Source: Candidatus Marinacidobacterales bacterium (GTDB taxonomy: Bacteria; Acidobacteriota; Vicinamibacteria; Marinacidobacterales; SMYC01). From it: a stretch of 64,000 nucleotides of DNA. Shown piece by piece: positions 1 to 64,000 of the stretch. The notes below the pieces were generated by a model. That model saw nothing but the letters and a program-made list of their open reading frames with translations. It ran no database searches and was not told where the DNA came from. Position 1 is the first letter of the stretch; every line of letters starts with the position of its first letter. The stretch is from assembly GCA_965224085.1 (NCBI GenBank), contig CBDCYI010000005.1, forward strand, positions 448,001 through 512,000. Reading direction: 5' to 3'. The position numbers were made by a program, and so were the translations under genes.

Positions 1-590
1 TCGCTCGTCTCTCCGGAGACGCCCGCTCGATCCTCACCGGTGAGCGCACCGCGCTCAATTTCGTCGGGCGGCTTTCCGGCATTGCGACCTCTACCCGCAC
101 GTTTAAGGAGGCCATCGGCCGCACTCCCCCCGACCTCGTGAGCACGCGAAAAACGACGCCGGGGCTCCGCGTTCTCGAGAAATACGCCGTCATTGCGGGG
201 GGAGGAGGAACACACCGCTACGGGCTCTACGACGCCGTGCTCGTCAAGGACAATCACGTCGCGCTCGCCGGCGGCGTCCGCCAGGCGGTCGAGCGGGCTC
301 GCGAGAGCCTTGGGGCTCTGACGACGATCCAGGTCGAAGTCGACAGCCTCGATCAGCTCGAAGAGCTTCTCCTCCTCGGAGTCGATGCCGTTCTGCTCGA
401 CAACATGGACCCCGACACCCTGCGGCGCGCGGTCGAAATGTGTGCCGGGAAGATCCTCACCGAGGCCTCCGGAGGGATCACCCTCGAGAAAATTCGGGCC
501 GTGGCCGATTCGGGCATCGATCGGATCTCGGTGGGCGCCTTGACCCATAGCGCTCGCGCTCTCGACGTCGCCATGGACGTCGAGCCCTGA
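1..590 (+). CDS. nadC: Nicotinate-nucleotide pyrophosphorylase (quinolinate phosphoribosyltransferase), 5' end outside window
   Basis: Frame open from base 3 ([17 protein letters not shown]), then [44 protein letters not shown]. Confidence 0.95.
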
Positions 591-680
591 GGGTGGACAG
601 CCAGGAGGTGACGACGAAGATCCATCCGTTGGATGCCATTCGTGGCGAGCCGCGCTGAGCCGGCCTTCGGGAAAAGGGTG

Positions 681-1830
681 CTACCTCGCCTCGACACTAG
701 ATCCGTTTCGGGGGCGCCCGAGCCCCTCCACGACGGTCCATCGCGAACCACTCGGGATCTCACCGAGCTCTTCCACTAGACCCGAGGGCCAGCGGATCTC
801 CACGTGCTGAGCCGAGTCTACTTCCCCCAGACCGAAGAGGACCTCGAGAGGGCTTTGCGACAAATAGCTACGACCTGCCTTGACCTCTTTGAAATAACGC
901 CGGCCGCCGGCCTCAATCTCAATGGTCACGCGCGCACCAATCCCGTCACGGTTCGAGCGACGTCCGACGAGTCGTAGCGCAATCCAGCCGTTCTCGTTGC
1001 CACCGAGGTTGCGCAGCAGGCGCACGGGCTGGCCACATTGCGTCAGGAGAATGTCCTCGTCACCGTCGAGGTCGTAGTCCCCGGGCACGGCGCCACGCGC
1101 AACATTTTCTTCTTTCAGAGCGGCTCCGAGCGACTGGGCCACCTCCTGAAAAGTGCCGTCACCTAGATTCTGGAAAACGAAGTTTCGCTCCTCATAAGTC
1201 GTCGTATCTTTGAATAAATGAACGTTGTCGATGATATGTCCATTGGCCACGAACAGATCGACATGAGCGTCGTTGTCGAAATCGAAAAAGAAAGTTCCGA
1301 AACCCACATAGTTGAGCGACGGCTCGGCGATTCCAGCATCGAAGGATTGCTCCACAAAGATCTCGCTCGAATCACCGCGGTAGAGCGCGTTGTACTCGAA
1401 ATCGAGATTCGTTACGACGATGTCCAAAAAGCCGTCGCCGTCATAGTCGGCCATGTCCGTGCCCATGCCGGCCTGCGCCTCGCCGTCTTCGGAGTATCCG
1501 ACTCCGGCTAGCAGTGTCACGTCGTCGAACTTGCCTCCGCCGTCGTTTCTGAAAAGGAAGTTCCTCATCGAGTCGTTGGCGACATAGAGATCGGCGTCTC
1601 CGTCGTTGTCGTAGTCTCCCCAAACGACACCGAGACTCTTGCCTTCTCCATCCACGAAGACACCGGCGTGCTCCGTAATGTCCGTGAACGTGGCGTCGCC
1701 GTTGTTCTTGAACAGAAGACTTGGCAAACGATGAACCCACGTCCTCGAAATGCATGTTCTTGCGCGGACTAGGACCCACAAGGAGTGCGGATGCAACGAG
1801 CACCGCGAAACGTGCACGACCGGTCACCAT
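681..1830 (-). pseudogene. CRTAC1 / FG-GAP + ASPIC-UnbV family protein with internal deletion and frame break near 1715
   Basis: Repeated GDYDNDG/DYDGDG motifs, AGMG, NRDGIGARV, SYLSQS..FGLG, IRWPSG. Signal-like start MVTGRARFAVLVASALL..HFEDV (ATG 1830) is in another frame and joins directly to LFKNNGD. Confidence 0.8.
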
Positions 1831-1873
1831 GGTCGACGAGTATGTCAAAAAACGCTGGGTCGCAGTGCGAAAG

Positions 1874-1903
1874 GGCCGGCCCCGGAGCACCGGGGCCGAC
1901 CCG
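1874..1903 (-). terminator. GC-rich hairpin downstream of the TonB receptor (possible terminator)
   Basis: GGGCCGGCCCCGG-AGCA-CCGGGGCCGACCC inverted repeat followed by only a short T run on the minus strand. Confidence 0.45.
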
Positions 1904-1924
1904 TACTGGAAACCCGATAGGACG

Positions 1925-3560
1925 TCAGAAACGGTAGCGGATACCGAACTGCGCCTGTCGTGAATCGCCGACCCGGTTCAATGCTGTGAACGTGGAGCGA
2001 CTGAAGTTCGTATTCGTGGTCCTTCGATTGGCGCTGTTGAACAAATTGAACACGTCCAAAAGAAGCTCGAGACTCCCCGCCGAACCGAAATCGAGCGCTT
2101 TCGAGAGGCGAATGTCCACATTGTAGAAACTCGGCTGGCGAGCGCTGTTCCGCGGCTGGAGGCCGTCCGGGGTATCGAGTCCGGATGGACAGTTCGAGCT
2201 GTCGATCACGGGACGATCATTCCGTAGGCCGTCTCCGTTGTCGTCGAAGCCGGACGTGATGTTGTAGGGATCGCCGGTGTTCATGATGATCGTTGAGCTG
2301 AGCTGGACGTCCGCTGGCAATGCCCAGACGACGCTTCCAACGAAGCGGTGGCGCACGTCACGATCACTGGGTCCGCGATCGACACCAAAGCTCTCGGGTT
2401 GCGACGGCCCGATCCCGGTTGCGCTGCGCTCATTGTCGTCTTCCGAGACGTTGTCCGAATAAGTGTAGTAGGCCTGAAAGAGCGAGCCTCCCGACAATCG
2501 TTTCCGGGCGGAGAAGACGAAGGCATAGTAGCGGCCGTTGGCATTCGACTGGTTGAGGGCTAGCCGACGGAAGCGTGGACCGGGACGGTTCCTGGAATCG
2601 AATAGCGCGCGTCCAAGCCCGTCAGTTTGCCCTGTATCCGTAATGTTGAGATCGACTCGCCTCTGGCCACGATCGGAGTCTGCATAGACGACGTCGACAC
2701 CCACGGAGAGATTCTGGACGACCTCACGCTCCACACCGACGTTGAAACGGGTGATTCGAGGGTTGCGAAAATCGGGATCCCAGAAAAAAACGTCCACCGG
2801 AATCGCTTCCAGCTGTGCGGAAAGAGGATCGTCGGGCGGCAGGCCCGCTTCGGGAAAAATTCCCGGAAACGTAAACGGCAGTACATCGAACCCGCTGCGA
2901 AGATCCACGGTTCCCTGACGAAAACCGTTATTAGTGAGGATGTTGGCGATCAAGAGCAGGGGTGTCCGTGAATAAAAAATACCCGCGCCGCCTCGGATGA
3001 CCGTCCGACCGTCATTGTTCGGGTCCCAGGCGATGCCGAATCGAGGAGCCCATTGGTTCCAGTCGTCAACGACCTCCTGTTGATCGAGGCCGAAAATATC
3101 GCCCGGTTCTTTGGGGTTGCGCGTCGGATTTCCGAATTGCTCCGTTGGGACGGTCGGATTGTCGAGTCCTTCCCACCTGAGGCCCGCGTTGACGGTCAAA
3201 CCAGGCTTCGGACGCCACGTATCCTGAACGTAGAGCGCGTACTCGTTTTGACCGAAATCGACGCTGCCCGATTGAAGTGTCGTGAAGCCGTTCAGCCCAA
3301 CGAGCTGCCGGAATCGGTTGGGGTTGCTGGCGATGTAGTCCTCGAGCGTGTTGAAGTCCCACTGCCCGCCGGAAAAGCCGATAAATGCTTGCTTGGTGTT
3401 CGTGAGGTTGATATCACCACCGACTTTCAGATCATGAGTACCGAACAAATACGTGAAGTTATCCGTGATTTGAAGGCGCGTATGCTCTGATGTGATCGGT
3501 AGAAATCCGGTGCGGCCAAAGTCTCCGACGTCACCGATGTTGACCTCGGGAACCTCGTTG
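1925..3560 (-). pseudogene. TonB-dependent receptor (Oar-like), C-terminal barrel only
   Basis: YALYVQDTWR..LTVNAGLRWE, APRFGIAWDP, DVFNLFN, terminal QFGIRYRF; plug and N-terminus missing. Confidence 0.88.
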
Positions 3561-4505
3561 GTAGCCCCGAGACGCGGCCGGCGCACCGGCTTGAACCGGG
3601 TGCGTGACGTCGACACAACCCACCTCATGATGCGCGAGCTCGACCTCCAACAACAGCTTCGCGCGATCGAAGATCCGTCTCGCAACATCACCCTCGACGA
3701 GCTCGTGGAGACTCGGGCCAGCTTCGATCATCTTCCCGTTCTCGCCGCCGCCGGCATTGTCTATGGCGGGGCCGAGGCCAAGATTCCGGTGAGCTTCGCC
3801 GTGCCGTACAGCGCATTGGGCCGCGAACGCTCCGCCGAACAAGTGCAATACCGTCTCGACTATCTTGTGCGGCTCATGAATGACGAAGAAGTAGAGGTGG
3901 CGCGTCGAGAGGACGCTCTTACGATCCGCCTTCCCGCGGATCAAGAGGCACGATCGAAGCAGAGAATGCTGAACTTCGAGGAGAGTCTCACCGCTGAGCC
4001 CGGCCGCTATCGACTCCAGGTGTTCGTCCGAGACCTACGTCGTGAAGCGCTCGGGGTATTCGAACGTGACCTCGAGGTCGCGCCGGCGCGAGACGGCGGC
4101 CTGTCTCTCAGCTCTCTTTTCGTTGCGGGTGCCATCATCAAAGGAGCCTCTCTCGCGACACCTCGGCCGTTTCGATTCGGGCCGGTGCGCGTCGTACCTA
4201 GCCTGGATGCAAGCTTCGGGCAGGATCAGAGTGTGGCGTTCTACCTCGAGGCATACGGAACTCAGAACGACGTCGACGAGCGCAAACGTATCCGAGTCGA
4301 GATCTTCGTGATGCGGGACGACCGGCTGTTCATGGGCATCCCTACCAGTTTTCTCCGACCGGCCGCCGAACCCGTAGGGATCAGCGCGATGATTCCACTC
4401 CGCAAGTGCTCCCCAGGCGACTACGTGCTTCGCATCCGAGTAACCGATGAAGTGACGGGCGAGCGATTGGAAAGGGAATCGTCATTCACCGTCCGCGGCG
4501 AGTAA
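3560..4505 (+). pseudogene. GWxTD-associated protein, C-terminal fragment
   Basis: PGRYRLQVFVRD, LSLSSL, F.FG..RVVPS, PGDYVLRIRVTDEVTG typical of GWxTD/VWA C-terminal domains; no N-terminus. Confidence 0.65.
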
Positions 4506-4694
4506 CCGCACTATGCTACAACGACATAATGTCACCGCAACATAGTAATGCACCAAGCGGACGCAACGTTTTTGAAACTCCGTATCGGAGCTCCACGTTA
4601 GAATCAGGCCGGCGTCCGCTGCAGCTGGTAGCCTAGAGCTGGCCGCAGCTTTCGGAAGGCTCGCCCCCGCGGCGGATCCGGCCGTTTCGTTTTG

Positions 4695-6540
4695 ATGAAA
4701 CGTTACCGCGACAGTCGATGGGATCCTCGTTGCCGGAGTTGCGATCCTCGCCTACGTCAACAATCTAGGCAACGGCTTCGCCTACGACGACCGTTTCATC
4801 ATCGAACAGAACCCGCTCGTCCAGAGCCTCGATTGGTGGGGACTCGTTACGGCAAGCTATTGGGGCGAGATCGTCCACGCTGAACTCTATCGACCGCTCA
4901 CGCTCACAAGCTTTGGACTGAACCGAGCGCTAGGCGTGAGCTCCTTTGGCTTTCACCTCGTGAACGATCTCCTTCATGCAGGCGCGAGTGTTGTGGTTCT
5001 ACTCGTCGCGCGCGCACTCGGTCTGTGCCGCTACGTTTGTCTCGCGGCCGCGCTTCTCTTCGCGCTTCACCCCATCCAAACCGAAGCCGTCAACGCGATC
5101 GTGGGGCGCGGCGAAATCCTCGCCTTCGTTTTCGCGATCGGCGCGTTTCTGCTCTACGTACGAAAGAAGCACGCGGTTTTGGTCGGCCTGCTTTTTTTTC
5201 TCGCACTGTGCTCAAAGGAGAGTGCGGCCTTCGCCCTCCCGCTCTTCGCGCTTTATTGGCTCCTGTTCGAGCGTCGCGATCTGCTCCCCATGGCGGGCGC
5301 TGTCATCGTCTATGTGGCGCTCCGAGTGAGCGCGCTCGGCGGATTTGGCATCGGCGGCCGCGAGATTGGCTTTCTCGACAACCCCATCGCTGGCGCGCCC
5401 GTCGCGAGCCGTGTGTTGACCGCACCAGCCCTTCTCGCGAAATATGCCGGGCTCGTGCTTTGGCCGGGACCACTCTCCGCGGACTATTCCTACAACCAAA
5501 TCCCCATCCCGAGCTCGCTCGACTTTCGCGTCCTCGTTGGGCTCGCCATCGTCGTCGGGCTTTCGTTGCTGGCGTGGAAGCGGCGCGGAGCGGTCGCGTT
5601 CGCGGCGATGGCGTTCCTTCTGCCGCTCGCGGGATTTCTTCACATCATCTTTCCGCTCGGATCCCTGTTCGCGGAGCGGCTCACCTACCTCCCGATGCTC
5701 GGCGCGGCCCTTCTCATAGCACTTGCACTGAATGCGCTCCCTCGCCGCTCGGTGCTACTCGTGGTCCTCGTCGTCGCCTGCGCGGCGCGCGTCGTCGCGC
5801 GCAACCGAGACTGGCTCGACAACGAGACACTGTTTCGCCGGACGGTGGCCACGTCGCCGCAGAGCGCGCGAAGCCACTTCCTGCTCGGCGCCGAGCTTCT
5901 CGAGCAAGCACGCTTCGACGAGAGCGCGGCTTTTTTTGAAGCCGGGCTCCAAATCGCCCCGCAGCATATCGGCGCTCGGATGAGCCTCGGTGAGACGCAG
6001 CTAGGAGCGGGAAATCCTGTCGAGGCGCACGCCGCCTTCGAGGATGCGCTCGCGCGCGCGCCCGGGGACGAGATTCGTGAGTGGGCGCTCAGGGCCGCGC
6101 TGGCAGCGGGACGGGAGCGCGCACGCAACGGCATCTGGGACGACGCCCACCGCCTATTCGAGCGCGCGCTCGAGCTCGACCCTCGAAACGTCGACGCAAG
6201 AAACTCGCTCGGCCTCGTTGCCGAGCGACAAGGCGACGCCGACACCGCACGAGGTCACTACGAGAGGGCGCTCGTCATCGAAGCCGACTACACGCCCGCC
6301 ATCCTGAACCTCGCCAGCGTGCGCATGCAGATGGGCGAGCTTGAAGCCGCGGTCGAGCTTTTTTCGAGAGCCGTGGCTCTCGCGCCGAGCTCGTACGAGG
6401 CCTACAATGGCCTGGGGATCGCCATGGCACGACAGGGACGAAACGACGAGGCCGAAGCGGCTTTTCGAAAAGCGCTCGCGATCGATCCCGAGCTCGATGC
6501 CGCGCGGGACAACCTCCGCGCGCTCGGGAAAATGCCATGA
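4695..6540 (+). CDS. TMTC-like (GT-C) protein O-mannosyltransferase with C-terminal TPRs; apparent +1 frameshift near 4722
   Basis: Frame upstream of 4936 reads ILVAGVAILAYVNNLGNGFAYDD..LYRPLT; LFALHPIQTEAV, SKESA, LSADYS, FAERLTYLP, RNRDW; ATG 4695 is off by one G. Confidence 0.85.
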
Positions 6541-7913
6541 GCTTCGTCCTCAGAGCGCTTCTTTTTTTGGGAGCTCTCACGCAAGATCCTGTGCAGGAAG
6601 CCCGGGCGCTCGTAGAACAAGGGCAGAGCCTTCAGGCGCTCCAGGTGCTCGAAAAGGCCTCGCGCGCGCGGCCGGATGACGCCGCAATCCAGCTTGCGCT
6701 CAGCGCGCTCTATGCGGCCGGTGGACGGGTCGAGGAGGCCCTCCGGCACGTCGAGCGCGCGGTGGCGCTAGCGCCGAACGACACGTCCTACGCCTACGCC
6801 CAGGGAGAGCTTCTCTACCGCAGCGGGCGTATCGAGGAAGCCAAAGCGGCGCTCGAAAAGGCCGCCGACGTTCCCGAATCGCTAATCCTGCTCGCCGCCG
6901 TCTACGAGAAGCTCGGGCCGAAAGACGCGATGTTCTCTGCGCTCGGCCGCTATCTCGAGCTCCGGCCAGAAGACCAAAGCGCGCGGCTCATGCTCGGCCA
7001 GAAGCTCGAGGCGGAAAAGCGCTACGACGACGCGCTCGTTGCATACCGGGGCGGCCCGGACGATCCCCTGCTGCTCTATCACGTCGCCAATCTGTTGAGC
7101 CGCGATCGTGAGAGCTATGCAGAAGCCGAAGCGCAAGTGCGCAAGGCGCTCGAAATCTCTCCCGAGATGCTCGCAGCACGACTCCTTCTCACGCGCATTC
7201 TCGAGCGCACCGAGCGTGATGAGGAAGCGCTCCCGGAGCTCGAAAGAGCACGGAAGGACCATCCGGAAGCATCCCAGGTCTATTACAACCTCGCGACGGC
7301 TTATCGGCGGGCGGGCCGGATCGACGAGGCCCAGGACGCGGCTGCGCGGTTCCAGGAGCTCAGCCGAGAAGAGCAAGCCAAAGACGAGCGCGAAGCTCGA
7401 AGCGCCGCAACTTACAAACGCGCCGTCGATCTTCTCACTCGCGGGAACATGCGCGAGGCCGAAAGCGTTTTTGCGAGCGTGCTCGATATCGACCCAGAGC
7501 ACTCCCTCGCGCGCTCGATGCTCGCGAAGATTGCTTTTTCCAAAGGCGACGTCCAAGCCGCCTATGAGTGGATCACCGAAGCCATCGAAAAAGACGACGG
7601 TGTCGGTGAGTTCTACTATCTCGCGGCTCTCTTTCTCATGCGGGCGGGAAAACTAGCGGAAGCGAAGCCCGCCGTCGAGCGGGCCGTACGCCTCGACGAG
7701 GCCTTCCCAGATGCGTGGTCGCTTCTGGGCTCTATCTTGATGGATTCGAAGGACCCAGAACAAGCGGTGGAATGTTTCTCGCATGCGGCCGCGCTCGAGC
7801 CCCAAAACGCCACGACCCAGCTGAACCTCGCTTCAGCCTACGCCGCGCTCGGGAACACGGCCGAAGAGCAAGCCGCGATGGCCCGCTATCACGAGCTGAG
7901 CGCACGGCGCTAG
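6537..7913 (+). CDS. Exported tetratricopeptide repeat protein
   Basis: Signal peptide plus many TPR units; ATGA overlap with upstream gene. Confidence 0.85.
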   Translation: MSFVLRALLFLGALTQDPVQEARALVEQGQSLQALQVLEKASRARPDDAAIQLALSALYAAGGRVEEALRHVERAVALAPNDTSYAYAQGELLYRSGRIEEAKAALEKAADVPESLILLAAVYEKLGPKDAMFSALGRYLELRPEDQSARLMLGQKLEAEKRYDDALVAYRGGPDDPLLLYHVANLLSRDRESYAEAEAQVRKALEISPEMLAARLLLTRILERTERDEEALPELERARKDHPEASQVYYNLATAYRRAGRIDEAQDAAARFQELSREEQAKDEREARSAATYKRAVDLLTRGNMREAESVFASVLDIDPEHSLARSMLAKIAFSKGDVQAAYEWITEAIEKDDGVGEFYYLAALFLMRAGKLAEAKPAVERAVRLDEAFPDAWSLLGSILMDSKDPEQAVECFSHAAALEPQNATTQLNLASAYAALGNTAEEQAAMARYHELSARR

Positions 7914-9242
7914 AGCTAGTCTCCGCTCGAGTCGCACCCTCATCGCACCTTCACCACGATTTCGACGGTCGCGGCGCCGGAAAAGACACGTCCCATCGAC
8001 GTCTTCGCAAACGTAATAGAGAGCGTAAGCGGGAATCGTAACGTCTCCCTCGAAATCCGAGGGCGTCTGCAGCTCGAACTCGACATGTCTCGGCTCTCGA
8101 CTCACCGGCTCGGGCGGGATGGCGACGGCGTGGCGCCGGGCATCCACTTGCCATCCGTCGGGAACGTCCACCCAGAAGACGGTGTCGTCCACTTCGTTGT
8201 TCCAATGAGCTTTCTTCGAGAGGTCGGGCCGAAAGACGACGTGCACCCTCACACTCTTGCCGGGAGCGACCCTCGACGGAACCATCACCGTCTCGACGCC
8301 GATGAGCGGCGCTTCGTCTCGGAAGATGCGCCCCTCTGGATCGGGCGGCTCGCGCTCGGTTCCCGAGCTGATGAACGCCTTCACGGGCTCGGCAAACTCG
8401 GCGCCCCTGGGCTCGACCGCGAGTGCTATGGCCGTCTCTCCGCGCGCTTCGATCGCGGCGCGCGCTTCGGGAACCCAGTCATAAAAGGGGTACGGCTTGT
8501 CGAGCGGGGGTCCATATTGCTGGATACGTCGGCGGAAGATGTACTGGTTCGGGTCGAGCTCGAGAGCTTGCACCCAGTGCTCGACCGCCTTCGCGAAGTC
8601 GTCAGGCTTCCGCGCGTCGGAGTCGTAGCGCTTGCGATAGGCTACGCCGAGACGAAAGTGCGCGCGCGCGTCGGGCTCGGCGACGCGCTTTAGGAGGCCG
8701 GCAATCGCGTCGCTCACGTCGCCGCCCCAAAGGAGCACGTGCTCCGGCGAATCCTCGGCAACGTCGAGCTCCGTTCCCCGGCCGGGCACATGCGTGTAAT
8801 CCGTCGTGAGGAAAACCTCGAGGTCCTCGTCGCTAGGCCGTTCGTAGCGGACGATGCCCGCTTCGTCGATGAGATAGGTGAGCGGCACCGCCAAGACGTC
8901 GAGCAAGTTCAGCGAATCGATGAGAAGCGGCCAGCTCATTTCCTTCCACTGCATGAACAGGCGGGTACGGTCGGGATGTTGCTCTTCGATGATGCCGACC
9001 ATCTGGAGCTTGCCTTCGTCTTGAAGCGTCTTCGTTCTCTCGTGCCACCCGGGCACGTGCTTGCGGCAGCCCGCTCACCAGGAGGCCCACACATGGAGCA
9101 TCACCTTCTCGCCGCGGAAGTCCTGGAGCGAGAGCGGGACTCCGTCATCGCTCGATGGAAGCGTCAGCGCGGGCGCGGGCGCGCCGACCGTGAACGGCGA
9201 AGGCGCGGCCGCGAGCATCAAAGCGAAAGCAAAAGCCGGCAT
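7833..9242 (-). CDS. Putative selenoprotein: signal peptide + TlpA/redoxin domain (UxxC) + TPR + DsbD-N-like domain
   Basis: GAGAGG RBS, ATG 9242, frame MPAFAFALMLAAAP..SLQDFRGEKVMLHVWASW-TGA(9077-9075)-AGCRKH continues in frame into ORF 7833..9056; YYVCEDVDGTC near C-terminus; probable late frameshift, true stop near 7940. Confidence 0.85.
9041..9057 (-). promoter_or_regulatory. Candidate bacterial SECIS element
   Basis: CGUGCC-CGGGU-GGCACG hairpin starting 17 nt 3' of the in-frame UGA, with G-containing apical loop. Confidence 0.7.
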
Positions 9243-9320
9243 AGCGAACACCTCTCGACCATCAATCTACCATGACCACGCAACGCTTCGATTGTCGGCG
9301 GGAAACGGTACCATTACCGC

Positions 9321-9734
9321 ATGAGCGAGACGCCGACATCCATTCTCTTTCTCTGCGTCGCCAACTCGGCGCGGAGCCAAATGGCGGAAGGGCTGGCCCG
9401 CTCTCTCGCGCCCGAAGGAGTCGCGATCCTGAGCGCCGGCTCGATGCCGGCCCAAGTGAACCCCTACGCGATCGAGGTCATGAGCGAGATTGGGATCGAT
9501 CTTTCGACGCATCACGCAAAGTCCGTCGACGACATCCCCAAAGAGGAGGTCGCGACCGTCATCACGCTCTGCGCCGAAGAGGTGTGCCCGGTTTTCCCGG
9601 GCGAGGTGGAAAAGCTACATTGGCCGCACAAAGACCCCGCGGGCACCGTCGGATCGAAAGAAGAGATACTCGAATCGTTCCGCCGCGTTCGCGATCAAAT
9701 CCGCTCCAAGCTCGTCGCATTCTTCGAAAGGTAG
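9321..9734 (+). CDS. arsC: Arsenate reductase, thioredoxin-coupled (LMW-PTP fold)
   Basis: [13 protein letters not shown]-loop, TLCAEEVCP resolving cysteines, HW..KDPA. Confidence 0.9.
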
Positions 9735-9740
9735 ACCCAG

Positions 9741-10288
9741 ATGTTTTGGATGCTGAACTGGATGCTTCTTCTGCTTCTCGCCGCCGAGAACTCGCCGTTC
9801 GCTGAGCTCGAGTGGCGCAATATTGGCCCTGCTGTCATGGGAGGCCGCGCCTCCGACATCGAAGGCGTGCCGGGCGATCCGCGCATCGTCTATGCCGCGG
9901 CCGCTTCCGGCGGTGTATGGAAGACCACCGATGGCGGCATCAAGTGGCAGCCGATCTTCGACGAGCAGCCGGTCGCTTCGATTGGCGACATTGCGCTCGA
10001 GCCGGGGAATCCGGCCGTTCTCTACGTGGGCACGGGCGAAGCCAATCTTCGCAACAGCGTCTCCTTCGGAAACGGTGTCTACAAAACGACCGATGGCGGC
10101 GAAAGCTGGAAGCATCTCGGCCTCGAGGACACGCGCCACATCTCCCGCATCCTCATCGACCCGAAAGAGCCGAAGCGGGTCTACGTGGGCGCTCTGGGCC
10201 ACGCTTTCGGACCCAATGAAGAGCGAGGCGTCTTTCGAAGCGTGGATGGCGGCGAGCATTGGGAGAAGGTGCTCTACGTCGACGAGCG
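9741..10288 (+). pseudogene. VPS10/sortilin-like BNR glycosyl hydrolase, N-terminal fragment
   Basis: LEWRNIGPAVMGGR, GGVWKTTDGG, GNGVYKTTDGGESW; paralog of 49407..52520; similarity ends at VLYVDE. Confidence 0.85.
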
Positions 10289-10998
10289 ACAGCACGTCGT
10301 GCACCGGAACCCTCGTCGGACCGAGGCACGTGGTGACGGCGGGACACTGCGTCAAGGGCGGCGGCAACATATGGTATGACTTCTTCGTGATCCCGGGTCG
10401 CGATGGAACACTCTCGCCCTACGGGTCGGCTCACATGAGCGACACCGAGGGGCTGAACACTGGATTTCGCTGGTACTGGATCCCGGCGGCGGCTGTCAAC
10501 ACCCCCGGCAACTGGTACACGGGCCTTGACATCGCCATCCTCATCCTCCCCCAGCGGCTGGGAGACGTGGCCGGGTGGATGGGCACGGCAGCGCGATCGG
10601 AGAACGCGCTGACCTCGTCGTACCAGCGGAATCTCGGCTACCCGGCTCAGTCCGGGGGATCGCCCATCGGCTACCACGCCAGCCTGGTCGAGGGTGCGCT
10701 CTACGGGGACCTCAACCAGTGCAACGTCGGCGACTACGACCACTACGACGCCCAGGGGTGGGCCCGGCTGGCCAATCACGCCTGCGACCTCACGTCGGGC
10801 CACAGCGGCGGCCCGATCTACCACTGGTTCTTCGATCCCCCAAACGGGTCGTTTCCAGTGGTGAGCCTGATCATCAGTCACCATTCGGCCTTTGCGAACG
10901 ACTTCGACTGTCCTAACAATCCCCGGCCGTACAGCGCCACGAGAATCACCGCGGAGTACATCAACCAGCTTCTGTTCATGTTGAGCTGGAAGCCCTGA
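10289..10998 (+). pseudogene. Trypsin-like (V8/glutamyl endopeptidase) serine protease fragment lacking N-terminus
   Basis: CTGTLVGPRHVVTAGHC, LDIAIL, CDLTSGHSGGP catalytic triad motifs. Confidence 0.8.
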
Positions 10999-11002
10999 GT
11001 GC

Positions 11003-11113
11003 TCAGCACACCTATCTATTGAAAGAACCCATCGCTATCCCGAGCGGAACGCGCATTTTCGTTACGGCGCATTTCGACAACTCCAAACGTAACGCGTTCA
11101 ATCCGGATCCGAC
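11003..11113 (+). pseudogene. Remnant of copper type II ascorbate-dependent monooxygenase-like C-terminal domain
   Basis: [36 protein letters not shown]. Confidence 0.55.
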
Positions 11114-11448
11114 TACGAGCGCATAGGCTTTCGACTTGTCGAAGCGGGCGCCGTAGCCGCGAAAATATCCGCCCTGCAATATCGTGATGTACGCATCGCG
11201 AGGATGGTGATGCGGGGGCTTCGAATATCCGGCGGGATAGCGCAAGCGCAAGACGAAAGGCCCGGGCGCGTCCGGGTCGCCGTACAGAACGGCTCGCTCG
11301 ACACCGCTCGGTAGAGTCTCCCAGTCCAGCGCGTCGCTATGCAGAACGACAGGATCCTCGAGCCCTGCAGCGAAAGCCAGGGTGAGTCCCAGGGCCAGAA
11401 GGACAGTGAGGAAAAAGCTGGCTTTTTTTTCACTTTCGTTACTTTCAT
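11113..11448 (-). pseudogene. Exported cupin (DUF4437-like), frameshifted and truncated
   Basis: RLRYPAGYSKPPHHHPRDAYITILQG..GYGARFD; signal region in other frames. Confidence 0.65.
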
Positions 11449-11496
11449 TTTTTTCGATCCTTTAGAAACGGACTTTTCAGAACGACGACGACGAAG

Positions 11497-12477
11497 TCAG
11501 TGGATGCCGATCGGGTTCAGCCGTGCGAATATCGGTCTGTGCGAATACCGAAGCCCAGCGCCGGCCAGCCTCGGAAGGAGCATTCCGGCCAGTACAATCG
11601 CCATGACCGACCACTGCTGCGAGTTCGGCACCTCGCCCAGGAGCAGAAAGGCGAACAAAAGGCTCATCGCCGGGTTGAGCAACTGACTATTGGCGATCGT
11701 CTTGACCGGGAGCATGCTGGTCGCCCGCAACCATAGGAGCTGCGCCGCCACCACCGCGAGAGCGGCGTAAGCGATCATGATCAACCAAAGCTCGCCGATA
11801 AAAGCCATCGCAAAGTGCTCGAACCCAAACAGGACTATCGCGATCGCGAAAAACACCATCGCAGAGACGAAGTTGCGAAAAAACACATAGAGCGGTACCG
11901 AGCAAAACTGCAGCACTCGCTGAGAGATGAACTCGGTCAGCGCTAAAAAAGGCGCTGCGATCAGAACGAGCAGCTCTCCCGTTTGGATGCGAAGGCCACC
12001 GTTGTTCATGACCACCAGAAAGAACACACCGACTCCGATGAGCGCGTAACCCGCGACATCGAGCTTTCGAAGTCTCGAGCCGAAGAACATCGCCGACAGT
12101 ACAACAAAAACAATGCCGTTGAATCGGGAGAGCAACACGATATTGATGACGGAGGTCTGCTCGAGCGCGGTAAATAGGAGGGCCGGATAGATGGTGGACA
12201 CCAGAGCCCCCAAAAGCAAAAGCCCGATGGTTTTCTTCGACTGCCGAGCGAGCTCGGTCGCGAGTTTCCCGGCGCCGTGGAAAATCACCATCGTCAGTCC
12301 GGCACACAGATTGCCGACGAACAAAACGTTGCAGAAAGAAATCGCTCCAGGGTAGCGAACGCCGAGCGACCCACCCATGGTGGTGAGAAGCTTGAGAAGA
12401 GCTGGCCCCAGTGCGAATAGGGCCGTAGCCGAGAACAGAAGAACCAACGCCAGACGCTTTCCACTTTGAGTCATCAT
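11497..12477 (-). CDS. DMT/EamA family transporter
   Basis: About 10 TM helices, two EamA halves, LLNPAMSLLFAFLLLGE. Confidence 0.88.
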   Translation of the reverse strand: MMTQSGKRLALVLLFSATALFALGPALLKLLTTMGGSLGVRYPGAISFCNVLFVGNLCAGLTMVIFHGAGKLATELARQSKKTIGLLLLGALVSTIYPALLFTALEQTSVINIVLLSRFNGIVFVVLSAMFFGSRLRKLDVAGYALIGVGVFFLVVMNNGGLRIQTGELLVLIAAPFLALTEFISQRVLQFCSVPLYVFFRNFVSAMVFFAIAIVLFGFEHFAMAFIGELWLIMIAYAALAVVAAQLLWLRATSMLPVKTIANSQLLNPAMSLLFAFLLLGEVPNSQQWSVMAIVLAGMLLPRLAGAGLRYSHRPIFARLNPIGIH

Positions 12478-12487
12478 CGAAACACCG

Positions 12488-12556
12488 CCGCTGAGAGCCG
12501 CTGAGAGTCGTTGAGTCGTTGAGCCGTTGAGCGGTTGAGCCGTTGAGCCGTTGAAG
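12488..12556. repeat. Intergenic short tandem repeat: 2x CCGCTGAGAG then about 6x CGTTGAGC
   Basis: Directly visible 10-bp and 8-bp units just upstream of the EamA start. Confidence 0.85.
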
Positions 12557-12627
12557 TTGACCCGCCAGGCGCCCAGAAGCCTGAGTCGAGACTTCCGGGC
12601 ACCGAGCCGGTTTCACGAGATGCGGAA

Positions 12628-13335
12628 TTAGCGCGGGATGCGCTTGAAGACGAATGTCCCGACGGGAACGCGATTTCCGTTCTGGACAAAGTCGCCGTTC
12701 GTGAGCGCTTTGGTCGCGGCTTTCGGGTTCAAGTCCTGATCGTCCGCCATGTAGCGGGTACCGGCATCTCCACCCGAATCCCAGGCGTAGACGGTGACCG
12801 CCATCGAGGAAACCCAGCGGCCATCTTGCTGCAGGCTGACGTCGGACACGCCGTAGAACCAGTCCGGGCTCGGCGCGATCATGCCTACCAAAGATACCCG
12901 CGGAAAGGTTGTCGAGACCTCGAACATCGAGCTAATGGTCGGGTGAACCGGGCCGGGGCTGGCATCGGCGAAACGGATGAGTGTCCCGACCTTGCCGCTG
13001 TGTATGGCTGATTGAATCTCTTGATCGAGAGGATCATGCTTGCCCATTTCGGACAGTCGCTCCAAACCCGGAGACGGCGTTTTTCCTTTCGCAAACAGGC
13101 TGAACGCGTCCGCGTGCGTCGCGCCGATGACGGGCGTCAGAAGCCCCTTCTTAGCGTGAGTGATTGGATAGTCCGTGGGATGCGTCGCGGGGTTCCAGGA
13201 CGGCGCAAAAGTGACCGTGTAAGCCGCTCGGTCCACGGAAGAGGCCCCATCATCCTCGGCCAGGGAAACTATCGCGCCGAGACAAACTATGGAGCCAGAA
13301 AGGGCCATTTTCGCGATCGTGCTTTTCAAATACAT
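12628..13335 (-). CDS. Secreted Spondin_N domain protein
   Basis: AGGAGG RBS; YTVTF..W..THP, IGATH, MIAPSPDWFYG, AWDSGGDAG. Confidence 0.88.
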   Translation of the reverse strand: MYLKSTIAKMALSGSIVCLGAIVSLAEDDGASSVDRAAYTVTFAPSWNPATHPTDYPITHAKKGLLTPVIGATHADAFSLFAKGKTPSPGLERLSEMGKHDPLDQEIQSAIHSGKVGTLIRFADASPGPVHPTISSMFEVSTTFPRVSLVGMIAPSPDWFYGVSDVSLQQDGRWVSSMAVTVYAWDSGGDAGTRYMADDQDLNPKAATKALTNGDFVQNGNRVPVGTFVFKRIPR

Positions 13336-13504
13336 TGAAAACCTCCTGAATTCTGTTTGTGAGAGCCCCACATTTCGCCTCGTCCGGAGCTCGTTAACGG
13401 ATTCTTAGGCTTGGATTCCCAGCTTGCCCAAAGGTTTCAGGAAATTTCATCGTGCTCTGTTTTCGAGCCAGGTGACACGTCGCTCGAATAAGCGGTCATA
13501 ATAG

Positions 13505-13533
13505 TCATCCAAGAAAGCGTACACGGCGTATCA
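13505..13533 (+). promoter_or_regulatory. Candidate ECF (SigK-like) promoter
   Basis: TCATCCAA-N11-CGGCGTATCA, repeated with identical spacing at 14944. Confidence 0.7.
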
Positions 13534-13561
13534 AGAACGAGACACTAGAAAGGGCACGTGC

Positions 13562-14143
13562 TTGAGTGAACTAGCCACATCGGCGACGTCTCCCGCTTCG
13601 GACGGGGAGCTGCTGTCCGAAGTGCGGGCCGGCTACGTCGCGTCTCTCGAAGCGCTCTATGACCGCTACGCGGGCTACGTGCACGCGCTCGCGATTCGGA
13701 TCGTCGGCAGCAGCGAGGAAGCCGAAGAGATCACCCAAGACGTGTTCTGGCAACTTTGGAAGAAGAAGCTTCTGTACGACCCCGAGCGGGGCCACTTCAG
13801 CACATGGCTCTTCGCCGTCACCCGGAACCGCGCGCTCGACCGGATTCGATCGGCGAGCCGCCGGCCGGAAACGGAGGCCCTCTCGGTCGACAAGGCTGTG
13901 CCGCCTGGCGCCAGTCCCGAGGACTCCGCGTATTTTGCCGAGCGCCGACGCCACGTCCGGCGCGCGCTCGAGGAGCTTCCGCCGGCGCAACAGCAGGCCG
14001 TCGAGCTTTGTTTCTTCCAGGGGATGACACATCGCGAGGCGGCGGCGCGCCTCGACGAACCGTTAGGCACGGTGAAGAGCCGAATCAAGATGGGCATCGA
14101 CAAACTGAAGCAGAGTCTCGCCTCTTCGGGAGAGCTCCGATGA
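13562..14143 (+). CDS. ECF RNA polymerase sigma factor (SigK-like)
   Basis: LEALYDRY, AEEITQDVF, WLFAVTRNRALD, THREAA..LDEPLGTVKSRI. Confidence 0.93.
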   Translation: MSELATSATSPASDGELLSEVRAGYVASLEALYDRYAGYVHALAIRIVGSSEEAEEITQDVFWQLWKKKLLYDPERGHFSTWLFAVTRNRALDRIRSASRRPETEALSVDKAVPPGASPEDSAYFAERRRHVRRALEELPPAQQQAVELCFFQGMTHREAAARLDEPLGTVKSRIKMGIDKLKQSLASSGELR

Positions 14144-14913
14144 AGCCACAGGACGAATACCAGGAGCTGGCGGCGCTCTACGCGCTCGGCGCTCTCGACA
14201 CGCCCGAGCGGAAAAGCTTCGAGGCTCACCTGGCGGCGGGCTGCGCGGCGTGCCAAGAGTCTCTTCGTGAAGCGCGTGACGTGTCCGACGAGCTCGCTCT
14301 GTCCATCGACCCCATCGATCCGCCGGCACGGGTTCGCGAGCGCCTCTTTTCCAGGGTGGGCAACGACCCTGTCCGGGCGGACGCCTCTCTGAATCCCTCC
14401 GGGCAAAAAAGCACGGCTCACGTCTATTGGGCAGCTCTCGCAACCGCCGCGAGCCTAGTTGTGGCAACGGGACTCTGGATTCAGACGCGTTCCCTCGCGC
14501 GCGAGCTCGATAACGAGACGTCGAACCGCCTCCTGCTCGAAGAAGAGCTGGCCCGGGTCAAGGAGATCTTCGACGCTTTGAGCTCACCGCGAAACCGAGC
14601 GGTGTCTCTCGATGCTCAGCCCGCGGCGCCCGGCGCGCGTGCGAGCGCCTTTCTCGATTCACAGAATGGACGATTGTTCCTCTATGTCGAGAACCTCGAC
14701 CCGCTCCCCGCGGGACAGACGTATCAAATCTGGCTCATCGTCGACGGTACACCCGTGAGCGCGGGTATCTTCGACGTCCAAGCGGACGGAAGCGCTCGGC
14801 TGGACGGTGAGCCGCTTCCCGGTTTCGAAGGCAACGTAACGGTGGCCGTCACCGTAGAGCCCGCGGGCGGTGTCCCGCAGCCGACGGGTCCCATGGTGCT
14901 GCTCAGCTCCTAG
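14140..14913 (+). CDS. Anti-sigma factor, RskA type with N-terminal HxxxxCxxC zinc motif
   Basis: ATG 14140 overlaps sigma stop; LAALYALGAL, HLAAGCAAC, TM, YQIW..PVSAG, AVTVEPAGG..PTGP. Confidence 0.9.
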   Translation: MKPQDEYQELAALYALGALDTPERKSFEAHLAAGCAACQESLREARDVSDELALSIDPIDPPARVRERLFSRVGNDPVRADASLNPSGQKSTAHVYWAALATAASLVVATGLWIQTRSLARELDNETSNRLLLEEELARVKEIFDALSSPRNRAVSLDAQPAAPGARASAFLDSQNGRLFLYVENLDPLPAGQTYQIWLIVDGTPVSAGIFDVQADGSARLDGEPLPGFEGNVTVAVTVEPAGGVPQPTGPMVLLSS

Positions 14914-14943
14914 CAGCTAGGACCCTCTTCCTCTCTTCATCGC

Positions 14944-14972
14944 TCATCCAAAAACGCCCCGGCGGCGTATCA
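14944..14972 (+). promoter_or_regulatory. Second copy of candidate ECF promoter, upstream of DUF4331
   Basis: TCATCCAA-N11-CGGCGTATCA. Confidence 0.7.
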
Positions 14973-15008
14973 CCAGCAAAACGTTCTTAGATGAACAAGG
15001 AGAGCTAG

Positions 15009-16607
15009 ATGAAGAATGTGAAACCAAAAACGATTGTCTTGGTCGTTGGCCTGGCCGTGGCTGCTGCCGTGGCGCGGTCTTCCAACCACCGCGAAGCTCC
15101 AATCACCGCGCTCGACCACAAGGCGGACATCACCGACGTCTATGCGTTCGTCAGCTACACCGCCGACCAAGCTCCGGAAACACCGCCTTCGAACGTCACG
15201 TTGATTATGGGGGTCGATCCGCTGCTCGAGCCCGGGAACGGCCCGAACCTCTTTCCCTTTGACCCGAACATTCTCTACGAGATTCATGTCGATAACGATC
15301 ATGACGCGCGGGCCGATGTCACCTTTCAATTTCGATTCGAGACGGAATTCCAACTTCCCGGTGTTTATACCGCCGTCGCGGGCATCGGTGACGATGGCGC
15401 CTTCGACCCCAACACCGGCACCCTCGTCGTGCCGCCACAAATTCGCGACTTCTCGAATCCCGGGCTCAACCTGCGCCAGACCTATCGCGTCACGATGTCG
15501 AAGGAAAACGGAAAGCGAACGAAAAGTAACAAGAGCAATAAGAGCAATAAGAGCGAGAAGGACAAGACCGAGCTCCGGAACGACGACGGCTCTCCCTTCT
15601 TCGTCGTGCCCGGCAATGCCGGCCCGCGAACCATGGACTACGAAGCTCTGTTCGACGCCGGTACCTATGGGCTCTCGAACGGTATTTCGTTATTTGCCGG
15701 GACCAGCGACGACGCGTTTTGGATCGATTTGGGAGCCGCTTTCGACACCGCGAACTTCCGCACTTTGTCGAGCGGTGTTCCGGGCGTGCTCACCGCGGAC
15801 GAGGATGGCGCGGCGATGAATTTTGCGAGCGACACCGTGTCGGGTTTTGCGGTGAACTCCATCGCGATAGAAGTTCCCATCGACATGCTCACGCGTACTG
15901 GCATATTGGAGCCAGCGGGCTCACCCGATGCCACGATCGGCGTCTGGACGACCACTTCTAGACGGCGCATGACGATCCGACGCTCTCCGGAAGAGGCCAA
16001 GCACAAGGGCCCGTGGCGTCAGGTCCAGAGAATGGGAAATCCGCTCATCAACGAGCTCCTCATCGGCATCGGCTCGAAGGATCGCTTCAGCATGGACGAG
16101 CCCAGAAACGACGCTCAGTTCGCGGATTTTTTTCTCGACCCGCCGATCGTGAGCATCGTAGAAGCGCTCTACGGTGGCGCGCTCGCCGTTCCGGCGGCGC
16201 CTCGCTTCGACCTCCTGCCGCTCGTAACCTATGCGCCACCCATTGCCGCTGCTGGAACCGAAGCCGGCCCAATTGCTGACTTGTTGCGCTTGAATACTGG
16301 CGTTCCCGCGACGCCATCGGCCATGGCCAGCCGGCTGGGACTGCTCGCAGGCGACGGGGCGGGCTTTCCAAACGGCCGGCGAGTCTTCGACGACGTCGTT
16401 GACATCACGCTCCGGGTGGCCATCGGCGGCGTTCTTGCCCCAGGCTTCACGGGTTTCGTTGCCGAGGTGAATGGACGTCTCGGGGACGGCGTCAACGTCA
16501 ACGACGCCGCGTACCGCGAGGCGTTTCCTTATCTCGCTTCCGCGCCCGACGGCCGCAACCGTCGCCACGTGGATCCAGGCGAGCCGGGCGGCGGTCCCAT
16601 ATCATGA
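15009..16607 (+). CDS. Secreted DUF4331 protein
   Basis: SSNHREAP, DITDVYAF, FAG..DDAFWIDL, QVQRMGNPLINE, GFPNGRR..DDVVD. Confidence 0.9.
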   Translation: MKNVKPKTIVLVVGLAVAAAVARSSNHREAPITALDHKADITDVYAFVSYTADQAPETPPSNVTLIMGVDPLLEPGNGPNLFPFDPNILYEIHVDNDHDARADVTFQFRFETEFQLPGVYTAVAGIGDDGAFDPNTGTLVVPPQIRDFSNPGLNLRQTYRVTMSKENGKRTKSNKSNKSNKSEKDKTELRNDDGSPFFVVPGNAGPRTMDYEALFDAGTYGLSNGISLFAGTSDDAFWIDLGAAFDTANFRTLSSGVPGVLTADEDGAAMNFASDTVSGFAVNSIAIEVPIDMLTRTGILEPAGSPDATIGVWTTTSRRRMTIRRSPEEAKHKGPWRQVQRMGNPLINELLIGIGSKDRFSMDEPRNDAQFADFFLDPPIVSIVEALYGGALAVPAAPRFDLLPLVTYAPPIAAAGTEAGPIADLLRLNTGVPATPSAMASRLGLLAGDGAGFPNGRRVFDDVVDITLRVAIGGVLAPGFTGFVAEVNGRLGDGVNVNDAAYREAFPYLASAPDGRNRRHVDPGEPGGGPIS

Positions 16608-17886
16608 GGAAGAGACACAAGAGAGCTCATCTTGCAATGCTGCTCGCTGTGAGCGTGGCCGCGCCGCCCGCTTTCGCCCAGTCGCCTTCGCCGGCGGAAA
16701 AGCGCATCGACGCCGCGCGGGCCAAAATCGCGAAGAGCCCGGGCGCCTCAGAAGGCTACAACGCGCTGGCGCTCGCGCTCACACGGCGTGCACGGGAGAC
16801 CGCGGACACTGAGTATTACGCAAAAGCCGAAGACGCTCTCGAGATGTCGTTCGACCTCGCCCCTGATAATTTCGCGGGGCAGAAGATCCAAGTATGGGTC
16901 TTGCTGGGCCAACACGAGTTCGAGCGCGCACTCGAGAAAGCCAAAGCCTTGAACCGTCGCGCGCCGGACGACGTCATGGTGTACGGGCTTCTCACGGATG
17001 CCCACGTCGAGCTCGGTGACTACGAGGCCGCCGAAAAGGCCGCACAGTGGATGCTCGACTTGCGACCGGGGAACTTACCCGGCGTCACGCGCGGGGCTTA
17101 CCTCCGAGAGCTCTTCGGGGATATCGACGGCGCGCTCGAATGGATGAGGCGCGCCTACGAACAGACCTACTTCAATGAGAACGAGGAGCGCGCGTGGTTG
17201 CTGACACAGGTCGCTCATCTCGAAAGGTCGAGAGGAGCAATCGGAGCGGCCGAGGAAGCCGCAGAGCACGCCCTCGAGCTCTTCCCCGACACCACTACGC
17301 GCTCGCGGAGCTCGCGCACATCCGCATGGCTCAGGGCAAGTCTGACGAAGCTGTGTCTCTTTTCGAAGCGCGCTACCGCGTTGCGCCCCACCCGGAGAAC
17401 CTCTACGACGTGGCGAAAGCCAAACGCCGCGCGGGACGAGGCACTGAGGCCGAGGCCGCCGACCTCTTTTCCGAGTTCGAGCGACTTGCTTTGATGGAGT
17501 CCGAGGCCAACGACAATGCCAACCGGGAGCTCGTCTTCTACTATGCAGATGTAGCAAACGAGACATCCCGAGCGCTTGGAATCGCACGTACGGCGTCGGG
17601 GCGCCGCCGGGACGTCTTCACTCTCGATGCCTATGCTTGGGCGCTTTTCCGCGCGGGAAACTCCTAGGAAGCGTGGGAACAGATGGAGACCGCACTCGCG
17701 CCCGGGATAAAGGACGCGAAGTTCTTGTATCACGCAGGATGTATCCGCGCGGCGCTTGCGGATTCAGAGAGAGCAACAGGTTACTGGGAGCGCTCACTTC
17801 GGCTCGACCCCTATTCGGAGGTGGCCGCAGCCGCGAGGCAAGCCCTCGCTACGCTCACCGATCACGGGGCGACGGAAGGCAGCTAG
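16604..17886 (+). pseudogene. TPR protein (usual DUF4331 partner) with frameshift near 17290 and in-frame TAG at 17665
   Basis: ORF pieces 16604..17494, 17194..17667 and 17683..17886 join into one TPR protein (LDAYAWALF..FLYHAG). Confidence 0.8.
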
Positions 17887-17960
17887 ATTCCCATTGCGGC
17901 GGCGCGGATCGATGGGACGCTCCGCGTCGCCGATACGTCGGTCATGCATGACGTGCCTTC

Positions 17961-18545
17961 TCAAGGCTGAACGTTGATGAGAAAGTCCGCCTCGAGCACT
18001 GCGGAGCTTGTGCCGAGCTCGATATTCTGGAGACTCAACGTGTCGAGGCTCACGCGCCCCGCCCCGAGCGTCGTGAGCTCGGCGAAGTAGCTCTCGATGT
18101 AAGTCTTCGCCCGGATCTTCATTTGCGGAGCGAGCTGGCGCTCGATGAGCTTCGAGAACACGTCGAAGAGCTTGTGCTCAGCTTCGAATCTCAGTTCGTC
18201 GAGAAAGAGCTCTCCGTTCCCATAACTCGGAACGCCGCTCACGACGATGTCGAAATTGTCTCCGGGCCCAACGCACTTGCTCGCCACTTCTTTACCCGCG
18301 CGTGCCGCGAAAAGAAATCGTATCTGGAGCCGCTCCCCGACCGCGCTGACCCTGGGCTCCTGGATGAACGCATAAGCGCATGTGTCCTCCGGACCTCCCT
18401 GGAGATAGCGCCGGCCACCTTCGGTCAAAAACGTCGTCGTGAGGATCCGTTCGACGGACGCGTAGGCCACGTCGAGCTTGGCCGCCGCGCCCGCCACTTG
18501 GGCGGGGACGAGAAAAAGTAGAAACACCGTTCTGAACGCTTTCAT
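17961..18545 (-). CDS. Exported hypothetical protein
   Basis: Signal peptide, two Cys, coding-like composition. Confidence 0.65.
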   Translation of the reverse strand: MKAFRTVFLLFLVPAQVAGAAAKLDVAYASVERILTTTFLTEGGRRYLQGGPEDTCAYAFIQEPRVSAVGERLQIRFLFAARAGKEVASKCVGPGDNFDIVVSGVPSYGNGELFLDELRFEAEHKLFDVFSKLIERQLAPQMKIRAKTYIESYFAELTTLGAGRVSLDTLSLQNIELGTSSAVLEADFLINVQP

Positions 18546-18743
18546 TCTGCCACCGTTCCTTACTGGATGCGGCGTGCATCATACCAATGAGCGAACGCAA
18601 ATCGTTACCTGTCCTCTTGCTTACCCCGCCGCCTGGAACGTATCGCAAAGTATCGCCTCCAGACGAGCAAATCGGCGAGGACGTTCGGCACGAAGTTTTT
18701 CGTCATAGCTCAGACCTGAACGGTCACCTCGAGCGAGAGCGCG

Positions 18744-20339
18744 TTAGGGCTCGACAGCCCGAAAACGGACGCGCTCGCCCGGTAGAAGCTGCGCGAGCTT
18801 CGCGACGTCTTCGCCGACCACAGTGGCGATCTTCGGATAGCCGCCCGTCGTGGCGTGGTCGGCCAGCATCACGATGGGAAGGCCGTTCGGGGGCACTTGG
18901 ACGGCGCCCAGCATCATCCCGTCGGAAATGATCTCCCGAGCGTCTTTGTGCTCGAGCGCCGGCCCTTCCAACCGATAGCCCATGCGGTCCGAGAGGGGCC
19001 CAACCATGTACACCGATGTCACGAGCGTCGTGCGTCCTTCGTCGGTGAAATAGTTGTCTTGCGGACCCCAGACGATGCGGAGCGTGACGTCGCCTTCGCT
19101 CGTCTCGGGCTGCCCATGCAAGGACGAGACACGGCCAACGGCGATTTCTTTGGATTCCAAAAGCGTTAGGCCATCGCCCGCTTGGAGCGCGCGGCCTTCA
19201 AAGCCGCCCATCTCGGCAATTACGTAGGTGGAGCGCGAGCCGAGAACGGGTGGAACGTCGATCCCGCCCGCGAACGCAACGTAGGCGCGCGCACCCGAGC
19301 GCCGGCCTTCGAACGTCAAGACGTTGCCTGGACGGAGCCGAAACGAGCTCCAGGGCGGCACGCGCCAACGGCCGAGGTCGCGGCGTTCGACGACCGCGAC
19401 CAAGTCGGCGCCCGTCACCGAAGCGATCGTCGTTCTGAGGCAACGGAGCCTCGGCCCGCTCACGGTGCATTCGAGTGCGGCCGCCCCTAGCTCGTTCCCC
19501 ACGAGCCGATTCGCCGCGCGAAGCGCGGGAGCGTCGACCGCACCCGCGACCGGGACACCGTAGCGCTGGTAGCCGATGCGGCCGAGGTCCTGCACCGTCG
19601 TTAAGAGGCCACCGTCTTCAACCGTAAGACTCGGGCTCGTCGTCGGCACTTTCGGATTCGGGGCCGATGGGGGCTCGTATGCCGGAAGCCTTTTAACAGG
19701 CACGAAGCGAACGCGGTCGCCCGGAAGAAAGCGGCTCGGAGGATCAGAAGCGATGTCGAACATCGTTCGGTGCTCCGCCCGGCCGAGAAGATGCCATCCG
19801 CCTGGCGTCGACTGCGGATAGATGCCCGTTTGTCCCATCGCGGTCGCCACCGCGCCCGCTGGCACGCGCGTGCGCGGCGAGCTGCGGCGTCCGAGCGCGA
19901 GCTTCTCGTCCGTCATTCCCATATAGGCGAAGCCAGGCGTGAACCCGACGACGTAGACGAGGTACTCCGTCCCACTGTGAAGCCGTATGACGTTGTTCTT
20001 CGTGACGCCGGCGAGCCGCGCGACGTCATCGAGATCCTCTCCGTCGTAAACAGTGGGAACTTCGTGCGATCGCGTCGGCGGTCGCGTAGTCGAGGCCTCG
20101 AGTTTCTTCGCTAGGTTTTGGACGTGCGCCCTTATGCCTTCGAAGCTCGCCGTCGGCGGCTCGTAGAACACGAGCAACGAGCGGTAGGTCGGTATGGCCT
20201 CGATGTAGCCATCGAAGGGCGCGTCGAGAATCGCTTGGTCGAGCGCGCGGACATATTCGTTCAAGTCGGGGTCGATGGCGTTTCCGAGCTCGATCACAAC
20301 GGCAGCGTCACCGGCCCGAAGAAAACGAAGCTCGCTCAT
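18744..20339 (-). CDS. pxpB: 5-oxoprolinase PxpB-PxpC fusion (KipI/KipA-like)
   Basis: VGFTPGFAYMG, RTRVPAGAV, YPQSTPGGWHLLG; TTVQDLGR, SDRMGYRL, TTGGYPKIA. Confidence 0.92.
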   Translation of the reverse strand: MSELRFLRAGDAAVVIELGNAIDPDLNEYVRALDQAILDAPFDGYIEAIPTYRSLLVFYEPPTASFEGIRAHVQNLAKKLEASTTRPPTRSHEVPTVYDGEDLDDVARLAGVTKNNVIRLHSGTEYLVYVVGFTPGFAYMGMTDEKLALGRRSSPRTRVPAGAVATAMGQTGIYPQSTPGGWHLLGRAEHRTMFDIASDPPSRFLPGDRVRFVPVKRLPAYEPPSAPNPKVPTTSPSLTVEDGGLLTTVQDLGRIGYQRYGVPVAGAVDAPALRAANRLVGNELGAAALECTVSGPRLRCLRTTIASVTGADLVAVVERRDLGRWRVPPWSSFRLRPGNVLTFEGRRSGARAYVAFAGGIDVPPVLGSRSTYVIAEMGGFEGRALQAGDGLTLLESKEIAVGRVSSLHGQPETSEGDVTLRIVWGPQDNYFTDEGRTTLVTSVYMVGPLSDRMGYRLEGPALEHKDAREIISDGMMLGAVQVPPNGLPIVMLADHATTGGYPKIATVVGEDVAKLAQLLPGERVRFRAVEP

Positions 20340-20396
20340 CCCCTCACCGACTTAGTGTCCTGTACAAGTGAATTCGCACTGGGGAGACGCGCAACA

Positions 20397-21158
20397 TCAC
20401 CCGACAGAGCGGACGTCGACGCCGCTCTTCCTAAGAGCGCGCCGCACGATCCTCGCATTATCGAGCGCGGCTGGGTTGTCGCCGTGAAGGCAAAGCGTCT
20501 CCGCGTCGAGCGGCACCACCGTGCCGTCGTGCGCGGTGACTTGCTTTTCCGCTGCAATCGACACGGCTTGAGCGGCGGCCTGTTCGGGATCGGTGATGAC
20601 GGAGCCTTCGATCTTTCGCGATTGCAGCGTCCCGTCCGGGTTGTAGACGCGGTCGGCAAAGGCTTCGCCTGCATAGCGGAGCCCATTCGACTCGGCCGCC
20701 GCGCGCATCACCGCAGACCCCGCGAGGCCGACGAAGATGAGGTCACGGCTTACGCGCGCCACGCCGCGCGTGATAGCACCGGAGAGCTCTTCGTTGGCCA
20801 CGGCTTGGTTATAGAGCGCGCCGTGCGGTTTGACGTGGACGAGCGGCACGCCGTGCGCTTTCGCGAAGGCAAGAACGGCTCCCACTTGATAGACGATATC
20901 GGATTCCACGTCATCCGGGCTCGCATCCACGTTCCGCCGCCCAAACCCTCGGAGGTCGTGGTGGCTCGGATGAGCGCCCACGGCGACGCCGTGTTTCACG
21001 GCGAGACCGACGGTGCGGTCGATGATGCTCGGGTCGCCCGCGTGAAAGCCGCAGGCCACGTTGGCCGACGTTACGAGGTCGAGCATCGCGTCGTCATCGG
21101 CGCCGATGCGGTAGATGCCGAAGCTCTCCCCCATATCGCAGTTCAGATCGATGTGCAT
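20397..21158 (-). CDS. pxpA: 5-oxoprolinase subunit A (LamB/YcsF)
   Basis: MHIDLNCDMGESFG, NVACGFHAGDP, HVKPHGALYN, EAFADR, LCLHGD. Confidence 0.95.
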   Translation of the reverse strand: MHIDLNCDMGESFGIYRIGADDDAMLDLVTSANVACGFHAGDPSIIDRTVGLAVKHGVAVGAHPSHHDLRGFGRRNVDASPDDVESDIVYQVGAVLAFAKAHGVPLVHVKPHGALYNQAVANEELSGAITRGVARVSRDLIFVGLAGSAVMRAAAESNGLRYAGEAFADRVYNPDGTLQSRKIEGSVITDPEQAAAQAVSIAAEKQVTAHDGTVVPLDAETLCLHGDNPAALDNARIVRRALRKSGVDVRSVG

Positions 21159-21339
21159 GCCAGCGATTGTATCCCTTCGCTTTCGCGCGCCGAAAGCGCT
21201 AAAATTGCTCTCCCATGGGTAAAGGCGATCGAAGAACCAAGCGCGGCAAGATCTTCCAAAGCAGCAACGGCAAGACCCGGCCCAAGCCGAAGAAGAAGAA
21301 AAAGACCTCCGCCGCACCGACCACTGGGAAAAAAGAAGG

Positions 21340-22482
21340 CTAGCAGGCGGCTGTTTTCTCTTCGATCAGCCGGTCGAGCTCCTCTTTGAGCCGAGGCAGA
21401 ATCTCCTCATAGGAGAACGCGCCGAGGCCGTCCCCTCCTTTTTTCAAGTTCACGTATTGCGGAGCGCACCAGAGGCCCAGATCGGCGTCGTCGGTCTCGC
21501 CCGGCCCGTTCACCCGACAGCCCATCACCGCGATCGTGATCGCGTGGTCCTTCGCATAGCGCGTCATCTCCTGCACTTTTTGCGCGAGCTCGACGAATTG
21601 CTCGTTCTCGACCCGAGAGCAGGACGGGCAAGAAATAATGTTGAGCTCGTTGCTCAACGTCTTGGGCACCGAGCGAAACCGGCCGGAAGCGATGTCGTCG
21701 AGGATTTGATGCCCCACCTCGACCTCTTCGTGTTTCGTCGCGTTCGGCAGCGTGAGCGAGACGCGGATCGTGTCGCCGATGCCTTGCGTCAAGAGCTGCT
21801 CGAAAGCGATACGGGTTTTGATGATGCCGTCCGGCGGTAGACCGGCCTCGGTGACCCCAAGATGAAGCGGCACGTCCGGACGCTCTGCCGCAAAGCGCTG
21901 ATTGCCTTCGATGACTTTGGCCGGGTCGGAATCCTTGAGGGAGACGCAGTAGCGCGTGAAGCCAAGAGCGTCGAGCATTTCAGCGTGCTCGAGCGCCGAA
22001 GCCACCATCGCGCCCACCGAGTCTTCGCTAAATTCATCGGCGCGCGCCGGGTCGATCGAGCCGCAGTTGACGCCAACCCGCATCGCGCAGTCGAAAGCAC
22101 CCGCGATGTCCACGAGAAAGGCTACTTTGTCGCGAGCGGGTTTTTCGCGCTCGTGATGATAGAGATGGCCCGGGTTGTAGCGGATCTTGTCGACGTGGGG
22201 CGCCACCTTCTCGGCGAGACGGTAGCTTTCCTGAAGATCGACAGAGAGGTTCGCGGTCGTGCGCTCGCGGATGGCCGCGACGGCTTCCGCGTCCTTCGCG
22301 CTGTCGACGGCGATACGAACCACGCCAGCCCCAGCCCGGCGAAGCTGCTCCGCCTGCTCGACGGTAGCGACGACGTCCTGGGTCTTGGTCGCGCACATGC
22401 TTTGCACGACCACCGGCGATCCGTTACCGATCGTGACGCTTCCTATTGCGACGCTTCGCGTCGGGCTCCTCCGTAAGGTCAT
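21340..22482 (-). CDS. ispG: HMBPP synthase
   Basis: [55 protein letters not shown]. Confidence 0.95.
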
Positions 22483-22598
22483 CTTCCTTATTGTAGTGTT
22501 CCCGGCTCCCCTAGCACCATAGATCGACCGTAGGCTTGCCGATTTCGGACTTTACTAAGAGGCTCTACTCGGCATAGCATGAGAGCAGAGGAGCATCC

Positions 22599-22931
22599 AT
22601 GGAGAAGCGTTCTGAGTCTCGTCTCAGGCCGGACGGCGCCATCAAATGTATGGTGGAGTGGGAAAAAGGCCGGGAAGAGGGCCAAATTCACAATATCTCC
22701 CCCAGAGGCGCACTTCTCGAATCGAGCAGCGATTTCGGCATCAACCGCGTCAAGCTGATCCTCGACCTTGAAACGCTCGACGAACCACTCACGCTCGAAG
22801 CCTCCATCCGCTGGCACGCCGTCTCACCCGAGGACGAGACCGACCATTACGGCCTCGTGTTCCGCAACCTCGAGGAGGAGACTCAGGAAAAGCTCTACCG
22901 CGCCATCGACGCTCTCGCCGCCACGAGCTGA
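22599..22931 (+). CDS. PilZ domain protein
   Basis: RSESR and NISPRG (RxxxR, D/NxSxxG) motifs. Confidence 0.8.
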   Translation: MEKRSESRLRPDGAIKCMVEWEKGREEGQIHNISPRGALLESSSDFGINRVKLILDLETLDEPLTLEASIRWHAVSPEDETDHYGLVFRNLEEETQEKLYRAIDALAATS

Positions 22932-22981
22932 CGGACGCTCCACGAGGCGCGCCGCGCAGTAAGAAATCAGGAGACCCTCGA

Positions 22982-24085
22982 ATGAAGCTAGTACCTTTCG
23001 TCATGGAGCGCACCCAATCCGTCTGGGAGAACCAGGTCGAGCTCAACATCTCGGAAAGCGGCGTCACCCCGCTCACGCTCGGGGAACTTCTCGATGGCGC
23101 GTCTGTCGACGACACGAAGCTCCTCTACCCCCAGACCAATGGCACTTCGGAGCTGCGTGACGCGATCAGCGATCTCTATCCCGGCTCGGGCGCCGAGAAT
23201 GTTCTCGCAACGAACGGCACGGCTGAGGCGAACTACATCTCGGTTTTGAGCACTCTCGAGCCCGGCGACGAGGCGATCGTCATGACCCCGAACTACATGC
23301 AAGTGGCAGGCATCGCGCGATCGATGGGCGCGCGTGTTACGCCGCTCCCTCTGCACGAAGAGCTCGGCTGGACGATCGACCCCGATGAGCTTCAAAAAAT
23401 GGTCACCGCCAAGACAAAGCTCATTGCCGTATGCAATCCCAACAACCCCACAGGTGCGGTAATGAGCGAGAACGCAATGCGAGACGTCGCGAAAATCGCG
23501 GGAAGCGTCGGTGCTTGGATCCTCTCCGATGAGGTCTATCTCGGCGCCGAGATCGACGGCAAGCCCTCCGCGACCTATTGGGGCTGGTACGACAAGCTCA
23601 TGGTGACCGCGGGCCTCTCTAAGGCCTATGGGCTTCCAGGCTTGCGCATGGGCTGGGTGGTCACCGACAAGGATCACGCGGACCACCTGTGGTCCTATAA
23701 GGATTACACGACGATTGCGCCTTCTGCGCTCTCGGATCGCCTGGCGACCCACGCACTCGAGCCGGCACGCCGGACCAAGATCCTAGAGCGGACGCGCGCG
23801 ATCTTGAACGACCAGCTGCCGGTTCTCACAGCCTTCGTCGAGCGGCACGGCAACCATATGTCCTGGGTGAAGCCGAAAGCTGGCGCCATCGCCTTCATCC
23901 GCTATAGCTGGGATATCAACTCCACGAGGTTGATGGAGCGCCTCCGCGACGAGAAAGGCGTGTTCATCGTGCCGGGGGATCACTTCGAGATGGACCACTA
24001 CATGCGTCTCGGCTACGGGTACAAAAAAGAAGAGCTCGAGAACGCGCTTACGCGCTGCTCCGAGTTTCTCGAGGGCCTCGACTGA
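22982..24085 (+). CDS. PLP-dependent aminotransferase class I/II
   Basis: CNPNNPTG, SDEVY, GLSKAYGLPGLRMGW. Confidence 0.93.
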   Translation: MKLVPFVMERTQSVWENQVELNISESGVTPLTLGELLDGASVDDTKLLYPQTNGTSELRDAISDLYPGSGAENVLATNGTAEANYISVLSTLEPGDEAIVMTPNYMQVAGIARSMGARVTPLPLHEELGWTIDPDELQKMVTAKTKLIAVCNPNNPTGAVMSENAMRDVAKIAGSVGAWILSDEVYLGAEIDGKPSATYWGWYDKLMVTAGLSKAYGLPGLRMGWVVTDKDHADHLWSYKDYTTIAPSALSDRLATHALEPARRTKILERTRAILNDQLPVLTAFVERHGNHMSWVKPKAGAIAFIRYSWDINSTRLMERLRDEKGVFIVPGDHFEMDHYMRLGYGYKKEELENALTRCSEFLEGLD

Positions 24086-24270
24086 GACAAAGCGTGCGCA
24101 TCGAGGACGCGTCCTGGCTCCCCGATCGGCCTCTCGCCTGGTGGGTCCATTTCAACGCCGCTGGCCCCACGCGCGGCGGGCAAATGCCGGGGGCGCATGC
24201 AGGGCTATAGCGTGAACTACGTTTTCCGCTACGAGACCGCCACCCGTGCGGTCGAACTCGAACAGCACGG

Positions 24271-24754
24271 ATGGGTCACGTAGAATGGTTTCAAGGTGTT
24301 TTTCTCGAACGTCTCGCCGAACAGAAGATCCGGGCCGCCCTCGAGCGGGGCGAGCTCGACAATCTTCCGCTCTCCGGCAAGCCGCTCCGGCTCGACACTC
24401 CGGGCCTCGTGCCTGAAGATCTAAGACTCGCCTATAAACTCCTCAAAGACGCGGGGTTCCTGCCCCCCGAGATGCAGCTCCGGAAGGAGATCGCGACGCT
24501 CAAGGAGCTTCTCCAGGCGATCCATGAGGGAGGCGACGAGGAGCACTATCGCCTCGCCCGCGAGCTGAACGCCAAAGTACTCCGGCTGAACCTCCTGTTG
24601 AAGCGATCGTTCGACCGCGAGGACCGCCAGGTCTACGCGCGCAAGCGGTCCGTGGCTTTGCGGCACCCGGCAAACGTCGACCTGCAGCAAGTGCGAGTCA
24701 CCGCTCACGCCGGGCGCGAAGTTCTGCTCGAGCCGCGGTACCGCAACTGGTTAG
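24271..24754 (+). pseudogene. DUF1992 (DnaJ-associated) protein truncated near 24645 and joined to a zinc-ribbon C-terminal remnant
   Basis: AEQKIRAALERGELDNLPLSGKPL..LKDAGFLPPE; then in another frame TCSKCESPLTPGAKFCSSRG* ending TAG 24754. Confidence 0.65.
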
Positions 24755-26034
24755 CTGCGGTCGGCCATCGGGATGAAGTCGCGCTTGTCACTTCCCAGGT
24801 AGAGCTGCTGCGGGCGCGCGATCTTCTGATCGGAGTCGGTAATCATCTCCACCCACTGCGCGACCCATCCGGAAGTGCGCGGGATCGCGAAGAGCACGGG
24901 GAACATGCTCACCGGAAAGCGCATGGCTTCGTAGATGATGCCCGAATAGAAGTCGACGTTCGGGTAGAGCTTCCGCTTTGCGAAGTAGTCTTCTTGTAGC
25001 GCGATGCGCTCGAGCTCGAGGGCGATGTCGATCAAGGGGTTCTTCCCCGTCACCTCGAAGACATCGTGCGCGGTCTTCTTGATGATCGTGGCGCGCGGGT
25101 CATAGCTCTTGTACACGCGATGGCCGAAGCCCATCAAACGCACTTCCCCATCTTTGACCCGCTTGATGAAGCTCGGGACGTTGTCCTTCGAGCCGATCTC
25201 GTTGAGCATGCGCAAAACGGCTTCGTTGGCGCCGCCGTGGAGCGGGCCGTAGAGTGCCGCTGCCGCCGCCGCGGTCGAGCAATAAGGGTCTGCTTCCGAG
25301 CTTCCCACAGCCCGCATCGCATTCGCGGAGCAGTTCTGCTCGTGATCCGCATGCAAGATGAAGAGCTGGTCGAGCGCTTTTTCGAGTACGGGATCCGGCG
25401 TGTAGCTATTCGACATGCAGAACATCATTTTGAGGAAGTTGCCCGCGTAGGAGAGATCATTGTCCGGATAATTGAAACGCATCCCGATCGTGTGCCGGTA
25501 GGCGAACGCCGCGAGCGTGGGGACTTTCGCGATGAGCCGATAGGTCTGGAGCTGCCGCGATTCCGGATCGTGAACTTTCTTGGCGTCCGCGTAGAACGTG
25601 GAGAGCGCGCTCACCATGCTGACGAACATCCCCATCGGATGCGCGTCGTAGCGAAAGCCTTCGATGACCCGTTTGATGTATTCGTGGATGATCGAATGAT
25701 GCGTGATCTCGTGATCGAAGGCGTCGAGCTGCGACTGCGTCGGCAGCTCGCCATTCAAGATGAGATAAGCCACTTCGATGTAGCTCGACTTTTCTGCGAG
25801 CTGCTCGATGGGGTAGCCGCGGTAGCGCAGAATCCCCTTTTCACCGTCGATATAGGTGATGCGGCTCTTACAAGAGGCCGTGTTCTTGAAGGCGGGATCA
25901 TAGGTTTTGAGACCGTAGTCGTCGTCGCCGACGCGGATCTGCCTCAGGTCCATGGCGCGGACGGCCCCGTCCTCGATCGAGATCTCGTACGTTTTGCCGG
26001 TCCGGTTGTCGGTGATGCTGAGCGTGTCGCCCAT
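24751..26034 (-). CDS. gltA: Citrate synthase
   Basis: ITYIDGEKGILRYRGYP, HADHEQNCS, GPLHGGANEAV, LMGFGHRVYK, YPNVDFYSG. Confidence 0.97.
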   Translation of the reverse strand: MGDTLSITDNRTGKTYEISIEDGAVRAMDLRQIRVGDDDYGLKTYDPAFKNTASCKSRITYIDGEKGILRYRGYPIEQLAEKSSYIEVAYLILNGELPTQSQLDAFDHEITHHSIIHEYIKRVIEGFRYDAHPMGMFVSMVSALSTFYADAKKVHDPESRQLQTYRLIAKVPTLAAFAYRHTIGMRFNYPDNDLSYAGNFLKMMFCMSNSYTPDPVLEKALDQLFILHADHEQNCSANAMRAVGSSEADPYCSTAAAAAALYGPLHGGANEAVLRMLNEIGSKDNVPSFIKRVKDGEVRLMGFGHRVYKSYDPRATIIKKTAHDVFEVTGKNPLIDIALELERIALQEDYFAKRKLYPNVDFYSGIIYEAMRFPVSMFPVLFAIPRTSGWVAQWVEMITDSDQKIARPQQLYLGSDKRDFIPMADRS

Positions 26035-26102
26035 GTTTTTTCTCTCCCTTTTTCGACGATGGCCTGAGCCGAACCTGTTATTGTACCGTTCTCGGTCACA
26101 CC

Positions 26103-26743
26103 ATGAAAGCCCGTGATAAGAGAGCTCCCACCGCTCAGGAGCTGATGGTGGCGACAGCGGCCCGCGAGATTCAGGACGGCGAGCTCGTCTTCGTCGGGAT
26201 GCGCTTGCCGCTTCTCGCGTTCATGCTCGCCCAGGCCACCCACGCGCGGAGCGCTGTAGGCTCTACGAGAACGGCGTGATCAGAGAACGCGCAGCGAGAG
26301 CACTTCTGTACACGATGAGCGACCCTCGTGGTCCTTCTCAAACACAGGCGGCGCCGGCTCGTCGAAAAAGTCCACTACGTCACGTCGCCGGGCTACGGGG
26401 ATGGCAGCGACTGGCGTGACGCGTCGGCCTCGTTCGCGGCGGGCCGTCCGCGGTCATCACGGATCTCGGCGTTGTTCGGTTCGACCCCGAGACGAAAGAA
26501 TCGGTGCTCGCCGAGGAGATCGTCGAGCCGGAAGTGATCCGGAGCGATCCGAACCGCACCGTCATCCCCAGCTTTCTCGTCACCGCCGTGGCCCACGTGC
26601 CGAACGGGTGTCACCCATCGCCATGCCCGGACTATTACGGCCGGGATCACGCATTCTTCGATGCGTATCACGAGAGGTCGCGCACGCGCGAAGGGTTCCT
26701 CGAATGGCTCGAGAGCTGGCTCGTCAGGAAAGAGACACTTTGA
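26103..26743 (+). pseudogene. CoA-transferase remnants (beta-subunit pieces fused to an alpha-subunit C-terminus)
   Basis: ELMVATAAREIQDGELVFVGMRLP, LVEKVHYVTSPGY, AVITDLGV, then AEEIV..SDPNRTVIP..HPSP; several frameshifts and deletions. Confidence 0.7.
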
Positions 26744-27302
26744 GCACGGCGCGACGACGCTCGAAATCGTCATCGTCCACCGCTGGCAGAACCCCTTCGA
26801 AATCGACGTCGAACGGGAGCGGCACGAAGAGCGCGTCGCCTTCGTTCTCTGAAACGTTTTTGAACTTGTACGTCCTCGGAAGCTGATACATGCGTAGCAC
26901 GACGGCGACCAACCCGGGCTCGCCGAGATGGAATCGTCGTGCCGCCTCGACGCCGGTCAAGGCGTGCTCGCGGTCGATCGCGGCGAGAGCGCCCACCGAT
27001 TGGATCGGGATCGTCTCGACGATCTCTGCGCAGTCGCGGATCCGCGTATGGCCCTCCTTGGGAGGTTTCAGCTCGTGACGCCAGCTCATCCAAGTATCCG
27101 GTTTGATCGCGTCCGGATCCTGGCCCGCGTAACTCGGAAAGATGACGAATTCCTGGTTTTTCGAATCCCAGGCCTTGTGGAGCATCACGATGGAGCCACC
27201 TTCATGAAGGTCGCGAGCGATCACGGACCAGGTTTTCACAGCCAGCTGGTCGGACACGTAGTCGTCGGTGGCCTCGGCCGAGGTCTCGGTATTTTCTGTC
27301 AC
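26724..27302 (-). CDS. DUF1802-like protein
   Basis: AVKTWSVI..L..G..IVMLHK..F..FPSY pattern. Confidence 0.55.
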   Translation of the reverse strand: MTENTETSAEATDDYVSDQLAVKTWSVIARDLHEGGSIVMLHKAWDSKNQEFVIFPSYAGQDPDAIKPDTWMSWRHELKPPKEGHTRIRDCAEIVETIPIQSVGALAAIDREHALTGVEAARRFHLGEPGLVAVVLRMYQLPRTYKFKNVSENEGDALFVPLPFDVDFEGVLPAVDDDDFERRRAVLKVSLS

Positions 27303-27349
27303 GACTTCGGATCTCCTAAGAATGCGTGAAGGACTATAGTAAGGCTAAC

Positions 27350-28078
27350 ATGACCCAAGAGCATCTATCCGAGAAAGTCACCCTCGTCACCGGCTCGACC
27401 CGCGGGATCGGGCGTGCCATCGCTTATGAGCTCGCGAGAGTGGGCGCCACCGTCGTCATCTCCGCTCGGCGCGAAAAAGACGTCGCCGAGACGGTGAGCC
27501 AGTTGCGATCCGAAGGTTTTCGGGCACTAGGCTCGGCCTGCGACGTGCGAAGCTACGAGGAAGTCGCTAGCTTGATGAATTTCATCGCCGACGAAGCTTC
27601 GGGGCTCGACGTTCTCATTAATAATGCGGGCGTTGGTCTGTTCGGACATATCTCCGAGCTCACTTCTGAGAGCTTCAACCAAGTCATCGAGACCAACTTG
27701 ACCGGGGTATTCAACTGCTCGCACGCGGCGATTCCTCACTTGAAAAAGCGCGGCGGCGGGGCCATCATCAATATCAGCAGCCTCGCCGGCAAGAACGCCT
27801 TCCGGGGCGGAACCGCCTATAACGCGTCCAAGTTCGGCCTCGAGGGTCTGAGCGAAGCGATGATGCTCGACCTCCGCTACGAAAATATCAAAGTCGCCTA
27901 CGTGATGCCCGGGAGCGTCGCGACCGACTTCGCCGGAAGAACGCCGGGAGACGGCGACGACTGGAGGCTCAGCTCGAAAGACGTCGCCGACGCCGTCATG
28001 GCTATCCTCGCGCAAGACCATCGAGCTCTCGCGAGCCGCATCGAGCTACGCCCCTTTCAACCGCCGCAGAAAAAGTAG
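27350..28078 (+). CDS. SDR family oxidoreductase
   Basis: TGSTRGIG, NNAG, YNASK. Confidence 0.92.
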   Translation: MTQEHLSEKVTLVTGSTRGIGRAIAYELARVGATVVISARREKDVAETVSQLRSEGFRALGSACDVRSYEEVASLMNFIADEASGLDVLINNAGVGLFGHISELTSESFNQVIETNLTGVFNCSHAAIPHLKKRGGGAIINISSLAGKNAFRGGTAYNASKFGLEGLSEAMMLDLRYENIKVAYVMPGSVATDFAGRTPGDGDDWRLSSKDVADAVMAILAQDHRALASRIELRPFQPPQKK

Positions 28079-29473
28079 AACGTGGTTGAGCGCGTAGCCG
28101 AACAGGATAGCGAGGAAGGGCTCGATCTCCCAGCGCATGCGATCGTTCTCGCCGATCTCGATGAGGTTCGTGATCGCAGTGACCCACAAGATCGTGAGCA
28201 CCAGGTACGCGAAGACCCCTCCTGGGCCTTCCCGCGTCGCGCCGAGCACCCCGAGGCCAAGCACGAGGGGGAAGAGCACGAGCCAGAGGTTCGCAGGCGG
28301 CGCGAACATGCGGATGGGCCGCTCGATGGGACCACCCCAGAACAAATAGCGGGTCCACGCCGCGCGGTAGCGGTGCACGCGCTCGAAGTCGTATTCGACG
28401 AGAAAGTGCACAGAGTTCGGTCCCGGCTGCAGATAGAGGAGGAGCGCCGTCGTCACCCGGCGAAAGTAGCGCTCGGGGTGATTCAAGAGGATATCGATGT
28501 CGGCTTGGAACAGGGCGTCGGAGATGGTGACGTAGTCGCGGTGATTGAAGTTGGGCTCGCCGTTCGACTTGTAGAGCGCGTCGAGCGCCGGGTGCACGTG
28601 CTGTGGCTCTTGGAAGAAACCAAAGGCCTCGTAGTAGTCCGGCTCCTGAAACGGGCGCCTTTGCCAATAGGCAGGGATCACGCGCCGCTCTTTGAGCTCG
28701 TCGACCTCGTTTTGGGAAAGCGGCCACCGCTTCGTCAAGCTCAGGCCGAGCCAGCTGCTCGAAGCGTTGCTGCCGACGACTTCGTAGTTCTTGAGAGACC
28801 ACAAACTCACGATAACGAGCGGGATCGTAGCGGCGAGCAGGAAGCGCCGTCGCCCCTCGACGAAAGGCGTCAACGCGAGTGCTATGGCGACGAGCCAGAG
28901 AGGATGGAACGCGGAGCGCGTCAACATGACGAACGTCACGAGCGAGAGGAAGAGGGCGAGCATGGCCCGGCTTTGGCGCTCGAGAAAAAAAGTGAGCGCG
29001 ATCGCGGAGGCGAGCAGCAAGAACGCTATCGGCAAGGTATAGAAGAGCCAGTTGCGATAAACAGGAAAATTTGGTGCGAGCGCGAAGGCCAGACAAACGG
29101 CGCCGGCAATCGCATCAGCGATCCCGAGCCGGCGCATGAGCCACGCCGTCCCGAGAAGAATGGCGAGCGCCATCGCGCCGAAGAGAAAGGAGAAGACCGC
29201 AGGATAAGATTGTGGGAACGCCTTTATGACGATTCCGAGAAATAGGTTGAAAAGAGGCGGCTGCGCGTGAAGGTAGTAGAGCCCCTGCAAGAGGTCGTCT
29301 TGAAGAATCGAAGGATCGAGATATTGGTAGAGCGTGCCGAGCGTCTCCGCGGCGAAGCGGATGCCGAGAGCGCGGCCCAAAAGCTCGCTCGCACCGAAGG
29401 CCGCGAGGACAAAGAGGTAGAGAGCGCCTTCCCGAATCCGGTTCATGAGCATGAAACCGCGCGAGGATAGCAC
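28046..29473 (-). CDS. Multi-TM membrane protein, probable GT-C glycosyltransferase
   Basis: HAQPPLFNL loop, many TM helices, GENDRMR near C-terminus. Confidence 0.65.
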   Translation of the reverse strand: MLSSRGFMLMNRIREGALYLFVLAAFGASELLGRALGIRFAAETLGTLYQYLDPSILQDDLLQGLYYLHAQPPLFNLFLGIVIKAFPQSYPAVFSFLFGAMALAILLGTAWLMRRLGIADAIAGAVCLAFALAPNFPVYRNWLFYTLPIAFLLLASAIALTFFLERQSRAMLALFLSLVTFVMLTRSAFHPLWLVAIALALTPFVEGRRRFLLAATIPLVIVSLWSLKNYEVVGSNASSSWLGLSLTKRWPLSQNEVDELKERRVIPAYWQRRPFQEPDYYEAFGFFQEPQHVHPALDALYKSNGEPNFNHRDYVTISDALFQADIDILLNHPERYFRRVTTALLLYLQPGPNSVHFLVEYDFERVHRYRAAWTRYLFWGGPIERPIRMFAPPANLWLVLFPLVLGLGVLGATREGPGGVFAYLVLTILWVTAITNLIEIGENDRMRWEIEPFLAILFGYALNHVLLFLRRLKGA

Positions 29474-30362
29474 CGCGCTCTGGGCGGACGCGAGTCGTTA
29501 TAATCGACACGACAAGGAGGGACCCATCAATATCCCGAACCGGCGGCGTCGATCAACGCCTCTCACGATCGATCGTATCGACGTCGCCCATGGCTCCCGC
29601 GAGCCCGTGGAAGACCACCTCGCGGTGGAAGAACCGCTCGAGATCCGTCTCGACGGAAAAAACGTCGCCGTGGTCATGCGCAGCCCCGGCAACGACGAAG
29701 AGCTCGCGGTCGGTTTTCTCTATACCGAAGCCATTCTGAAATCCCACGACGAGCTCGGCGGGGTGGAGCTCAAACAGGACCCCAAGAATCCCGAGCTCTC
29801 GAACGTCGTCGAAGTCACTTCCGCCGAAGGCATCGATCTCGAAAATCGCGGCTGGCAGCGCAACTTCGTCTCGGCTTCGAGCTGCGGGCTTTGCGGAAAA
29901 CTCACGATCGAGTCGGTGCGCCTTCACGTTCCGTCGGTGAGGAAGGACGCGCTTCACGTTTCCGCCGAGCTCCTGAGAGCGCTTCCCGACAAGATGCGCC
30001 GCGAGCAGGCGGGCTTCGACGAAACGGGAGGCCTCCACGCTGCCGGGCTTTTCGACCGCGACGGCGACCTCCTCATCATTCGCGAAGATATCGGCCGCCA
30101 CAATGCCGTGGACAAAGTCATTGGCACCGCATTTCTAGCTGGTGAGCTTCCGCTGTCGGAGCGCGTGCTCATGGTGAGCGGCCGCTCGAGCTTTGAGATC
30201 GTGCAAAAGGCACTAGTGGCCCGCATCCCGATCGTCGCGGGTGTGTCCGCCGCGTCGAACCTCGCCGTCGAGCTCGCCCAATCCTGCGGGATGGCGCTCG
30301 TCGGCTTCGTGCGAGGCTCATCGCTAAACGTCTACACAGGGAGCGACCGCATCGCGCTTTAG
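29445..30362 (+). CDS. fdhD: Formate dehydrogenase accessory sulfurtransferase; start uncertain (GGAGG at 29516 followed by ATC)
   Basis: LAVEEPLEI, SSCGLCG, TGGLHAA, EDIGRHNAVDKVIG, SGRSSFEIVQK. Confidence 0.93.
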   Translation: MSMKPREDSTALWADASRYNRHDKEGPINIPNRRRRSTPLTIDRIDVAHGSREPVEDHLAVEEPLEIRLDGKNVAVVMRSPGNDEELAVGFLYTEAILKSHDELGGVELKQDPKNPELSNVVEVTSAEGIDLENRGWQRNFVSASSCGLCGKLTIESVRLHVPSVRKDALHVSAELLRALPDKMRREQAGFDETGGLHAAGLFDRDGDLLIIREDIGRHNAVDKVIGTAFLAGELPLSERVLMVSGRSSFEIVQKALVARIPIVAGVSAASNLAVELAQSCGMALVGFVRGSSLNVYTGSDRIAL

Positions 30363-30394
30363 ATCGAGCGCTTCTTCCAGTAGCTAGAGCAGCA

Positions 30395-32413
30395 TCACGG
30401 GGACGATTCGTTGCTGGCGGTGAATCGTGGTGACTGCAATAGCATGGCCCGCAGGACGGCTGGACGCCGATCAGCGAAGGTTTCCAGGTCGCGGATCGCG
30501 GTTTCCCAAACCGCGGTATCCTTTATCTTCGGAAAGTTCCTCTGCAGATCCTCCAGAATGTCGGGAGCGATGCCGTCATGAAGACGTCGGATGCGATCAC
30601 GGACGTTATTGGGCAGGAGCGTGCCCGCGAGCTGTCGCTCCGCTTCCTCGAGAATGAGCGTCTGAAAGCGAGGGTTTCGCATGAGACGCACGAATAATCT
30701 CGCCACCGGTGCATTCCTCAAGCGATAGACGTGCTTCAGTGTGTTGGCCTCGAAGCCGACCGGCCAACGTCCGACGCCGGCCTCGGCATCCCACACGAGG
30801 AACCTCCACTTTCCGTTCGGACGTCTGGGACGAGTCGCATAGTAGTTGACGTGTGGCCAGTCGTGGTTTTGCGCCCACAGGTTGAGAATCATGTATCGCG
30901 CGAATGCGACTTCGTCCATCATCTCCATGGCGCGCTCATAATGAGCATCGTCGCCGAGCTCGTAATCGGAGACGAAACTCAACAGCTCTTGCCAGGCGGT
31001 GAGGTCTCCGTTCATGGCCTGGCCCTCTTTGATCACGTCCCAATCCTCGCCCCACTTTGGAGAGCGAGACCCCAGGAAACTGGGGTCGATGCGCTCTACC
31101 ACGTTGAACAATCCTCGATAACGCATGTTCACGAAAAGGTTGTACCAGGCGCCTCGCACCGCGGGCGCTCCCATCTGTTCATGAAGAGATCGAACAAGGC
31201 TGTCTCGAATGAAAGAGGCGCCCGCTCCTTTTCTGAGCCCATCGCTGAAGTTGGCCCGTAGAACGAGCGTGTCGAAACCCTCGAGCTGCGATCCCGGTAT
31301 CAACGGGTACCTTAGCTTCCCAACGCCGTACTCATCGCGAAAGTGGATTCGGTACGATTTCTTGGCGCTCAATCCCCCGCTTCTTCCCAGGCCTCCATGA
31401 AGCCTCAACCCGATCCCACTTGCCGCCACCCGGCTGCCGTTCGGCGCAAACACCTCCACATGGCCTTCGCGCTCTCCCGTGCGACCACGAGCCTCTCGCT
31501 CGAGGTGGACCTGTCGGAAATCAAACGGCTTCATGGCCACGGACAGAATCGGCAGCTCGAGCGAATCGACGGAAAAAAAATAAGAATGGGTCTCCACCGG
31601 CGTGATGGCCTCGCCTTGTTGGAAACCAGCCGCCCGGACCACGGTCCCCGCTTCGCCGCCGGGTCGAAGGGTGAGCGGCGTCTCGTACAACCGACTGTCG
31701 GTCGTAGGCCTCGAGCCGTTCGTCGTATAGCGGATCGAAAGGCCGGGAAGCGATTCCAACGTGATGCGGACGGTTATGGGCTCTCGAAACTCTCCGCCCG
31801 CGGGGTCGAACTCCAGACGAGATGCTATGGGCGCGGCGAAAGCCGGTGACCGGTTCTCCTCACCAGGGCTAGGACGGAGATGATATAGGAAGTCTCCGGT
31901 TCCGTCAGGAGCGCGCCCGTAGGACCGGTCGCTCGTTTGAGGGGGAATGAGCACCGCATCGACAATCTTCCCGTCCGGAGCTGCAAGCAACAGAACCTCC
32001 TTCGCTCGCAACTGGAAGTTGGCGTGAACGGATGACGGATATCCCTGCGTCTCCGCGAGTAGGTCGGTCGATCCTGGTCGCTCCTTGCCGGTACACCACA
32101 CTAGACTATATTCACCGGGGGCGAGAACCAACCGAGGGAATATCCATTTCCGATCCCGGTGGACGTCGTCACTCAAGCTGTAGCCCTCGAGGTCGACGGC
32201 GCGTTTGCCGACGTTGTAGATCTCTACCCAATCGCCGCTTTGGCGATTTTCGTCGAAGTTTGTAGACTCGTTGGAGACGAGAAGCTCGTTGATAACGACG
32301 TCCGTGGATGGGCGCCGTGCCGTCCCGTCCGTGCAGCTTGCAGCGAGCCAACCGAGGAGACTGACGCTCAATTCTCGCCCGAGCCACCGGAGTCGGCCGC
32401 CCCCCCCGGTCAT
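30395..32413 (-). CDS. Lipoprotein with lamin-tail, chitobiase-like and CotH kinase domains
   Basis: Lipobox LAASC; VVINE..DWVEIYN; RYTTNGSRPT; KKSYRI, NHDWPHVNY, WRFLVWD. Confidence 0.85.
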   Translation of the reverse strand: MTGGGGRLRWLGRELSVSLLGWLAASCTDGTARRPSTDVVINELLVSNESTNFDENRQSGDWVEIYNVGKRAVDLEGYSLSDDVHRDRKWIFPRLVLAPGEYSLVWCTGKERPGSTDLLAETQGYPSSVHANFQLRAKEVLLLAAPDGKIVDAVLIPPQTSDRSYGRAPDGTGDFLYHLRPSPGEENRSPAFAAPIASRLEFDPAGGEFREPITVRITLESLPGLSIRYTTNGSRPTTDSRLYETPLTLRPGGEAGTVVRAAGFQQGEAITPVETHSYFFSVDSLELPILSVAMKPFDFRQVHLEREARGRTGEREGHVEVFAPNGSRVAASGIGLRLHGGLGRSGGLSAKKSYRIHFRDEYGVGKLRYPLIPGSQLEGFDTLVLRANFSDGLRKGAGASFIRDSLVRSLHEQMGAPAVRGAWYNLFVNMRYRGLFNVVERIDPSFLGSRSPKWGEDWDVIKEGQAMNGDLTAWQELLSFVSDYELGDDAHYERAMEMMDEVAFARYMILNLWAQNHDWPHVNYYATRPRRPNGKWRFLVWDAEAGVGRWPVGFEANTLKHVYRLRNAPVARLFVRLMRNPRFQTLILEEAERQLAGTLLPNNVRDRIRRLHDGIAPDILEDLQRNFPKIKDTAVWETAIRDLETFADRRPAVLRAMLLQSPRFTASNESSP

Positions 32414-32732
32414 GGTTGCGTCGCCGGCCGGCTGTTCGAATCGCGAAGAACTGTCTCCCGGTTTCTTGATGGGACTCGAGCCGCGTGAATTGTAGGTTGC
32501 ATTCTTTCGAGGTAGATGCGAATCCAGGCTCGGTCGTTTGCGGGCGAAAAACCGAAGATGTTTGACGTTCTCTTTCCGAACCCCGCCGGGCTTATAGACC
32601 TCGAGCTTCCCCTTCGGTCGATGTGTCGTACAATCTCCGGCTCGTACAATGTTCCACTCGTCGCTCATGCGCACTATTCGCTCAGCGCTGAATCCGCGTT
32701 CAGGCAGACGGCAGTGCGCTGGATCAGCCTAG

Positions 32733-34422
32733 CTAGTACCCGTCCTGACAGGTGTAAGAGGTTGAGAAAAAAGGGGTAATCGCAAATTTAGGGCTAGCCT
32801 TCTGAGGGAGTGTCGTTTAGTATCGAGTCGACAAAAACGCAGATTCTAAACGACTTAACTCCAAAGGAGACCAGCCCTAAATGCGAAAAACGATCAACCC
32901 ACAACCAAGCCTTCGCGAGCCCTGGCTGGAGCTGGAGCACGCACGCGAACTCGAAACGATATCATCGCTGCTCGATGCCCATCCTAAGCTCAATGAGCTG
33001 GTACTGCAAGACCTGAGGTCGGTCACCCCATCGGCAGGGAGCGATGTTGGTCGTGGGGGAATGAGCGCGGAGCAGGTTCTCCGGGCGTTGTTGGTCAAGC
33101 AGCTGAATCAGTTCACCTATCGGGAGCTGGCGTTTCACTTGGCAGACTCTCGAAGCTATCGGACGTTTTGCCAGCTCGGCATCATAGAGCCGAGCCCGTC
33201 GAAGTCGACCCTAGCAGCAAACATCAAAGCCGTGAAGTTCGAAACGCTGGAGAAAATCAACCGAGAGTTGGTGAGTGTTGCCGAGAAGACCGCGATCGAA
33301 AAAGGAAGAAAAGTACGAGTGGACTGCACGGTAGTGGAGTCGAATATTCATTCTCCTACGGACTCCGAGCTTCTTTATGACTGCGTCCGAGTTCTCACTC
33401 GCCTCATGTGCCGAACTCGCGAACTGCTGGGTACAGTAGTGGTCTTCGGCAATCGAACGCGTCGAGCGAAGAGACGTCGACTGGGAGTTCTAAACGCGAA
33501 GGATAAGGAACAAAGGCGTCGCGTCTATCGAGATCTACTGAAGGTGTCGGAAGAAACCTATCGCTCCGCTCAACGCGTTGCAGACCAGTTGGACGAGTCC
33601 GGCTTGACCGAGCCGGTGAAGCGAGCGAGTGCGGAGAAGATCGCCGCGGATTTTAAGCACTTTCTCGTCCTCACCGAAAAAGTCATCAACCAAACTCGGC
33701 GTAGAGTGATTGATGAAGAGCGTGTGCCTGCGGAGGAAAAGGTCGTTTCGATCTTCGAAGAACACACCGACATTATTCGCAAAGACCGGCGCGAGACTCT
33801 CTACGGTCACAAGGTGTGTTTGACTGGTGGCTCGTCCTCGATGATTTTGGATTGCGTGATCTTGGATGGGAATCCGTCCGATTCAACTCTCGCGGAAACC
33901 ATGATCGACCGTCAAGTCGAACTCTACGAACGGGCCCCGCGCCAGGTTGCCTACGATGGCGCGTTTTCTTCAAAGGCAAACTTGGAAGCCATCAAAGGCA
34001 AGGGAGTTGAAGATGTTGCCTTTACCAAGGCTCACTTCGCGGTGACCGATATGGTCAAGAGTTCCTGGGTCTATCAACGCCTACGGCGATTTCGCTGCGG
34101 AATCGAAGGCGTCATTTCGTTCTTGAAACGAGTCTTTGGTCTCGACCGATGCACATGGCGCTCATTGCCTTCTTTCAAATCCTACGTATGGAGTTCCATC
34201 ATCACCTGCAACCTGTTGGTAATGGCAAGGCACCTATTACGATAATAATGATTGCTCTTACTGCGTTTATAGCCATGGATTGCTGACGATTCGCCTCTCG
34301 TTTCGTCCAAGATTTTCATTCGCTTCCGAGCCTACGAGGTGCCGGCTGAAAACGTATAATACCCACATCTTCGATAGGCCTCTCGTACACCACAAGTTAT
34401 GGTGTTTCTGGACAGGAACTAG
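32733..34422 (+). mobile_element. ISNCY-like insertion sequence flanked by CTAG
   Basis: Left CTAG|CTAGTACCCGTCCTGA and right reverse complement CTAG|CTAGTTCCTGTCCAGA imperfect IRs. Confidence 0.8.
32881..34245 (+). CDS. ISNCY family DDE transposase
   Basis: RVDCTVVESNIHSPTDS, VSIFEEHTDII, YGHKV, RCGIEGVISFLKR. Confidence 0.92.
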   Translation: MRKTINPQPSLREPWLELEHARELETISSLLDAHPKLNELVLQDLRSVTPSAGSDVGRGGMSAEQVLRALLVKQLNQFTYRELAFHLADSRSYRTFCQLGIIEPSPSKSTLAANIKAVKFETLEKINRELVSVAEKTAIEKGRKVRVDCTVVESNIHSPTDSELLYDCVRVLTRLMCRTRELLGTVVVFGNRTRRAKRRRLGVLNAKDKEQRRRVYRDLLKVSEETYRSAQRVADQLDESGLTEPVKRASAEKIAADFKHFLVLTEKVINQTRRRVIDEERVPAEEKVVSIFEEHTDIIRKDRRETLYGHKVCLTGGSSSMILDCVILDGNPSDSTLAETMIDRQVELYERAPRQVAYDGAFSSKANLEAIKGKGVEDVAFTKAHFAVTDMVKSSWVYQRLRRFRCGIEGVISFLKRVFGLDRCTWRSLPSFKSYVWSSIITCNLLVMARHLLR

Positions 34423-34425
34423 CTA

Positions 34426-35669
34426 GAGCCTGTTGCAAAACGTAACCGCTTTCACCGTTGGTTTCAATCCGCGTCCAATCGGGCAGCTGACAGATCTGTG
34501 ATTTGCCGGCGCCAAACGCGCCTGGATCGATCCGCAAGAATTTTCCCAACTATTTTGTATTTGGTCGTTTTTTTCTTGACTTGTAGCCTAAGGGATGATA
34601 TTTATTAGGCGTTATAGGGACCGTTACCAGGCAGTCCGCCCTCTTCTACGTCAACTTCTCCAAACAGGCGTCGCTCATCAAGGATGATCTACTCGAACCC
34701 GTCGACACGCTCCTCGAGGACCCCGAGCTGATAGAACTGACGAGAGAATCGCTCGCTGGTCGTTTCCCGCTCTCACCGCGTACCGGCCGGGTGAGTATCG
34801 CGCCTGACCGCTTGCTCCGCAGCTGTGTACTCAAGCACATCAAAGGATGGTCCTTCCGAGTCCTCGAGCGGGAGATCCGTTCTAGCCTCGTGTATCGGCG
34901 CTTCACTCGCTTCGACGACGATTCGATTCCCAACTACTCCACATTCAGTCGCAACTTTTCCCTACTCGGTGATGCGTTCGTAGAGAAAATCCATGCCCGT
35001 GTGGTCGCTCAGGCTCGAGACGAAAAGGTGGCTACGGGACGCAAGTTACGCACGGATACGACGGTAGTGGAGAGCAACATCCATTACCCCACAGATAGCT
35101 CACTGCTTGCCGATGGCATCCGGGTGCTCACCCGTAGTCTGAAGTGTATTGCAAAGGCTTGTGCTCAAGGTGCGCTCAAGGTGGTGGACCACAGCCGATC
35201 AACGAAAAACAGGCAGCTTGAGATCGACCGCGCCAGCAAGTCGTTCACCGAATCGAGCCAAGTCAAGTTCAAGCAAAGTTATCGCAAGCTCATGGGCACG
35301 GCGCGCAGCGTGGTCCGGCAAGCCGACGAGGTTATTCAGTCGCTCAAGAGCGGAAAGCTTCCGGTCGTGGGTTCGCTGGTGAGCATCATAAGCAATCAGA
35401 GCCAACTCGAACATTATCTGCCACTGTGCAAAAAGGTGTTAGCTCAGACAAAGGCCCGTGTTTTAGGGGGCCATCGTCACCATCCGGACAAGATCGTCAG
35501 CCTGTTCGAGGAGCATACGGCCGTGATCCGAAAAGGCAAAACATGGAAGCCGACCGAGTTTGGACGACTCGTGCGAATTGATGAGGTGGAGAACGGCATT
35601 GTTAGCCACTACGAAGTTGCCGCAGGCAATCCGGCGGACCAAACTCAGTGGATGCCCGCGCTGGAGCAA
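34426..35669 (+). mobile_element. Second ISNCY/IS5-like element, transposase (about 34614..35669) truncated by an IS903-type element
   Basis: Left end GAGCCTGTTGCAAAA; RTDTTVVESNIHYPTDSSLL, IRKGK..PTEFG. Confidence 0.8.
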
Positions 35670-36756
35670 TGCCTTGGTGCACAACTCCGATAGAGGCCGA
35701 GAGCTCGCTTGGCCCCGACTCCCATCATCCGATCATCTCGCTATCAGGCATCCCGAGCGCCGTCATGGTGTGGAGAATCTTGCACCCGATCCTTGCCTCG
35801 ACTCTCTGTGCCGCCAACCCTCTCGCTCGCATCGCTGAGCCCACGATAGCCTTGTAGCGATGGAACGTTGTCTCGACTTTGCTCCGTTTGCTGTAGCCCG
35901 ATTCTGTGTGCCACTTTCGTTTGCCGAGCCGAGCTTGTGCTGCAATGTTGCGATTGCGCTGTCGGCTGCTCGCCGGCCCCGATGCGAGCTGGGCGCCCTT
36001 GCGCGGCGGTATCAGCACCCTCGGCGAGCGATGAGCGCTGTGATTCTCGATTGCCTCATAGACGCCGCTGGCGTCGTATGCGGTGTCAGCTCTGGCCGAT
36101 GAGATGGGACTGTCGCTCTGTCCGACAAGCGATGCAACCCGCGATGAATCGCGGGCTCTTTTGCTCGTCAGCTCGCCGGCGACGACTTCGCTACTCTGCT
36201 CGTCGACACACAGATGGAGCTTGCGATAGTCCCTGCTATTTGGTGCTCTGCGCAGCTGGCCGGCGTGGACAGCGAGACCGCTGCTGTCGATCAAGATGTG
36301 CAACGGCGTCTTCTGCTTGTCTTGGTAGAAGGGGACCTTACCCAGCTTCGCCTTGCGCCTCGAGATCGTGGTGTGATCGGGCACATCATTGTCTAGCTTC
36401 ATCAGAGCGAACAACGATCGCAGCAATCCCTCGCTCTGCCTAGACGACAGATGAAACACCATGCCCAGGGTGACAGCCGTCTCGATGGCGTGGTTCGAGT
36501 ACTTGCGTTGACGGCCCGGTTTCCTCCTCCTTGGCCGGGGCGCGTCCCAGTTCACAAGCTTGCCGGCGGTGAGCGAGATCCAGACGGTCAGGCTCCCGCG
36601 GTTGCGTAGACCCGCCTCATATTCACGCCAATTCCTCACGCGATAGGCCTTCTTCACATACTTCCGCTGAGTGCGTTTGAAAATGCTCATGGGGAACCTC
36701 GTATCCGCGAGTACAGGACAATTGTGGACCGAGATCGCGAGTTGTGCACCAAGGCA
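35670..36756 (-). mobile_element. IS5 family (IS903 group) element
   Basis: Perfect 18-bp TIR TGCCTTGGTGCACAACTC at 35670-35687 and 36739-36756; flanks show no direct repeat. Confidence 0.9.
35725..36690 (-). CDS. IS903-group transposase
   Basis: YRVRNWREYEAGLRNRGSLTVW, PDHTTISRR, IDSSGL, RKLHL, GYSKRSKVET. Confidence 0.92.
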   Translation of the reverse strand: MSIFKRTQRKYVKKAYRVRNWREYEAGLRNRGSLTVWISLTAGKLVNWDAPRPRRRKPGRQRKYSNHAIETAVTLGMVFHLSSRQSEGLLRSLFALMKLDNDVPDHTTISRRKAKLGKVPFYQDKQKTPLHILIDSSGLAVHAGQLRRAPNSRDYRKLHLCVDEQSSEVVAGELTSKRARDSSRVASLVGQSDSPISSARADTAYDASGVYEAIENHSAHRSPRVLIPPRKGAQLASGPASSRQRNRNIAAQARLGKRKWHTESGYSKRSKVETTFHRYKAIVGSAMRARGLAAQRVEARIGCKILHTMTALGMPDSEMIG

Positions 36757-37042
36757 CATCGAAGTTGCAACCACCTTGCAGGACCCGACCAATCCGGACT
36801 CCAAGAAGTTTCCGGAGAATCGCGAGCCAATGACACTCGAACAGGCGATAGAAGCCGTCACGATTGGCCCAGCCTGGCAAATCCGAATGGAAGACAAGAT
36901 CGGCAGCCTCGAGGTAGGCAAGTATGCCGACTTGGTGATACTCGAGTCGAACTTGTTCGATATTGCGCCGCGGGACATCGCTGATGTGAACGTGCTGGCA
37001 ACGATGATGGACGGCAAGTTCACCCACCGAGACGGCTTCTAA
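36757..37042 (+). pseudogene. Amidohydrolase_3 (YtcJ-like) C-terminal fragment
   Basis: TLEQAIEAVT, GSLEVGKYADLVIL, TMMDGK. Confidence 0.8.
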
Positions 37043-37055
37043 GACCCGGGTCAGA

Positions 37056-37675
37056 ATGAAAGGTCTCAGATTCCGCGGGGGATTGCGATACACGGTGCAC
37101 TTGGCGCTTGCTTTGTTGTTTGTTAGCAGCTCTGCTCGAGCGAATCGCCTTGCAAAGCTTGAATGCGTGCAAGAGGGTCGCGGGGATTCCGTTGCGGACG
37201 AAGAAGAGGCGCAGGATAGGGAGGACCCCGAGGGCCGTACCCTGAAACCGTTGGTCATTTCGAGCAACCCAAAACTCGAGGTGAAGCTCAGTGGAAGAAT
37301 CCACCGCATGATTCAGTTCACGAGCGACGGAAGCAGTGGGGGAGCCGACGCGTTCTTTACGGACAGCCTCCAAGGTCCCACTATCCTCCGCGTCGATGTT
37401 GCGGGGAAAGCCAGCGATACGCTGACTGTCGGCGGCGCCTTGGAGCTTGGGCTTCAGCAGAACAGTCCCGTCTTCGTCAGCCAAGACAACGCCGATGCCG
37501 GGTTCAACGTGACCGGTCGCGTCGCGGAGCTATATTTGGATGCAAAGATAGGAAAGTTCAGCCTCGGTCGTGGCTTTGCGGCCGCTTGGGTATCCCCCGA
37601 GATAGATCTCTCGGGCACTCAGTTCGCGAGCCTCTTGCCGGTGGGCATGTTGTTTCCTGGCCTAAAGTTCGTGGA
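37056..37675 (+). pseudogene. Porin-like outer-membrane protein, N-terminal fragment
   Basis: Signal peptide, VKLSGRIHRMI, beta-strand pattern, GKFSLGRG; ends at IS1634 fragment. Confidence 0.65.
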
Positions 37676-38488
37676 CAACCTCAAGCGAAAACAGATCCCG
37701 CAAGCGCAAAAACAGCTCTTTCTCGATCTGTTCTTTGCGGGCATGCAGCTGGTCGAGCGTTCGGTACCATTGCTTGAGTTGGCGAGACTCCACGCGAACC
37801 CGCGGGGAGCGACTCGCTCGCCGCTCCCCATCATCGCGCCACTGCGGCACCCACCGCCGCCCCTGCCGGTCGCAGACGAAGTCGGTCTCGAGCCAGCGCG
37901 CCAGACCGTGCTCGCTTGACGGAGCACATAGCCGGTTGGCGACCAGCACCAAAGCTCGCTCGCTTAGCGCCACTCCGTCGCGCTTGCCGCGGCCTCCGAG
38001 CCGGTCGAGAATCTGCTCCAGTCCGAGCTCGCGCCACAGCGTCGCCGTCACCACCATCGGACCCCAATCCCACGCGTCTGCCCCCGCGATCTGCTCGGCT
38101 GCTCGCTCGGTGTCGGCCGGTTCACCGGCCCCAAGCAACCGATTGAGGGAGTCGAGATTGGCAACTAGGAGATCCTTGCGCCCCAAGTTGCACACTACGC
38201 GTTGCTTCGGCTTGCCGTGCTCCCGATACGACTCGACCAGGCGGACATACTCATGTTGAACCCCTTTGCCGCCTGCGGCCCGAACGATGCGGAAGAACAT
38301 AACCTGTCCTCACGCATACTACATATCATTGTCCACGATTACAACGTATTAATGGCGCTCAAAGCACAATATCTGTCTCTACGTTTTGGGCAAATTCAAC
38401 CCCCGTTCCTTTGAATTCAGTCACTTACGAGCGTTAGGGTGCCCATAAAGGGTAAACATGGGCTAATGAGGTTCGCCGGGAAAGTTGG
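37676..38488 (-). mobile_element. IS1634 family element, 5' part only (transposase ATG 38300)
   Basis: MFFRIVR..YVRLVESYREHGKPKQRVVCNLGR, LVANRLCAPSSE, YRTLD; left end position approximate. Confidence 0.8.
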
Positions 38489-38540
38489 ATTCACTGACCG
38501 GTCGGATGCTGTCCCTGCCGGAGGACAGGATTGTAGGGGA

Positions 38541-39899
38541 CTAGTGCTCGGGCTCCGCTTCGGCGGCAAGCACCCAGACGCGGACCATGCTGGGGCGTAG
38601 GCCGGGAAAACGCGCGCCGGCGCGGGCCGCCTCGAGCTTCGCGTAGAGCGCGTTCACATCCGCGCCGCGGATATCTTCGACGCGGCGATAGCCGAGCTGC
38701 CGCAAGTGCGCACCGTGGTGGTGTCCGATCCCTTTATGGGTGAGCAGCCTGGTCTCTTCGTAGAGCTCCGTTATGCCGTTTTTGGTGAGCTCGAGGCTTT
38801 CTCGAATCCGATCCCGTGTGCCCGGCTCTTCGAGCGCTCGGAGAAGATGCCGCGGACGTCGAATATCTTCGGCCTCGAGGGTCGCCGCGCCGCCAGGAGG
38901 AAGCGTTTCGAGATGATCGAGCTCGAGCTGAAGGGAGCCCACGTTCGTTGTCATCGCCAGAAGGCCGACGACGCCCCAGAAGACGAGGTGCAGCGGGAGC
39001 ATTGCCGCGAAAGCTCTCGTTTTGAGAGGTGCGCGCGGCTCGAGCCGTTGGCTCACGTCGTCGGGGTGCTCCCAAGTGGCGTTTCCGTGGAAGAGATAGG
39101 CGAGCGCGGCGTAAGCGGCAAAGGCGTCGAGCGCGAGCGCGGGAAAACCGAGAAAGCCGAGAGCCGGCATCTCGAAGAGCTTGAGCTCTTCCAATCCGCG
39201 GACCGTGTAGATCCATTTTTGCGGCGCGAGAAAATTGAAACTCTCCCAGACGAGCCCGCAGAGAAGACCAGCCACGAGCAAACGCACGACGATGCCGAGA
39301 TGGCCGCGCTCGAAATCGGCGAGGATCGATCGCGCGCCGCGCCGGTAGTTCCAAGGGTCTGCAAGAAAGGTCAAGCTTCCCCAAACGAGCGGTGCGAGGT
39401 AGTAGGAGAACACAAGCGATAGCGTGACCATCACCGCGCCGAGACTCTGCACACCGTAGCTGACCCAAGCTGGGAGCTGGCGCGGACGTATCTCGACGCG
39501 CCTCGCGAGCTTTAGCGCCGTCAGCATCTCATAGGTTTCGAAGAGTCCCATGAACACGGTCGCGAAAGCCGCCGCGCCGAAGAGCGCACCTAAAAGCGCG
39601 TCCCCGATCGAGCCCACTCCGAAAACGCCGACGTAGTACCAGTTTTGATAGCGAAGGTTCAGGACCTCGAAGAAATACCAGAACGTGACCGACCAGAAGA
39701 GGATGCTCGGAACATATTGGCGGCGCGTCGTGAGAAGCGAGCTTCCGCGTCTCCATGCCACGAAGCCATCGAGCATGAAGATATAGCTCCACCACGCATA
39801 AGCGTAGAATGGCTGCGCGATGAAGCCGATGTCGAGCCATAGCCCCGCGAAGGAGATCGCGAGGCCGAAGGCGCCGAGCAGGATGAGCTGTGGTCCCAC
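38541..39899 (-). CDS. Membrane protein with C-terminal DUF4332-like helix-hairpin-helix region
   Basis: Two FW.FFE.LN / LVWESFN..W.Y repeats, FEMPALGFLGFP, KGIG motif. Confidence 0.7.
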   Translation of the reverse strand: MGPQLILLGAFGLAISFAGLWLDIGFIAQPFYAYAWWSYIFMLDGFVAWRRGSSLLTTRRQYVPSILFWSVTFWYFFEVLNLRYQNWYYVGVFGVGSIGDALLGALFGAAAFATVFMGLFETYEMLTALKLARRVEIRPRQLPAWVSYGVQSLGAVMVTLSLVFSYYLAPLVWGSLTFLADPWNYRRGARSILADFERGHLGIVVRLLVAGLLCGLVWESFNFLAPQKWIYTVRGLEELKLFEMPALGFLGFPALALDAFAAYAALAYLFHGNATWEHPDDVSQRLEPRAPLKTRAFAAMLPLHLVFWGVVGLLAMTTNVGSLQLELDHLETLPPGGAATLEAEDIRRPRHLLRALEEPGTRDRIRESLELTKNGITELYEETRLLTHKGIGHHHGAHLRQLGYRRVEDIRGADVNALYAKLEAARAGARFPGLRPSMVRVWVLAAEAEPEH

Positions 39900-39917
39900 A
39901 CGACCAATATAGCGGGT

Positions 39918-41501
39918 TTACATGGGCTCGACGTCGTAGAGCTCGAGTCCGGGCGCGTTCTCGAGCGCATAGCTCAAGTTCCAGTTCGAGTCGGTGAGCA
40001 CGACGGGCAGTCCGTTGCGGTCCTCGACAACGCGGTAGCCGTGCGTGGCGCGAAGCCACTCGAGCCCTTCGGGCTCCCCGCCTACCCAGCGGGCGCGACT
40101 GAACGACGCTTTTTGGAAGACCACCGAGATCTTGTACTCGTTGCGGAGTCGCTCTTTGAGCACTTCGAATTGCAAGATACCGACCGCGCCGAGGAACGGG
40201 TTCTGCCTTCCTTGTCCCGGCGTGAAAAAGAGCTGGATGACGCCTTCCTGCGAAAGCTGTTCGAGGCCCGTATCGAGCGCTTTGCGCTTCATCGGGTCCT
40301 CGAGCCGGAGCTGGCCGAATTGCTCGGGCGCGAAGCGCGGGATGCCCGCGAACGTGATACCGCCCCCGTTCGACAGAGTGTCGCCGACGCGAAGCTTCCC
40401 TGTGTTGTAGAGGCCGACGATGTCGCCCGGCCACGCTTTTGCGACGAGCGAGCGCTCCTGCGCCATGAAGGTGTGCGGTTTCGAGAGGCGCAAGACTTCG
40501 TTCGAGCGTCCGATCACCGCGTCCATCCCGCGCTCGAACTTGCCGCTCACAACGCGCATGAACGCGATCCCGTCCCGATGGCGCGGGTTCATATTCGCTT
40601 GGATCTTGAAGACGAAGCCCGTGAAGCGATTTTCGTTGGGCTTTATCTCTTCGCCGTCTTCCGTTGTTCTCGGCCCGGGCGGCGCAGCCTCTTTTGCGAG
40701 AAAGCCGAGGAGTTCTTCAACGCCGAAGTTACTCATGGCCGAGCCCCAGAAAAGCGGGCTCACGTCGCCGGCGAGAAAGCGCTCGCGGGAGAACACGTCG
40801 CCCGCGTGCTCGATGAGCTCGAGCTCTTCCGAGATGCGATCGAAGGCTTCGGCGCTGACAAGGCTCTCGGCCTGGTCGAAGCCGGCGCGCTCCGCCGCCA
40901 CTATCTCGCTTCCGTGGCGGCCTTCGGCTTCATAAAGAATGATTTCCCGGGTCGCGAGGTTCACGACGCCTTTGAAATCCGTCCCCATCCCGAGCGGCCA
41001 GTTCACTGGAGCGACTTCGAGGTCGAGGGTGTCGCGGACTTGATCGACGAGCTCCAGCGGATGGAGACCGTAGCGGTCGAGCTTGTTCATGAAGGTCACG
41101 ACCGGGAGGCGGCGCATGCGGCAGACTTCGAAAAGCTTCAACGTCCGCGGCTCGACGCCTTTCGCGTGGTCCATGAGCATGACCGCGGAGTCGACGGCGG
41201 CGAGCGTTCTGAACGTGTCCTCGGAGAAGTCTGCGTGACCCGGCGTGTCGAGGAGGTTTAGAGCGCGCCCCTCGTAGTCGAATTGCAGCACCGAGGAGGT
41301 CACCGAGATGCCGCGCTCTTGCTCGATCTTCATCCAGTCGGAGATCGTGGAGCGCGAGGCGCGCTTTGCTTTCACCGATCCCGCGAGGTGGATGGCTTTA
41401 GCATAGAGAAGAAGCTTTTCCGTGAGCGTCGTCTTCCCGGCGTCGGGATGCGAGATGATGGCGAACGTTCGTCGCCTTTGCACTTCGTCTGCGAAACTCA
41501 T
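39918..41501 (-). CDS. prfC: Peptide chain release factor 3
   Basis: RRRTFAIISHPDAGKTTLTEKLLL, LLDTPGHADFSEDT, FVFKIQANMNPRHRD. Confidence 0.97.
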   Translation of the reverse strand: MSFADEVQRRRTFAIISHPDAGKTTLTEKLLLYAKAIHLAGSVKAKRASRSTISDWMKIEQERGISVTSSVLQFDYEGRALNLLDTPGHADFSEDTFRTLAAVDSAVMLMDHAKGVEPRTLKLFEVCRMRRLPVVTFMNKLDRYGLHPLELVDQVRDTLDLEVAPVNWPLGMGTDFKGVVNLATREIILYEAEGRHGSEIVAAERAGFDQAESLVSAEAFDRISEELELIEHAGDVFSRERFLAGDVSPLFWGSAMSNFGVEELLGFLAKEAAPPGPRTTEDGEEIKPNENRFTGFVFKIQANMNPRHRDGIAFMRVVSGKFERGMDAVIGRSNEVLRLSKPHTFMAQERSLVAKAWPGDIVGLYNTGKLRVGDTLSNGGGITFAGIPRFAPEQFGQLRLEDPMKRKALDTGLEQLSQEGVIQLFFTPGQGRQNPFLGAVGILQFEVLKERLRNEYKISVVFQKASFSRARWVGGEPEGLEWLRATHGYRVVEDRNGLPVVLTDSNWNLSYALENAPGLELYDVEPM

Positions 41502-41659
41502 CGGTGGGGACGTTCAGTGGCGGCGACGCCTACAGTGAGCGCGTGGCCGGTCTTGCCGACGAAGCGGTCCACGGCGCGCTCCAGGATCGAGCGGCGGGCG
41601 CGGTACCATCAATGCTCGTCCTCGAGCGCGGCCATTCTGGCACGGAAAAGCTCTTGCAT
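41498..41659 (-). pseudogene. SAM methyltransferase N-terminal remnant
   Basis: MQELFRARMAALEDEH*WYRARR..LTVG (HWW motif with nonsense change). Confidence 0.55.
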
Positions 41660-41665
41660 GACAAA

Positions 41666-42205
41666 GTGAACAACCACCGCCTAGAAGGCGGTGGCTTCAA
41701 GGGCTGTCAATTGGAAATTGACTGTCGTCGTGAAGAGGCTCGCCATCCTGGGAGTCTATGTACTCCTTTACCATCTCGTCCGTTATGCTTCCTGAACTCA
41801 CCGCCAGATATCCTCGGGCCCAGAAGTGCCGGCCCCAAAACTTCTTCCTCAGGTGAGCAAACTCCTGAAGGAGTACTCGGGAGCTTATTCCTTTTAGCCA
41901 CTGCACGATCGTACTCAGGTCCTGGTGTGGTCGGTAGGATACGAACACGTGGACGTGGTCGCGTGCAACCTTACCCGAGATTATGTGCAGCTCATGTTCC
42001 ATCGCGATCTGACGAATCAGATCGCGCACACGAACCGCTACTGGACCGATCAAAACCTTTTTACGGTATTTCGGTATCCAAACGATGTGCGCTTTTAGGT
42101 CCGTTTTCGTGTGCGCTCCGTGCCTGTAGTGACGCACGCGACCACAATACCACGATCTTCTCTTCGCCTAAAGGCGAGGGGTTTCGACCATCCCCGGAAG
42201 AGACA
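41666..42205 (-). mobile_element. IS200/IS605 element copy A1 (tnpA only)
   Basis: Subterminal hairpins; near-identical to 62441..62981; preceded by TTAG. Confidence 0.92.
41697..42137 (-). CDS. tnpA: IS200 Y1 (HUH) transposase, intact
   Basis: HIVWIPKYRKK, DHVH, LKGISS, FWARGY, EYIDSQ. Confidence 0.95.
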   Translation of the reverse strand: MRHYRHGAHTKTDLKAHIVWIPKYRKKVLIGPVAVRVRDLIRQIAMEHELHIISGKVARDHVHVFVSYRPHQDLSTIVQWLKGISSRVLLQEFAHLRKKFWGRHFWARGYLAVSSGSITDEMVKEYIDSQDGEPLHDDSQFPIDSP

Positions 42206-42839
42206 CTAACCGACCACGCCCATAGGGCGTGGGTTTAGGAAGGCCCCCCCGAGGGGGCCGATGACGTTGGGAAGGCCCCGTTGGGGCCGTCTCTCGTTAA
42301 CTCAGGTCGAGATCACCTTGGCGAGACTCAAGCTTTTCTTGCTCCCGGATGTACTTTCTTATTCGCTCCTCGTCAAGGCCAACCGTACTCACACAGTACC
42401 CCTTCGCCCAAAAATGCAAGCCCGTCATACGACGTTCTTTCAGCAATTCTCGGTGGATGCGTACCGCACTCTTCCCTTTCAGAAAACCGATCGTGTGAGA
42501 TACGCTGTACTTGGGAGGGATGCTCATACACAGGTGGATGTGGTCCGGTTGCGCGTTGCCTTCTATCAGTTCTACTCCTCTCTGCTCACAAAGCTCTCGA
42601 AGAATTCGCCCCACGCGACGCCGAAGGTCCCCATATAACACCCTTCTACGATACTTTGGGGATGATCACCACGTGGTACTTGCATTCCCATCGCACATGC
42701 GACAGGCTTTTCCATTCGTGCATGCAGGTTCTCCTTTCGGAGGCCCCACAGGGTCTTCCCGGAGGGGGAACCTAGCACACGCCGGATCGCTCGAAGCTCT
42801 TCGGGTCACGCCGCCAGAGGCGGCGCGTTTATTAGCGGA
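42206..42839 (-). mobile_element. tnpA: Distinct IS200 element B with frameshifted tnpA (42297..42723)
   Basis: MHEWKSLSHVRWECKYHVVIIPK / YRRRVLYG, DHIH, FWAKGYCVSTVG; left-end hairpin after TTAG, three right-end hairpins. Confidence 0.88.
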
Positions 42840-42853
42840 CTAACGAGTATAGC

Positions 42854-44149
42854 TCAACCGGAGAGGTCGAGCGCGTCGGTGGCAAGGAGCGTTTGCAGGA
42901 GCACGTTCGCGCCCGCTTCGATAGCCTCGGGGCGCGAATATTCCTTGGGGGAGTGGCTGATGCCGTCGACGCTCGGGATGAAGATCATGCCCACGGGCGC
43001 CAGTCGCGCGATGCTCTGAGCGTCGTGGCCGGCGCCGCTCGGCATCCAAAGCGTTGTGAGCCCGAGCACCTCGGCAGAGCTCGCGACGATCTTGCGCAGC
43101 CGCATGTCGGTGGGCGCCGCGCGGCTCAAATAGTACTGGTCGAGCTCGATCGTGGTCTCGTTTCTCACAGCGCGCTCCCGGGCTTGCTTGGCGATCGCTT
43201 CGAAAACGCGGTCAATCTTGTCCATCTCCAGATCGCGGATCTCAAGGCTCAGCTCGACGCGACCAGCAATGACGTTGGGCGCTCCAGGATGAGCTTCGAT
43301 CTTGCCGACCGTTGCGACGTGACGTCCCGACATCTCGGTCACGACAGCGTTCACCGCGTCGACGAAACGGCCCGCCGTGAGCATGGCGTCGTGGCGCTGG
43401 TCCATCGGCGTCGTCCCCGCGTGGTTCGCGAAGCCGGTAACCGTGACGTTCCAGCGTTTGATGCCGACGATGCCTTCGACGACACCGATATCGATCGACC
43501 TCTGGTCGAGGATAGCTCCTTGCTCGATGTGGAGCTCGAGATAGGCGGCGATGTCGCCTGGTTCGCGCCGCACTTCATCGAGCTTCGCGGGGTCGCCGCC
43601 GATGAACGCGATGCCCTCGCCAATGGATTTGTCGGTGTGAGACGGAAGGTCGAGCTCGCCGTCTCGGATCTCACCCGATAGCGCGCGGCTTCCCGTCTTC
43701 CCGTTCTCTTCGTTCTGGAAGAGCACGACTTCGAGAGGATGGCGCGTGGTCACTCCGGCGTCGTCCAGCGTGTGAGCGATTTCGATGGCGCCCATGGAGC
43801 CGACTTGCCCATCATAGTTGCCGCCGTGAGGAACGGAGTCGATATGCGATCCGAACATGAGCGGCGGCAAGTTCGGGTCCGTACCATTGCGGCGACCGAG
43901 AACGTTGCCGGCATTGTCGATACTCGCTTCGAGCCCCGCGCCGCGCATGAGCTCTATCGCGAAGTCGCGTCCTGCGAGATCGGCATCGCTATAGGCCACG
44001 CGGCTGATGCCACCTTCGGGCGTGCGCCCGAAGCGCGCGAGCTCTTCGAGGTGTCGATTCAAGCGTGCGCCGTTGACACGAAGCTCAGACCGCTGATAGG
44101 TCCGAAACGCAAGAAAGCCGAGTGCCGCGAGGAAATCACGCCGATGCAT
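42854..44149 (-). CDS. M20 Zn amidohydrolase (allantoate/N-carbamoylase family) with Tat-like signal
   Basis: MHRRDFL; GSHIDSVPHGGNYDG, NEE, ELHIEQG, NHAGTTPM, SGAGHDAQ, SHSPKE. Confidence 0.92.
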   Translation of the reverse strand: MHRRDFLAALGFLAFRTYQRSELRVNGARLNRHLEELARFGRTPEGGISRVAYSDADLAGRDFAIELMRGAGLEASIDNAGNVLGRRNGTDPNLPPLMFGSHIDSVPHGGNYDGQVGSMGAIEIAHTLDDAGVTTRHPLEVVLFQNEENGKTGSRALSGEIRDGELDLPSHTDKSIGEGIAFIGGDPAKLDEVRREPGDIAAYLELHIEQGAILDQRSIDIGVVEGIVGIKRWNVTVTGFANHAGTTPMDQRHDAMLTAGRFVDAVNAVVTEMSGRHVATVGKIEAHPGAPNVIAGRVELSLEIRDLEMDKIDRVFEAIAKQARERAVRNETTIELDQYYLSRAAPTDMRLRKIVASSAEVLGLTTLWMPSGAGHDAQSIARLAPVGMIFIPSVDGISHSPKEYSRPEAIEAGANVLLQTLLATDALDLSG

Positions 44150-44620
44150 CCGAAGAGTGTAGCAAAGGATGAAGTGGGCCGCCGCCTACCTGCTACCTTC
44201 CGCTCAACGAGAGAACCGAACCGCGACACTGTTATGCGGAGGACTTCCCGGAGAACTTCGCGGTGTTTACGGATGCAGGCTACGTGTCTACCGTGCACGA
44301 GGATGACGGGCCCTGCACCGAGTGCTCGGACAATCCGCTTGTCGCCGCGCAATACGCTCAATGGGGCAATTCGCCCGTCGACTCGATGTCCACCCACATC
44401 TTTTTGAAGGGTGATCCTTGGCAGATCCAAAGCGGCTCGTCCGGCAACTTCTTGACCGAGGACGTCAACTTGCGGAGTGGCGAGGTGACCACGTGGTCGG
44501 ACAAGTACGGGATGAGGATCGTGATCGAGCGAACGCGCTGAAGGCAAAAAAAGCGGGGTGTCCGATCGCAAAAGGGGTTGAGGTTGGACGCCCCGCCGGC
44601 TTTTCGCCAGGGGGAAAGGG

Positions 44621-44870
44621 TTACATCGTCGGAAGCTCGAGATTGATCTTGTGCTTTTTGCCTCCGCTTTCGATGAGCGCGAGCGCGTGCGTCCCATCCA
44701 TACGGAGCGCACGTCGGACTTCGTCGAGCGAGTATTGGCTCGCGGGCTTGCCGTCGATTTCCGCCACCATGACCTCTTCACCAGCGACGCGGACCACGTC
44801 CGATATCTTCAGAATCTGCGAGAAGTGCTCGTCCTTGAATGCCTGGAACAAGGGGCAGGGGCAGCACGGT
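44621..44870 (-). pseudogene. PDZ-like C-terminal fragment
   Basis: VRVAGEEVMVAEIDGKPASQYSLDEVRRAL. Confidence 0.4.
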
Positions 44871-45023
44871 ATCGAGTTGAACGTCAGCCGGGTCATCGTT
44901 TCCATAGGTGCTGCTCCTGCACGGATCCGCCAGGACCGCGCGGCGGGAAAGAGAGTTCAGCCTGTTAGTGGTTACTAAGATGATAGGCAACTGGACCTGC
45001 CGCTGGGAAGCTGCGAAATTATG

Positions 45024-45150
45024 TGCTCCGGCCAACGAATATTTCTGCCAGCGCCTCGCAACGGCCGTTGGAATCGACGTCCCTCGATGCGAGCTCGTGA
45101 GGGTGCCCGAGCCTATCTACGTCGTGGCGCGGTACGACCGCTGCATCGAG
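45024..45150 (+). pseudogene. HipA-like kinase remnant
   Basis: NEYFCQRLATAVGIDVP..YVVARYDR. Confidence 0.6.
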
Positions 45151-45228
45151 CATGGTCGATGTAGACATCCGCCGTTGAGCCGGGTGGAGCTTCCGGCTAC
45201 AATAATGGGCTTGCCTCGACGAGAATGT

Positions 45229-45305
45229 GGCGGGGTAGCTCAGATGGTTAGAGCGAAGGACTCATAACCCTTAGGTCGGCGGTTCAATTCCGCCCCCCGC
45301 TACCA
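45229..45305 (+). tRNA. tRNA-Met (CAT), probably elongator
   Basis: GGCGGGGTAGCTCAG..CTCATAA..GGTTCAATTCC..CCCGCTACCA cloverleaf, 77 nt. Confidence 0.93.
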
Positions 45306-45569
45306 CAAACAGGCGGCGCTTGTCCTGACCAGTCTCGTCCTTTCCGTGCTCGTGCTGGTCGAATCCGATTTGAACGCATTTGGAAAAAAACCGGAAGTCG
45401 AACCGTTTTCGACGCGGCTAACCCGCCGGCAGCCGTGATGGCGCTGGTTGGGGCGAGCCAGTTCACAGCCTATGGGCAAGTTAGGATCGACGGAAGCGCT
45501 CAGGGCAACGATCTCACCGTCAAGGCCAAGGCCTTCGGTACGCGATTGCAGTTCACCGGTGATGACAAA

Positions 45570-46415
45570 AAGCTTGCCTGCTTCGCGTAGGCCACCCCGA
45601 GGTTCGTGTAGAGCGCCGGATTGAAGGGCTCGAAGATCGAGCCTTCTTCGAGCACGTCGATCGCGTCCCGCACGTGGCCGGAGCGAAGGTGGGCGAGTCC
45701 GAGGGCGAAGTACACGTCACCCTCACAAGGTGCGACGGCTATCGCGTCTTTCAAAACGTCGATGGCTTCGCTTACGCGACCGAGTTGGAGGAGCACGCAT
45801 CCGAGACGGTACGCGTGCAGCCACTGCCCCGGCTCTCGCGCTGCGAGCCACGCGAAGATCTCGCGCGATTCCTCGAGCCGGCCAGTGTGGCGATAGATCT
45901 CCGCCACCTGCCGAATGGCCCCCTGGTGCAGAGGCCGTAGCTTCAGCGCGATCGAAAGCTCTGAAAGAGCGACCCGTGCCTGCTCGCGCGATTGGCGCTC
46001 GAGCTCGTCGAGGTGCGCGCGCCACTGTGCAGGGGCGATACCCGAAGACGGGCGCGTCTCGCCATCGGCCCTCCACCGGTAACGAACGTTATCGCTTTGC
46101 CACTTATGGAGGCTGCCGAGCTCGTAGTGCGCTTCGAACTGGCTCGGACGCTTGCGAATCAGCTCTCGATAGGCGTTCGCGGCGGAATCGCTCAGCCCAT
46201 GCAGCCGATAAGCGCGCGCAAGTAAGAACCAGGCGTCGAGGAAGTCCGGCGCTGCCGTGGTCGCTCGTCGAAGTGCCAGGATCGCCTCTTCCGTTTCCTT
46301 GCGCTCGAGGTGGCCGCGCCCGAGTAGGTAGCTCGCGACCGGCTCAGACGGATACGCTTCGAGCTCGATGCGCGCGTCTTTGAACCGGCGTCGCTCGAGA
46401 TGCAGAAGGCCGAGG
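45570..46415 (-). pseudogene. TPR protein internal fragment
   Basis: TPR repeats; N-terminal side cut by IS6 end. Confidence 0.65.
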
Positions 46416-46815
46416 GGTATTGTCAAGTTGACGTTGAGCGAGCGAACCTATTGCGTCGAGCTGACTTCCTTTGCTCTCATCGGACGGCACAGGTTACCTC
46501 CTGCCAGACGATGAAAGCGCGGTCTCGTAGCTCCCGATGATGATGCGCTTGCAACAAATGCCGTCCGACGCGAAAGAGGTTTTGCACGAGTCCATGCACG
46601 GTCAAGAATCGTTGCGCCTGCCCAGGAGCTTTAAACTTCCGCATCTGTCGTTCCCGTTGTCGCGTCGGTTCGTGCGAGACTTCGGCTAGGTTGTTTCTGT
46701 ACTGGTCAGTGTCGTGGACGACGGACGGCATGACCTCGCGGTGAGCGGCGCTGTAGCTTCTCAGTTTGTCGGTGACCAGCTGCCAGGGCGGACGGCCTTG
46801 CCCTTTCAACAGCAC
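46416..46815 (-). mobile_element. IS6 family remnant (transposase C-terminus 46477..46815 plus right end)
   Basis: VTDKLRSY, NNLAEVSHEPTRQRERQMRKFK; end GGTATTGTCAAGTTG. Confidence 0.85.
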
Positions 46816-47745
46816 AGCATGAGCTTCGACGAGGAGACCAACGCGCTCTACGGCGGAATCGCTCCGAAATGGCGCGAAGTCGAGCTCGCCTCTCGGCTAG
46901 AGACGCTGGACCGCCTAGTCGACGGCGACGGCTCTCTCCTCGGGAGGTTTCAGATCCACCAGCGAAGCTACGTCGTACCGGCGAACAAGCTGGCGACGGT
47001 CTTCGAAGCTGCCATCGAAGAGTGTCGCCAACGAACGACCGAGCACATCGACCGGCCGGCCGGCGAAACCTACCGGGTGGAGCTCGTAAAAGGCAAGCCC
47101 TGGGCCGCGTATAGTTGGTACCAGGGTGGTTACGAAAGCCTCATCGAGCTCAACGCCGGCTTCTCGTTGACCATCGATTCGATGATCGATTTGGCCTGTC
47201 ACGAAGTTTATCCAGGGCATCATACGATGCAGGTGCTGCTCGAATCGCGCCTCGTTCGAAGTTTGGGCTGGCAGGAATACACGCTGACACCACTCTTCAG
47301 CCCCTTCTCGGCTTTCTCGGAAGGTCTCGCCGAGATCGGCGTCGAGCTCGTTTTTCCGCCGGAAGAGAGGCGTCGATTCGAGCGGGAGGTCTTGTTTCCA
47401 CTCGCCGGCCTCGCCACGGAAGACTACGAACACTACGATGCCGTACGTCGAGAGGCCAAGAAGCTTCGCGCCGCACAAACGGAAACGGCGCGACGATATC
47501 TCGATCACGAGCTCACCCGACGACAGGCCCGCGACTGGCTCCAGGATTACGCGCTCACCGCCGACGCGGAATCTGCCCTGCGGTTCGTGATGATTTATCG
47601 CTCACATGTCGCGAGCTACGCAGTGGGCGAACGGATGATGGACGACTATGTCGAGAGCCGCGCAGGAACGTCTCAGAAGTGGGACGTGTTCGAACAGATG
47701 CTCAGCGCAGGTGGTTTGCCTCTCGATATTGAGCATCCGCGATGA
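46816..47745 (+). pseudogene. DUF885-like zinc metallopeptidase, N-terminally truncated
   Basis: KPWAAYSWYQG, ACHEVYPGHH, SEGLA. Confidence 0.7.
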
Positions 47746-48150
47746 ATCATCTTGTTCGACAACGGCCTTTTTCCCAAGCACCGGAGTCACAACGGGCAGA
47801 CTTTCATCATCGAGTTCGACCCGACCACGAAGGAAATTGTTTGGAAATACGAAACCGAAGGCTATGCCAACCTAAAGTTTTTTAGCAAGACCATGGGATC
47901 ACAAAGGCGGCTTCCCAACGGCAATACTTTCATCGCCGAAGATAATTCGGGCAGGCTCTTTCAAGTGAAGCCCGACGGCGAGATCGTTTGGGAACTTGTG
48001 AACCGAGGCGGCACGACGCGGCCTTTCCCCGTCCCTTACGATTTCACCCCGCAGCTGAGGGCGCTCGCCCAACCTGAGGAGCTAGCGGTCACACCACCCA
48101 ACAACCTCGAGTGGCACCTAGAGCCCGACGTACTACGAAACAGAAATTGA
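47746..48150 (+). pseudogene. Arylsulfotransferase-like C-terminal fragment
   Basis: LFDNG, EIVWKY, SQRRLPNGNTFI, GRLFQV..GEIVWE. Confidence 0.7.
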
Positions 48151-48175
48151 ACCGGCTAGAGCCCCTCCTCGGTCT

Positions 48176-49360
48176 CTAGGATGGAGGTAAGCTCTCGAGC
48201 GGAACGGGCATGATGTTCCATGTGAACCGACCGAGATCGTCTTCGAACGTCCACAACGTCTCTCGCTGCCAGCCTGCGTCAGAAAGAACGTAACGCCTCA
48301 GCTCGGCTTGATCGTCGCTCGCGACATAGAGCTCGTCCCGACCGTCCTCATCCAAATCAAGAAGAATCGAGGCGTGCTCGAAACCTGAAGAGTCCGAAGC
48401 GATGAGCTCTTTTTCCCACATTCCCTCGCCCGGCCGCAAAAGCCAGAGGCCGGCTTTGTGCGTCGCCGCCACCATTTCTTTATCACCGTCGCCATCCACA
48501 TCGCCGACCGTGAGAAAACGACACAACTTGTCGTCGAGCGTGGCCACGATATTGGCCGCCGTTGGATCCGTGTCTTGATTGTAGCCGCGAATCTCCACCT
48601 TCCCCCCAGAGATTGCTTCCACAGACACGTAGAGCTCGTCGCGCCCGTCGCCATCGACGTCGTCGACGAGGATCTCCTTGGCGTGGCGGTCCCCGAGATC
48701 GACGACATCCGCCCGGCCTTCGCCGGAAGCGGGGACGTAGCGTGCGACTTTGCCGGGCTGTGCCGTTCCATCCACTTTGTTGGGTGCGGTGGGCGTAGCG
48801 TAGATCTCGACGATGCCGTCGCCGTTCAAATCCCCGAGTTCGATCTCATGGACGACGGTATCGGGGGTGCGGTCGAGCTCTTCGATAGAAAAGCCGCCCG
48901 CACCATCCGGCCGCAGGACTGCGACCACGCCTTGGTCATGCGTGGCGACGGCGATGGCTTGGGAGCCGTCGCCGTAGATATCTCCGATCTCGGCGTCTCG
49001 CATGCGGCTGAACCTTCCACCGAAATCCACGTCCCAGAGCGTGTCCAAGCTGCCATCGGCGCCCCATAGCTTCACGGCGGCCCTCATGCCGCCGAGGGTC
49101 AGCAAGCTCTGCCGATAGTCCATCGCCTTGTGGAAGACGTTGCTGTCAGGGTCCTCGATGAAGCGGTAGCGCCACGCTCCACCTTCGCGCGTGAGTATCC
49201 CAACGCGCGCCGGGAGCGGGTTGGGGGAGCCGTCCGCGTTCTCGCCGAGAGCGGCCATGCTCAAAACGAGCGCCTGATCGAGATCGGGACCCCCGCCGTC
49301 GCCGCAGGCACCTAGAAACGAAGCGGCCGTGACCACAGCCAACCATTGCATGTGTCTCAT
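48176..49360 (-). CDS. FG-GAP/VCBS repeat lipoprotein
   Basis: Lipobox FLGAC; repeated GDxxGDG motifs. Confidence 0.85.
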   Translation of the reverse strand: MRHMQWLAVVTAASFLGACGDGGGPDLDQALVLSMAALGENADGSPNPLPARVGILTREGGAWRYRFIEDPDSNVFHKAMDYRQSLLTLGGMRAAVKLWGADGSLDTLWDVDFGGRFSRMRDAEIGDIYGDGSQAIAVATHDQGVVAVLRPDGAGGFSIEELDRTPDTVVHEIELGDLNGDGIVEIYATPTAPNKVDGTAQPGKVARYVPASGEGRADVVDLGDRHAKEILVDDVDGDGRDELYVSVEAISGGKVEIRGYNQDTDPTAANIVATLDDKLCRFLTVGDVDGDGDKEMVAATHKAGLWLLRPGEGMWEKELIASDSSGFEHASILLDLDEDGRDELYVASDDQAELRRYVLSDAGWQRETLWTFEDDLGRFTWNIMPVPLESLPPS

Positions 49361-49406
49361 CATGCGCCACAGCATACAATACATGTCCCAATTAGGAGGC
49401 TGAGCC

Positions 49407-52400
49407 ATGAATCGAGCTGTCCTGGCCCTTTCGTTTCTTTTGGTCCTATCCCTCGGAGGCGCCTCTGGCGCGCAAGACACGAGCCCAGTGGATCTCGTGC
49501 TGAGCCAGCTCGAGTGGCGCAATATCGGGCCCGCCATCATGGGCGGGCGCATCGACGACTTCGCCGTCGTCGAGTCGAATCCGCACATCGCGTTCGTCGC
49601 GACCGCGTCGGCCGGCATCTGGAAGACAACGAATAACGGTGTGACGTGGAAGCCACTCTTTGACGACCAGCCCAACTCGAGCATTGGCAACATTGCGGTG
49701 GCCCCGTCCGACCCCTCGATCGTCTGGGCGGGAACCGGCGAGGCGGCGAATCGCCAGAGCTCGTCCTGGGGCGACGGCGTCTATAAGTCGACGGATGGCG
49801 GCGAAAGCTGGACCCACATGGGCCTCGAGAATACGCATCACATCGGCCGGGTTCACATCCATCCGCGAAACCCCGACGTCGTTTATGTTGCAGCGATCGG
49901 CCATCTCTGGGGGCCCAACGAGGAGCGCGGCGTCTACAAAACGACCGATGGCGGCGAGACTTGGACGAATACGAAATTCATCGACGAGAACACCGGCTTC
50001 ATCGATATGGCCATGGATCCCGAGAGCCCCGACACGCTTTACGCCGCGGCGTATCAGAGGCGGCGCCGCGCCTACGGGTTCAACGGCGGCGGGCCGTCGA
50101 GTGGTCTCTACAAAACGACCGACGGCGGCACGAGCTGGAAGAAGCTCACCGAGGGGCTGCCTACTGGAGATATGGGGCGCATTGGAGTCGATATCTATCG
50201 CAAAGACCCGCGCATCGTCTACGCGATCATCCAGAACGCGGAAGGCGGCATCTTTCGCTCCGAGGACAAAGGCGCGAGCTGGACGAAGATGAGCGACACC
50301 AACCCCCGGCCGATGTATTACAGCACCATCCGCATCGACCCGCAAAACGACCAGCGCATCTGGGTCATGGGCGCGCGGATGTTCAACTCGGTGGACGGTG
50401 GCAAGACGTTCGTCGACGATCACGTGACGATGATTCACGGCGACTATCACGCGATGTGGATCAACCCGGAGAATTCCAACCACATGCTCCTGGGCTCCGA
50501 CGGCGGCATCCACTATTCCTACGATCGCGGTCTGACGTGGGATTTCGTCAATACGCTCGCGCTCGGCCAGTTCTACGAAGTTGGCTTCGATATGGAAACG
50601 CCGTACAACATCTACGGAGGGCTCCAAGATAACGGGAGCTGGGGCGGTCCCGTGCGCACCCGCTACCAGCAGGGAATCACGAACGAAGATTGGTTCCGCG
50701 TTGGCGGAGGCGACGGTTTCTACACTCAGATCGACCCCAACGATCCAAACACCGTCTATGTCGAGTCCCAGAACGGGAACTTGCGGCGGCTCGACCTCGA
50801 GAGCCTCGAAACCAAGAGCATCCGGCCCGAGCCGGACGATGGAGAAACGCGCTACCGGTTCGACTGGAACTCCCCGGTGCTGATCTCACCGCACGACTCG
50901 ACGACGATCTACTACGGCGGGAACCGTTTGTTCACGTCCAAGAATCGCGGCGACGTGTGGACGCGAAGCGTGGACCTGACGAAGAACATGGACCGCGACG
51001 AGATGCCGATCATGGGCGTGATGCCGAGCGAAGAGACCCTGTCACGAAATGACGGGATCTCGAGCTACGGCCAAATCATCACGATCAGCGAGTCACCGTT
51101 GAAAGCGGGGCTTCTATATGTGGGGACCGACGACGGCAATCTGCAAGTCTCGCGCGATGGCGGCGAGAGCTGGGCCAATGTCTTCGACCGACTCACCGGC
51201 GTTCCCGACCCGACCTATGTGAGCCGCGTGGTCGCCTCGCAGCATGCGGAAGGACGCGTTTACGCGACACTCGACGGGCACCGCAACGACGACTTCGGCA
51301 CCTATGTCTTTGTGAGCGACGACCACGGAGAAAGCTGGCGCCGGATAACGAACGGCATGCCCGAAGGCCACACGATGAACGTCATCCGGGAGCACCCACA
51401 AAACGAGAATCTGCTCGTCGCCGGCGGCGAACTCGGCGCTTACATGTCGCTCGATCGCGGCGCGACGTGGCACGAGCTTACCGGTCCACTCCCGCGCGTA
51501 CCCGTCGACGACATCGCCATCCACCCACGCGAGAACGATCTCATCCTTGCGACCCACGGACGCAGCATATGGGTGCTAGACGACATGACGCCTCTCGCAA
51601 AGATGAGCGAGTCCGTCATGAGCGCCGACCTCCATCTGTTCGAGATCCGCGACGCGATCGGCTACCGCACCTTTCGTCACAAGGGAAATACTGGACACAA
51701 GATGTTCATCGCCCCCAATCCGCCCGAAGGCGCGCTCGTCTCCTACTATGTGAAGGAAGAGGACGAAAACGACGTCCACATCACCGTGACCGACGCATCG
51801 GGTCGCGTCGTGCGAGAGCTCGAAGGCTCGGGGCAGCGCGGGCTCAACCGAGCGAACTGGGACTTGAGATATGAGGGGCCGATACCCGACGCGTCAACGG
51901 GCGGGGGCGGGTTCGGTGGTCCGCCACCAGGGCCAAGGGTGCTCCCGGGGACGTACACCGTCAAAGTGGCGCTGGGCGAGCACGAGGCGACGCGCTCAGT
52001 GAGCGTGAGCGATGACCCCAATGTGCGCGCCACATCAGGCGATCGGCGGGCCCACCTGGACTACTTGCTGGAGCTGCGGCGTTTGATCTCGGAGATGCAC
52101 GAGGCCCATCAGATGGCGGCCGACCTCGACGAGCAGCTTGCGAGCCTCGAGACGTCGCTCGAGAACGCGGACACGGTGCCCGAATCGGTGACGACGGCAC
52201 TCGCCGCCGCTCAGGAGAAAGTCGGTGAAGCCGCTAGACTCTTGTCTCGCGATGAAGGCCGACGCGGCTTTGGCGGGGGCGGCCCACGGCCTTTATTCCA
52301 AAGAATGTCACGGAACGCGCGCGCCGTTGACGGATACACCGAGGCGCCCAGCGCGAAGCAGAAGTCTCAGTTGACTGCCTGGGCGCGGGCGCTCACCGAG

Positions 52401-52520
52401 CGCAAAAGCGCGCTCGACGCCGCCGTGAGCGGAGAAGTGGCGGAGCTCAACCGCGCGATCGAGGAGAGCGCCGTTCCCCGGATTCTGGCAAGACCGGTAG
52501 GACGCCCGACAACTCAGTAG
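49407..52520 (+). CDS. VPS10/sortilin-like BNR glycosyl hydrolase
   Basis: GGAGG RBS, signal peptide, many S/TxDGGxxW repeats, GGLQDNGSW, GGGDGF, ATHGRSIW. Confidence 0.92.
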   Translation: MNRAVLALSFLLVLSLGGASGAQDTSPVDLVLSQLEWRNIGPAIMGGRIDDFAVVESNPHIAFVATASAGIWKTTNNGVTWKPLFDDQPNSSIGNIAVAPSDPSIVWAGTGEAANRQSSSWGDGVYKSTDGGESWTHMGLENTHHIGRVHIHPRNPDVVYVAAIGHLWGPNEERGVYKTTDGGETWTNTKFIDENTGFIDMAMDPESPDTLYAAAYQRRRRAYGFNGGGPSSGLYKTTDGGTSWKKLTEGLPTGDMGRIGVDIYRKDPRIVYAIIQNAEGGIFRSEDKGASWTKMSDTNPRPMYYSTIRIDPQNDQRIWVMGARMFNSVDGGKTFVDDHVTMIHGDYHAMWINPENSNHMLLGSDGGIHYSYDRGLTWDFVNTLALGQFYEVGFDMETPYNIYGGLQDNGSWGGPVRTRYQQGITNEDWFRVGGGDGFYTQIDPNDPNTVYVESQNGNLRRLDLESLETKSIRPEPDDGETRYRFDWNSPVLISPHDSTTIYYGGNRLFTSKNRGDVWTRSVDLTKNMDRDEMPIMGVMPSEETLSRNDGISSYGQIITISESPLKAGLLYVGTDDGNLQVSRDGGESWANVFDRLTGVPDPTYVSRVVASQHAEGRVYATLDGHRNDDFGTYVFVSDDHGESWRRITNGMPEGHTMNVIREHPQNENLLVAGGELGAYMSLDRGATWHELTGPLPRVPVDDIAIHPRENDLILATHGRSIWVLDDMTPLAKMSESVMSADLHLFEIRDAIGYRTFRHKGNTGHKMFIAPNPPEGALVSYYVKEEDENDVHITVTDASGRVVRELEGSGQRGLNRANWDLRYEGPIPDASTGGGGFGGPPPGPRVLPGTYTVKVALGEHEATRSVSVSDDPNVRATSGDRRAHLDYLLELRRLISEMHEAHQMAADLDEQLASLETSLENADTVPESVTTALAAAQEKVGEAARLLSRDEGRRGFGGGGPRPLFQRMSRNARAVDGYTEAPSAKQKSQLTAWARALTERKSALDAAVSGEVAELNRAIEESAVPRILARPVGRPTTQ

Positions 52521-52955
52521 TTAGGGAGACGTGAGCCCGGCGATGAGCTCGGCGACTTCGGAGTCGTTTGGCCGGTGTTGTCGAGCTTTTCGCAACGCTT
52601 CGAGAGCCCGCTCCCGATCTCCCAGCTGGGAATGCGCCCGACCCAGGACTAGCTGGACGTAGAAACGGTCACGGCTCTCCTCGGGCAGCGCGACTTTCCC
52701 CGCTCAAAGCGCCCAAGGGTGACATCGATCTTGAACCTGGCGCGAACCGCAAAACGGTGCGGCGCGATTCTGCCGGGCGGGTGCGTTGGGCCGTTACGTT
52801 TCAAGACATCGCTGACGTCACGCATCAGTGATCGGTGATCCGTGACCCTTACGCGACCCACGTTACGCGACGAGCATCCGAAGACGGTGTCCCTCCCAAA
52901 GCTGTCGAGCGTACCTAGTCACGCGGTCGCGGCGATCGCTTCAACCGTACCGTCG

Positions 52956-53642
52956 TCAGAATGCCAGTGTCGGCGACGCCGCGTTGAGGACAGCGCGTTT
53001 GTCCGCCGATCCCCCGTCGAGCTCTTGGTCCAACGCGTCGAGAAGTGCCCGAAGATCTTCTTCCGCCGAAGCGTGTAACCCCTCGGCAACGACGAGGGCA
53101 CGGCGGGTCTCGGCGCTTACGGTGGACTTGCGACTCTGCCGGAAGGTCCAGCGTCGAGCGTGAGCGTGATCGGCCGCGTCCGCAAAGATGACTTCGCCCT
53201 CCGGAATAGTTTCCATCTCGCCACTCCACGCAAGGTAGGTCTCGGTGCCGTGGGCATGGCGCACTTCGAGGAACTCCTCCACCTGCGCGAGGTCGAAAAC
53301 CGCGACGGGAAGTGCTACGGCGAGGGACATCGCGTTACAGAGGTCGATGAGCGGGTGGAGTCGCGGCAGCTCACCCTCGCGCTTGAAGCGACGGAGGAGT
53401 GCCTCTGCGGCGGAGCGGTACTTCGTCGGCTTCAGGCCCATCTGTGAGTAAGCCCGGCGCCACGCTGCGATCTCCGGCATTTCGGCCTCCGGTCCCTTCT
53501 CCATGCGCGCCCGCGCTCGTCGAAGCCAGCGCTCGAGCCGATGCTCCAGGTCGACGATGGGCTCGACAGGGTCGAGCACCAGAACCGCGGGAACGAGTTG
53601 TGGGAACTCCCGCCAGAGTGTCTCGGAGTGACGGAAGTGCAT
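52956..53642 (-). CDS. B3/B4 domain protein (PheRS-beta-like editing domain)
   Basis: AWRRAY..MGLKPTKYRSAAEALLRR, PLIDLCNAMS. Confidence 0.88.
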   Translation of the reverse strand: MHFRHSETLWREFPQLVPAVLVLDPVEPIVDLEHRLERWLRRARARMEKGPEAEMPEIAAWRRAYSQMGLKPTKYRSAAEALLRRFKREGELPRLHPLIDLCNAMSLAVALPVAVFDLAQVEEFLEVRHAHGTETYLAWSGEMETIPEGEVIFADAADHAHARRWTFRQSRKSTVSAETRRALVVAEGLHASAEEDLRALLDALDQELDGGSADKRAVLNAASPTLAF

Positions 53643-53662
53643 CGCGGTTCCAGCTCAGCGGG

Positions 53663-54550
53663 TCAGCGCGTCAAGCTGAAATAGACGGCGCGCACCAAGC
53701 GCTCGCTGTTGCCCGTCCAATTTGCATCGAAGCTCGCATGCGGCTTGGCGGCGACGACCGCATCAATACTCTTACCCTCGTCCACCAGCGTCTGCACGCG
53801 GTCCCGAATCGTAGCGAGCATGTTCCGGTAGGCCAGCAAGTCTCTAGGGCCGGCGACCTCGCCGTGTCCGGGAATGATCTTCGTCGTGTCTTTCGTCATC
53901 TTCAGCACTCGATCGGCGGCGGCAATGATGCCTTTGACGTTTCCCCCCGCGTCGATGTCGATGAACGGATACATGCCGTTGAAAAAGACGTCACCCATGT
54001 GGAAGACGTCGGCTTCCGTAAAATGGATGATGGAGTCTCCGTCGGTGTGGGCGTGCTCGACGTGAAAGGCGCGGATCTCCTCGCTGTTCCAGTAAAACGT
54101 GACTTCGTCGGTGAAAGTAACCTTGGGCCAAGCGCCCGGCGGCGAGGCCGGCGTGCGATCTTGTCGCAAGATCGTTCTCACTTGCTCGGTGCTCAAACGT
54201 TTGCGCACGTTTTGGTGTGCGACGATGATGCTCCCCCGCTTCCCAAAGTTCTCGTTGCTGCCGGCGTGGTCTCCGTGCCAGTGCGTATTGACGAGAAATC
54301 GGACGGGGTCGTCGGTCACCGTGCGCACGGCGGCGACGATTTTGTCCGTGAGCGGAGCGTACTGATCGTCGACGAGAAACGTCCCATCCTCGCCCACGCA
54401 CAAACCGATATTGCCGCCGCGGCCGAAGATCACATTCACGGCGCCGCGGACGGGCGTGGCGCGCACCTCGACGGCGTCCCAGTCGATCTGCGCTCGAACG
54501 AGTCCGACGCTCAAAGCACTCGAGACAAGAAACGGAATGATAAGTCGCAC
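53663..54550 (-). CDS. Exported MBL-fold metallo-hydrolase
   Basis: NTHWHGDH, HAHTDGD, HMGD, IIPGHG. Confidence 0.92.
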   Translation of the reverse strand: MRLIIPFLVSSALSVGLVRAQIDWDAVEVRATPVRGAVNVIFGRGGNIGLCVGEDGTFLVDDQYAPLTDKIVAAVRTVTDDPVRFLVNTHWHGDHAGSNENFGKRGSIIVAHQNVRKRLSTEQVRTILRQDRTPASPPGAWPKVTFTDEVTFYWNSEEIRAFHVEHAHTDGDSIIHFTEADVFHMGDVFFNGMYPFIDIDAGGNVKGIIAAADRVLKMTKDTTKIIPGHGEVAGPRDLLAYRNMLATIRDRVQTLVDEGKSIDAVVAAKPHASFDANWTGNSERLVRAVYFSLTR

Positions 54551-54599
54551 GCGTCACCTCTCTTCCACCGTGGGGAACGATATCATGGCGCGAGCTGCT

Positions 54600-55386
54600 T
54601 GCTAGTGATCCACCATCGTCTCGCGTTGCGGTCGAGCTTCAGTCGTCCCGTGAAATCTGGGTGTACGACCTCGAACGTGGAACGCGAACACGTGTCACCG
54701 CGAGCGGAAGTGCAACCGACCCCGAGTGGACGCGAGACGGGACGCATATTTTGTTCTCATGGTTGCGAGACTCCGCAGCGGATTTCGATATTTACTCGAA
54801 GAGGGCCGACCGGAGTGGGGAGGCGGAGCTCGTTCTTTCGACCGTGGGGCATGCCTTTTAGCCGGAGCCGTCGCCCGACGGACAGTCCCTTGCCTATTTC
54901 TTGGGTCCGGGAAATGACGTGTGGGTGGCGCCTGCGGACGGCGAACCGGTGCGCTTCTTGGAAACCGCGTTCCGCGAGCACTCCGCGGTGATCTCACCCG
55001 ACGGCCGATTCCTCGCGCTCGTCTCCGACGATTCGGGTCGCAACGAGGTCTACGTGCATTCCTACCCGGACGCCCAGAGGCGATGGACCATCTCGAGCGC
55101 GGGCGGCACCGAGCCGGCCTAGTCGGTGGATGGCAGCGAGCTCTTCTACCGGAACGGTGACGAAATGATGGTTGTCGCGATCGAAACCGATCCCGAGCTC
55201 GACCCCGGTGTTCCGCGAGCTCTCTTTCGAAAAGCCTTTATCATGGGTCCGATCCCGAGCAACTACGACGTCTCGCCTGATGGTCAGCGATTCGTCAATG
55301 GTGGAGGGCGGAGCCGAAACGGCAGAGATTCGCATCGTCCTCAATTGGCTCGAAGAGCTCGAGCGGATCGCACCGTCGGGCAACTG
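54600..55386 (+). pseudogene. PD40/TolB beta-propeller C-terminus of a Ser/Thr kinase, degraded
   Basis: SPDGRFLA..SDDSGRNEVYV, YDVSPDGQRF, VLNWLEEL; two in-frame TAGs and a frameshift. Confidence 0.8.
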
Positions 55387-55393
55387 ACGCGAA

Positions 55394-57538
55394 TCAGTCG
55401 AGGCGGCTCCTGGACACTACGAAGGCGTGGAGCTCCAGAATCTGCTCGTTCGTAAGCAATGAGCCAAACGCGGGCATCGTCGTTCCCGGAACACCCGCGG
55501 CGGTCTTGTCGACGAAGCTCGATACCTCGCGCGTCGTGCCGAAGATATTCGGGCCGCTCCCGCCAGCGGATTTGTGGCAACCCACGCACCGGGCGCGACA
55601 CGTCCGCTCGGCCCGGCCCATCGCGTCGGCGTCTCCGATGAACGGATTTGCTGAGTTAGAGGAAGACTGCGTTGGCATGGGCGGGCCGGATCCGGTGATC
55701 GGCTCTGCGCCTTCGGTCGCGGGAAAGCCGTAGCCGGGCAAGACGCGGCCGCCGAGGGTATGGCCGGGTTCGCCGACTCTAGGTATGCCGCCCTCGAGGG
55801 TGACGAGGTTGCTTCCCGGACCGATCCTCGCCTGGCCGCCGCCGTCGATGGCGAAGACCCAGAGGTTTCCAGCCTTCGGCTCCGTGTAATAGAACGTCAT
55901 GTCGCCGCCGATGCCGCCGGAGGGGACGGCGAGATATTGCGTGCCGTCGAGCTCATAGGTAATGGGGCTTCCGATGATGCCCGAGCCTGTCTGGAACTGC
56001 CACAGCACGGTGCCGTTTCTTGCGTCGAGGGCCATGAAGTAGCCGCGCATGTATCCGGTGAAGACGAGCCCCGTTGACGTCGCTACCGCGCCGGCCCAAA
56101 AAGGCGCAGGGCTCACCGCACGCCAAACGACCTTCCGCTCGACGACGTCGAAGGCGACGAAGTTGCCGGGGTTGTCGCTTGTCATGTATTGCTGGTAGTC
56201 GGCGCCCAGATACCACTCGCCGTTCGTGGGCACCTCGAATTGGTCCTCTTCCCACATCTTGTAGCCCATGGCCCACTGGTTGGACATGAAGTACAAGTAT
56301 CGGAGGTCGGGGTTGTACGCGAGAGGCTGCCAATCGATCGCTCCTTCGAGGCTCGGGATGATGGGGCCGACTTCAGGGCCGCCCGAGAGCCCCACCATGT
56401 CCATGTTGATGTCGGGGCGACCGGTCTCGGGGTCGAGGCCGTGGGCCCAGTTGATGTCGGGCACGATGGGCTCGCCATAAATGAATTTTCCGTTCGTGCG
56501 ATCGAGCGCGTAGAAGAAGCCGTTCTTGTCGTGGTGGAAGAGCGCTTTGACGAGACCGTGATCGCCGAGCTCGACATCCGCGAGCAACGGCGTGCTCACG
56601 GCGTCGTAGTCCCAGCAGTCCCACGGGGTGTATTGGAAGCCCCACTCGATGTCGCCGCTATCCACGTCTATAGCGATCGTCGCGGCCGTCCATTTGTTGT
56701 CGCCCTTGCGGACGTGACAGTTCCAAGGCGCTGCGTTTCCCGTGTTCCAATAGACGAGGTTCAAGGCCGGATCGTAAACGCCTGTTGTCCACGTCGGTCC
56801 GCCGCCGTTTTTCCAAGTATCGCCGGGCCATGTGTCGTTGCCGGGCTCGCCTGGGCCGGGGATAGTATAGGCCGTCCACCGCAGCTCACCGGTCTTCGCG
56901 TCGAAAGCTTTGACGAAACCGCGTATGCCGAACTCGCCGCCGGCCACTCCCGTGAGAACCATGTCCTTTACCACGAGCGGCGCTCCCGTGATGCTGTAGC
57001 CTTGCCGCCAGTCGATGACTTGGGTCTCCCAAACGACGTCGCCGCTCTTCTTGTCGAGCGCGACCATGCGGGCATCCATCGTCCCTACGAGCACGAGCTC
57101 GCCCCAGAGCGCGACCCCGCGATTGATTGAGCCACAGCAATAGACGCGCTCGGATTCGTCCGAGAGCTCGGGGTCGTAGCTCCATAGCTTCGCGCCCGTG
57201 CGCGCGTCGAGCGCGAAAACGCGGGAGTCGTCTGCGGAGAGGTACATCACGCCTTCGTGGATCAAAGGCGTCGCTTCCAAACCGCGATTGTCGCCTCCTG
57301 TCGTGAACACCCATGCGGGGTGGAGCCGGTCGACGTTCGCCGGCGTGATTTGATCGAGGTCGACGAAGCGCTGGCCGGAATAGTCACGGCCATAGGTGAG
57401 CCATGACGCGTTGTCGTGAGCGGCGTTCTCGAGATGCTCGGTCGTAACCGGCTGCGCGAACAACGTCGAGCAGGAGAGAGCGAGTAGCAGGAACATGTTG
57501 GCGACGAGTGAAAACGAGTGCGATTCAGAAGAGTCCAT
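55394..57538 (-). CDS. PQQ-dependent alcohol dehydrogenase with C-terminal cytochrome c (quinohemoprotein), lanthanide-type active site
   Basis: Vicinal CC (YCCGSINRG), GGEFG, TGNAAPW, WDYDA, Trp-docking repeats; CVGCH..MPAF. Confidence 0.9.
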   Translation of the reverse strand: MDSSESHSFSLVANMFLLLALSCSTLFAQPVTTEHLENAAHDNASWLTYGRDYSGQRFVDLDQITPANVDRLHPAWVFTTGGDNRGLEATPLIHEGVMYLSADDSRVFALDARTGAKLWSYDPELSDESERVYCCGSINRGVALWGELVLVGTMDARMVALDKKSGDVVWETQVIDWRQGYSITGAPLVVKDMVLTGVAGGEFGIRGFVKAFDAKTGELRWTAYTIPGPGEPGNDTWPGDTWKNGGGPTWTTGVYDPALNLVYWNTGNAAPWNCHVRKGDNKWTAATIAIDVDSGDIEWGFQYTPWDCWDYDAVSTPLLADVELGDHGLVKALFHHDKNGFFYALDRTNGKFIYGEPIVPDINWAHGLDPETGRPDINMDMVGLSGGPEVGPIIPSLEGAIDWQPLAYNPDLRYLYFMSNQWAMGYKMWEEDQFEVPTNGEWYLGADYQQYMTSDNPGNFVAFDVVERKVVWRAVSPAPFWAGAVATSTGLVFTGYMRGYFMALDARNGTVLWQFQTGSGIIGSPITYELDGTQYLAVPSGGIGGDMTFYYTEPKAGNLWVFAIDGGGQARIGPGSNLVTLEGGIPRVGEPGHTLGGRVLPGYGFPATEGAEPITGSGPPMPTQSSSNSANPFIGDADAMGRAERTCRARCVGCHKSAGGSGPNIFGTTREVSSFVDKTAAGVPGTTMPAFGSLLTNEQILELHAFVVSRSRLD

Positions 57539-57583
57539 GAGCTAGAGTGTCTCAAAAATACTTTGTCCTTGTTTCTCTCTCGG

Positions 57584-58156
57584 TTACGTTCTCGCTTCGG
57601 CGATGGCGCGCTCCAACAAATCTAGCACCTTTAGCTCAGAAGCCCACTTATCGAGATATTCCATGTTGAGATGCCCTTCTTTGACGCTTAGCACGCCAAT
57701 GACATCTTGCCATTGGCGCTCCGATACCTCCCCGCCGTTTCGATACCAGTGGATTTTGTGAAGCACAATATCCTCAGCGCTCGTGACATAGAAGGTGTCG
57801 TTCTCCGTCAAGTGCTCGAGCTTTCTTCTCTCGAGCGACGATCTTTTGAAGGCATCCGAGCCGGAGACGAACACGTCTACTTTGAACATCGTTTGGAAGT
57901 GTATGGCGTTGAACGAGGAGCCTTTTTTAGCCGCGGCGAGTGCCCTTACCTTAGGAATGTAGTAGTCAGGTTCGAGCTCCGCAACGAGCGCGTCGACTTG
58001 TTCGGGTACGAGTGACGTCAACACGTCGACATCGAGACTGGATCGTGCGACGCCATGAACGGAGCTGGCGACAGAACCACCCAACTGATATTCGATACCC
58101 AACTCCTCGAGCGTCTCGATCAGCGGGACGAGAGCTCCAAGAAGTCTCGGATCCAT
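57584..58156 (-). CDS. Putative nucleotidyltransferase toxin-like protein
   Basis: GGSVASSVHG..RSSLDVD, EDIVLHK, RQWQDV. Confidence 0.75.
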   Translation of the reverse strand: MDPRLLGALVPLIETLEELGIEYQLGGSVASSVHGVARSSLDVDVLTSLVPEQVDALVAELEPDYYIPKVRALAAAKKGSSFNAIHFQTMFKVDVFVSGSDAFKRSSLERRKLEHLTENDTFYVTSAEDIVLHKIHWYRNGGEVSERQWQDVIGVLSVKEGHLNMEYLDKWASELKVLDLLERAIAEART

Positions 58157-58416
58157 TATTCGGACTGGGGCTTTGCGAAGTGATCCCGGAGCTCTTTCTC
58201 GAGCTCGGAGCCATAATGGAGGCTCACCCACTCGAGAAGAATTTCTCGCTCCGAGGCTTGTGGCCGCTTTTTTCGAAGGGCGCGTCTCGAAAGCATGACG
58301 ACCGACGTAGTGAGGGCATCCATGAGCGCGAAGCGTTCGCGGACAGACGCGTTTCGCAGAAGCCGAAGCATCTCGGCCTCGGTCTCTGGATCGGTGTCGG
58401 CCCACAGCGGTTTCAT
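58156..58416 (-). CDS. Small partner protein (antitoxin-like)
   Basis: MKPLWADTDPETEAEMLRLLR..ER; TAATG overlap with downstream gene. Confidence 0.7.
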   Translation of the reverse strand: MKPLWADTDPETEAEMLRLLRNASVRERFALMDALTTSVVMLSRRALRKKRPQASEREILLEWVSLHYGSELEKELRDHFAKPQSE

Positions 58417-58480
58417 CGGCGAATTGTAACGACTTCCGGGGTCTTCGGAAAGCGCGCCATCCCGCGATAAACTACGACTC

Positions 58481-58973
58481 GTGATCGATATTCGCGAAGA
58501 GCGAGCGGAGGACGATTCCGGCGTGCGGCGTGTCAACACGGAGGCTTTTGGCCAGCCGGACGAAGCCGACATCGTCGACGCGCTTCGAAACGGCGACGCG
58601 GATCGTCTCTCTCTCGTTGCGCGCGACGGCGACGACGTTATCGGGCATATTCTCTTCACCCCCTGCGACACTGGAACACGTCGAGGGGAAGGGGCTCGCG
58701 CCGATGGCTGTGCTCCCGGATCGACAACGCGACGGGATAGGCTCGAAGCTTGTACGCCGTGGGCTCGATGAGCTGCGCGAGCGGAACTGCCCATTCGTCA
58801 TCGTTCTTGGCCACCCCGAATATTACCCGCGCTTTGGATTCGAGCCCGCGAGCAAGCGCGGCGTCCGGTGCAAGTGGGAGGTTCCGGACGAAGTCTTCAT
58901 GATTCTCGTTCTCGACGAGGCGGCGATGGCTGGCGTCTCTGGTCTCGCGCACTACCGGAGCGAGTTCGGGTGA
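58481..58973 (+). pseudogene. GNAT acetyltransferase (YhbS-like), frameshift near 58664
   Basis: IREE..VIGHILFTP / LAPMAVLP..Q..GIG, VLGHPEYYPRFGF in two frames. Confidence 0.8.
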
Positions 58974-59791
58974 AGCTCTTTGCTCTCAGCGATCTTCACG
59001 TAGGATTCAAAGAAAATCGTGAAGCGCTCGAAACGCTCGGCGCGCATCCCGACGACTGGCTGATTCTCGGTGGCGATCTCGGGGAAACACTCGAACATCT
59101 AGAGATCGTTCTCGAGATAACGACCGAGCGCTTCGCTCGCGTCTTTTGGGTGCCCGGTAATCACGAGCTCTGGACTCATCCGCGTGACGGGCCGCGCGGG
59201 GCTGCCAAATACGACGCGCTCGTCCAGTTGTGTCGCGACTATGACGTCGTGACGCCCGAGGACCCGTTCGTCGTTTGGGAAGGGGAGGGTCGTCCCTGCG
59301 CGCTCGCGCCGCTTTTTCTGCTCTACGATTACTCGTTCCGTCCCGACGACGTCGCGGCGGAGGACGCTCTTGATTGGGCGGCCGAGGCGGGCATCATGTG
59401 CGCCGACGAGCGTTATCTACATCCTGCGCCGCACGCGAGCCGGGAGGCATGGTGCCGCGCGCGCTGCGACGCGGCCGAGGCGCGGCTATCGGAAGCTGCG
59501 GCTCAGCATCCGCTCGTCATCATCAATCACTTCCCGTTGCGCGAGGAGCTCGTGCGTCTCTGGCGCATCCCGCGCTTTTCGCTATGGTGCGGGACGAAGC
59601 GCACAGAGGACTGGCACCGACGCTTTCGCGCGAAAGTGGTCGTGTACGGCCATCTGCACATGCGCGCCACCGATTGGATCGATGGTGTGCGCTTCGAGGA
59701 AGTCTCGCTCGGCTACCCGAAGCACTGGCGTGTGGAGGACGGCATGGACGCCTATTTGCGGGAGATTCTTCCCGGCCCTTCCGCTACTTGA
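58970..59791 (+). CDS. Calcineurin-like metallophosphoesterase, PptH-like phosphopantetheinyl hydrolase
   Basis: SDLH, DDWLILGGD, WVPGNHELW, FLLYDYSF, INHFPL, FSLWCGT, YGHLH, DGVRFEEVSLGYP. Confidence 0.85.
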   Translation: MKLFALSDLHVGFKENREALETLGAHPDDWLILGGDLGETLEHLEIVLEITTERFARVFWVPGNHELWTHPRDGPRGAAKYDALVQLCRDYDVVTPEDPFVVWEGEGRPCALAPLFLLYDYSFRPDDVAAEDALDWAAEAGIMCADERYLHPAPHASREAWCRARCDAAEARLSEAAAQHPLVIINHFPLREELVRLWRIPRFSLWCGTKRTEDWHRRFRAKVVVYGHLHMRATDWIDGVRFEEVSLGYPKHWRVEDGMDAYLREILPGPSAT

Positions 59792-60482
59792 GCGGCACGA
59801 CGTTGCGCATGACGAGGCGCACGTCTTCGCCGGCCTTGCACCGGAAGCTAGCGGCGACCGCGTGCCGGCGGCCATAGGATAGTGCCGTGAACTGCCAGCT
59901 TTCGGCGTCATCCTCGAGCCGCGGGTCGAACGCTATCGAGATGGCGTGGCCGAACAAGCCTATATTGAAAGAGAAGTACGACAGAGGGATCGCAAGGCCC
60001 ATCCCGCGCGCTTTGATGTAAGACTCCTTCAGCGTCCAGTACAGAAAGAATCGATCGAGCCGTTCTTTCTCGGGAAGCTTTCTAAGCGCCGCCACTTCCG
60101 TCGGTGAGAAAAACCGGTGGGCGACATCGAGAAGCTTGCCGGTCCTCTCCCGATCTTCGACGTCGACGCCAATTTCGCGCTCGCGCGCGACGATACATGC
60201 GATGAGACCGTTCGTGTGCGAGAGGTTGAATTTGAGCGATCGCGCGCCTTCGGGCTCCGCGATCTCTGGCCGCCCGTGGTCGTTCGTTACGAAGCGCCAG
60301 TCCTTCGGGTCGACGTCTTCGTAGCGGGACAACACCGTGCGGACGAGCGCTCGCGTAACGAGGCAGTTGTGCTGGTCTTTCTCGAAATGAAAGCGATCGC
60401 GTTTGACGCGCTCGTCATGCGTCAAGAGCGCGTCATAGGCACGAAGAAGCTCGGGGTCTCGTATGCGCTCCGGCTCGACCAT
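59784..60482 (-). CDS. Sfp-type 4'-phosphopantetheinyl transferase
   Basis: GRP, FNLSHT, IGVDVE, WTLKESYIKARGMG. Confidence 0.93.
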   Translation of the reverse strand: MVEPERIRDPELLRAYDALLTHDERVKRDRFHFEKDQHNCLVTRALVRTVLSRYEDVDPKDWRFVTNDHGRPEIAEPEGARSLKFNLSHTNGLIACIVAREREIGVDVEDRERTGKLLDVAHRFFSPTEVAALRKLPEKERLDRFFLYWTLKESYIKARGMGLAIPLSYFSFNIGLFGHAISIAFDPRLEDDAESWQFTALSYGRRHAVAASFRCKAGEDVRLVMRNVVPLK

Positions 60483-60501
60483 CCAGAGATGGGCTTCGTG
60501 C

Positions 60502-62226
60502 TCACCGAGCTTCGTACTTCACCTCGCCTCCAATGATCGTGTAGACGACTTCCGTGTCTCGGATCTCGTCGTCCGGGATCGTGAGGATGTCTTTGGAGAG
60601 TACGGTGATGTCGGCGTACTTGCCCGGCGTGAGCGTTCCTTTCACGTCTTCTTCGAACGCCGCGTGAGCGTTATTGATGGTGTAGGACTCGAGCGCTTGC
60701 ACGCGCGTCATCGCTTCGTCGGCGTTAAAGATGGAGCCGTCGGGGAGGCGCCGAGTCACCGAGCAATCGAAGCTCGCGATCGGATCGATCTCTTCCACCG
60801 GTGGGTCGGTGCCGTTTTGCACGATGGCGCCGGAGTCGATCATCGAGCGGTAGATGTAGCCGCGCTCGCGCGTTCGCTCGTCGCCGAGTCGCTCGTCCAC
60901 CCACGGCCCGTCGGAGCACGCGAAGATGCCTTGGATACCAGGGATGACGCCGAGCTCCGCGAAGCGAGGAAGATCGTGGGGGTGGATCACTTGGGCATGC
61001 TCGATGCGCCATCTCAGATCCGCTTTCTCCGGATGGTTCTCGAACTCTCGCTCGTAGATGTTGAAGAGCTCGCGCGCGGCGCGGTCGCCGATCCCTTGGA
61101 TGGCCATTTGATAATCGTGCTCGATGGCGAGCGCGGCTGACGCTTCGATCTCGATCACCGGGGTTACTTCGAAGCCGACGCTTCTGGGTAGATCGGTGTA
61201 AGGATCGAGAAGCCAGCCGCCATGGGTGCCGAGCGCGCCGTCGAGGACTTTCTCGCCGATGGTGCGGATCGTGAGAAAGCCGCCGCCATAGCCGACGAGG
61301 CGGTAGTCGTCGAGCTTGTCTTTCATGTCTTCCGCGGTCTCTTGGATCGCCATATAGAGGCGGAGCGGCAAATTGCCTTCGTCGGCCATCGTCTTCAGGA
61401 GGTCGAGCGTCTCGAAGCTCGAGCCCATGTCGTGGAAGCTCGTGATACCGTTTTTTAGCGCGTCCTCGGCTGCGAGTGCTATTTGGTGGCGGCTCACGCG
61501 GTCGACCTCCTCGGGCGAACGCTCAGCCCGATAGTCGGCGAGTGCTTGGCGCGCGGGGTCCGCGGAGCCTTCCCGCAGCATCCCGATGGCGTTGCCATCG
61601 GCGTCCCGGACGATCTCACCGCCCGACGGGTCTTGGCTGTCACGGGTGATGCCGGCGGCCTCCATCGCTTTCGCGTTGACGAAGACGCCGTGGCCGCTCG
61701 TGTGGCTCAGGAATACCGGGTTTTCGGGGCTCACGGCGCTCAAGCTGTCATGGGTGGGGAGTCCCTCAACGCTCGGGGTCGGGCGCTGTTCCCATTTGTC
61801 CTGGTGCCAGCCTCGCCCGACGATCCACTGCCCCGGCTCCACTTCGGACACGGCTTCTTCGACCATGGCGACGATGTGATCCCAGTCCTTCGCGTGACGG
61901 AGGTCGAGCTCCATGAGCGAGGCGCCGTAGCTCATCCAGTGGCCGTGGCCTTCGATGAGGCCGGGAATCGCGAGCCGGCCGTCGAGGTCGATAACTCGTG
62001 TGTCGTCACCGATATAGGCTTCGATTGCCTCGTCGGCGCCGAGTGCTACAATCCAGTCCCCGCGGGCGGCGAGCGCTTGTGCCTCCGGCAAGGACTCGTC
62101 GACGGTGACGATTTTCCCGCCGCGCAGGACGAGGTCGGCGGGCTCGGTGCCGTCTCCGCCGCCGGTGCAAGCCGGGAGCGAGAGGATCCAGAGGATCCAA
62201 AGGACGCAAATTCGTTGATATTTCAT
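60502..62226 (-). CDS. Amidohydrolase_3 (YtcJ-like) lipoprotein
   Basis: Lipobox LPAC; PGLIEGHGH, DGALG, RWRIEHAQ, GTD, GTLTPGKYAD. Confidence 0.92.
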   Translation of the reverse strand: MKYQRICVLWILWILSLPACTGGGDGTEPADLVLRGGKIVTVDESLPEAQALAARGDWIVALGADEAIEAYIGDDTRVIDLDGRLAIPGLIEGHGHWMSYGASLMELDLRHAKDWDHIVAMVEEAVSEVEPGQWIVGRGWHQDKWEQRPTPSVEGLPTHDSLSAVSPENPVFLSHTSGHGVFVNAKAMEAAGITRDSQDPSGGEIVRDADGNAIGMLREGSADPARQALADYRAERSPEEVDRVSRHQIALAAEDALKNGITSFHDMGSSFETLDLLKTMADEGNLPLRLYMAIQETAEDMKDKLDDYRLVGYGGGFLTIRTIGEKVLDGALGTHGGWLLDPYTDLPRSVGFEVTPVIEIEASAALAIEHDYQMAIQGIGDRAARELFNIYEREFENHPEKADLRWRIEHAQVIHPHDLPRFAELGVIPGIQGIFACSDGPWVDERLGDERTRERGYIYRSMIDSGAIVQNGTDPPVEEIDPIASFDCSVTRRLPDGSIFNADEAMTRVQALESYTINNAHAAFEEDVKGTLTPGKYADITVLSKDILTIPDDEIRDTEVVYTIIGGEVKYEAR

Positions 62227-62274
62227 GGTTGCCGAGTCTACAACACGCGGAGCGTGCGTAGCATCCCGGACATC

Positions 62275-62302
62275 TTGACACCGTTCCGCCAAGCGCTATA
62301 CT
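62275..62302 (+). promoter_or_regulatory. Sigma70 promoter of the ilv operon
   Basis: TTGACA-N16-TATACT. Confidence 0.8.
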
Positions 62303-62318
62303 GAAAGCAACAGAAATC

Positions 62319-62384
62319 ATGAACGGCCAACGCTTCGACATCACGAGCATCGTCATTATTAGCGGGAGGTGCGGTCCTCCCTAG
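62319..62384 (+). CDS. ilv attenuator leader peptide MNGQRFDITSIVIISGRCGPP
   Basis: Short ORF with Ile-Val-Ile-Ile control codons between promoter and terminator. Confidence 0.8.
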   Translation: MNGQRFDITSIVIISGRCGPP

Positions 62385-62404
62385 GCATCTATCGAAGCCT
62401 AACG

Positions 62405-62438
62405 GCCCCGCATCCTGAAAGGATGTCGGGGCTTTTTT
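62405..62438 (+). terminator. Attenuator terminator
   Basis: GCCCCGCATCCT-GAA-AGGATGTCGGGGC-TTTTTT; leader GGTGCGG can pair with CCGCATC (antiterminator). Confidence 0.85.
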
Positions 62439-62440
62439 AG

Positions 62441-62981
62441 TGTCTCTTCCGGGGATGGTCGAAACCCCTCGCCTTTAGGCGAAGAGAAGATCGTGGTATT
62501 GTGGTCGCGTGCGTCACTACAGGCACGGAGCGCACACGAAAACGGACCTAAAAGCGCACATCGTTTGGATACCGAAATATCGTAAAAAGGTTTTGATCGG
62601 TCCAGTAGCGGTTCGTGTGCGCGATCTGATTCGTCAGATCGCGATGGAACATGAGCTGCACATAATCTCGGGTAAGGTTGCACGCGACCACGTCCACGTG
62701 TTCGTATCCTACCGACCACACCAGGACCTTGAGTACGATCGTGCAGTGGCTAAAAGGAATAAGCTCCCGAGTACTCCTTCAGGAGTTTGCTCACCTGAGG
62801 AAGAAGTTTTGGGGCCGGCACTTCTGGGCCCGAGGATATCTGGCGGTGAGTTCAGGAAGCATAACGGACGAGATGGTAAAGGAGTACATAGACTCCCAGG
62901 ATGGCGAGCCTCTTCACGACGACAGTCAATTTCCAATTGACAGCCCTTGAAGCCACCGCCTTCTAGGCGGTGGTTGTTCAC
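62441..62981 (+). mobile_element. tnpA: IS200 copy A2, tnpA frameshifted by one extra T near 62730
   Basis: Near-identical inverted copy of 41666..42205; preceded by TTAG. Confidence 0.92.
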
Positions 62982-63008
62982 TTTTGGGCGAAGGTTTAGG
63001 ACGAAACC

Positions 63009-64000
63009 ATGAACGGTTCCGCGATACTCATCCAATGTCTCGAGCGCGAAGGCACGGACGTCGTGTTCGGTTATCCCGGCGGCGCAATCATGCCGGTCTA
63101 CGACGCGCTTTACGACGCCGAGTTGAAGCACGTGCTCGTGCGACACGAGCAAGCGGCCGTGCTCGCGGCCGACGGCTATGCGCGGGCGACCGGCAAGCTC
63201 GGCGTGTGTATCGCGACTTCGGGTCCCGGCGCGACGAACCTCGTCACCGGGCTCGCCAACGCCTTCATGGATTCGGTGCCGCTCGTGGCCATCACCGGAC
63301 AAGTTCCGACGAGCCTTCTCGGGACGGACGCGTTCCAGGAAGTCGATATTTTCGGCATCACGCTTCCTGTCGTGAAGCACAGTTTTCTCGTGCGACGTGT
63401 CGAGGAGCTTGCCGAAGTCGTGCACGAAGCTTTTCGGCTCGCGCGATCCAAGCGGCCCGGTCCGGTGCTCATCGACTTGCCGAAGGACGTCGCGAGCGCG
63501 CCGTGCGATCTCGAGCTGTCCGAGCTCCCGCCCTGCGACGTGACGGCTCCCCTGTCGACCGATTCGCTCGACGAAGCCCGCTCCCTCCTGGCGTCCGCGA
63601 AGAGGCCCATCCTCTATGCTGGAGGCGGTATCGTTCTCGGCCGCGCCGTCGATGCCTTTCGGCGTTTCGTTGAAAAGACGCGCATTCCCGTGACCACGAC
63701 CCTCAAGGGCCTCGGCGTCCTCCCCACGGATCACGAGCTCTTTCTCGGCATGCTCGGTATGCATGGTACGAAGGCCGCGAATCTGGCCATCCGTGACTGC
63801 GATCTCCTCGTTGGTGTTGGCGTGCGCTTCGATGACCGTGCGACGGGGAAGCTTTCGGAGTTCGCACCCAACGCCAAGGTTTTGCATCTTGACGTGGATC
63901 CTGCCGAAGTCGGTAAGCTGCGGCGTCCCGATGTTGCCCTCGTCGGCTCGCTCGAAGCTTCGCTCGAGGCTTTGTTCGAAGCTGGCGCGGCCTCCCTCGA
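63009..64000 (+). CDS. ilvB: Acetolactate synthase large subunit, runs off window
   Basis: MNGSAILIQCLEREGTDVVFGYPGGAIMPVYDAL, RHEQAA, TSGPGATN, GTDAFQE, GMLGMHG, RFDDR. Confidence 0.93.
   Translation, partial: MNGSAILIQCLEREGTDVVFGYPGGAIMPVYDALYDAELKHVLVRHEQAAVLAADGYARATGKLGVCIATSGPGATNLVTGLANAFMDSVPLVAITGQVPTSLLGTDAFQEVDIFGITLPVVKHSFLVRRVEELAEVVHEAFRLARSKRPGPVLIDLPKDVASAPCDLELSELPPCDVTAPLSTDSLDEARSLLASAKRPILYAGGGIVLGRAVDAFRRFVEKTRIPVTTTLKGLGVLPTDHELFLGMLGMHGTKAANLAIRDCDLLVGVGVRFDDRATGKLSEFAPNAKVLHLDVDPAEVGKLRRPDVALVGSLEASLEALFEAGAASL

Follow-up and report, generated by a model that had tools for sequence, protein, structure and literature searches.

An in-frame UGA read as selenocysteine in a TlpA/ResA-type redoxin gene of a Candidatus Marinacidobacterales bacterium

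The 64,000-nucleotide stretch of DNA analysed here (the window), from a Candidatus Marinacidobacterales bacterium, carries on its minus strand a gene in which an in-frame UGA is read as selenocysteine (Sec). Taken as a whole, we are highly confident that this is a genuine selenoprotein gene, encoding a TlpA/ResA-type U-A-G-C redoxin that is probably exported and would act as an oxidoreductase. The features of the gene are as follows.

9251..9256, minus strand: GAGAGG, resembling a Shine-Dalgarno motif, 8 nt upstream of ATG 9242, read directly from the sequence
7833..9242, minus strand: coding sequence as read in the window, 469 codons plus stop, with UGA56 as Sec and the last 44 codons off the family frame
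9192..9242, minus strand: hydrophobic N-terminal leader, residues 1-17 (MPAFAFALMLAAAPSPF), judged by eye to be probably a signal peptide; pLDDT below 50 for residues 1-11
8805..9188, minus strand: TlpA/ResA-like thioredoxin-fold domain (Redoxin/AhpC-TSA), residues 19-146, from Pfam and Foldseek
9075..9077, minus strand: UGA codon 56, Sec; TGA in 80 of the 80 loci holding the region
9041..9057, minus strand: SECIS-type hairpin, stem 9057-9052 with 9046-9041, loop CGGGU 9051-9047, 17 nt past the UGA
8445..8747, minus strand: helical TPR-like domain, residues 166-266, from sub-threshold Pfam matches, alignment and model
8313..8444, minus strand: extended conserved linker, residues 267-310, with invariant E277, P278, G280, A281, E282, A284, P300 and D301
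7968..8312, minus strand: Ig-like beta-sandwich, residues 311-425, from alignment, model and fold searches, with invariant H-W-N-N-E at 346-350
7986..8009, minus strand: C412-E-D-V-D-G-T-C419, a C-x6-C pair on the last beta-hairpin, kept in 77 of 80 rows
7967, minus strand: extra base, in CC 7968/7967, absent from both close orthologues, which shifts the frame after D425
7940..7942, minus strand: family-frame TGA (...D-V-E-I-V-V-K-V-R-stop), used without the extra base, from sequence and alignments
7833..7967, minus strand: out-of-frame 44-residue tail (44 codons, 7967..7836) and its stop, overlapping the 3' end of a convergent TPR gene

The UGA codon, its hairpin and the selenocysteine machinery

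The reading frame opens with ATG at 9242..9240 on the minus strand and contains a single TGA, at codon 56, in the context V-W-A-S-W-U-A-G-C, with the redox motif U56-A-G-C59. The open reading frame list under the standard code starts the gene at GTG 9056 instead, a codon within the hairpin. The original prediction had extended the frame to an RBS-backed ATG at 9242, upstream of the listed start, had placed the TGA (9077..9075) at the first Cys position of a thioredoxin-fold CxxC motif, had described a hairpin of 6 bp with CGGGU as its loop 17 nt past the TGA, and had called the product a hidden selenoprotein. All four points are borne out, the last by the UGA column, the hairpin, the Sec machinery and a Cys homologue.

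All 15 loci compared in 13 relatives and the own genome have the TGA at one and the same column, and the coding frame is conserved on both sides of it in the related loci. In a wider set, made up of one further locus (L024) and 80 species-representative records, 80 of 81 loci share the TGA at this column, the remaining one (L076) ending before the region. A one-genome-per-species collection yielded 345 confirmed relatives, of which 80 were kept, and the UGA interrupts the gene in every kept locus that holds the region (80 loci). By their record titles, these loci belong to at least six phyla, namely Acidobacteriota, Gemmatimonadota, Verrucomicrobiota, Planctomycetota, Chloroflexota and Latescibacterota. 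Homologues of both kinds that the original prediction had suggested looking for were found, with TGA at this column in 80 of the 80 loci holding the region and with Cys in one protein (P0267, below).

The own genome encodes the machinery for Sec insertion. The genes selD, selA and selB were found with 279.6, 550.1 and 364.9 bits, respectively, and a tRNA-Sec (selC) with 74 bits, which ARAGORN also reports as SeC with anticodon tca; all four components, whose presence had been proposed as a check, score above their family cut-offs. In the window, TGA ends 24 of the 45 open frames of at least 300 codons, and thus the codon has not been reassigned.

Bacterial SECIS elements are stem-loops lying shortly 3' of the UGA with G or U in the apical loop, their spacing range being that of the bSECISearch literature. 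The hairpin found here, CGUGCC/CGGGU/GGCACG, has a stem of 6 bp. Its 5-bp core is paired in all 80 sequences (all 78 distinct rows), while the outermost, sixth pair is unpaired in 11 of the 78 rows. The overall pairing of 97.6% falls to 17-64% when the 3' partner is slid, RNAalifold recovers the same helix, and the loop positions G28 and U31 are invariant. Double compensatory changes occur in 3 pairs compared with 0.5 in shuffles, and none of 500 shuffles reaches the observed value; this covariation is thin (5 cells), the element being almost invariant. Across phyla, the UGA and hairpin module is near-identical at the nucleotide level. The commonest third base is present in 99% of the sequences at V63 and in 94% at P64, compared with a mean of 49% and a maximum of 77% at 38 other conserved four-fold sites of the same genes. 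The folding energy of the single sequence was not significant (z = 0.58; 149 of 200 shuffles fold at least equally well), so the support for the hairpin comes from comparison. A search of 8900..9200 against Rfam gave zero matches at E <= 10.

If the TGA were a genuine stop codon, or one that had arisen by simple nonsense mutation, the locus would be a pseudogene or would encode a 55-residue peptide and a 407-residue protein from GTG 9056. Gene callers and databases do treat it in this way, and the hairpin energy in single-sequence folding is unremarkable; however, the chance that this is correct is negligible, since a stop is already contradicted by the comparison of related loci, would separate strand 1 of the thioredoxin fold from its active-site helix, and is at odds with the frozen synonymous sites of the hairpin, with the Sec genes in the genome and with a Cys homologue that runs in a single frame. 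A nonsense mutation in a decaying genome, named in the original prediction as the alternative, is excluded for this TGA. On these comparative grounds, we conclude that UGA56 is a genuine Sec codon.

Database proteins of the family reflect the conventional reading. The best 120 entries are N-terminally truncated, cover 63-83% of the query and bear annotations as hypothetical, TPR or thioredoxin family proteins. A profile search was run against 1.84 billion representatives with a profile that lacks the N-terminal 60 residues and starts just past the Sec column, because most rows of the alignment are such truncated proteins. Candidates for a Cys form were taken only among proteins with an N-terminal extension, and four of the 150 listed proteins were examined. 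One, P0267, is a true, distant Cys form, with 500 aa encoded without a break in the frame, 35% identity along 440 residues and a Cys aligned to U56; it has lost both the resolving Cys of the CxxC motif and the second Cys of the C-terminal pair. Another (P0198) has a scrambled N-terminus, and the other two are ordinary truncated forms. With one Cys form among the 4 of 150 listed proteins examined, the family appears, from its sequences, almost entirely Sec-dependent. According to the review PMC13188914, most selenoprotein families are outnumbered by their Cys versions.

With regard to genomic context, the window neighbours are a low-molecular-weight phosphatase-like gene (9321..9734), two TPR genes and a trypsin-like peptidase, which recur in 4, 1, 1 and 1 of 94 loci, respectively, and only in the closest relatives. 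When 1065 flank ORFs were clustered all against all, no gene neighbour proved to be conserved within 1.5 kb, the top flank family being present in 5 loci (motif-holding loci among L044-L123). The context is therefore uninformative on substrate or electron donor, and no operon partner can be proposed. Elsewhere in the window, the missing N-terminal part of a TonB-type barrel gene (1925..3691) was sought upstream in three minus-strand frames and was not found. A single RNA-library contig (189 nt, depth 2.2, one library) is identical to 8991..9179 and covers the UGA and the hairpin; it is a weak hint of expression only, too little for a claim of expression or of read-through.

Domain architecture and the C-terminal cysteine pair

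The N-terminal domain is a TlpA/ResA-like redoxin. Pfam assigns AhpC-TSA (PF00578) with 53.4 bits (cut-off 26) and Redoxin (PF08534) with 39.7 bits (cut-off 26.6). The AlphaFold2 model (pLDDT 84.3, pTM 0.84) shows a thioredoxin fold in which helix 54-59 opens at the redox motif, so that the motif occupies the N-terminus of helix 1, with Sec rather than Cys at its first position. The top Foldseek matches are ResA, DsbE and TlpA-like chains (E of 1e-8 to 1e-6), and the single-domain chains among these reach TM-scores, normalised to the target, of 0.63-0.74. The TlpA-like UxxC redoxin of the original prediction is borne out by these results, which include the structure prediction suggested there as a check.

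We infer that the protein is exported, from leaders judged by eye in the window protein and in its homologues. The homologue leaders are classical signal peptides or of the lipoprotein type. The leader of the window protein has no charged n-region.

Following the redoxin, residues 166-266 form about six short helices in the model and contain the most conserved stretch of the family, NQYI-RRRIQQYGP-LDKPYPFYDW. The Pfam matches to TPR_1 (22.1 bits, cut-off 27.8) and TPR_2 (21.1 bits, cut-off 27) stay below the gathering scores and cover one half-repeat each, at residues 215-232. Longer homologues carry precomputed TPR matches and, combined with the six or so short helices, this makes 'TPR-like' a fair description for the family. 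Of the TPR substrate adaptor that had been predicted, a helical region after the redoxin is present; its match to TPR in this protein is partial and sub-threshold, and the adaptor role is putative.

The C-terminal domain is an Ig-like beta-sandwich, in which the two cysteines of the C-x6-C pair flank, in the model, the tight turn joining the last two strands. The residues around the pair, Y-A-L-Y-Y-V-C-E-D, are invariant or nearly so. Three of the 80 rows deviate from the pair; two of these are broken frames, and the third, L120, has an intact frame, lacks the first Cys of the pair and keeps the U-x-x-C motif. The original prediction had called this domain DsbD-N-like. A beta-sandwich with a Cys pair is indeed present, but the searches gave no support for a tie to DsbD_N. 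Pfam DsbD_N (PF11412) gave no match to the protein at E <= 0.1, and when all six frames of the own genome were scanned at E <= 0.01, three other loci were returned and not this gene. Comparison by hhalign with these three DsbD_N domains yielded a non-significant probability of 1.8% (E 0.027) over 21 columns ending at the first Cys. Foldseek and VIA-align retrieved generic Ig-like or macroglobulin-type sandwiches for the C-terminal domain, with no DsbD chain among the matches listed; the top fold match (Z 10.7) is a glycosidase accessory domain. A PDB sequence search with the domain gave 0 matches at E <= 10.

In the aligned sequences, the helical and Ig-like domains equal the catalytic domain in their degree of conservation, and we read them as probable partner- or substrate-recognition modules. 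The role of the Cys pair can be understood in two ways. In the first, the two cysteines form a structural disulfide, a staple for the last hairpin; the enzyme has a single redox centre, and the extra domains serve only for docking, either on a partner or on the envelope. Structural disulfides of exported Ig-like domains are commonly found at tight turns like the one flanked by the pair, the fold searches yield only generic Ig-like domains, DsbD_N gives no signal, and L120 retains U-x-x-C in spite of its missing cysteine. On the other hand, 77 of 80 rows retain both cysteines, and broken frames account for two of the three that do not; the near-invariance of Y-A-L-Y-Y-V-C-E-D and H-W-N-N-E goes beyond what a staple needs; and P0267, albeit a single case, has lost the resolving Cys and the second Cys of the pair together. 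Weighing these points, we consider a purely structural disulfide to have close to an even chance. In the second, the C-x6-C hairpin would be a second redox centre exchanging electrons with U-x-x-C, as the alpha and gamma domains of DsbD do, which would correspond to the single-chain electron relay proposed in the original prediction; by this analogy it is a possible role, which we put forward tentatively.

The extra base at the 3' end

As read in the window, the gene departs from its family at the 3' end, a point absent from the original prediction. The single-nucleotide insertion costs the Ig-like domain its native last beta-strand, and the activity of the window allele may as a result be impaired or lost. 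The out-of-frame tail and the convergent TPR gene (6537..7913) have 81 nt in common, and the tail residues 443-469 are modelled with pLDDT below 50. Two per-run contigs, from two runs and two studies, contain the extra base: X1 (depth 23.9) and X2 (depth 25.5), which match the window without exception along 765 and 1273 bases, respectively. A contig from a third study (X5, depth 32.1) lacks the base and shows no further difference.

Whether the insertion is a true mutation, leaving a real selenoprotein gene with a dying or impaired allele that has lost its last strand and runs as an unstructured tail into the neighbouring gene, is in our judgement evenly balanced. In its favour, neither of the two closest orthologues has the base, nor does any other intact member of the family, all of these ending with D-[VIL]-x-[VIL]-x-[VIL]...; the tail is of low confidence from residue 443, and the site is a CC dinucleotide with no long homopolymer; the base being in X1 and X2 and missing in X5 also fits with such an allele. 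However, X1 or X2 may be the source sample of the window, the studies may share one campaign, and Logan contigs lose rare variants. In addition, residues 434-438 are modelled as a substitute strand, so that the fold might survive, and the remainder of the gene is without other lesion.

Alternatively, the base could be a sequencing or assembly artefact, with the real gene end at the TGA 7942..7940. Broken frames are seen in two further family loci (L077, L112) and the base is missing from the X5 contig, but the independent per-run contigs X1 and X2 both contain it, and an artefact seems improbable to us.

Proposed mechanism and relation to known proteins

For decoding, SelB and Sec-tRNA(Sec) would bind the hairpin 17 nt past UGA56 and insert Sec as the first residue of U-A-G-C. 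Once exported, the protein would act as an extracytoplasmic thiol-disulfide (selenol/selenenylsulfide) oxidoreductase, with nucleophilic attack by Sec56 and resolution of the mixed Se-S bond by Cys59. As to the direction of electron flow, re-reduction of the enzyme would most likely proceed via a DsbD-type membrane electron supply of the cell; the own genome carries a DsbD-type gene with DsbD_TM and Thioredoxin_7 (576 aa). The C-x6-C centre of the Ig-like domain may trade electrons with U-x-x-C or, alternatively, may form a structural disulfide.

The protein belongs to the UxxC thioredoxin-fold selenoproteins, an already known kind. Sec families with a redoxin or TlpA-like fold are catalogued in Table 1 of PMC13188914 and among the Prx-like and Trx-like families of GOS in Table 2 of PMC2398784. 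With these, it shares Sec in place of the first Cys of CxxC, a SECIS hairpin just 3' of the UGA and, for the redoxin-type families, PF00578, its best Pfam match. In the available text of PMC13188914 and PMC2398784, TPR-like or Ig-like extensions are unmentioned ('tetratricopeptide' and 'TPR' occur 0 times, respectively), and the catalogued families have many Cys homologues, for instance 2,740 for Prx-like 1 in GOS (PMC2398784), in contrast to the one Cys-type relative here. The family may be identical with one of those catalogued.

The best NCBIfam match, NF041054 (WAxxUGC_long, 'ResA-like WAxxUGC motif-containing protein'), describes an exported ResA/TlpA-like selenoprotein and shares W-A-x-x-U directly ahead of the redox motif. 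The score of 82.5 bits lies below its cut-off of 300, and the aligned part is the redoxin domain only (profile 81-197 of 354). Its motif reads U-G-C compared with U-A-G-C here, and the remainder of the protein differs. In comparison with ResA, CcmG(DsbE), TlpA, StoA and Etrx, the fold, the active site at the N-terminus of helix 1 after a W and, probably, the export are shared. Those proteins are single-domain, membrane-anchored and about 140-180 aa long with Cys-x-x-Cys, whereas the window protein has Sec and about 280 extra residues in two conserved domains.

A redox-active thioredoxin fold and a beta-sandwich are combined in one exported chain in DsbD (alpha Ig-fold, gamma thioredoxin-fold) and in the C-terminal domains of M. 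tuberculosis DipZ (PDB 2hyx, 5cyy), as they are in the probably exported window protein. DipZ chains are found at ranks 37 and 50 of the Foldseek list for the whole model, with poor overall superposition (rmsd 18, TM 0.2-0.3). The Cys pair sits on a terminal hairpin after Y-x-x-C-x-D, similar to the DsbD_N domains of the own genome (Y-Q-x-C-x-D-x-x-C), while the spacing is C-x6-C here and C-x4-C there. Unlike DsbD, the window protein has no transmembrane domain, and its domain order is reversed. By extension of this likeness, the protein could be a self-contained soluble two-centre periplasmic relay, a DsbD gamma/alpha pair minus the membrane domain, whose invariant helical RRRIQQYGP...KPYPFYDW region docks one specific envelope substrate and for which selenium is obligatory. 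We regard this combined proposal as rather unlikely. If true, an obligatory need for selenium, for example in the reduction of a very stable disulfide, a sulfenate or a metal-thiolate beyond the reach of Cys, would explain the near-absence of Cys forms across six phyla.

Correct annotation of the gene returns an exported redox enzyme, as we read it, to several poorly studied phyla. The window itself offers a natural pair of alleles one base apart, with and without the last Ig-like strand. The family represents a clean case for comparing what Sec and Cys can do in an oxidising cell envelope, and for the way in which recognition by SelB constrains a coding sequence.

Reading frame, Sec machinery and conservation of UGA56

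The standard ORF list starts this minus-strand gene at GTG 9056. The original prediction had extended the frame upstream to an ATG with a ribosome-binding site, through one TGA located at the redox motif and followed by a hairpin with a CGGGU loop. All of these elements are present in the sequence:

9242..7833, minus strand: selenoprotein CDS, ATG at 9242..9240, end TGA at 7835..7833, a single internal TGA
8 nt before ATG 9242..9240, minus strand: GAGAGG motif, read from the sequence
9077..9075, minus strand: internal TGA, codon 56, within V-W-A-S-W-U-A-G-C
9057..9041, minus strand: hairpin CGUGCC/CGGGU/GGCACG, 17 nt after the UGA

Elsewhere TGA is an ordinary stop, terminating 24 of the 45 open frames of at least 300 codons in the window. 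The complete Sec machinery looked for was found above the respective family cut-offs in the own genome (6.87 Mb in 12 contigs, the window being C5:448001-512000), namely selA (550.1 bits), selB (364.9 bits), selD (279.6 bits) and tRNA-Sec (74 bits; typed by ARAGORN as SeC with anticodon tca). SelD, encoded by a 742-aa frame (L001:1399-3627, in the C5:1545162-1546073 region), carries an N-terminal pyridine nucleotide-disulphide oxidoreductase domain, a type of fusion already described in the literature.

A six-frame search gave strong full-length matches in 13 of 40 relatives, each with a TGA inside, and TGA occupied the W-A-S-W-_-A-G-C column in 15/15 fetched loci, own genome included. In a scan limited to a single genome for each species, 345 relatives were confirmed and 80 of them kept; according to their record titles, these represent Acidobacteriota, Gemmatimonadota, Verrucomicrobiota, Planctomycetota, Chloroflexota/Anaerolineae and Latescibacterota. 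Together with the own locus, TGA stands at the Sec column in 80 of 81 loci, the 81st (L076) beginning downstream of this column; the two counts overlap, as six genomes with loci from the six-frame search recur among the 80 kept records. The motif [FW]-A-S-W-U-A-G-C is found throughout the family loci. Combined with the RNA-level selection on the hairpin and the Cys form described below, these results bear out the proposal of a hidden selenoprotein: the gene very probably encodes Sec, and its product would be a TlpA-like oxidoreductase, probably exported, that carries two further conserved domains.

The hairpin downstream of the UGA

Folded as a single sequence, the hairpin region was no better than its shuffles (z = 0.58; 149 of 200 shuffles were equally or more stable), and the Sec case therefore rests on comparison. 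In an alignment of 54 nt starting at the UGA (80 sequences), every row has standard pairs at all five core positions (columns 22-26 with 32-36). The outer sixth pair does not form in 11 of 78 distinct rows. Two-sided changes (G-C to A-U and C-G to U-A) occur in three pairs, in 5 cells; the mean of the shuffles is 0.5, and 0/500 of them did as well as the real alignment. When the 3′ partner was displaced by 1-3 columns, pairing fell from 97.6% to 17-64%, and RNAalifold predicted the same 5-bp helix. G28 and U31 in the loop are invariant, and the near-invariance of the element as a whole leaves little covariation to be seen.

Conserved four-fold degenerate codons in 79 genes served as a synonymous control. 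At the 38 sites outside codons 57-68, the commonest third base averaged 49% (maximum 77%) with a mean entropy of 1.65 bits, compared with 99% and 0.10 bits at V63 and 94% and 0.41 bits at P64. The synonymous sites within the stem are therefore frozen. Judged from these alignments, selection acts on the hairpin at the RNA level. No Rfam family matched the hairpin region.

In three metagenome runs from different studies (X1, X2 and X5), many contigs of other organisms match the window only at 9040..9083 and diverge on both sides, in line with the frozen synonymous sites. This 44-nt stretch starts six bases upstream of the UGA and ends with the 3′ arm of the hairpin. Because these contigs match there alone, the summed contig depth spikes in the 9024-9074 bin, reaching 46.0 (X1), 103.9 (X2) and 222.7 (X5), with flanking bins at about 24, 25.5 and 32-42, respectively. 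Co-occurring species share the UGA-SECIS module as a nucleotide-level signature, which could be used as a probe for the family.

Domain architecture and the C-terminal cysteine pair

Pfam matched AhpC-TSA (53.4 bits) and Redoxin (39.7 bits) at residues 19-135, and TPR with one half repeat below threshold (residues 215-232). The best NCBIfam match was the curated selenoprotein family NF041054 (WAxxUGC_long), at 82.5 bits versus a cut-off of 300. An AlphaFold2 model built on a 42-row alignment (pLDDT 84.3, pTM 0.84) predicts the following parts:

Residues 1-11: disordered leader
Residues about 20-146: thioredoxin fold, with the motif at the start of helix 54-59
Residues 166-266: six short helices
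Residues 267-310: extended conserved linker
Residues 314-426: beta-sandwich

Searching with the whole model, Foldseek returned ResA, DsbE and TlpA-like thioredoxins (E 1e-8 to 1e-6). The leaders of the homologues, judged by eye, resemble signal peptides of the Sec or lipoprotein type. The most conserved segments are Q-E-Q-H-P-x-R-x-R-L-F-M-Q-W, N-Q-Y-I-x-R-R-R-I-Q-Q-Y-G-P-x-L-x-K-P-Y-P-F-Y-D-W, H-W-N-N-E and Y-A-L-Y-Y-V-C-E-D.

The C-terminal domain, modelled alone from the intact orthologue L044 (pLDDT 84.3), is predicted to be an Ig-like sandwich, in which the two cysteines flank the turn joining the last two strands. Two fold searches with this domain listed only generic sandwiches (best Z 10.7), namely accessory domains of glycosidases, MG domains of macroglobulins and barrel domains of transglutaminases, and its profile found nothing among PDB sequences. 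The C-x6-C pair is kept in 77 of 80 rows, all but L120 and two loci with reading frames broken inside the gene, L077 and L112, where either assembly indels or independent decay may be responsible.

The three DsbD_N domains of the own genome end in Y-Q-x-C-x-D-x-x-C, similar to Y-Y-V-C-E-D-V-D-G-T-C in the selenoprotein. The earlier description of the domain as DsbD-N-like found no clear support: the Pfam DsbD_N model did not match the gene, hhalign against the own-genome domains gave a probability of 1.8% and aligned only the strand preceding the first Cys, and no DsbD chain was among the matches listed by the two fold searches. The resemblance is thus a lead rather than membership. DsbD conveys electrons from its membrane domain to the gamma domain, which has a thioredoxin fold, and on to the Ig-fold alpha domain. 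By analogy, a redoxin and a Cys-pair Ig-like domain in one chain could relay electrons in the same way; such a relay from the Sec centre to the C-terminal pair is plausible, albeit a tentative reading that we consider somewhat doubtful. Elsewhere, the own genome contains a gene for a DsbD-type protein (DsbD_TM and Thioredoxin_7, 576 aa).

The best 120 database proteins (336-554 aa) cover 63-83% of the query, the pattern expected if gene callers restart after the UGA, and are unnamed or labelled hypothetical, TPR or thioredoxin family. Among 1.84 billion representatives, 150 proteins were listed by a profile search, the profile starting just past the Sec column because most of its rows are truncated forms. 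Four of these were examined: P0147 and P0204 are truncated in the ordinary way, the N-terminus of P0198 is scrambled, and P0267 (500 aa, 35% identity over 440 residues) is a complete single frame with Cys aligned to U56. At least one Cys form thus exists among the four of 150 examined, and it is distant and rare. Its motif is C-E-G-S (C-x-x-S versus U-x-x-C), and it has one Cys only where the family has the C-terminal pair. The joint absence of both resolving cysteines hints, as a single case, at a connection between the two centres.

Intact relatives all close with C-L-[FY]-R-R-x-D, a short alternating strand and the stop codon, while the window copy continues for 44 residues. In DNA alignments with both closest orthologues, the CC at 7968/7967 contains one additional base. 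Without it, the frame reads D-V-E-I-V-V-K-V-R-stop (TGA 7942..7940), which would abolish the 81-nt overlap with the convergent gene. The extra base is present in contigs of X1 (depth 23.9, 0 differences over 7800..8564) and X2 (depth 25.5, 0 differences over 7800..9072), either of which may be the source sample of the window. An X5 contig (depth 32.1) lacks exactly base 7967 and shows no other difference over 7800..8159. Read most simply, this would be a real polymorphism, the strain carrying an allele altered at its C-terminus. AlphaFold2 models tail residues 434-438 as a stand-in strand with moderate confidence and the remaining tail as disordered.

Genomic context and relation to known families

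The selenoprotein gene is flanked by:

6537..7913: TPR protein gene, convergent
9321..9734, plus strand: LMW phosphotyrosine phosphatase/ArsC-like gene, divergent (Pfam LMWPc, 61.9 bits)
9823..10998: trypsin-like peptidase gene

These neighbours are common only to the closest relatives. The phosphatase/ArsC-like gene, starting about 80 nt from the selenoprotein start, adjoins it in 4 of 94 loci, all from closest relatives, and no flank family occurs in more than 5 of the motif-holding kept loci. The selenoprotein gene behaves as a stand-alone unit.

Elsewhere in the window, an outer-membrane beta-barrel gene (OMP_b-brl_4; 1925..3691, minus strand) covers only profile positions 256-838 of 838, and its expected N-terminal part was not found in any upstream frame of the minus strand (three frames searched); this may be a receptor gene that is truncated or has diverged. 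The bacterial ORF at 12628..13371 (minus strand) contains a Spondin_N domain (133.4 bits), better known in animal extracellular proteins.

Several Prx-like and Trx-like UxxC families are catalogued in the available part of the GOS survey (PMC2398784). The available text of BSepDB (PMC13326102) and deep-Sep (PMC12013277) does not mention TlpA or TPR, nor does the word tetratricopeptide occur in that of PMC13188914. A literature search of full texts found no paper describing the three-domain architecture. The family may be hidden under a generic catalogue name. The kind of protein is already known; what would be new is its architecture and the near-obligate use of Sec.

Follow-up and report, generated by a model that had tools for sequence, protein, structure and literature searches.

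PedH of Pseudomonas putida KT2440 (6ZCV/6ZCW), a lanthanide-dependent PQQ ethanol dehydrogenase placed in 'ADH type 2b', passes its electrons to a separate cytochrome, and the electrons of the XoxF lanthanide methanol dehydrogenases (6DAM, 4MAE/6FKW, 6OC5, 7O6Z) go to the separate cytochrome XoxG. Quinohemoproteins serve in direct-electron-transfer electrodes; ADH-IIB (1KV9), ADH-IIG (1YIQ) and the Comamonas testosteroni QH-ADH (1KB0) are type II quinohemoprotein ADHs, or 'ADH type 4'. Table S1 of PMC11996626 (2025) gives calcium as the metal of these three, and the biochemically confirmed lanthanide enzymes in it are all of the XoxF or PedH/ExaF types and lack a heme domain. Every biochemically confirmed D-x-D enzyme in that table is a lanthanide enzyme, and every confirmed quinohemoprotein ADH has Thr and Ca. 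Metal heterogeneity inside 'ADH type 4' has already been noted (PMC11996626), and large surveys have argued that lanthanide-type enzymes make up the majority of PQQ dehydrogenases; our literature search found no lanthanide quinohemoprotein in print. Here, we analyzed a gene in a 64,000-nucleotide stretch of an acidobacterial genome (the window). With fair confidence, we take its product to be a lanthanide-PQQ quinohemoprotein dehydrogenase that works in the periplasm and belongs to the methanol/ethanol PQQ family.

The only long open reading frame at 55394..57538 lies on the minus strand, as do all features given below. It runs from an ATG start to a stop codon at 55394-55396 and encodes 714 aa, while the plus-strand frame of this interval contains stops throughout. 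On the basis of the ORF list, Pfam and TIGR03075 the whole gene was assigned to a PQQ quinohemoprotein dehydrogenase. A Sec signal peptide is predicted for aa 1-28 (57455..57538), judged by eye from its hydrophobic core and an ending in LFA before QP; aa 6-26 form a lone helix in the AlphaFold model. An eight-bladed PQQ beta-propeller follows (aa 29-565, 55844..57454), delimited by alignment to PedH 6ZCW with VIA-align and by pLDDT, the block mean exceeding 90 in most of its 10-residue blocks. The propeller is succeeded by a linker (aa 566-636, 55631..55843) with 38% Gly plus Pro, as compared to 16% in the remainder of the protein, and with block mean pLDDT values of 47 to 75. The chain ends in a class I cytochrome c domain (aa 637-714, 55397..55630) modelled as three helices with block means up to 93. 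This domain carries the heme c attachment motif CVGCH at aa 651-655 (55574..55588) and Met688 (55475..55477), followed by Pro (Met-Pro at 55472-55477), which aligns with the Met of the MPAFG motif of cytochrome c6 and is the probable sixth heme ligand. In the genome, three matches above the PF01578 cut-off represent cytochrome c assembly genes.

Pfam detected the PQQ domain with E 6.6e-77 and Cytochrome_CBB3 (PF13442) at aa 642-707 with E 2.9e-08, and TIGR03075, the model of the PQQ-dependent dehydrogenases of the methanol/ethanol family, matched aa 29-541 with 599.1 bits, its cut-off being 480.05. These scores indicate that the domain reading is not due to chance. The hallmarks of the methanol/ethanol family were all found, namely the eight-bladed propeller, the vicinal Cys-Cys, the Glu and Asn ligands and the catalytic Asp. 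For conservation, the protein was compared with 120 homologs from Acidobacteriota metagenomes that are 72-94% identical to it. Residues D310, D312, C134, C135, E202, N268, C274, C651, C654, H655 and M688 are each present in 121/121 sequences and C308 in 119/121. Cys647 is peculiar to our protein; 116/121 sequences have Tyr there. The initial annotation had spoken of a poorly studied clade, and the named homologs are indeed all MAG proteins assigned to Vicinamibacteria, Acidobacteria or Bryobacterales. The ESM Atlas returned only clusters with the same PQQ plus Cytochrome_CBB3 architecture and no other kind. Among 41 related genomes, our own included, an ortholog was matched in 21 and is full-length in most of these, a retention that speaks for selection; some relatives have damaged copies (split in G004, with stop codons in G012 and across two frames in G003).

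The motifs listed in the initial annotation (WDYDA, vicinal CC, Glu and Asn, linker and CVGCH..MP) were all recovered, with D-Y-D exactly at 56603-56611. The vicinal Cys134-Cys135 (57134..57139) correspond to the disulfide ring that lies over PQQ in the enzyme family. Glu202 in GGEFG (56933..56935), a metal ligand that is almost invariant in alignment A1, aligns with the GGEFG of PedH and XoxF. Asn268 in NTGN (56735..56737), likewise a metal ligand, aligns with the Asn of SolV XoxF 4MAE (for the Asn ligand see PMC8561711, where E172, N256, D299 and D301 are listed). Gly201 precedes Glu202, and Gly is found there in 65/95 D-x-D representatives as opposed to Ala in 11/17 D-x-T representatives. 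WDYDA comprises aa 309-313, such that D-Y-D is Asp310-Tyr311-Asp312, identified by alignment and conservation as the catalytic Asp and the extra Asp of the lanthanide type. In an alignment free of nearby gaps, Asp312 falls on the extra Asp of PedH (WDFDG, 6ZCV/6ZCW) and XoxF (WDYDG, 6DAM and 4MAE), all structures titled as lanthanide-dependent or as Eu, Ce or La enzymes, which bears out its description as a mark of the XoxF/PedH type. The companion statement that characterized type II ADHs are calcium enzymes devoid of this Asp also held, as Thr takes the position in the three solved ones (D-F-T in 1KV9, D-Y-T in 1KB0 and 1YIQ) and calcium is given for each in PMC11996626. Eleven paralogous PQQ propellers could be read in the genome; the Ca-type residue occurs in none of them, D-x-D in eight and N-x-D in three. 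Tested enzymes require the D-x-D motif to bind lanthanides, and we assume here that it also suffices. We infer the metal, a lanthanide, from motif and model; the substrate of the dehydrogenase, the route of the electrons and their acceptor are proposals too.

The AlphaFold model of the 714-aa protein has a pLDDT of 88. PedH is the nearest solved protein by sequence (448 bits), and PedH 6ZCW is the nearest fold (VIA-align, Z 53.7, rmsd 1.6 Å over 531 residues, model 30-568, 44% identity), with Z values of 49-54 obtained for structures of PedH, ExaA, XoxF and MxaF. A structure model had been suggested in the initial annotation as a check of the metal site; it placed the fold nearest to a lanthanide-dependent enzyme. 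In its entirety, heme domain included, the model fits as a single body onto 1YIQ over 623 residues (rmsd 3.0 Å, model 26-711), onto 1KV9 over 614 (2.9 Å) and onto 1KB0 over 617 (3.4 Å), and these superpositions extend to model residues 711-714. The type II trait is thus present in the form of a C-terminal cytochrome c with CxxCH and Met that is joined by the linker and, in the model, docked on the propeller. As modelled, the heme domain is placed like that of the solved quinohemoproteins, a placement that may have its source in AlphaFold's memory of 1KV9, 1KB0 and 1YIQ. Among solved proteins, cytochrome c6 (3DMI, E 0.005) is the best match to the heme domain; the corresponding domain of 1YIQ scores E 0.13.

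Two further cysteines lie beside the active site, as the initial annotation had seen. Cys274 in WNCH (56717..56719) is family-specific, and Cys308 in WDCWD (56615..56617) is located two residues before the catalytic Asp. At neither position was Cys found in any representative outside the family, and PedH has Ser and Gly there. Such a family-specific, co-conserved pair makes Cys274 and Cys308 candidate partners in a second disulfide.

The combination of a lanthanide-type site with a fused cytochrome proved to be real but not rare, and less unusual than the initial annotation suggests. Among representatives of 50%-identity clusters, D-x-D occurs with a C-terminal heme motif in 12 others and with an N-terminal heme motif in 19. 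As to the origin of the fusion, an HMM of the family's heme domain does not discriminate between C-terminal and N-terminal heme tails of other representatives, both being matched to an equal degree. The combination of D-x-D and fused heme is common in environmental sequences. It also occurs within the classic quinohemoprotein clade, and this bears on a reading of the protein as a calcium-dependent or metal-promiscuous quinohemoprotein ADH, in which the second Asp would be tolerated without fixing the choice of metal. Our protein has the architecture of the calcium type II enzymes 1KV9, 1KB0 and 1YIQ, and among the 33 rows of the classic clade D-x-D (12) and D-x-T (17) are interleaved, suggesting that the residue changes easily. 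In the PQQ-ADH phylogeny that had been called for, both the FastTree and the IQ-TREE trees, which contain no true PedH or ExaF sequence, placed the family outside the 1KV9/1KB0/1YIQ clade, anchored by P0153 (781 bits to 1KV9). However, holding the two together, a grouping named after the tree had been seen, was not rejected by the AU test (p 0.33), and common ancestry with the type II clade would suit a calcium enzyme. Against this stand the confirmed enzymes of PMC11996626, where D-x-D goes with lanthanides and Thr with Ca, the presence of Asp312 throughout the family and the lanthanide dependence of the nearest solved protein, PedH, such that we consider a calcium or promiscuous enzyme unlikely. 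Some candidates from this comparison were discarded. Lys338 was rejected as a marker of the fused clades, as 22/92 other rows carry it; the sister representative P0121 was rejected as a heme-less relative because, although it has no CxxCH, it ends mid-linker and is probably cut; and P0129, a PedH-like sequence picked by motif, was rejected as a PedH anchor since its 438 bits to PedH bring it no closer than our protein with 448. P0129 falls in another tree group than the family.

A different objection concerns the cofactor. PqqC was found neither in the genome, which is 95% complete, nor in any of the 41 genomes of the order, our own included, and the same search recovered it in 9/151 genomes of the phylum, of which G089 is unpublished. 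If the organism cannot make PQQ, the protein could be an 'empty' quinoprotein or use a cofactor other than PQQ, and its second-best NCBIfam match is indeed TIGR04528, 'acido-empty-quinoprotein group A'. This match reaches 395 bits and stays under its cut-off of 650, however, while the PQQ family model passes, and no sequence of the family deviates at the Cys-Cys ring, Glu, Asn or catalytic Asp. The genome moreover encodes one PqqU-like TonB-dependent receptor (contig C4, 1105658-1107634), which shares 30% identity with PqqU of E. coli (E 1.4e-77), scores 332 bits with NF041535 versus 129 with the next family and lies far under the equivalog cut-off of 1200; lanthanide receptors are often mis-annotated as PqqU according to a 2026 preprint. 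PqqU producers in Vicinamibacteria are reported in PMC12124388, where PqqU-bearing Acidobacteria are described as lacking PQQ synthesis. An empty protein is therefore very improbable in our judgment. The search for pqq genes advised in the initial annotation thus revealed a receptor in the genome and no pqqC there or elsewhere in the order, and because of this pairing PQQ is probably imported through the PqqU-like receptor. Without PqqC the holo-enzyme would depend on import; the lanthanide is perhaps imported likewise. The chemistry could also be as proposed and the physiological substrate be other than a simple alcohol; sugars, polyols, aldehydes and polymer-derived alcohols come into question. 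The family is a clade by itself that shares only 42-44% identity with PedH and 33-37% with the type II quinohemoprotein ADHs, it has the specific Cys pair beside the active site, and genes of alcohol or aldehyde pathways are absent nearby. In contrast, the methanol/ethanol model is the best family match, and sorbose and glucose dehydrogenase structures reach Z 43-46 versus 50-54; we rate another substrate as possible, though rather doubtful.

The neighboring genes encode TPR, FG-GAP, sortilin/BNR, B3/4, metallo-beta-lactamase, GNAT, metallophosphoesterase, PPTase and amidohydrolase proteins, and no pqq, xoxJ, xoxG, lanthanide-related or redox-partner gene was found among them. Synteny holds only within the genus. 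A promoter scan yielded no promoter-like site, and a terminator scan yielded one terminator-like site, inside the gene, which is fewer than in shuffles. Contigs of two marine-sediment RNA libraries (X20 and X21, the RNA label of the latter being a guess), from runs that were chosen with this gene, cover parts of 55720-57203, mostly with 90-95% likeness. They stem from relatives and possibly from DNA carry-over, and are no proof of the gene's transcription.

For the lanthanide quinohemoprotein that we favor, the following course can be envisaged. The protein would be exported by its Sec signal peptide and receive heme c at Cys651 and Cys654, with His655 and Met688 as axial ligands. The propeller would then bind PQQ and a trivalent lanthanide beneath the Cys134-Cys135 ring, with Glu202, Asn268, Asp310 and the extra Asp312 as ligands. 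The Ln-PQQ center would oxidize an alcohol or aldehyde with Asp310 as the base, and PQQH2 would give its two electrons singly to the fused heme, which would hand them on to a periplasmic acceptor. In its fullest form, a self-contained enzyme with Ln3+-PQQ and heme c on one chain, a Cys274-Cys308 disulfide tying the Asn268 loop to the Asp310/Asp312 loop and a host that scavenges both PQQ and lanthanide, this remains a tentative proposal, which may or may not hold in all its parts. If it is true, the early-branching D-x-D forms of the classic quinohemoprotein clade would suggest lanthanide ancestors of the calcium type II ADHs. A lanthanide quinohemoprotein would furthermore offer a single polypeptide in which to measure the effect of a stronger Lewis acid on the PQQ potential and on electron transfer from PQQ to heme, measurements for which no partner cytochrome need be found, and would itself be a candidate for direct-electron-transfer electrodes. 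It would also add to the case for abundant soil and sediment Acidobacteriota that run periplasmic alcohol oxidation on scavenged PQQ and rare earth.

When set beside the known systems, the protein shares with PedH the Cys-Cys ring, GGEFG, the Asn ligand and W-D-(F/Y)-D with its extra Asp, but has a fused heme domain where PedH has none. With XoxF it has W-D-Y-D and GGEFG in common and a similar fold (Z about 50, rmsd 1.4-1.5 Å, 36-40% identity), whereas XoxF is devoid of a fused heme and the clade taken as XoxF-like by its motifs sits elsewhere in the trees. The type II ADHs have the same order of signal peptide, PQQ propeller, linker and C-terminal class I cytochrome c with CxxCH and Met, and Lys338 (DKNG) is as in 1KV9. 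They differ in carrying Thr two residues past the catalytic Asp, where our protein has Asp312 and hence not the Ca-type residue, and GGAEYG instead of GGEFG; there is hardly any sequence likeness between the heme domains, and the linker of our protein is longer. The heme-first D-x-D PQQ dehydrogenases, represented in the same genome by the paralogs L004 and L005, resemble it as exported acidobacterial proteins that have D-x-D and a heme domain of their own and are encoded in genomes for which PQQ import is likewise probable, but they carry the heme domain at the opposite end of the chain and their motif is mostly D-W-D.

The dehydrogenase is encoded on the minus strand of the window at 55394-57538 by a single long ORF of 714 aa with an ATG start, and the plus-strand frame over the same stretch is interrupted by numerous stops. 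The gene is real and well conserved. The motifs claimed for it in the initial annotation were located as follows: WDYDA at aa 309-313 with D-Y-D at window 56603-56611, the vicinal pair Cys134-Cys135 at 57134-57139, the metal-ligand residues Glu202 within GGEFG and Asn268 within NTGN, the extra cysteines Cys274 within WNCH and Cys308 within WDCWD, and the C-terminal cytochrome motif CVGCH at aa 651-655, followed by Met688-Pro. The Gly/Pro linker is likewise present (aa 566-636; 38% Gly plus Pro vs 16% in the remaining protein). The N-terminus is likely a Sec signal peptide with probable cleavage after Ala28, as called by reading the sequence rather than by a predictor.

In Pfam the protein matched the PQQ propeller with E 6.6e-77 and, over aa 642-707, Cytochrome_CBB3 with E 2.9e-08, and the NCBIfam model TIGR03075 (methanol/ethanol PQQ dehydrogenase) matched with 599 bits, above its cut-off of 480. 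Among solved structures the best sequence match was the lanthanide-dependent PedH (6ZCV and 6ZCW, 448 and 443 bits), followed by the type II quinohemoprotein ADH-IIB (1KV9, 391 bits) and XoxF (6DAM, 368 bits; 4MAE, 354 bits). Searched alone, the heme domain matched best to cytochrome c6 (3DMI, E 0.005), with the heme domain of the type II enzyme 1YIQ reaching only E 0.13. Met688 aligned with the axial Met of this cytochrome c6, and the domain is a class I cytochrome.

An AlphaFold2 model built from an input alignment of 82 rows had a mean pLDDT of 88.3 and a pTM of 0.89, the linker being its only weak part. The top Foldseek match was PedH (42% identity, rmsd 1.6-2.1 A). With VIA-align, PedH superimposed over 531 residues (Z 53.7, model 30-568), whereas the type II quinohemoproteins aligned over about 90 more residues, right through the heme domain: 1YIQ over 623 residues (3.0 A, model 26-711), 1KV9 over 614 (2.9 A) and 1KB0 over 617 (3.4 A). 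The model therefore seats the heme domain as in type II enzymes, a predicted placement that may be owed to the solved 1YIQ, 1KV9 and 1KB0 themselves.

In the homologue search 8000 candidates were scored, 7981 of them at E <= 1e-20, and the best 120 were used for conservation. These are 72-94% identical and 630-814 aa long, all carry PF01011 and PF13442, and the few with names come from Vicinamibacteria, Acidobacteria or Bryobacterales MAGs. Residues D310, D312, C134, C135, E202, N268, C274, C651, C654, H655 and M688 are each present in 121/121 sequences (query included) and C308 in 119/121; Cys647 is found in the query alone. None of the aligned representatives outside the query family has Cys at 274 or 308. 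Cys274 and Cys308, thus confined to the family, are a candidate pair for an additional disulfide next to the metal ligands. Of the order's 41 genomes, the source genome counted, 21 have an ortholog (13/18, 7/14 and 0/8 by family), mostly full-length and 72-93% identical. It is broken in some relatives: it lies in two frames in genome G003 (locus L025), comes as two separate ORFs in G004 and is interrupted by a TGA and a TAG in G012, which may reflect gene decay in some lineages or assembly errors.

The combination of the lanthanide-type Asp pair (D-x-D) with a fused cytochrome is common in nature. Among 1.84 billion cluster representatives searched, 42,489 relatives were detected at E <= 0.001. 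Of those listed, the 126 with a length of 520 aa or more were aligned together with 10 family members and the query (137 rows). Leaving the query family aside, 12 of the aligned representatives have both D-x-D and a C-terminal CxxCH, the tails of all 12 matching the query family's heme-domain HMM (E <= 9e-5), and 19 have D-x-D and one or two N-terminal CxxCH. The N-terminal form also has two paralogues in the source genome, at loci L004 and L005. The L004 paralogue (G000:C4:638005-639499; N-terminal CDQCH cytochrome c and D-W-D) was matched as two pieces, 638306-639499 and 638005-638304, so the gene may be frameshifted or split.

Dropping four thinly covered rows left 133 of the 137 for the first tree, with the query and all 10 family members among them. 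A clade of 33 rows anchored on the solved quinohemoproteins contains 12 D-x-D, 17 D-x-T (calcium-type), two D-Y-N, one D-Y-A and one G-F-D row, with D-x-D rows among its earliest branches. P0204, P0159, P0227, P0217, P0236, P0184, P0203, P0219, P0265 and P0268 carry D-x-D and a C-terminal heme domain within this classic calcium clade, some of them early-branching; P0159 has three CxxCH motifs. The query family and representative P0121 (54% identical, probably truncated within the linker) form a fully supported clade outside it, both with FastTree and with IQ-TREE (59 rows). Forcing the two clades together cost only 9.1 log-likelihood units (AU p 0.33), for a group chosen after the tree had been seen, so the heme domain may have been fused once or repeatedly.

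The source genome (6.87 Mb, 95% complete) encodes many PQQ propellers, and three cytochrome c assembly matches exceeded the cut-off. PqqC was found neither in it nor, above cut-off, anywhere among the order's 41 genomes (source genome included), despite many PQQ propellers there. The search method works, since it detects PqqC in 9/151 genomes of the phylum, a count resting partly on the unpublished genome G089. For PqqE the source genome gave weak radical-SAM matches only. With E. coli PqqU as query, the sole strong match was one TonB-dependent receptor (G000:C4:1105658-1107634, 30% identity, E 1.4e-77; L030:8644-10962, minus strand, 772 aa with an extra N-terminal region). Of the NCBIfam families it fits PqqU best, with 332 bits vs 129 for the next, although the cut-off of 1200 lies far above. 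Judging tentatively from ORF starts, it adjoins formate-dehydrogenase-like or NADH-type genes. One study places PqqU producers among the Vicinamibacteria and describes PqqU-bearing Acidobacteria as lacking PQQ synthesis (PMC12124388). In a 2026 preprint, lanthanide receptors are said to be often annotated as PqqU (10.64898/2026.07.10.737718); therefore, this candidate importer could take up either PQQ or lanthanides.

The dehydrogenase gene stands alone among unrelated neighbours (metallo-beta-lactamase, B3/4, GNAT, metallophosphoesterase, PPTase, amidohydrolase), which are shared by same-genus genomes only. Between it and the GNAT gene lies a 273-aa ORF (57584-58405, minus strand) with neither a Pfam nor an NCBIfam match and no tblastn match in the same-genus loci L017 and L025, where GNAT adjoins the dehydrogenase closely upstream; it looks like a local insertion. 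On the plus strand, a 109-aa ORF that matches no family (55126-55455) overlaps the dehydrogenase gene at its 3' end. Over residues 1-57 it shares 48% identity with sequence next to the L019 ortholog, and it may be what is left of a longer gene. Window 54900-55383 is also covered by contigs from the marine-sediment libraries X20 (RNA) and X21 (presumably RNA).

Architecture, motifs, conservation and fold are observed directly; the metal, the substrate, the route of the electrons and the import of cofactors are inferred. The Sec pathway would export the dehydrogenase. His655 and Met688 would be the axial ligands of a heme c attached at CVGCH. Beneath the Cys134-Cys135 ring, Glu202, Asn268, Asp310 and Asp312 would hold a light lanthanide together with imported PQQ. 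Asp310 would act as the base in substrate oxidation, and PQQH2 would pass electrons one at a time to the fused heme and on to a periplasmic acceptor. We judge this lanthanide-PQQ quinohemoprotein dehydrogenase, as proposed in the initial annotation, to be the best reading and a reasonably probable one. A calcium or promiscuous metal site appears unlikely; the 11 PQQ propellers read in the source genome comprise eight D-x-D, three N-x-D and none with a calcium-type residue. A protein working without PQQ is very improbable, and the score against 'acido-empty-quinoprotein group A' was 395 bits, below the NCBIfam cut-off of 650. A non-alcohol substrate, compatible with the proposed chemistry, is a minority possibility that deserves some weight.

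Full-text literature searches, in which subscription journals are thinly covered, found no description of a lanthanide-dependent eight-bladed quinohemoprotein. Good et al. 2020 reportedly deals with the essential Asp, and Keltjens et al. 2014 may already treat D-x-D forms with fused heme. The 2026 preprint describes some six-bladed lanthanide-type PQQ proteins as having a domain that binds heme and is 'reminiscent' of type IV quinohemoproteins (10.64898/2026.07.10.737718). For ADH type 4, Voutsinos et al. 2025 point to 'metal cofactor heterogeneity', in a text that nowhere speaks of heme or cytochrome (PMC11996626).

At the metal site, WDYDA of the query aligns with WDFDG of PedH and WDYDG of XoxF, the extra Asp being common to all three, whereas 1KV9 has D-F-T and 1KB0 and 1YIQ have D-Y-T at this site, the latter two read via P0153, a representative near the solved quinohemoproteins (781 bits to 1KV9). 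Table S1 of Voutsinos et al. 2025 (PMC11996626), a list of biochemically confirmed PQQ dehydrogenases, assigns 1KB0, 1KV9 and 1YIQ to 'ADH type 4, calcium', and the confirmed lanthanide enzymes in it are all XoxF or type 2b (ExaF, PedH). On the strength of these motif alignments and metal assignments, the premises of the initial annotation are right: an Asp two residues after the catalytic Asp marks XoxF, ExaF and PedH, and the characterised cytochrome-fused type II alcohol dehydrogenases are calcium enzymes that lack it.
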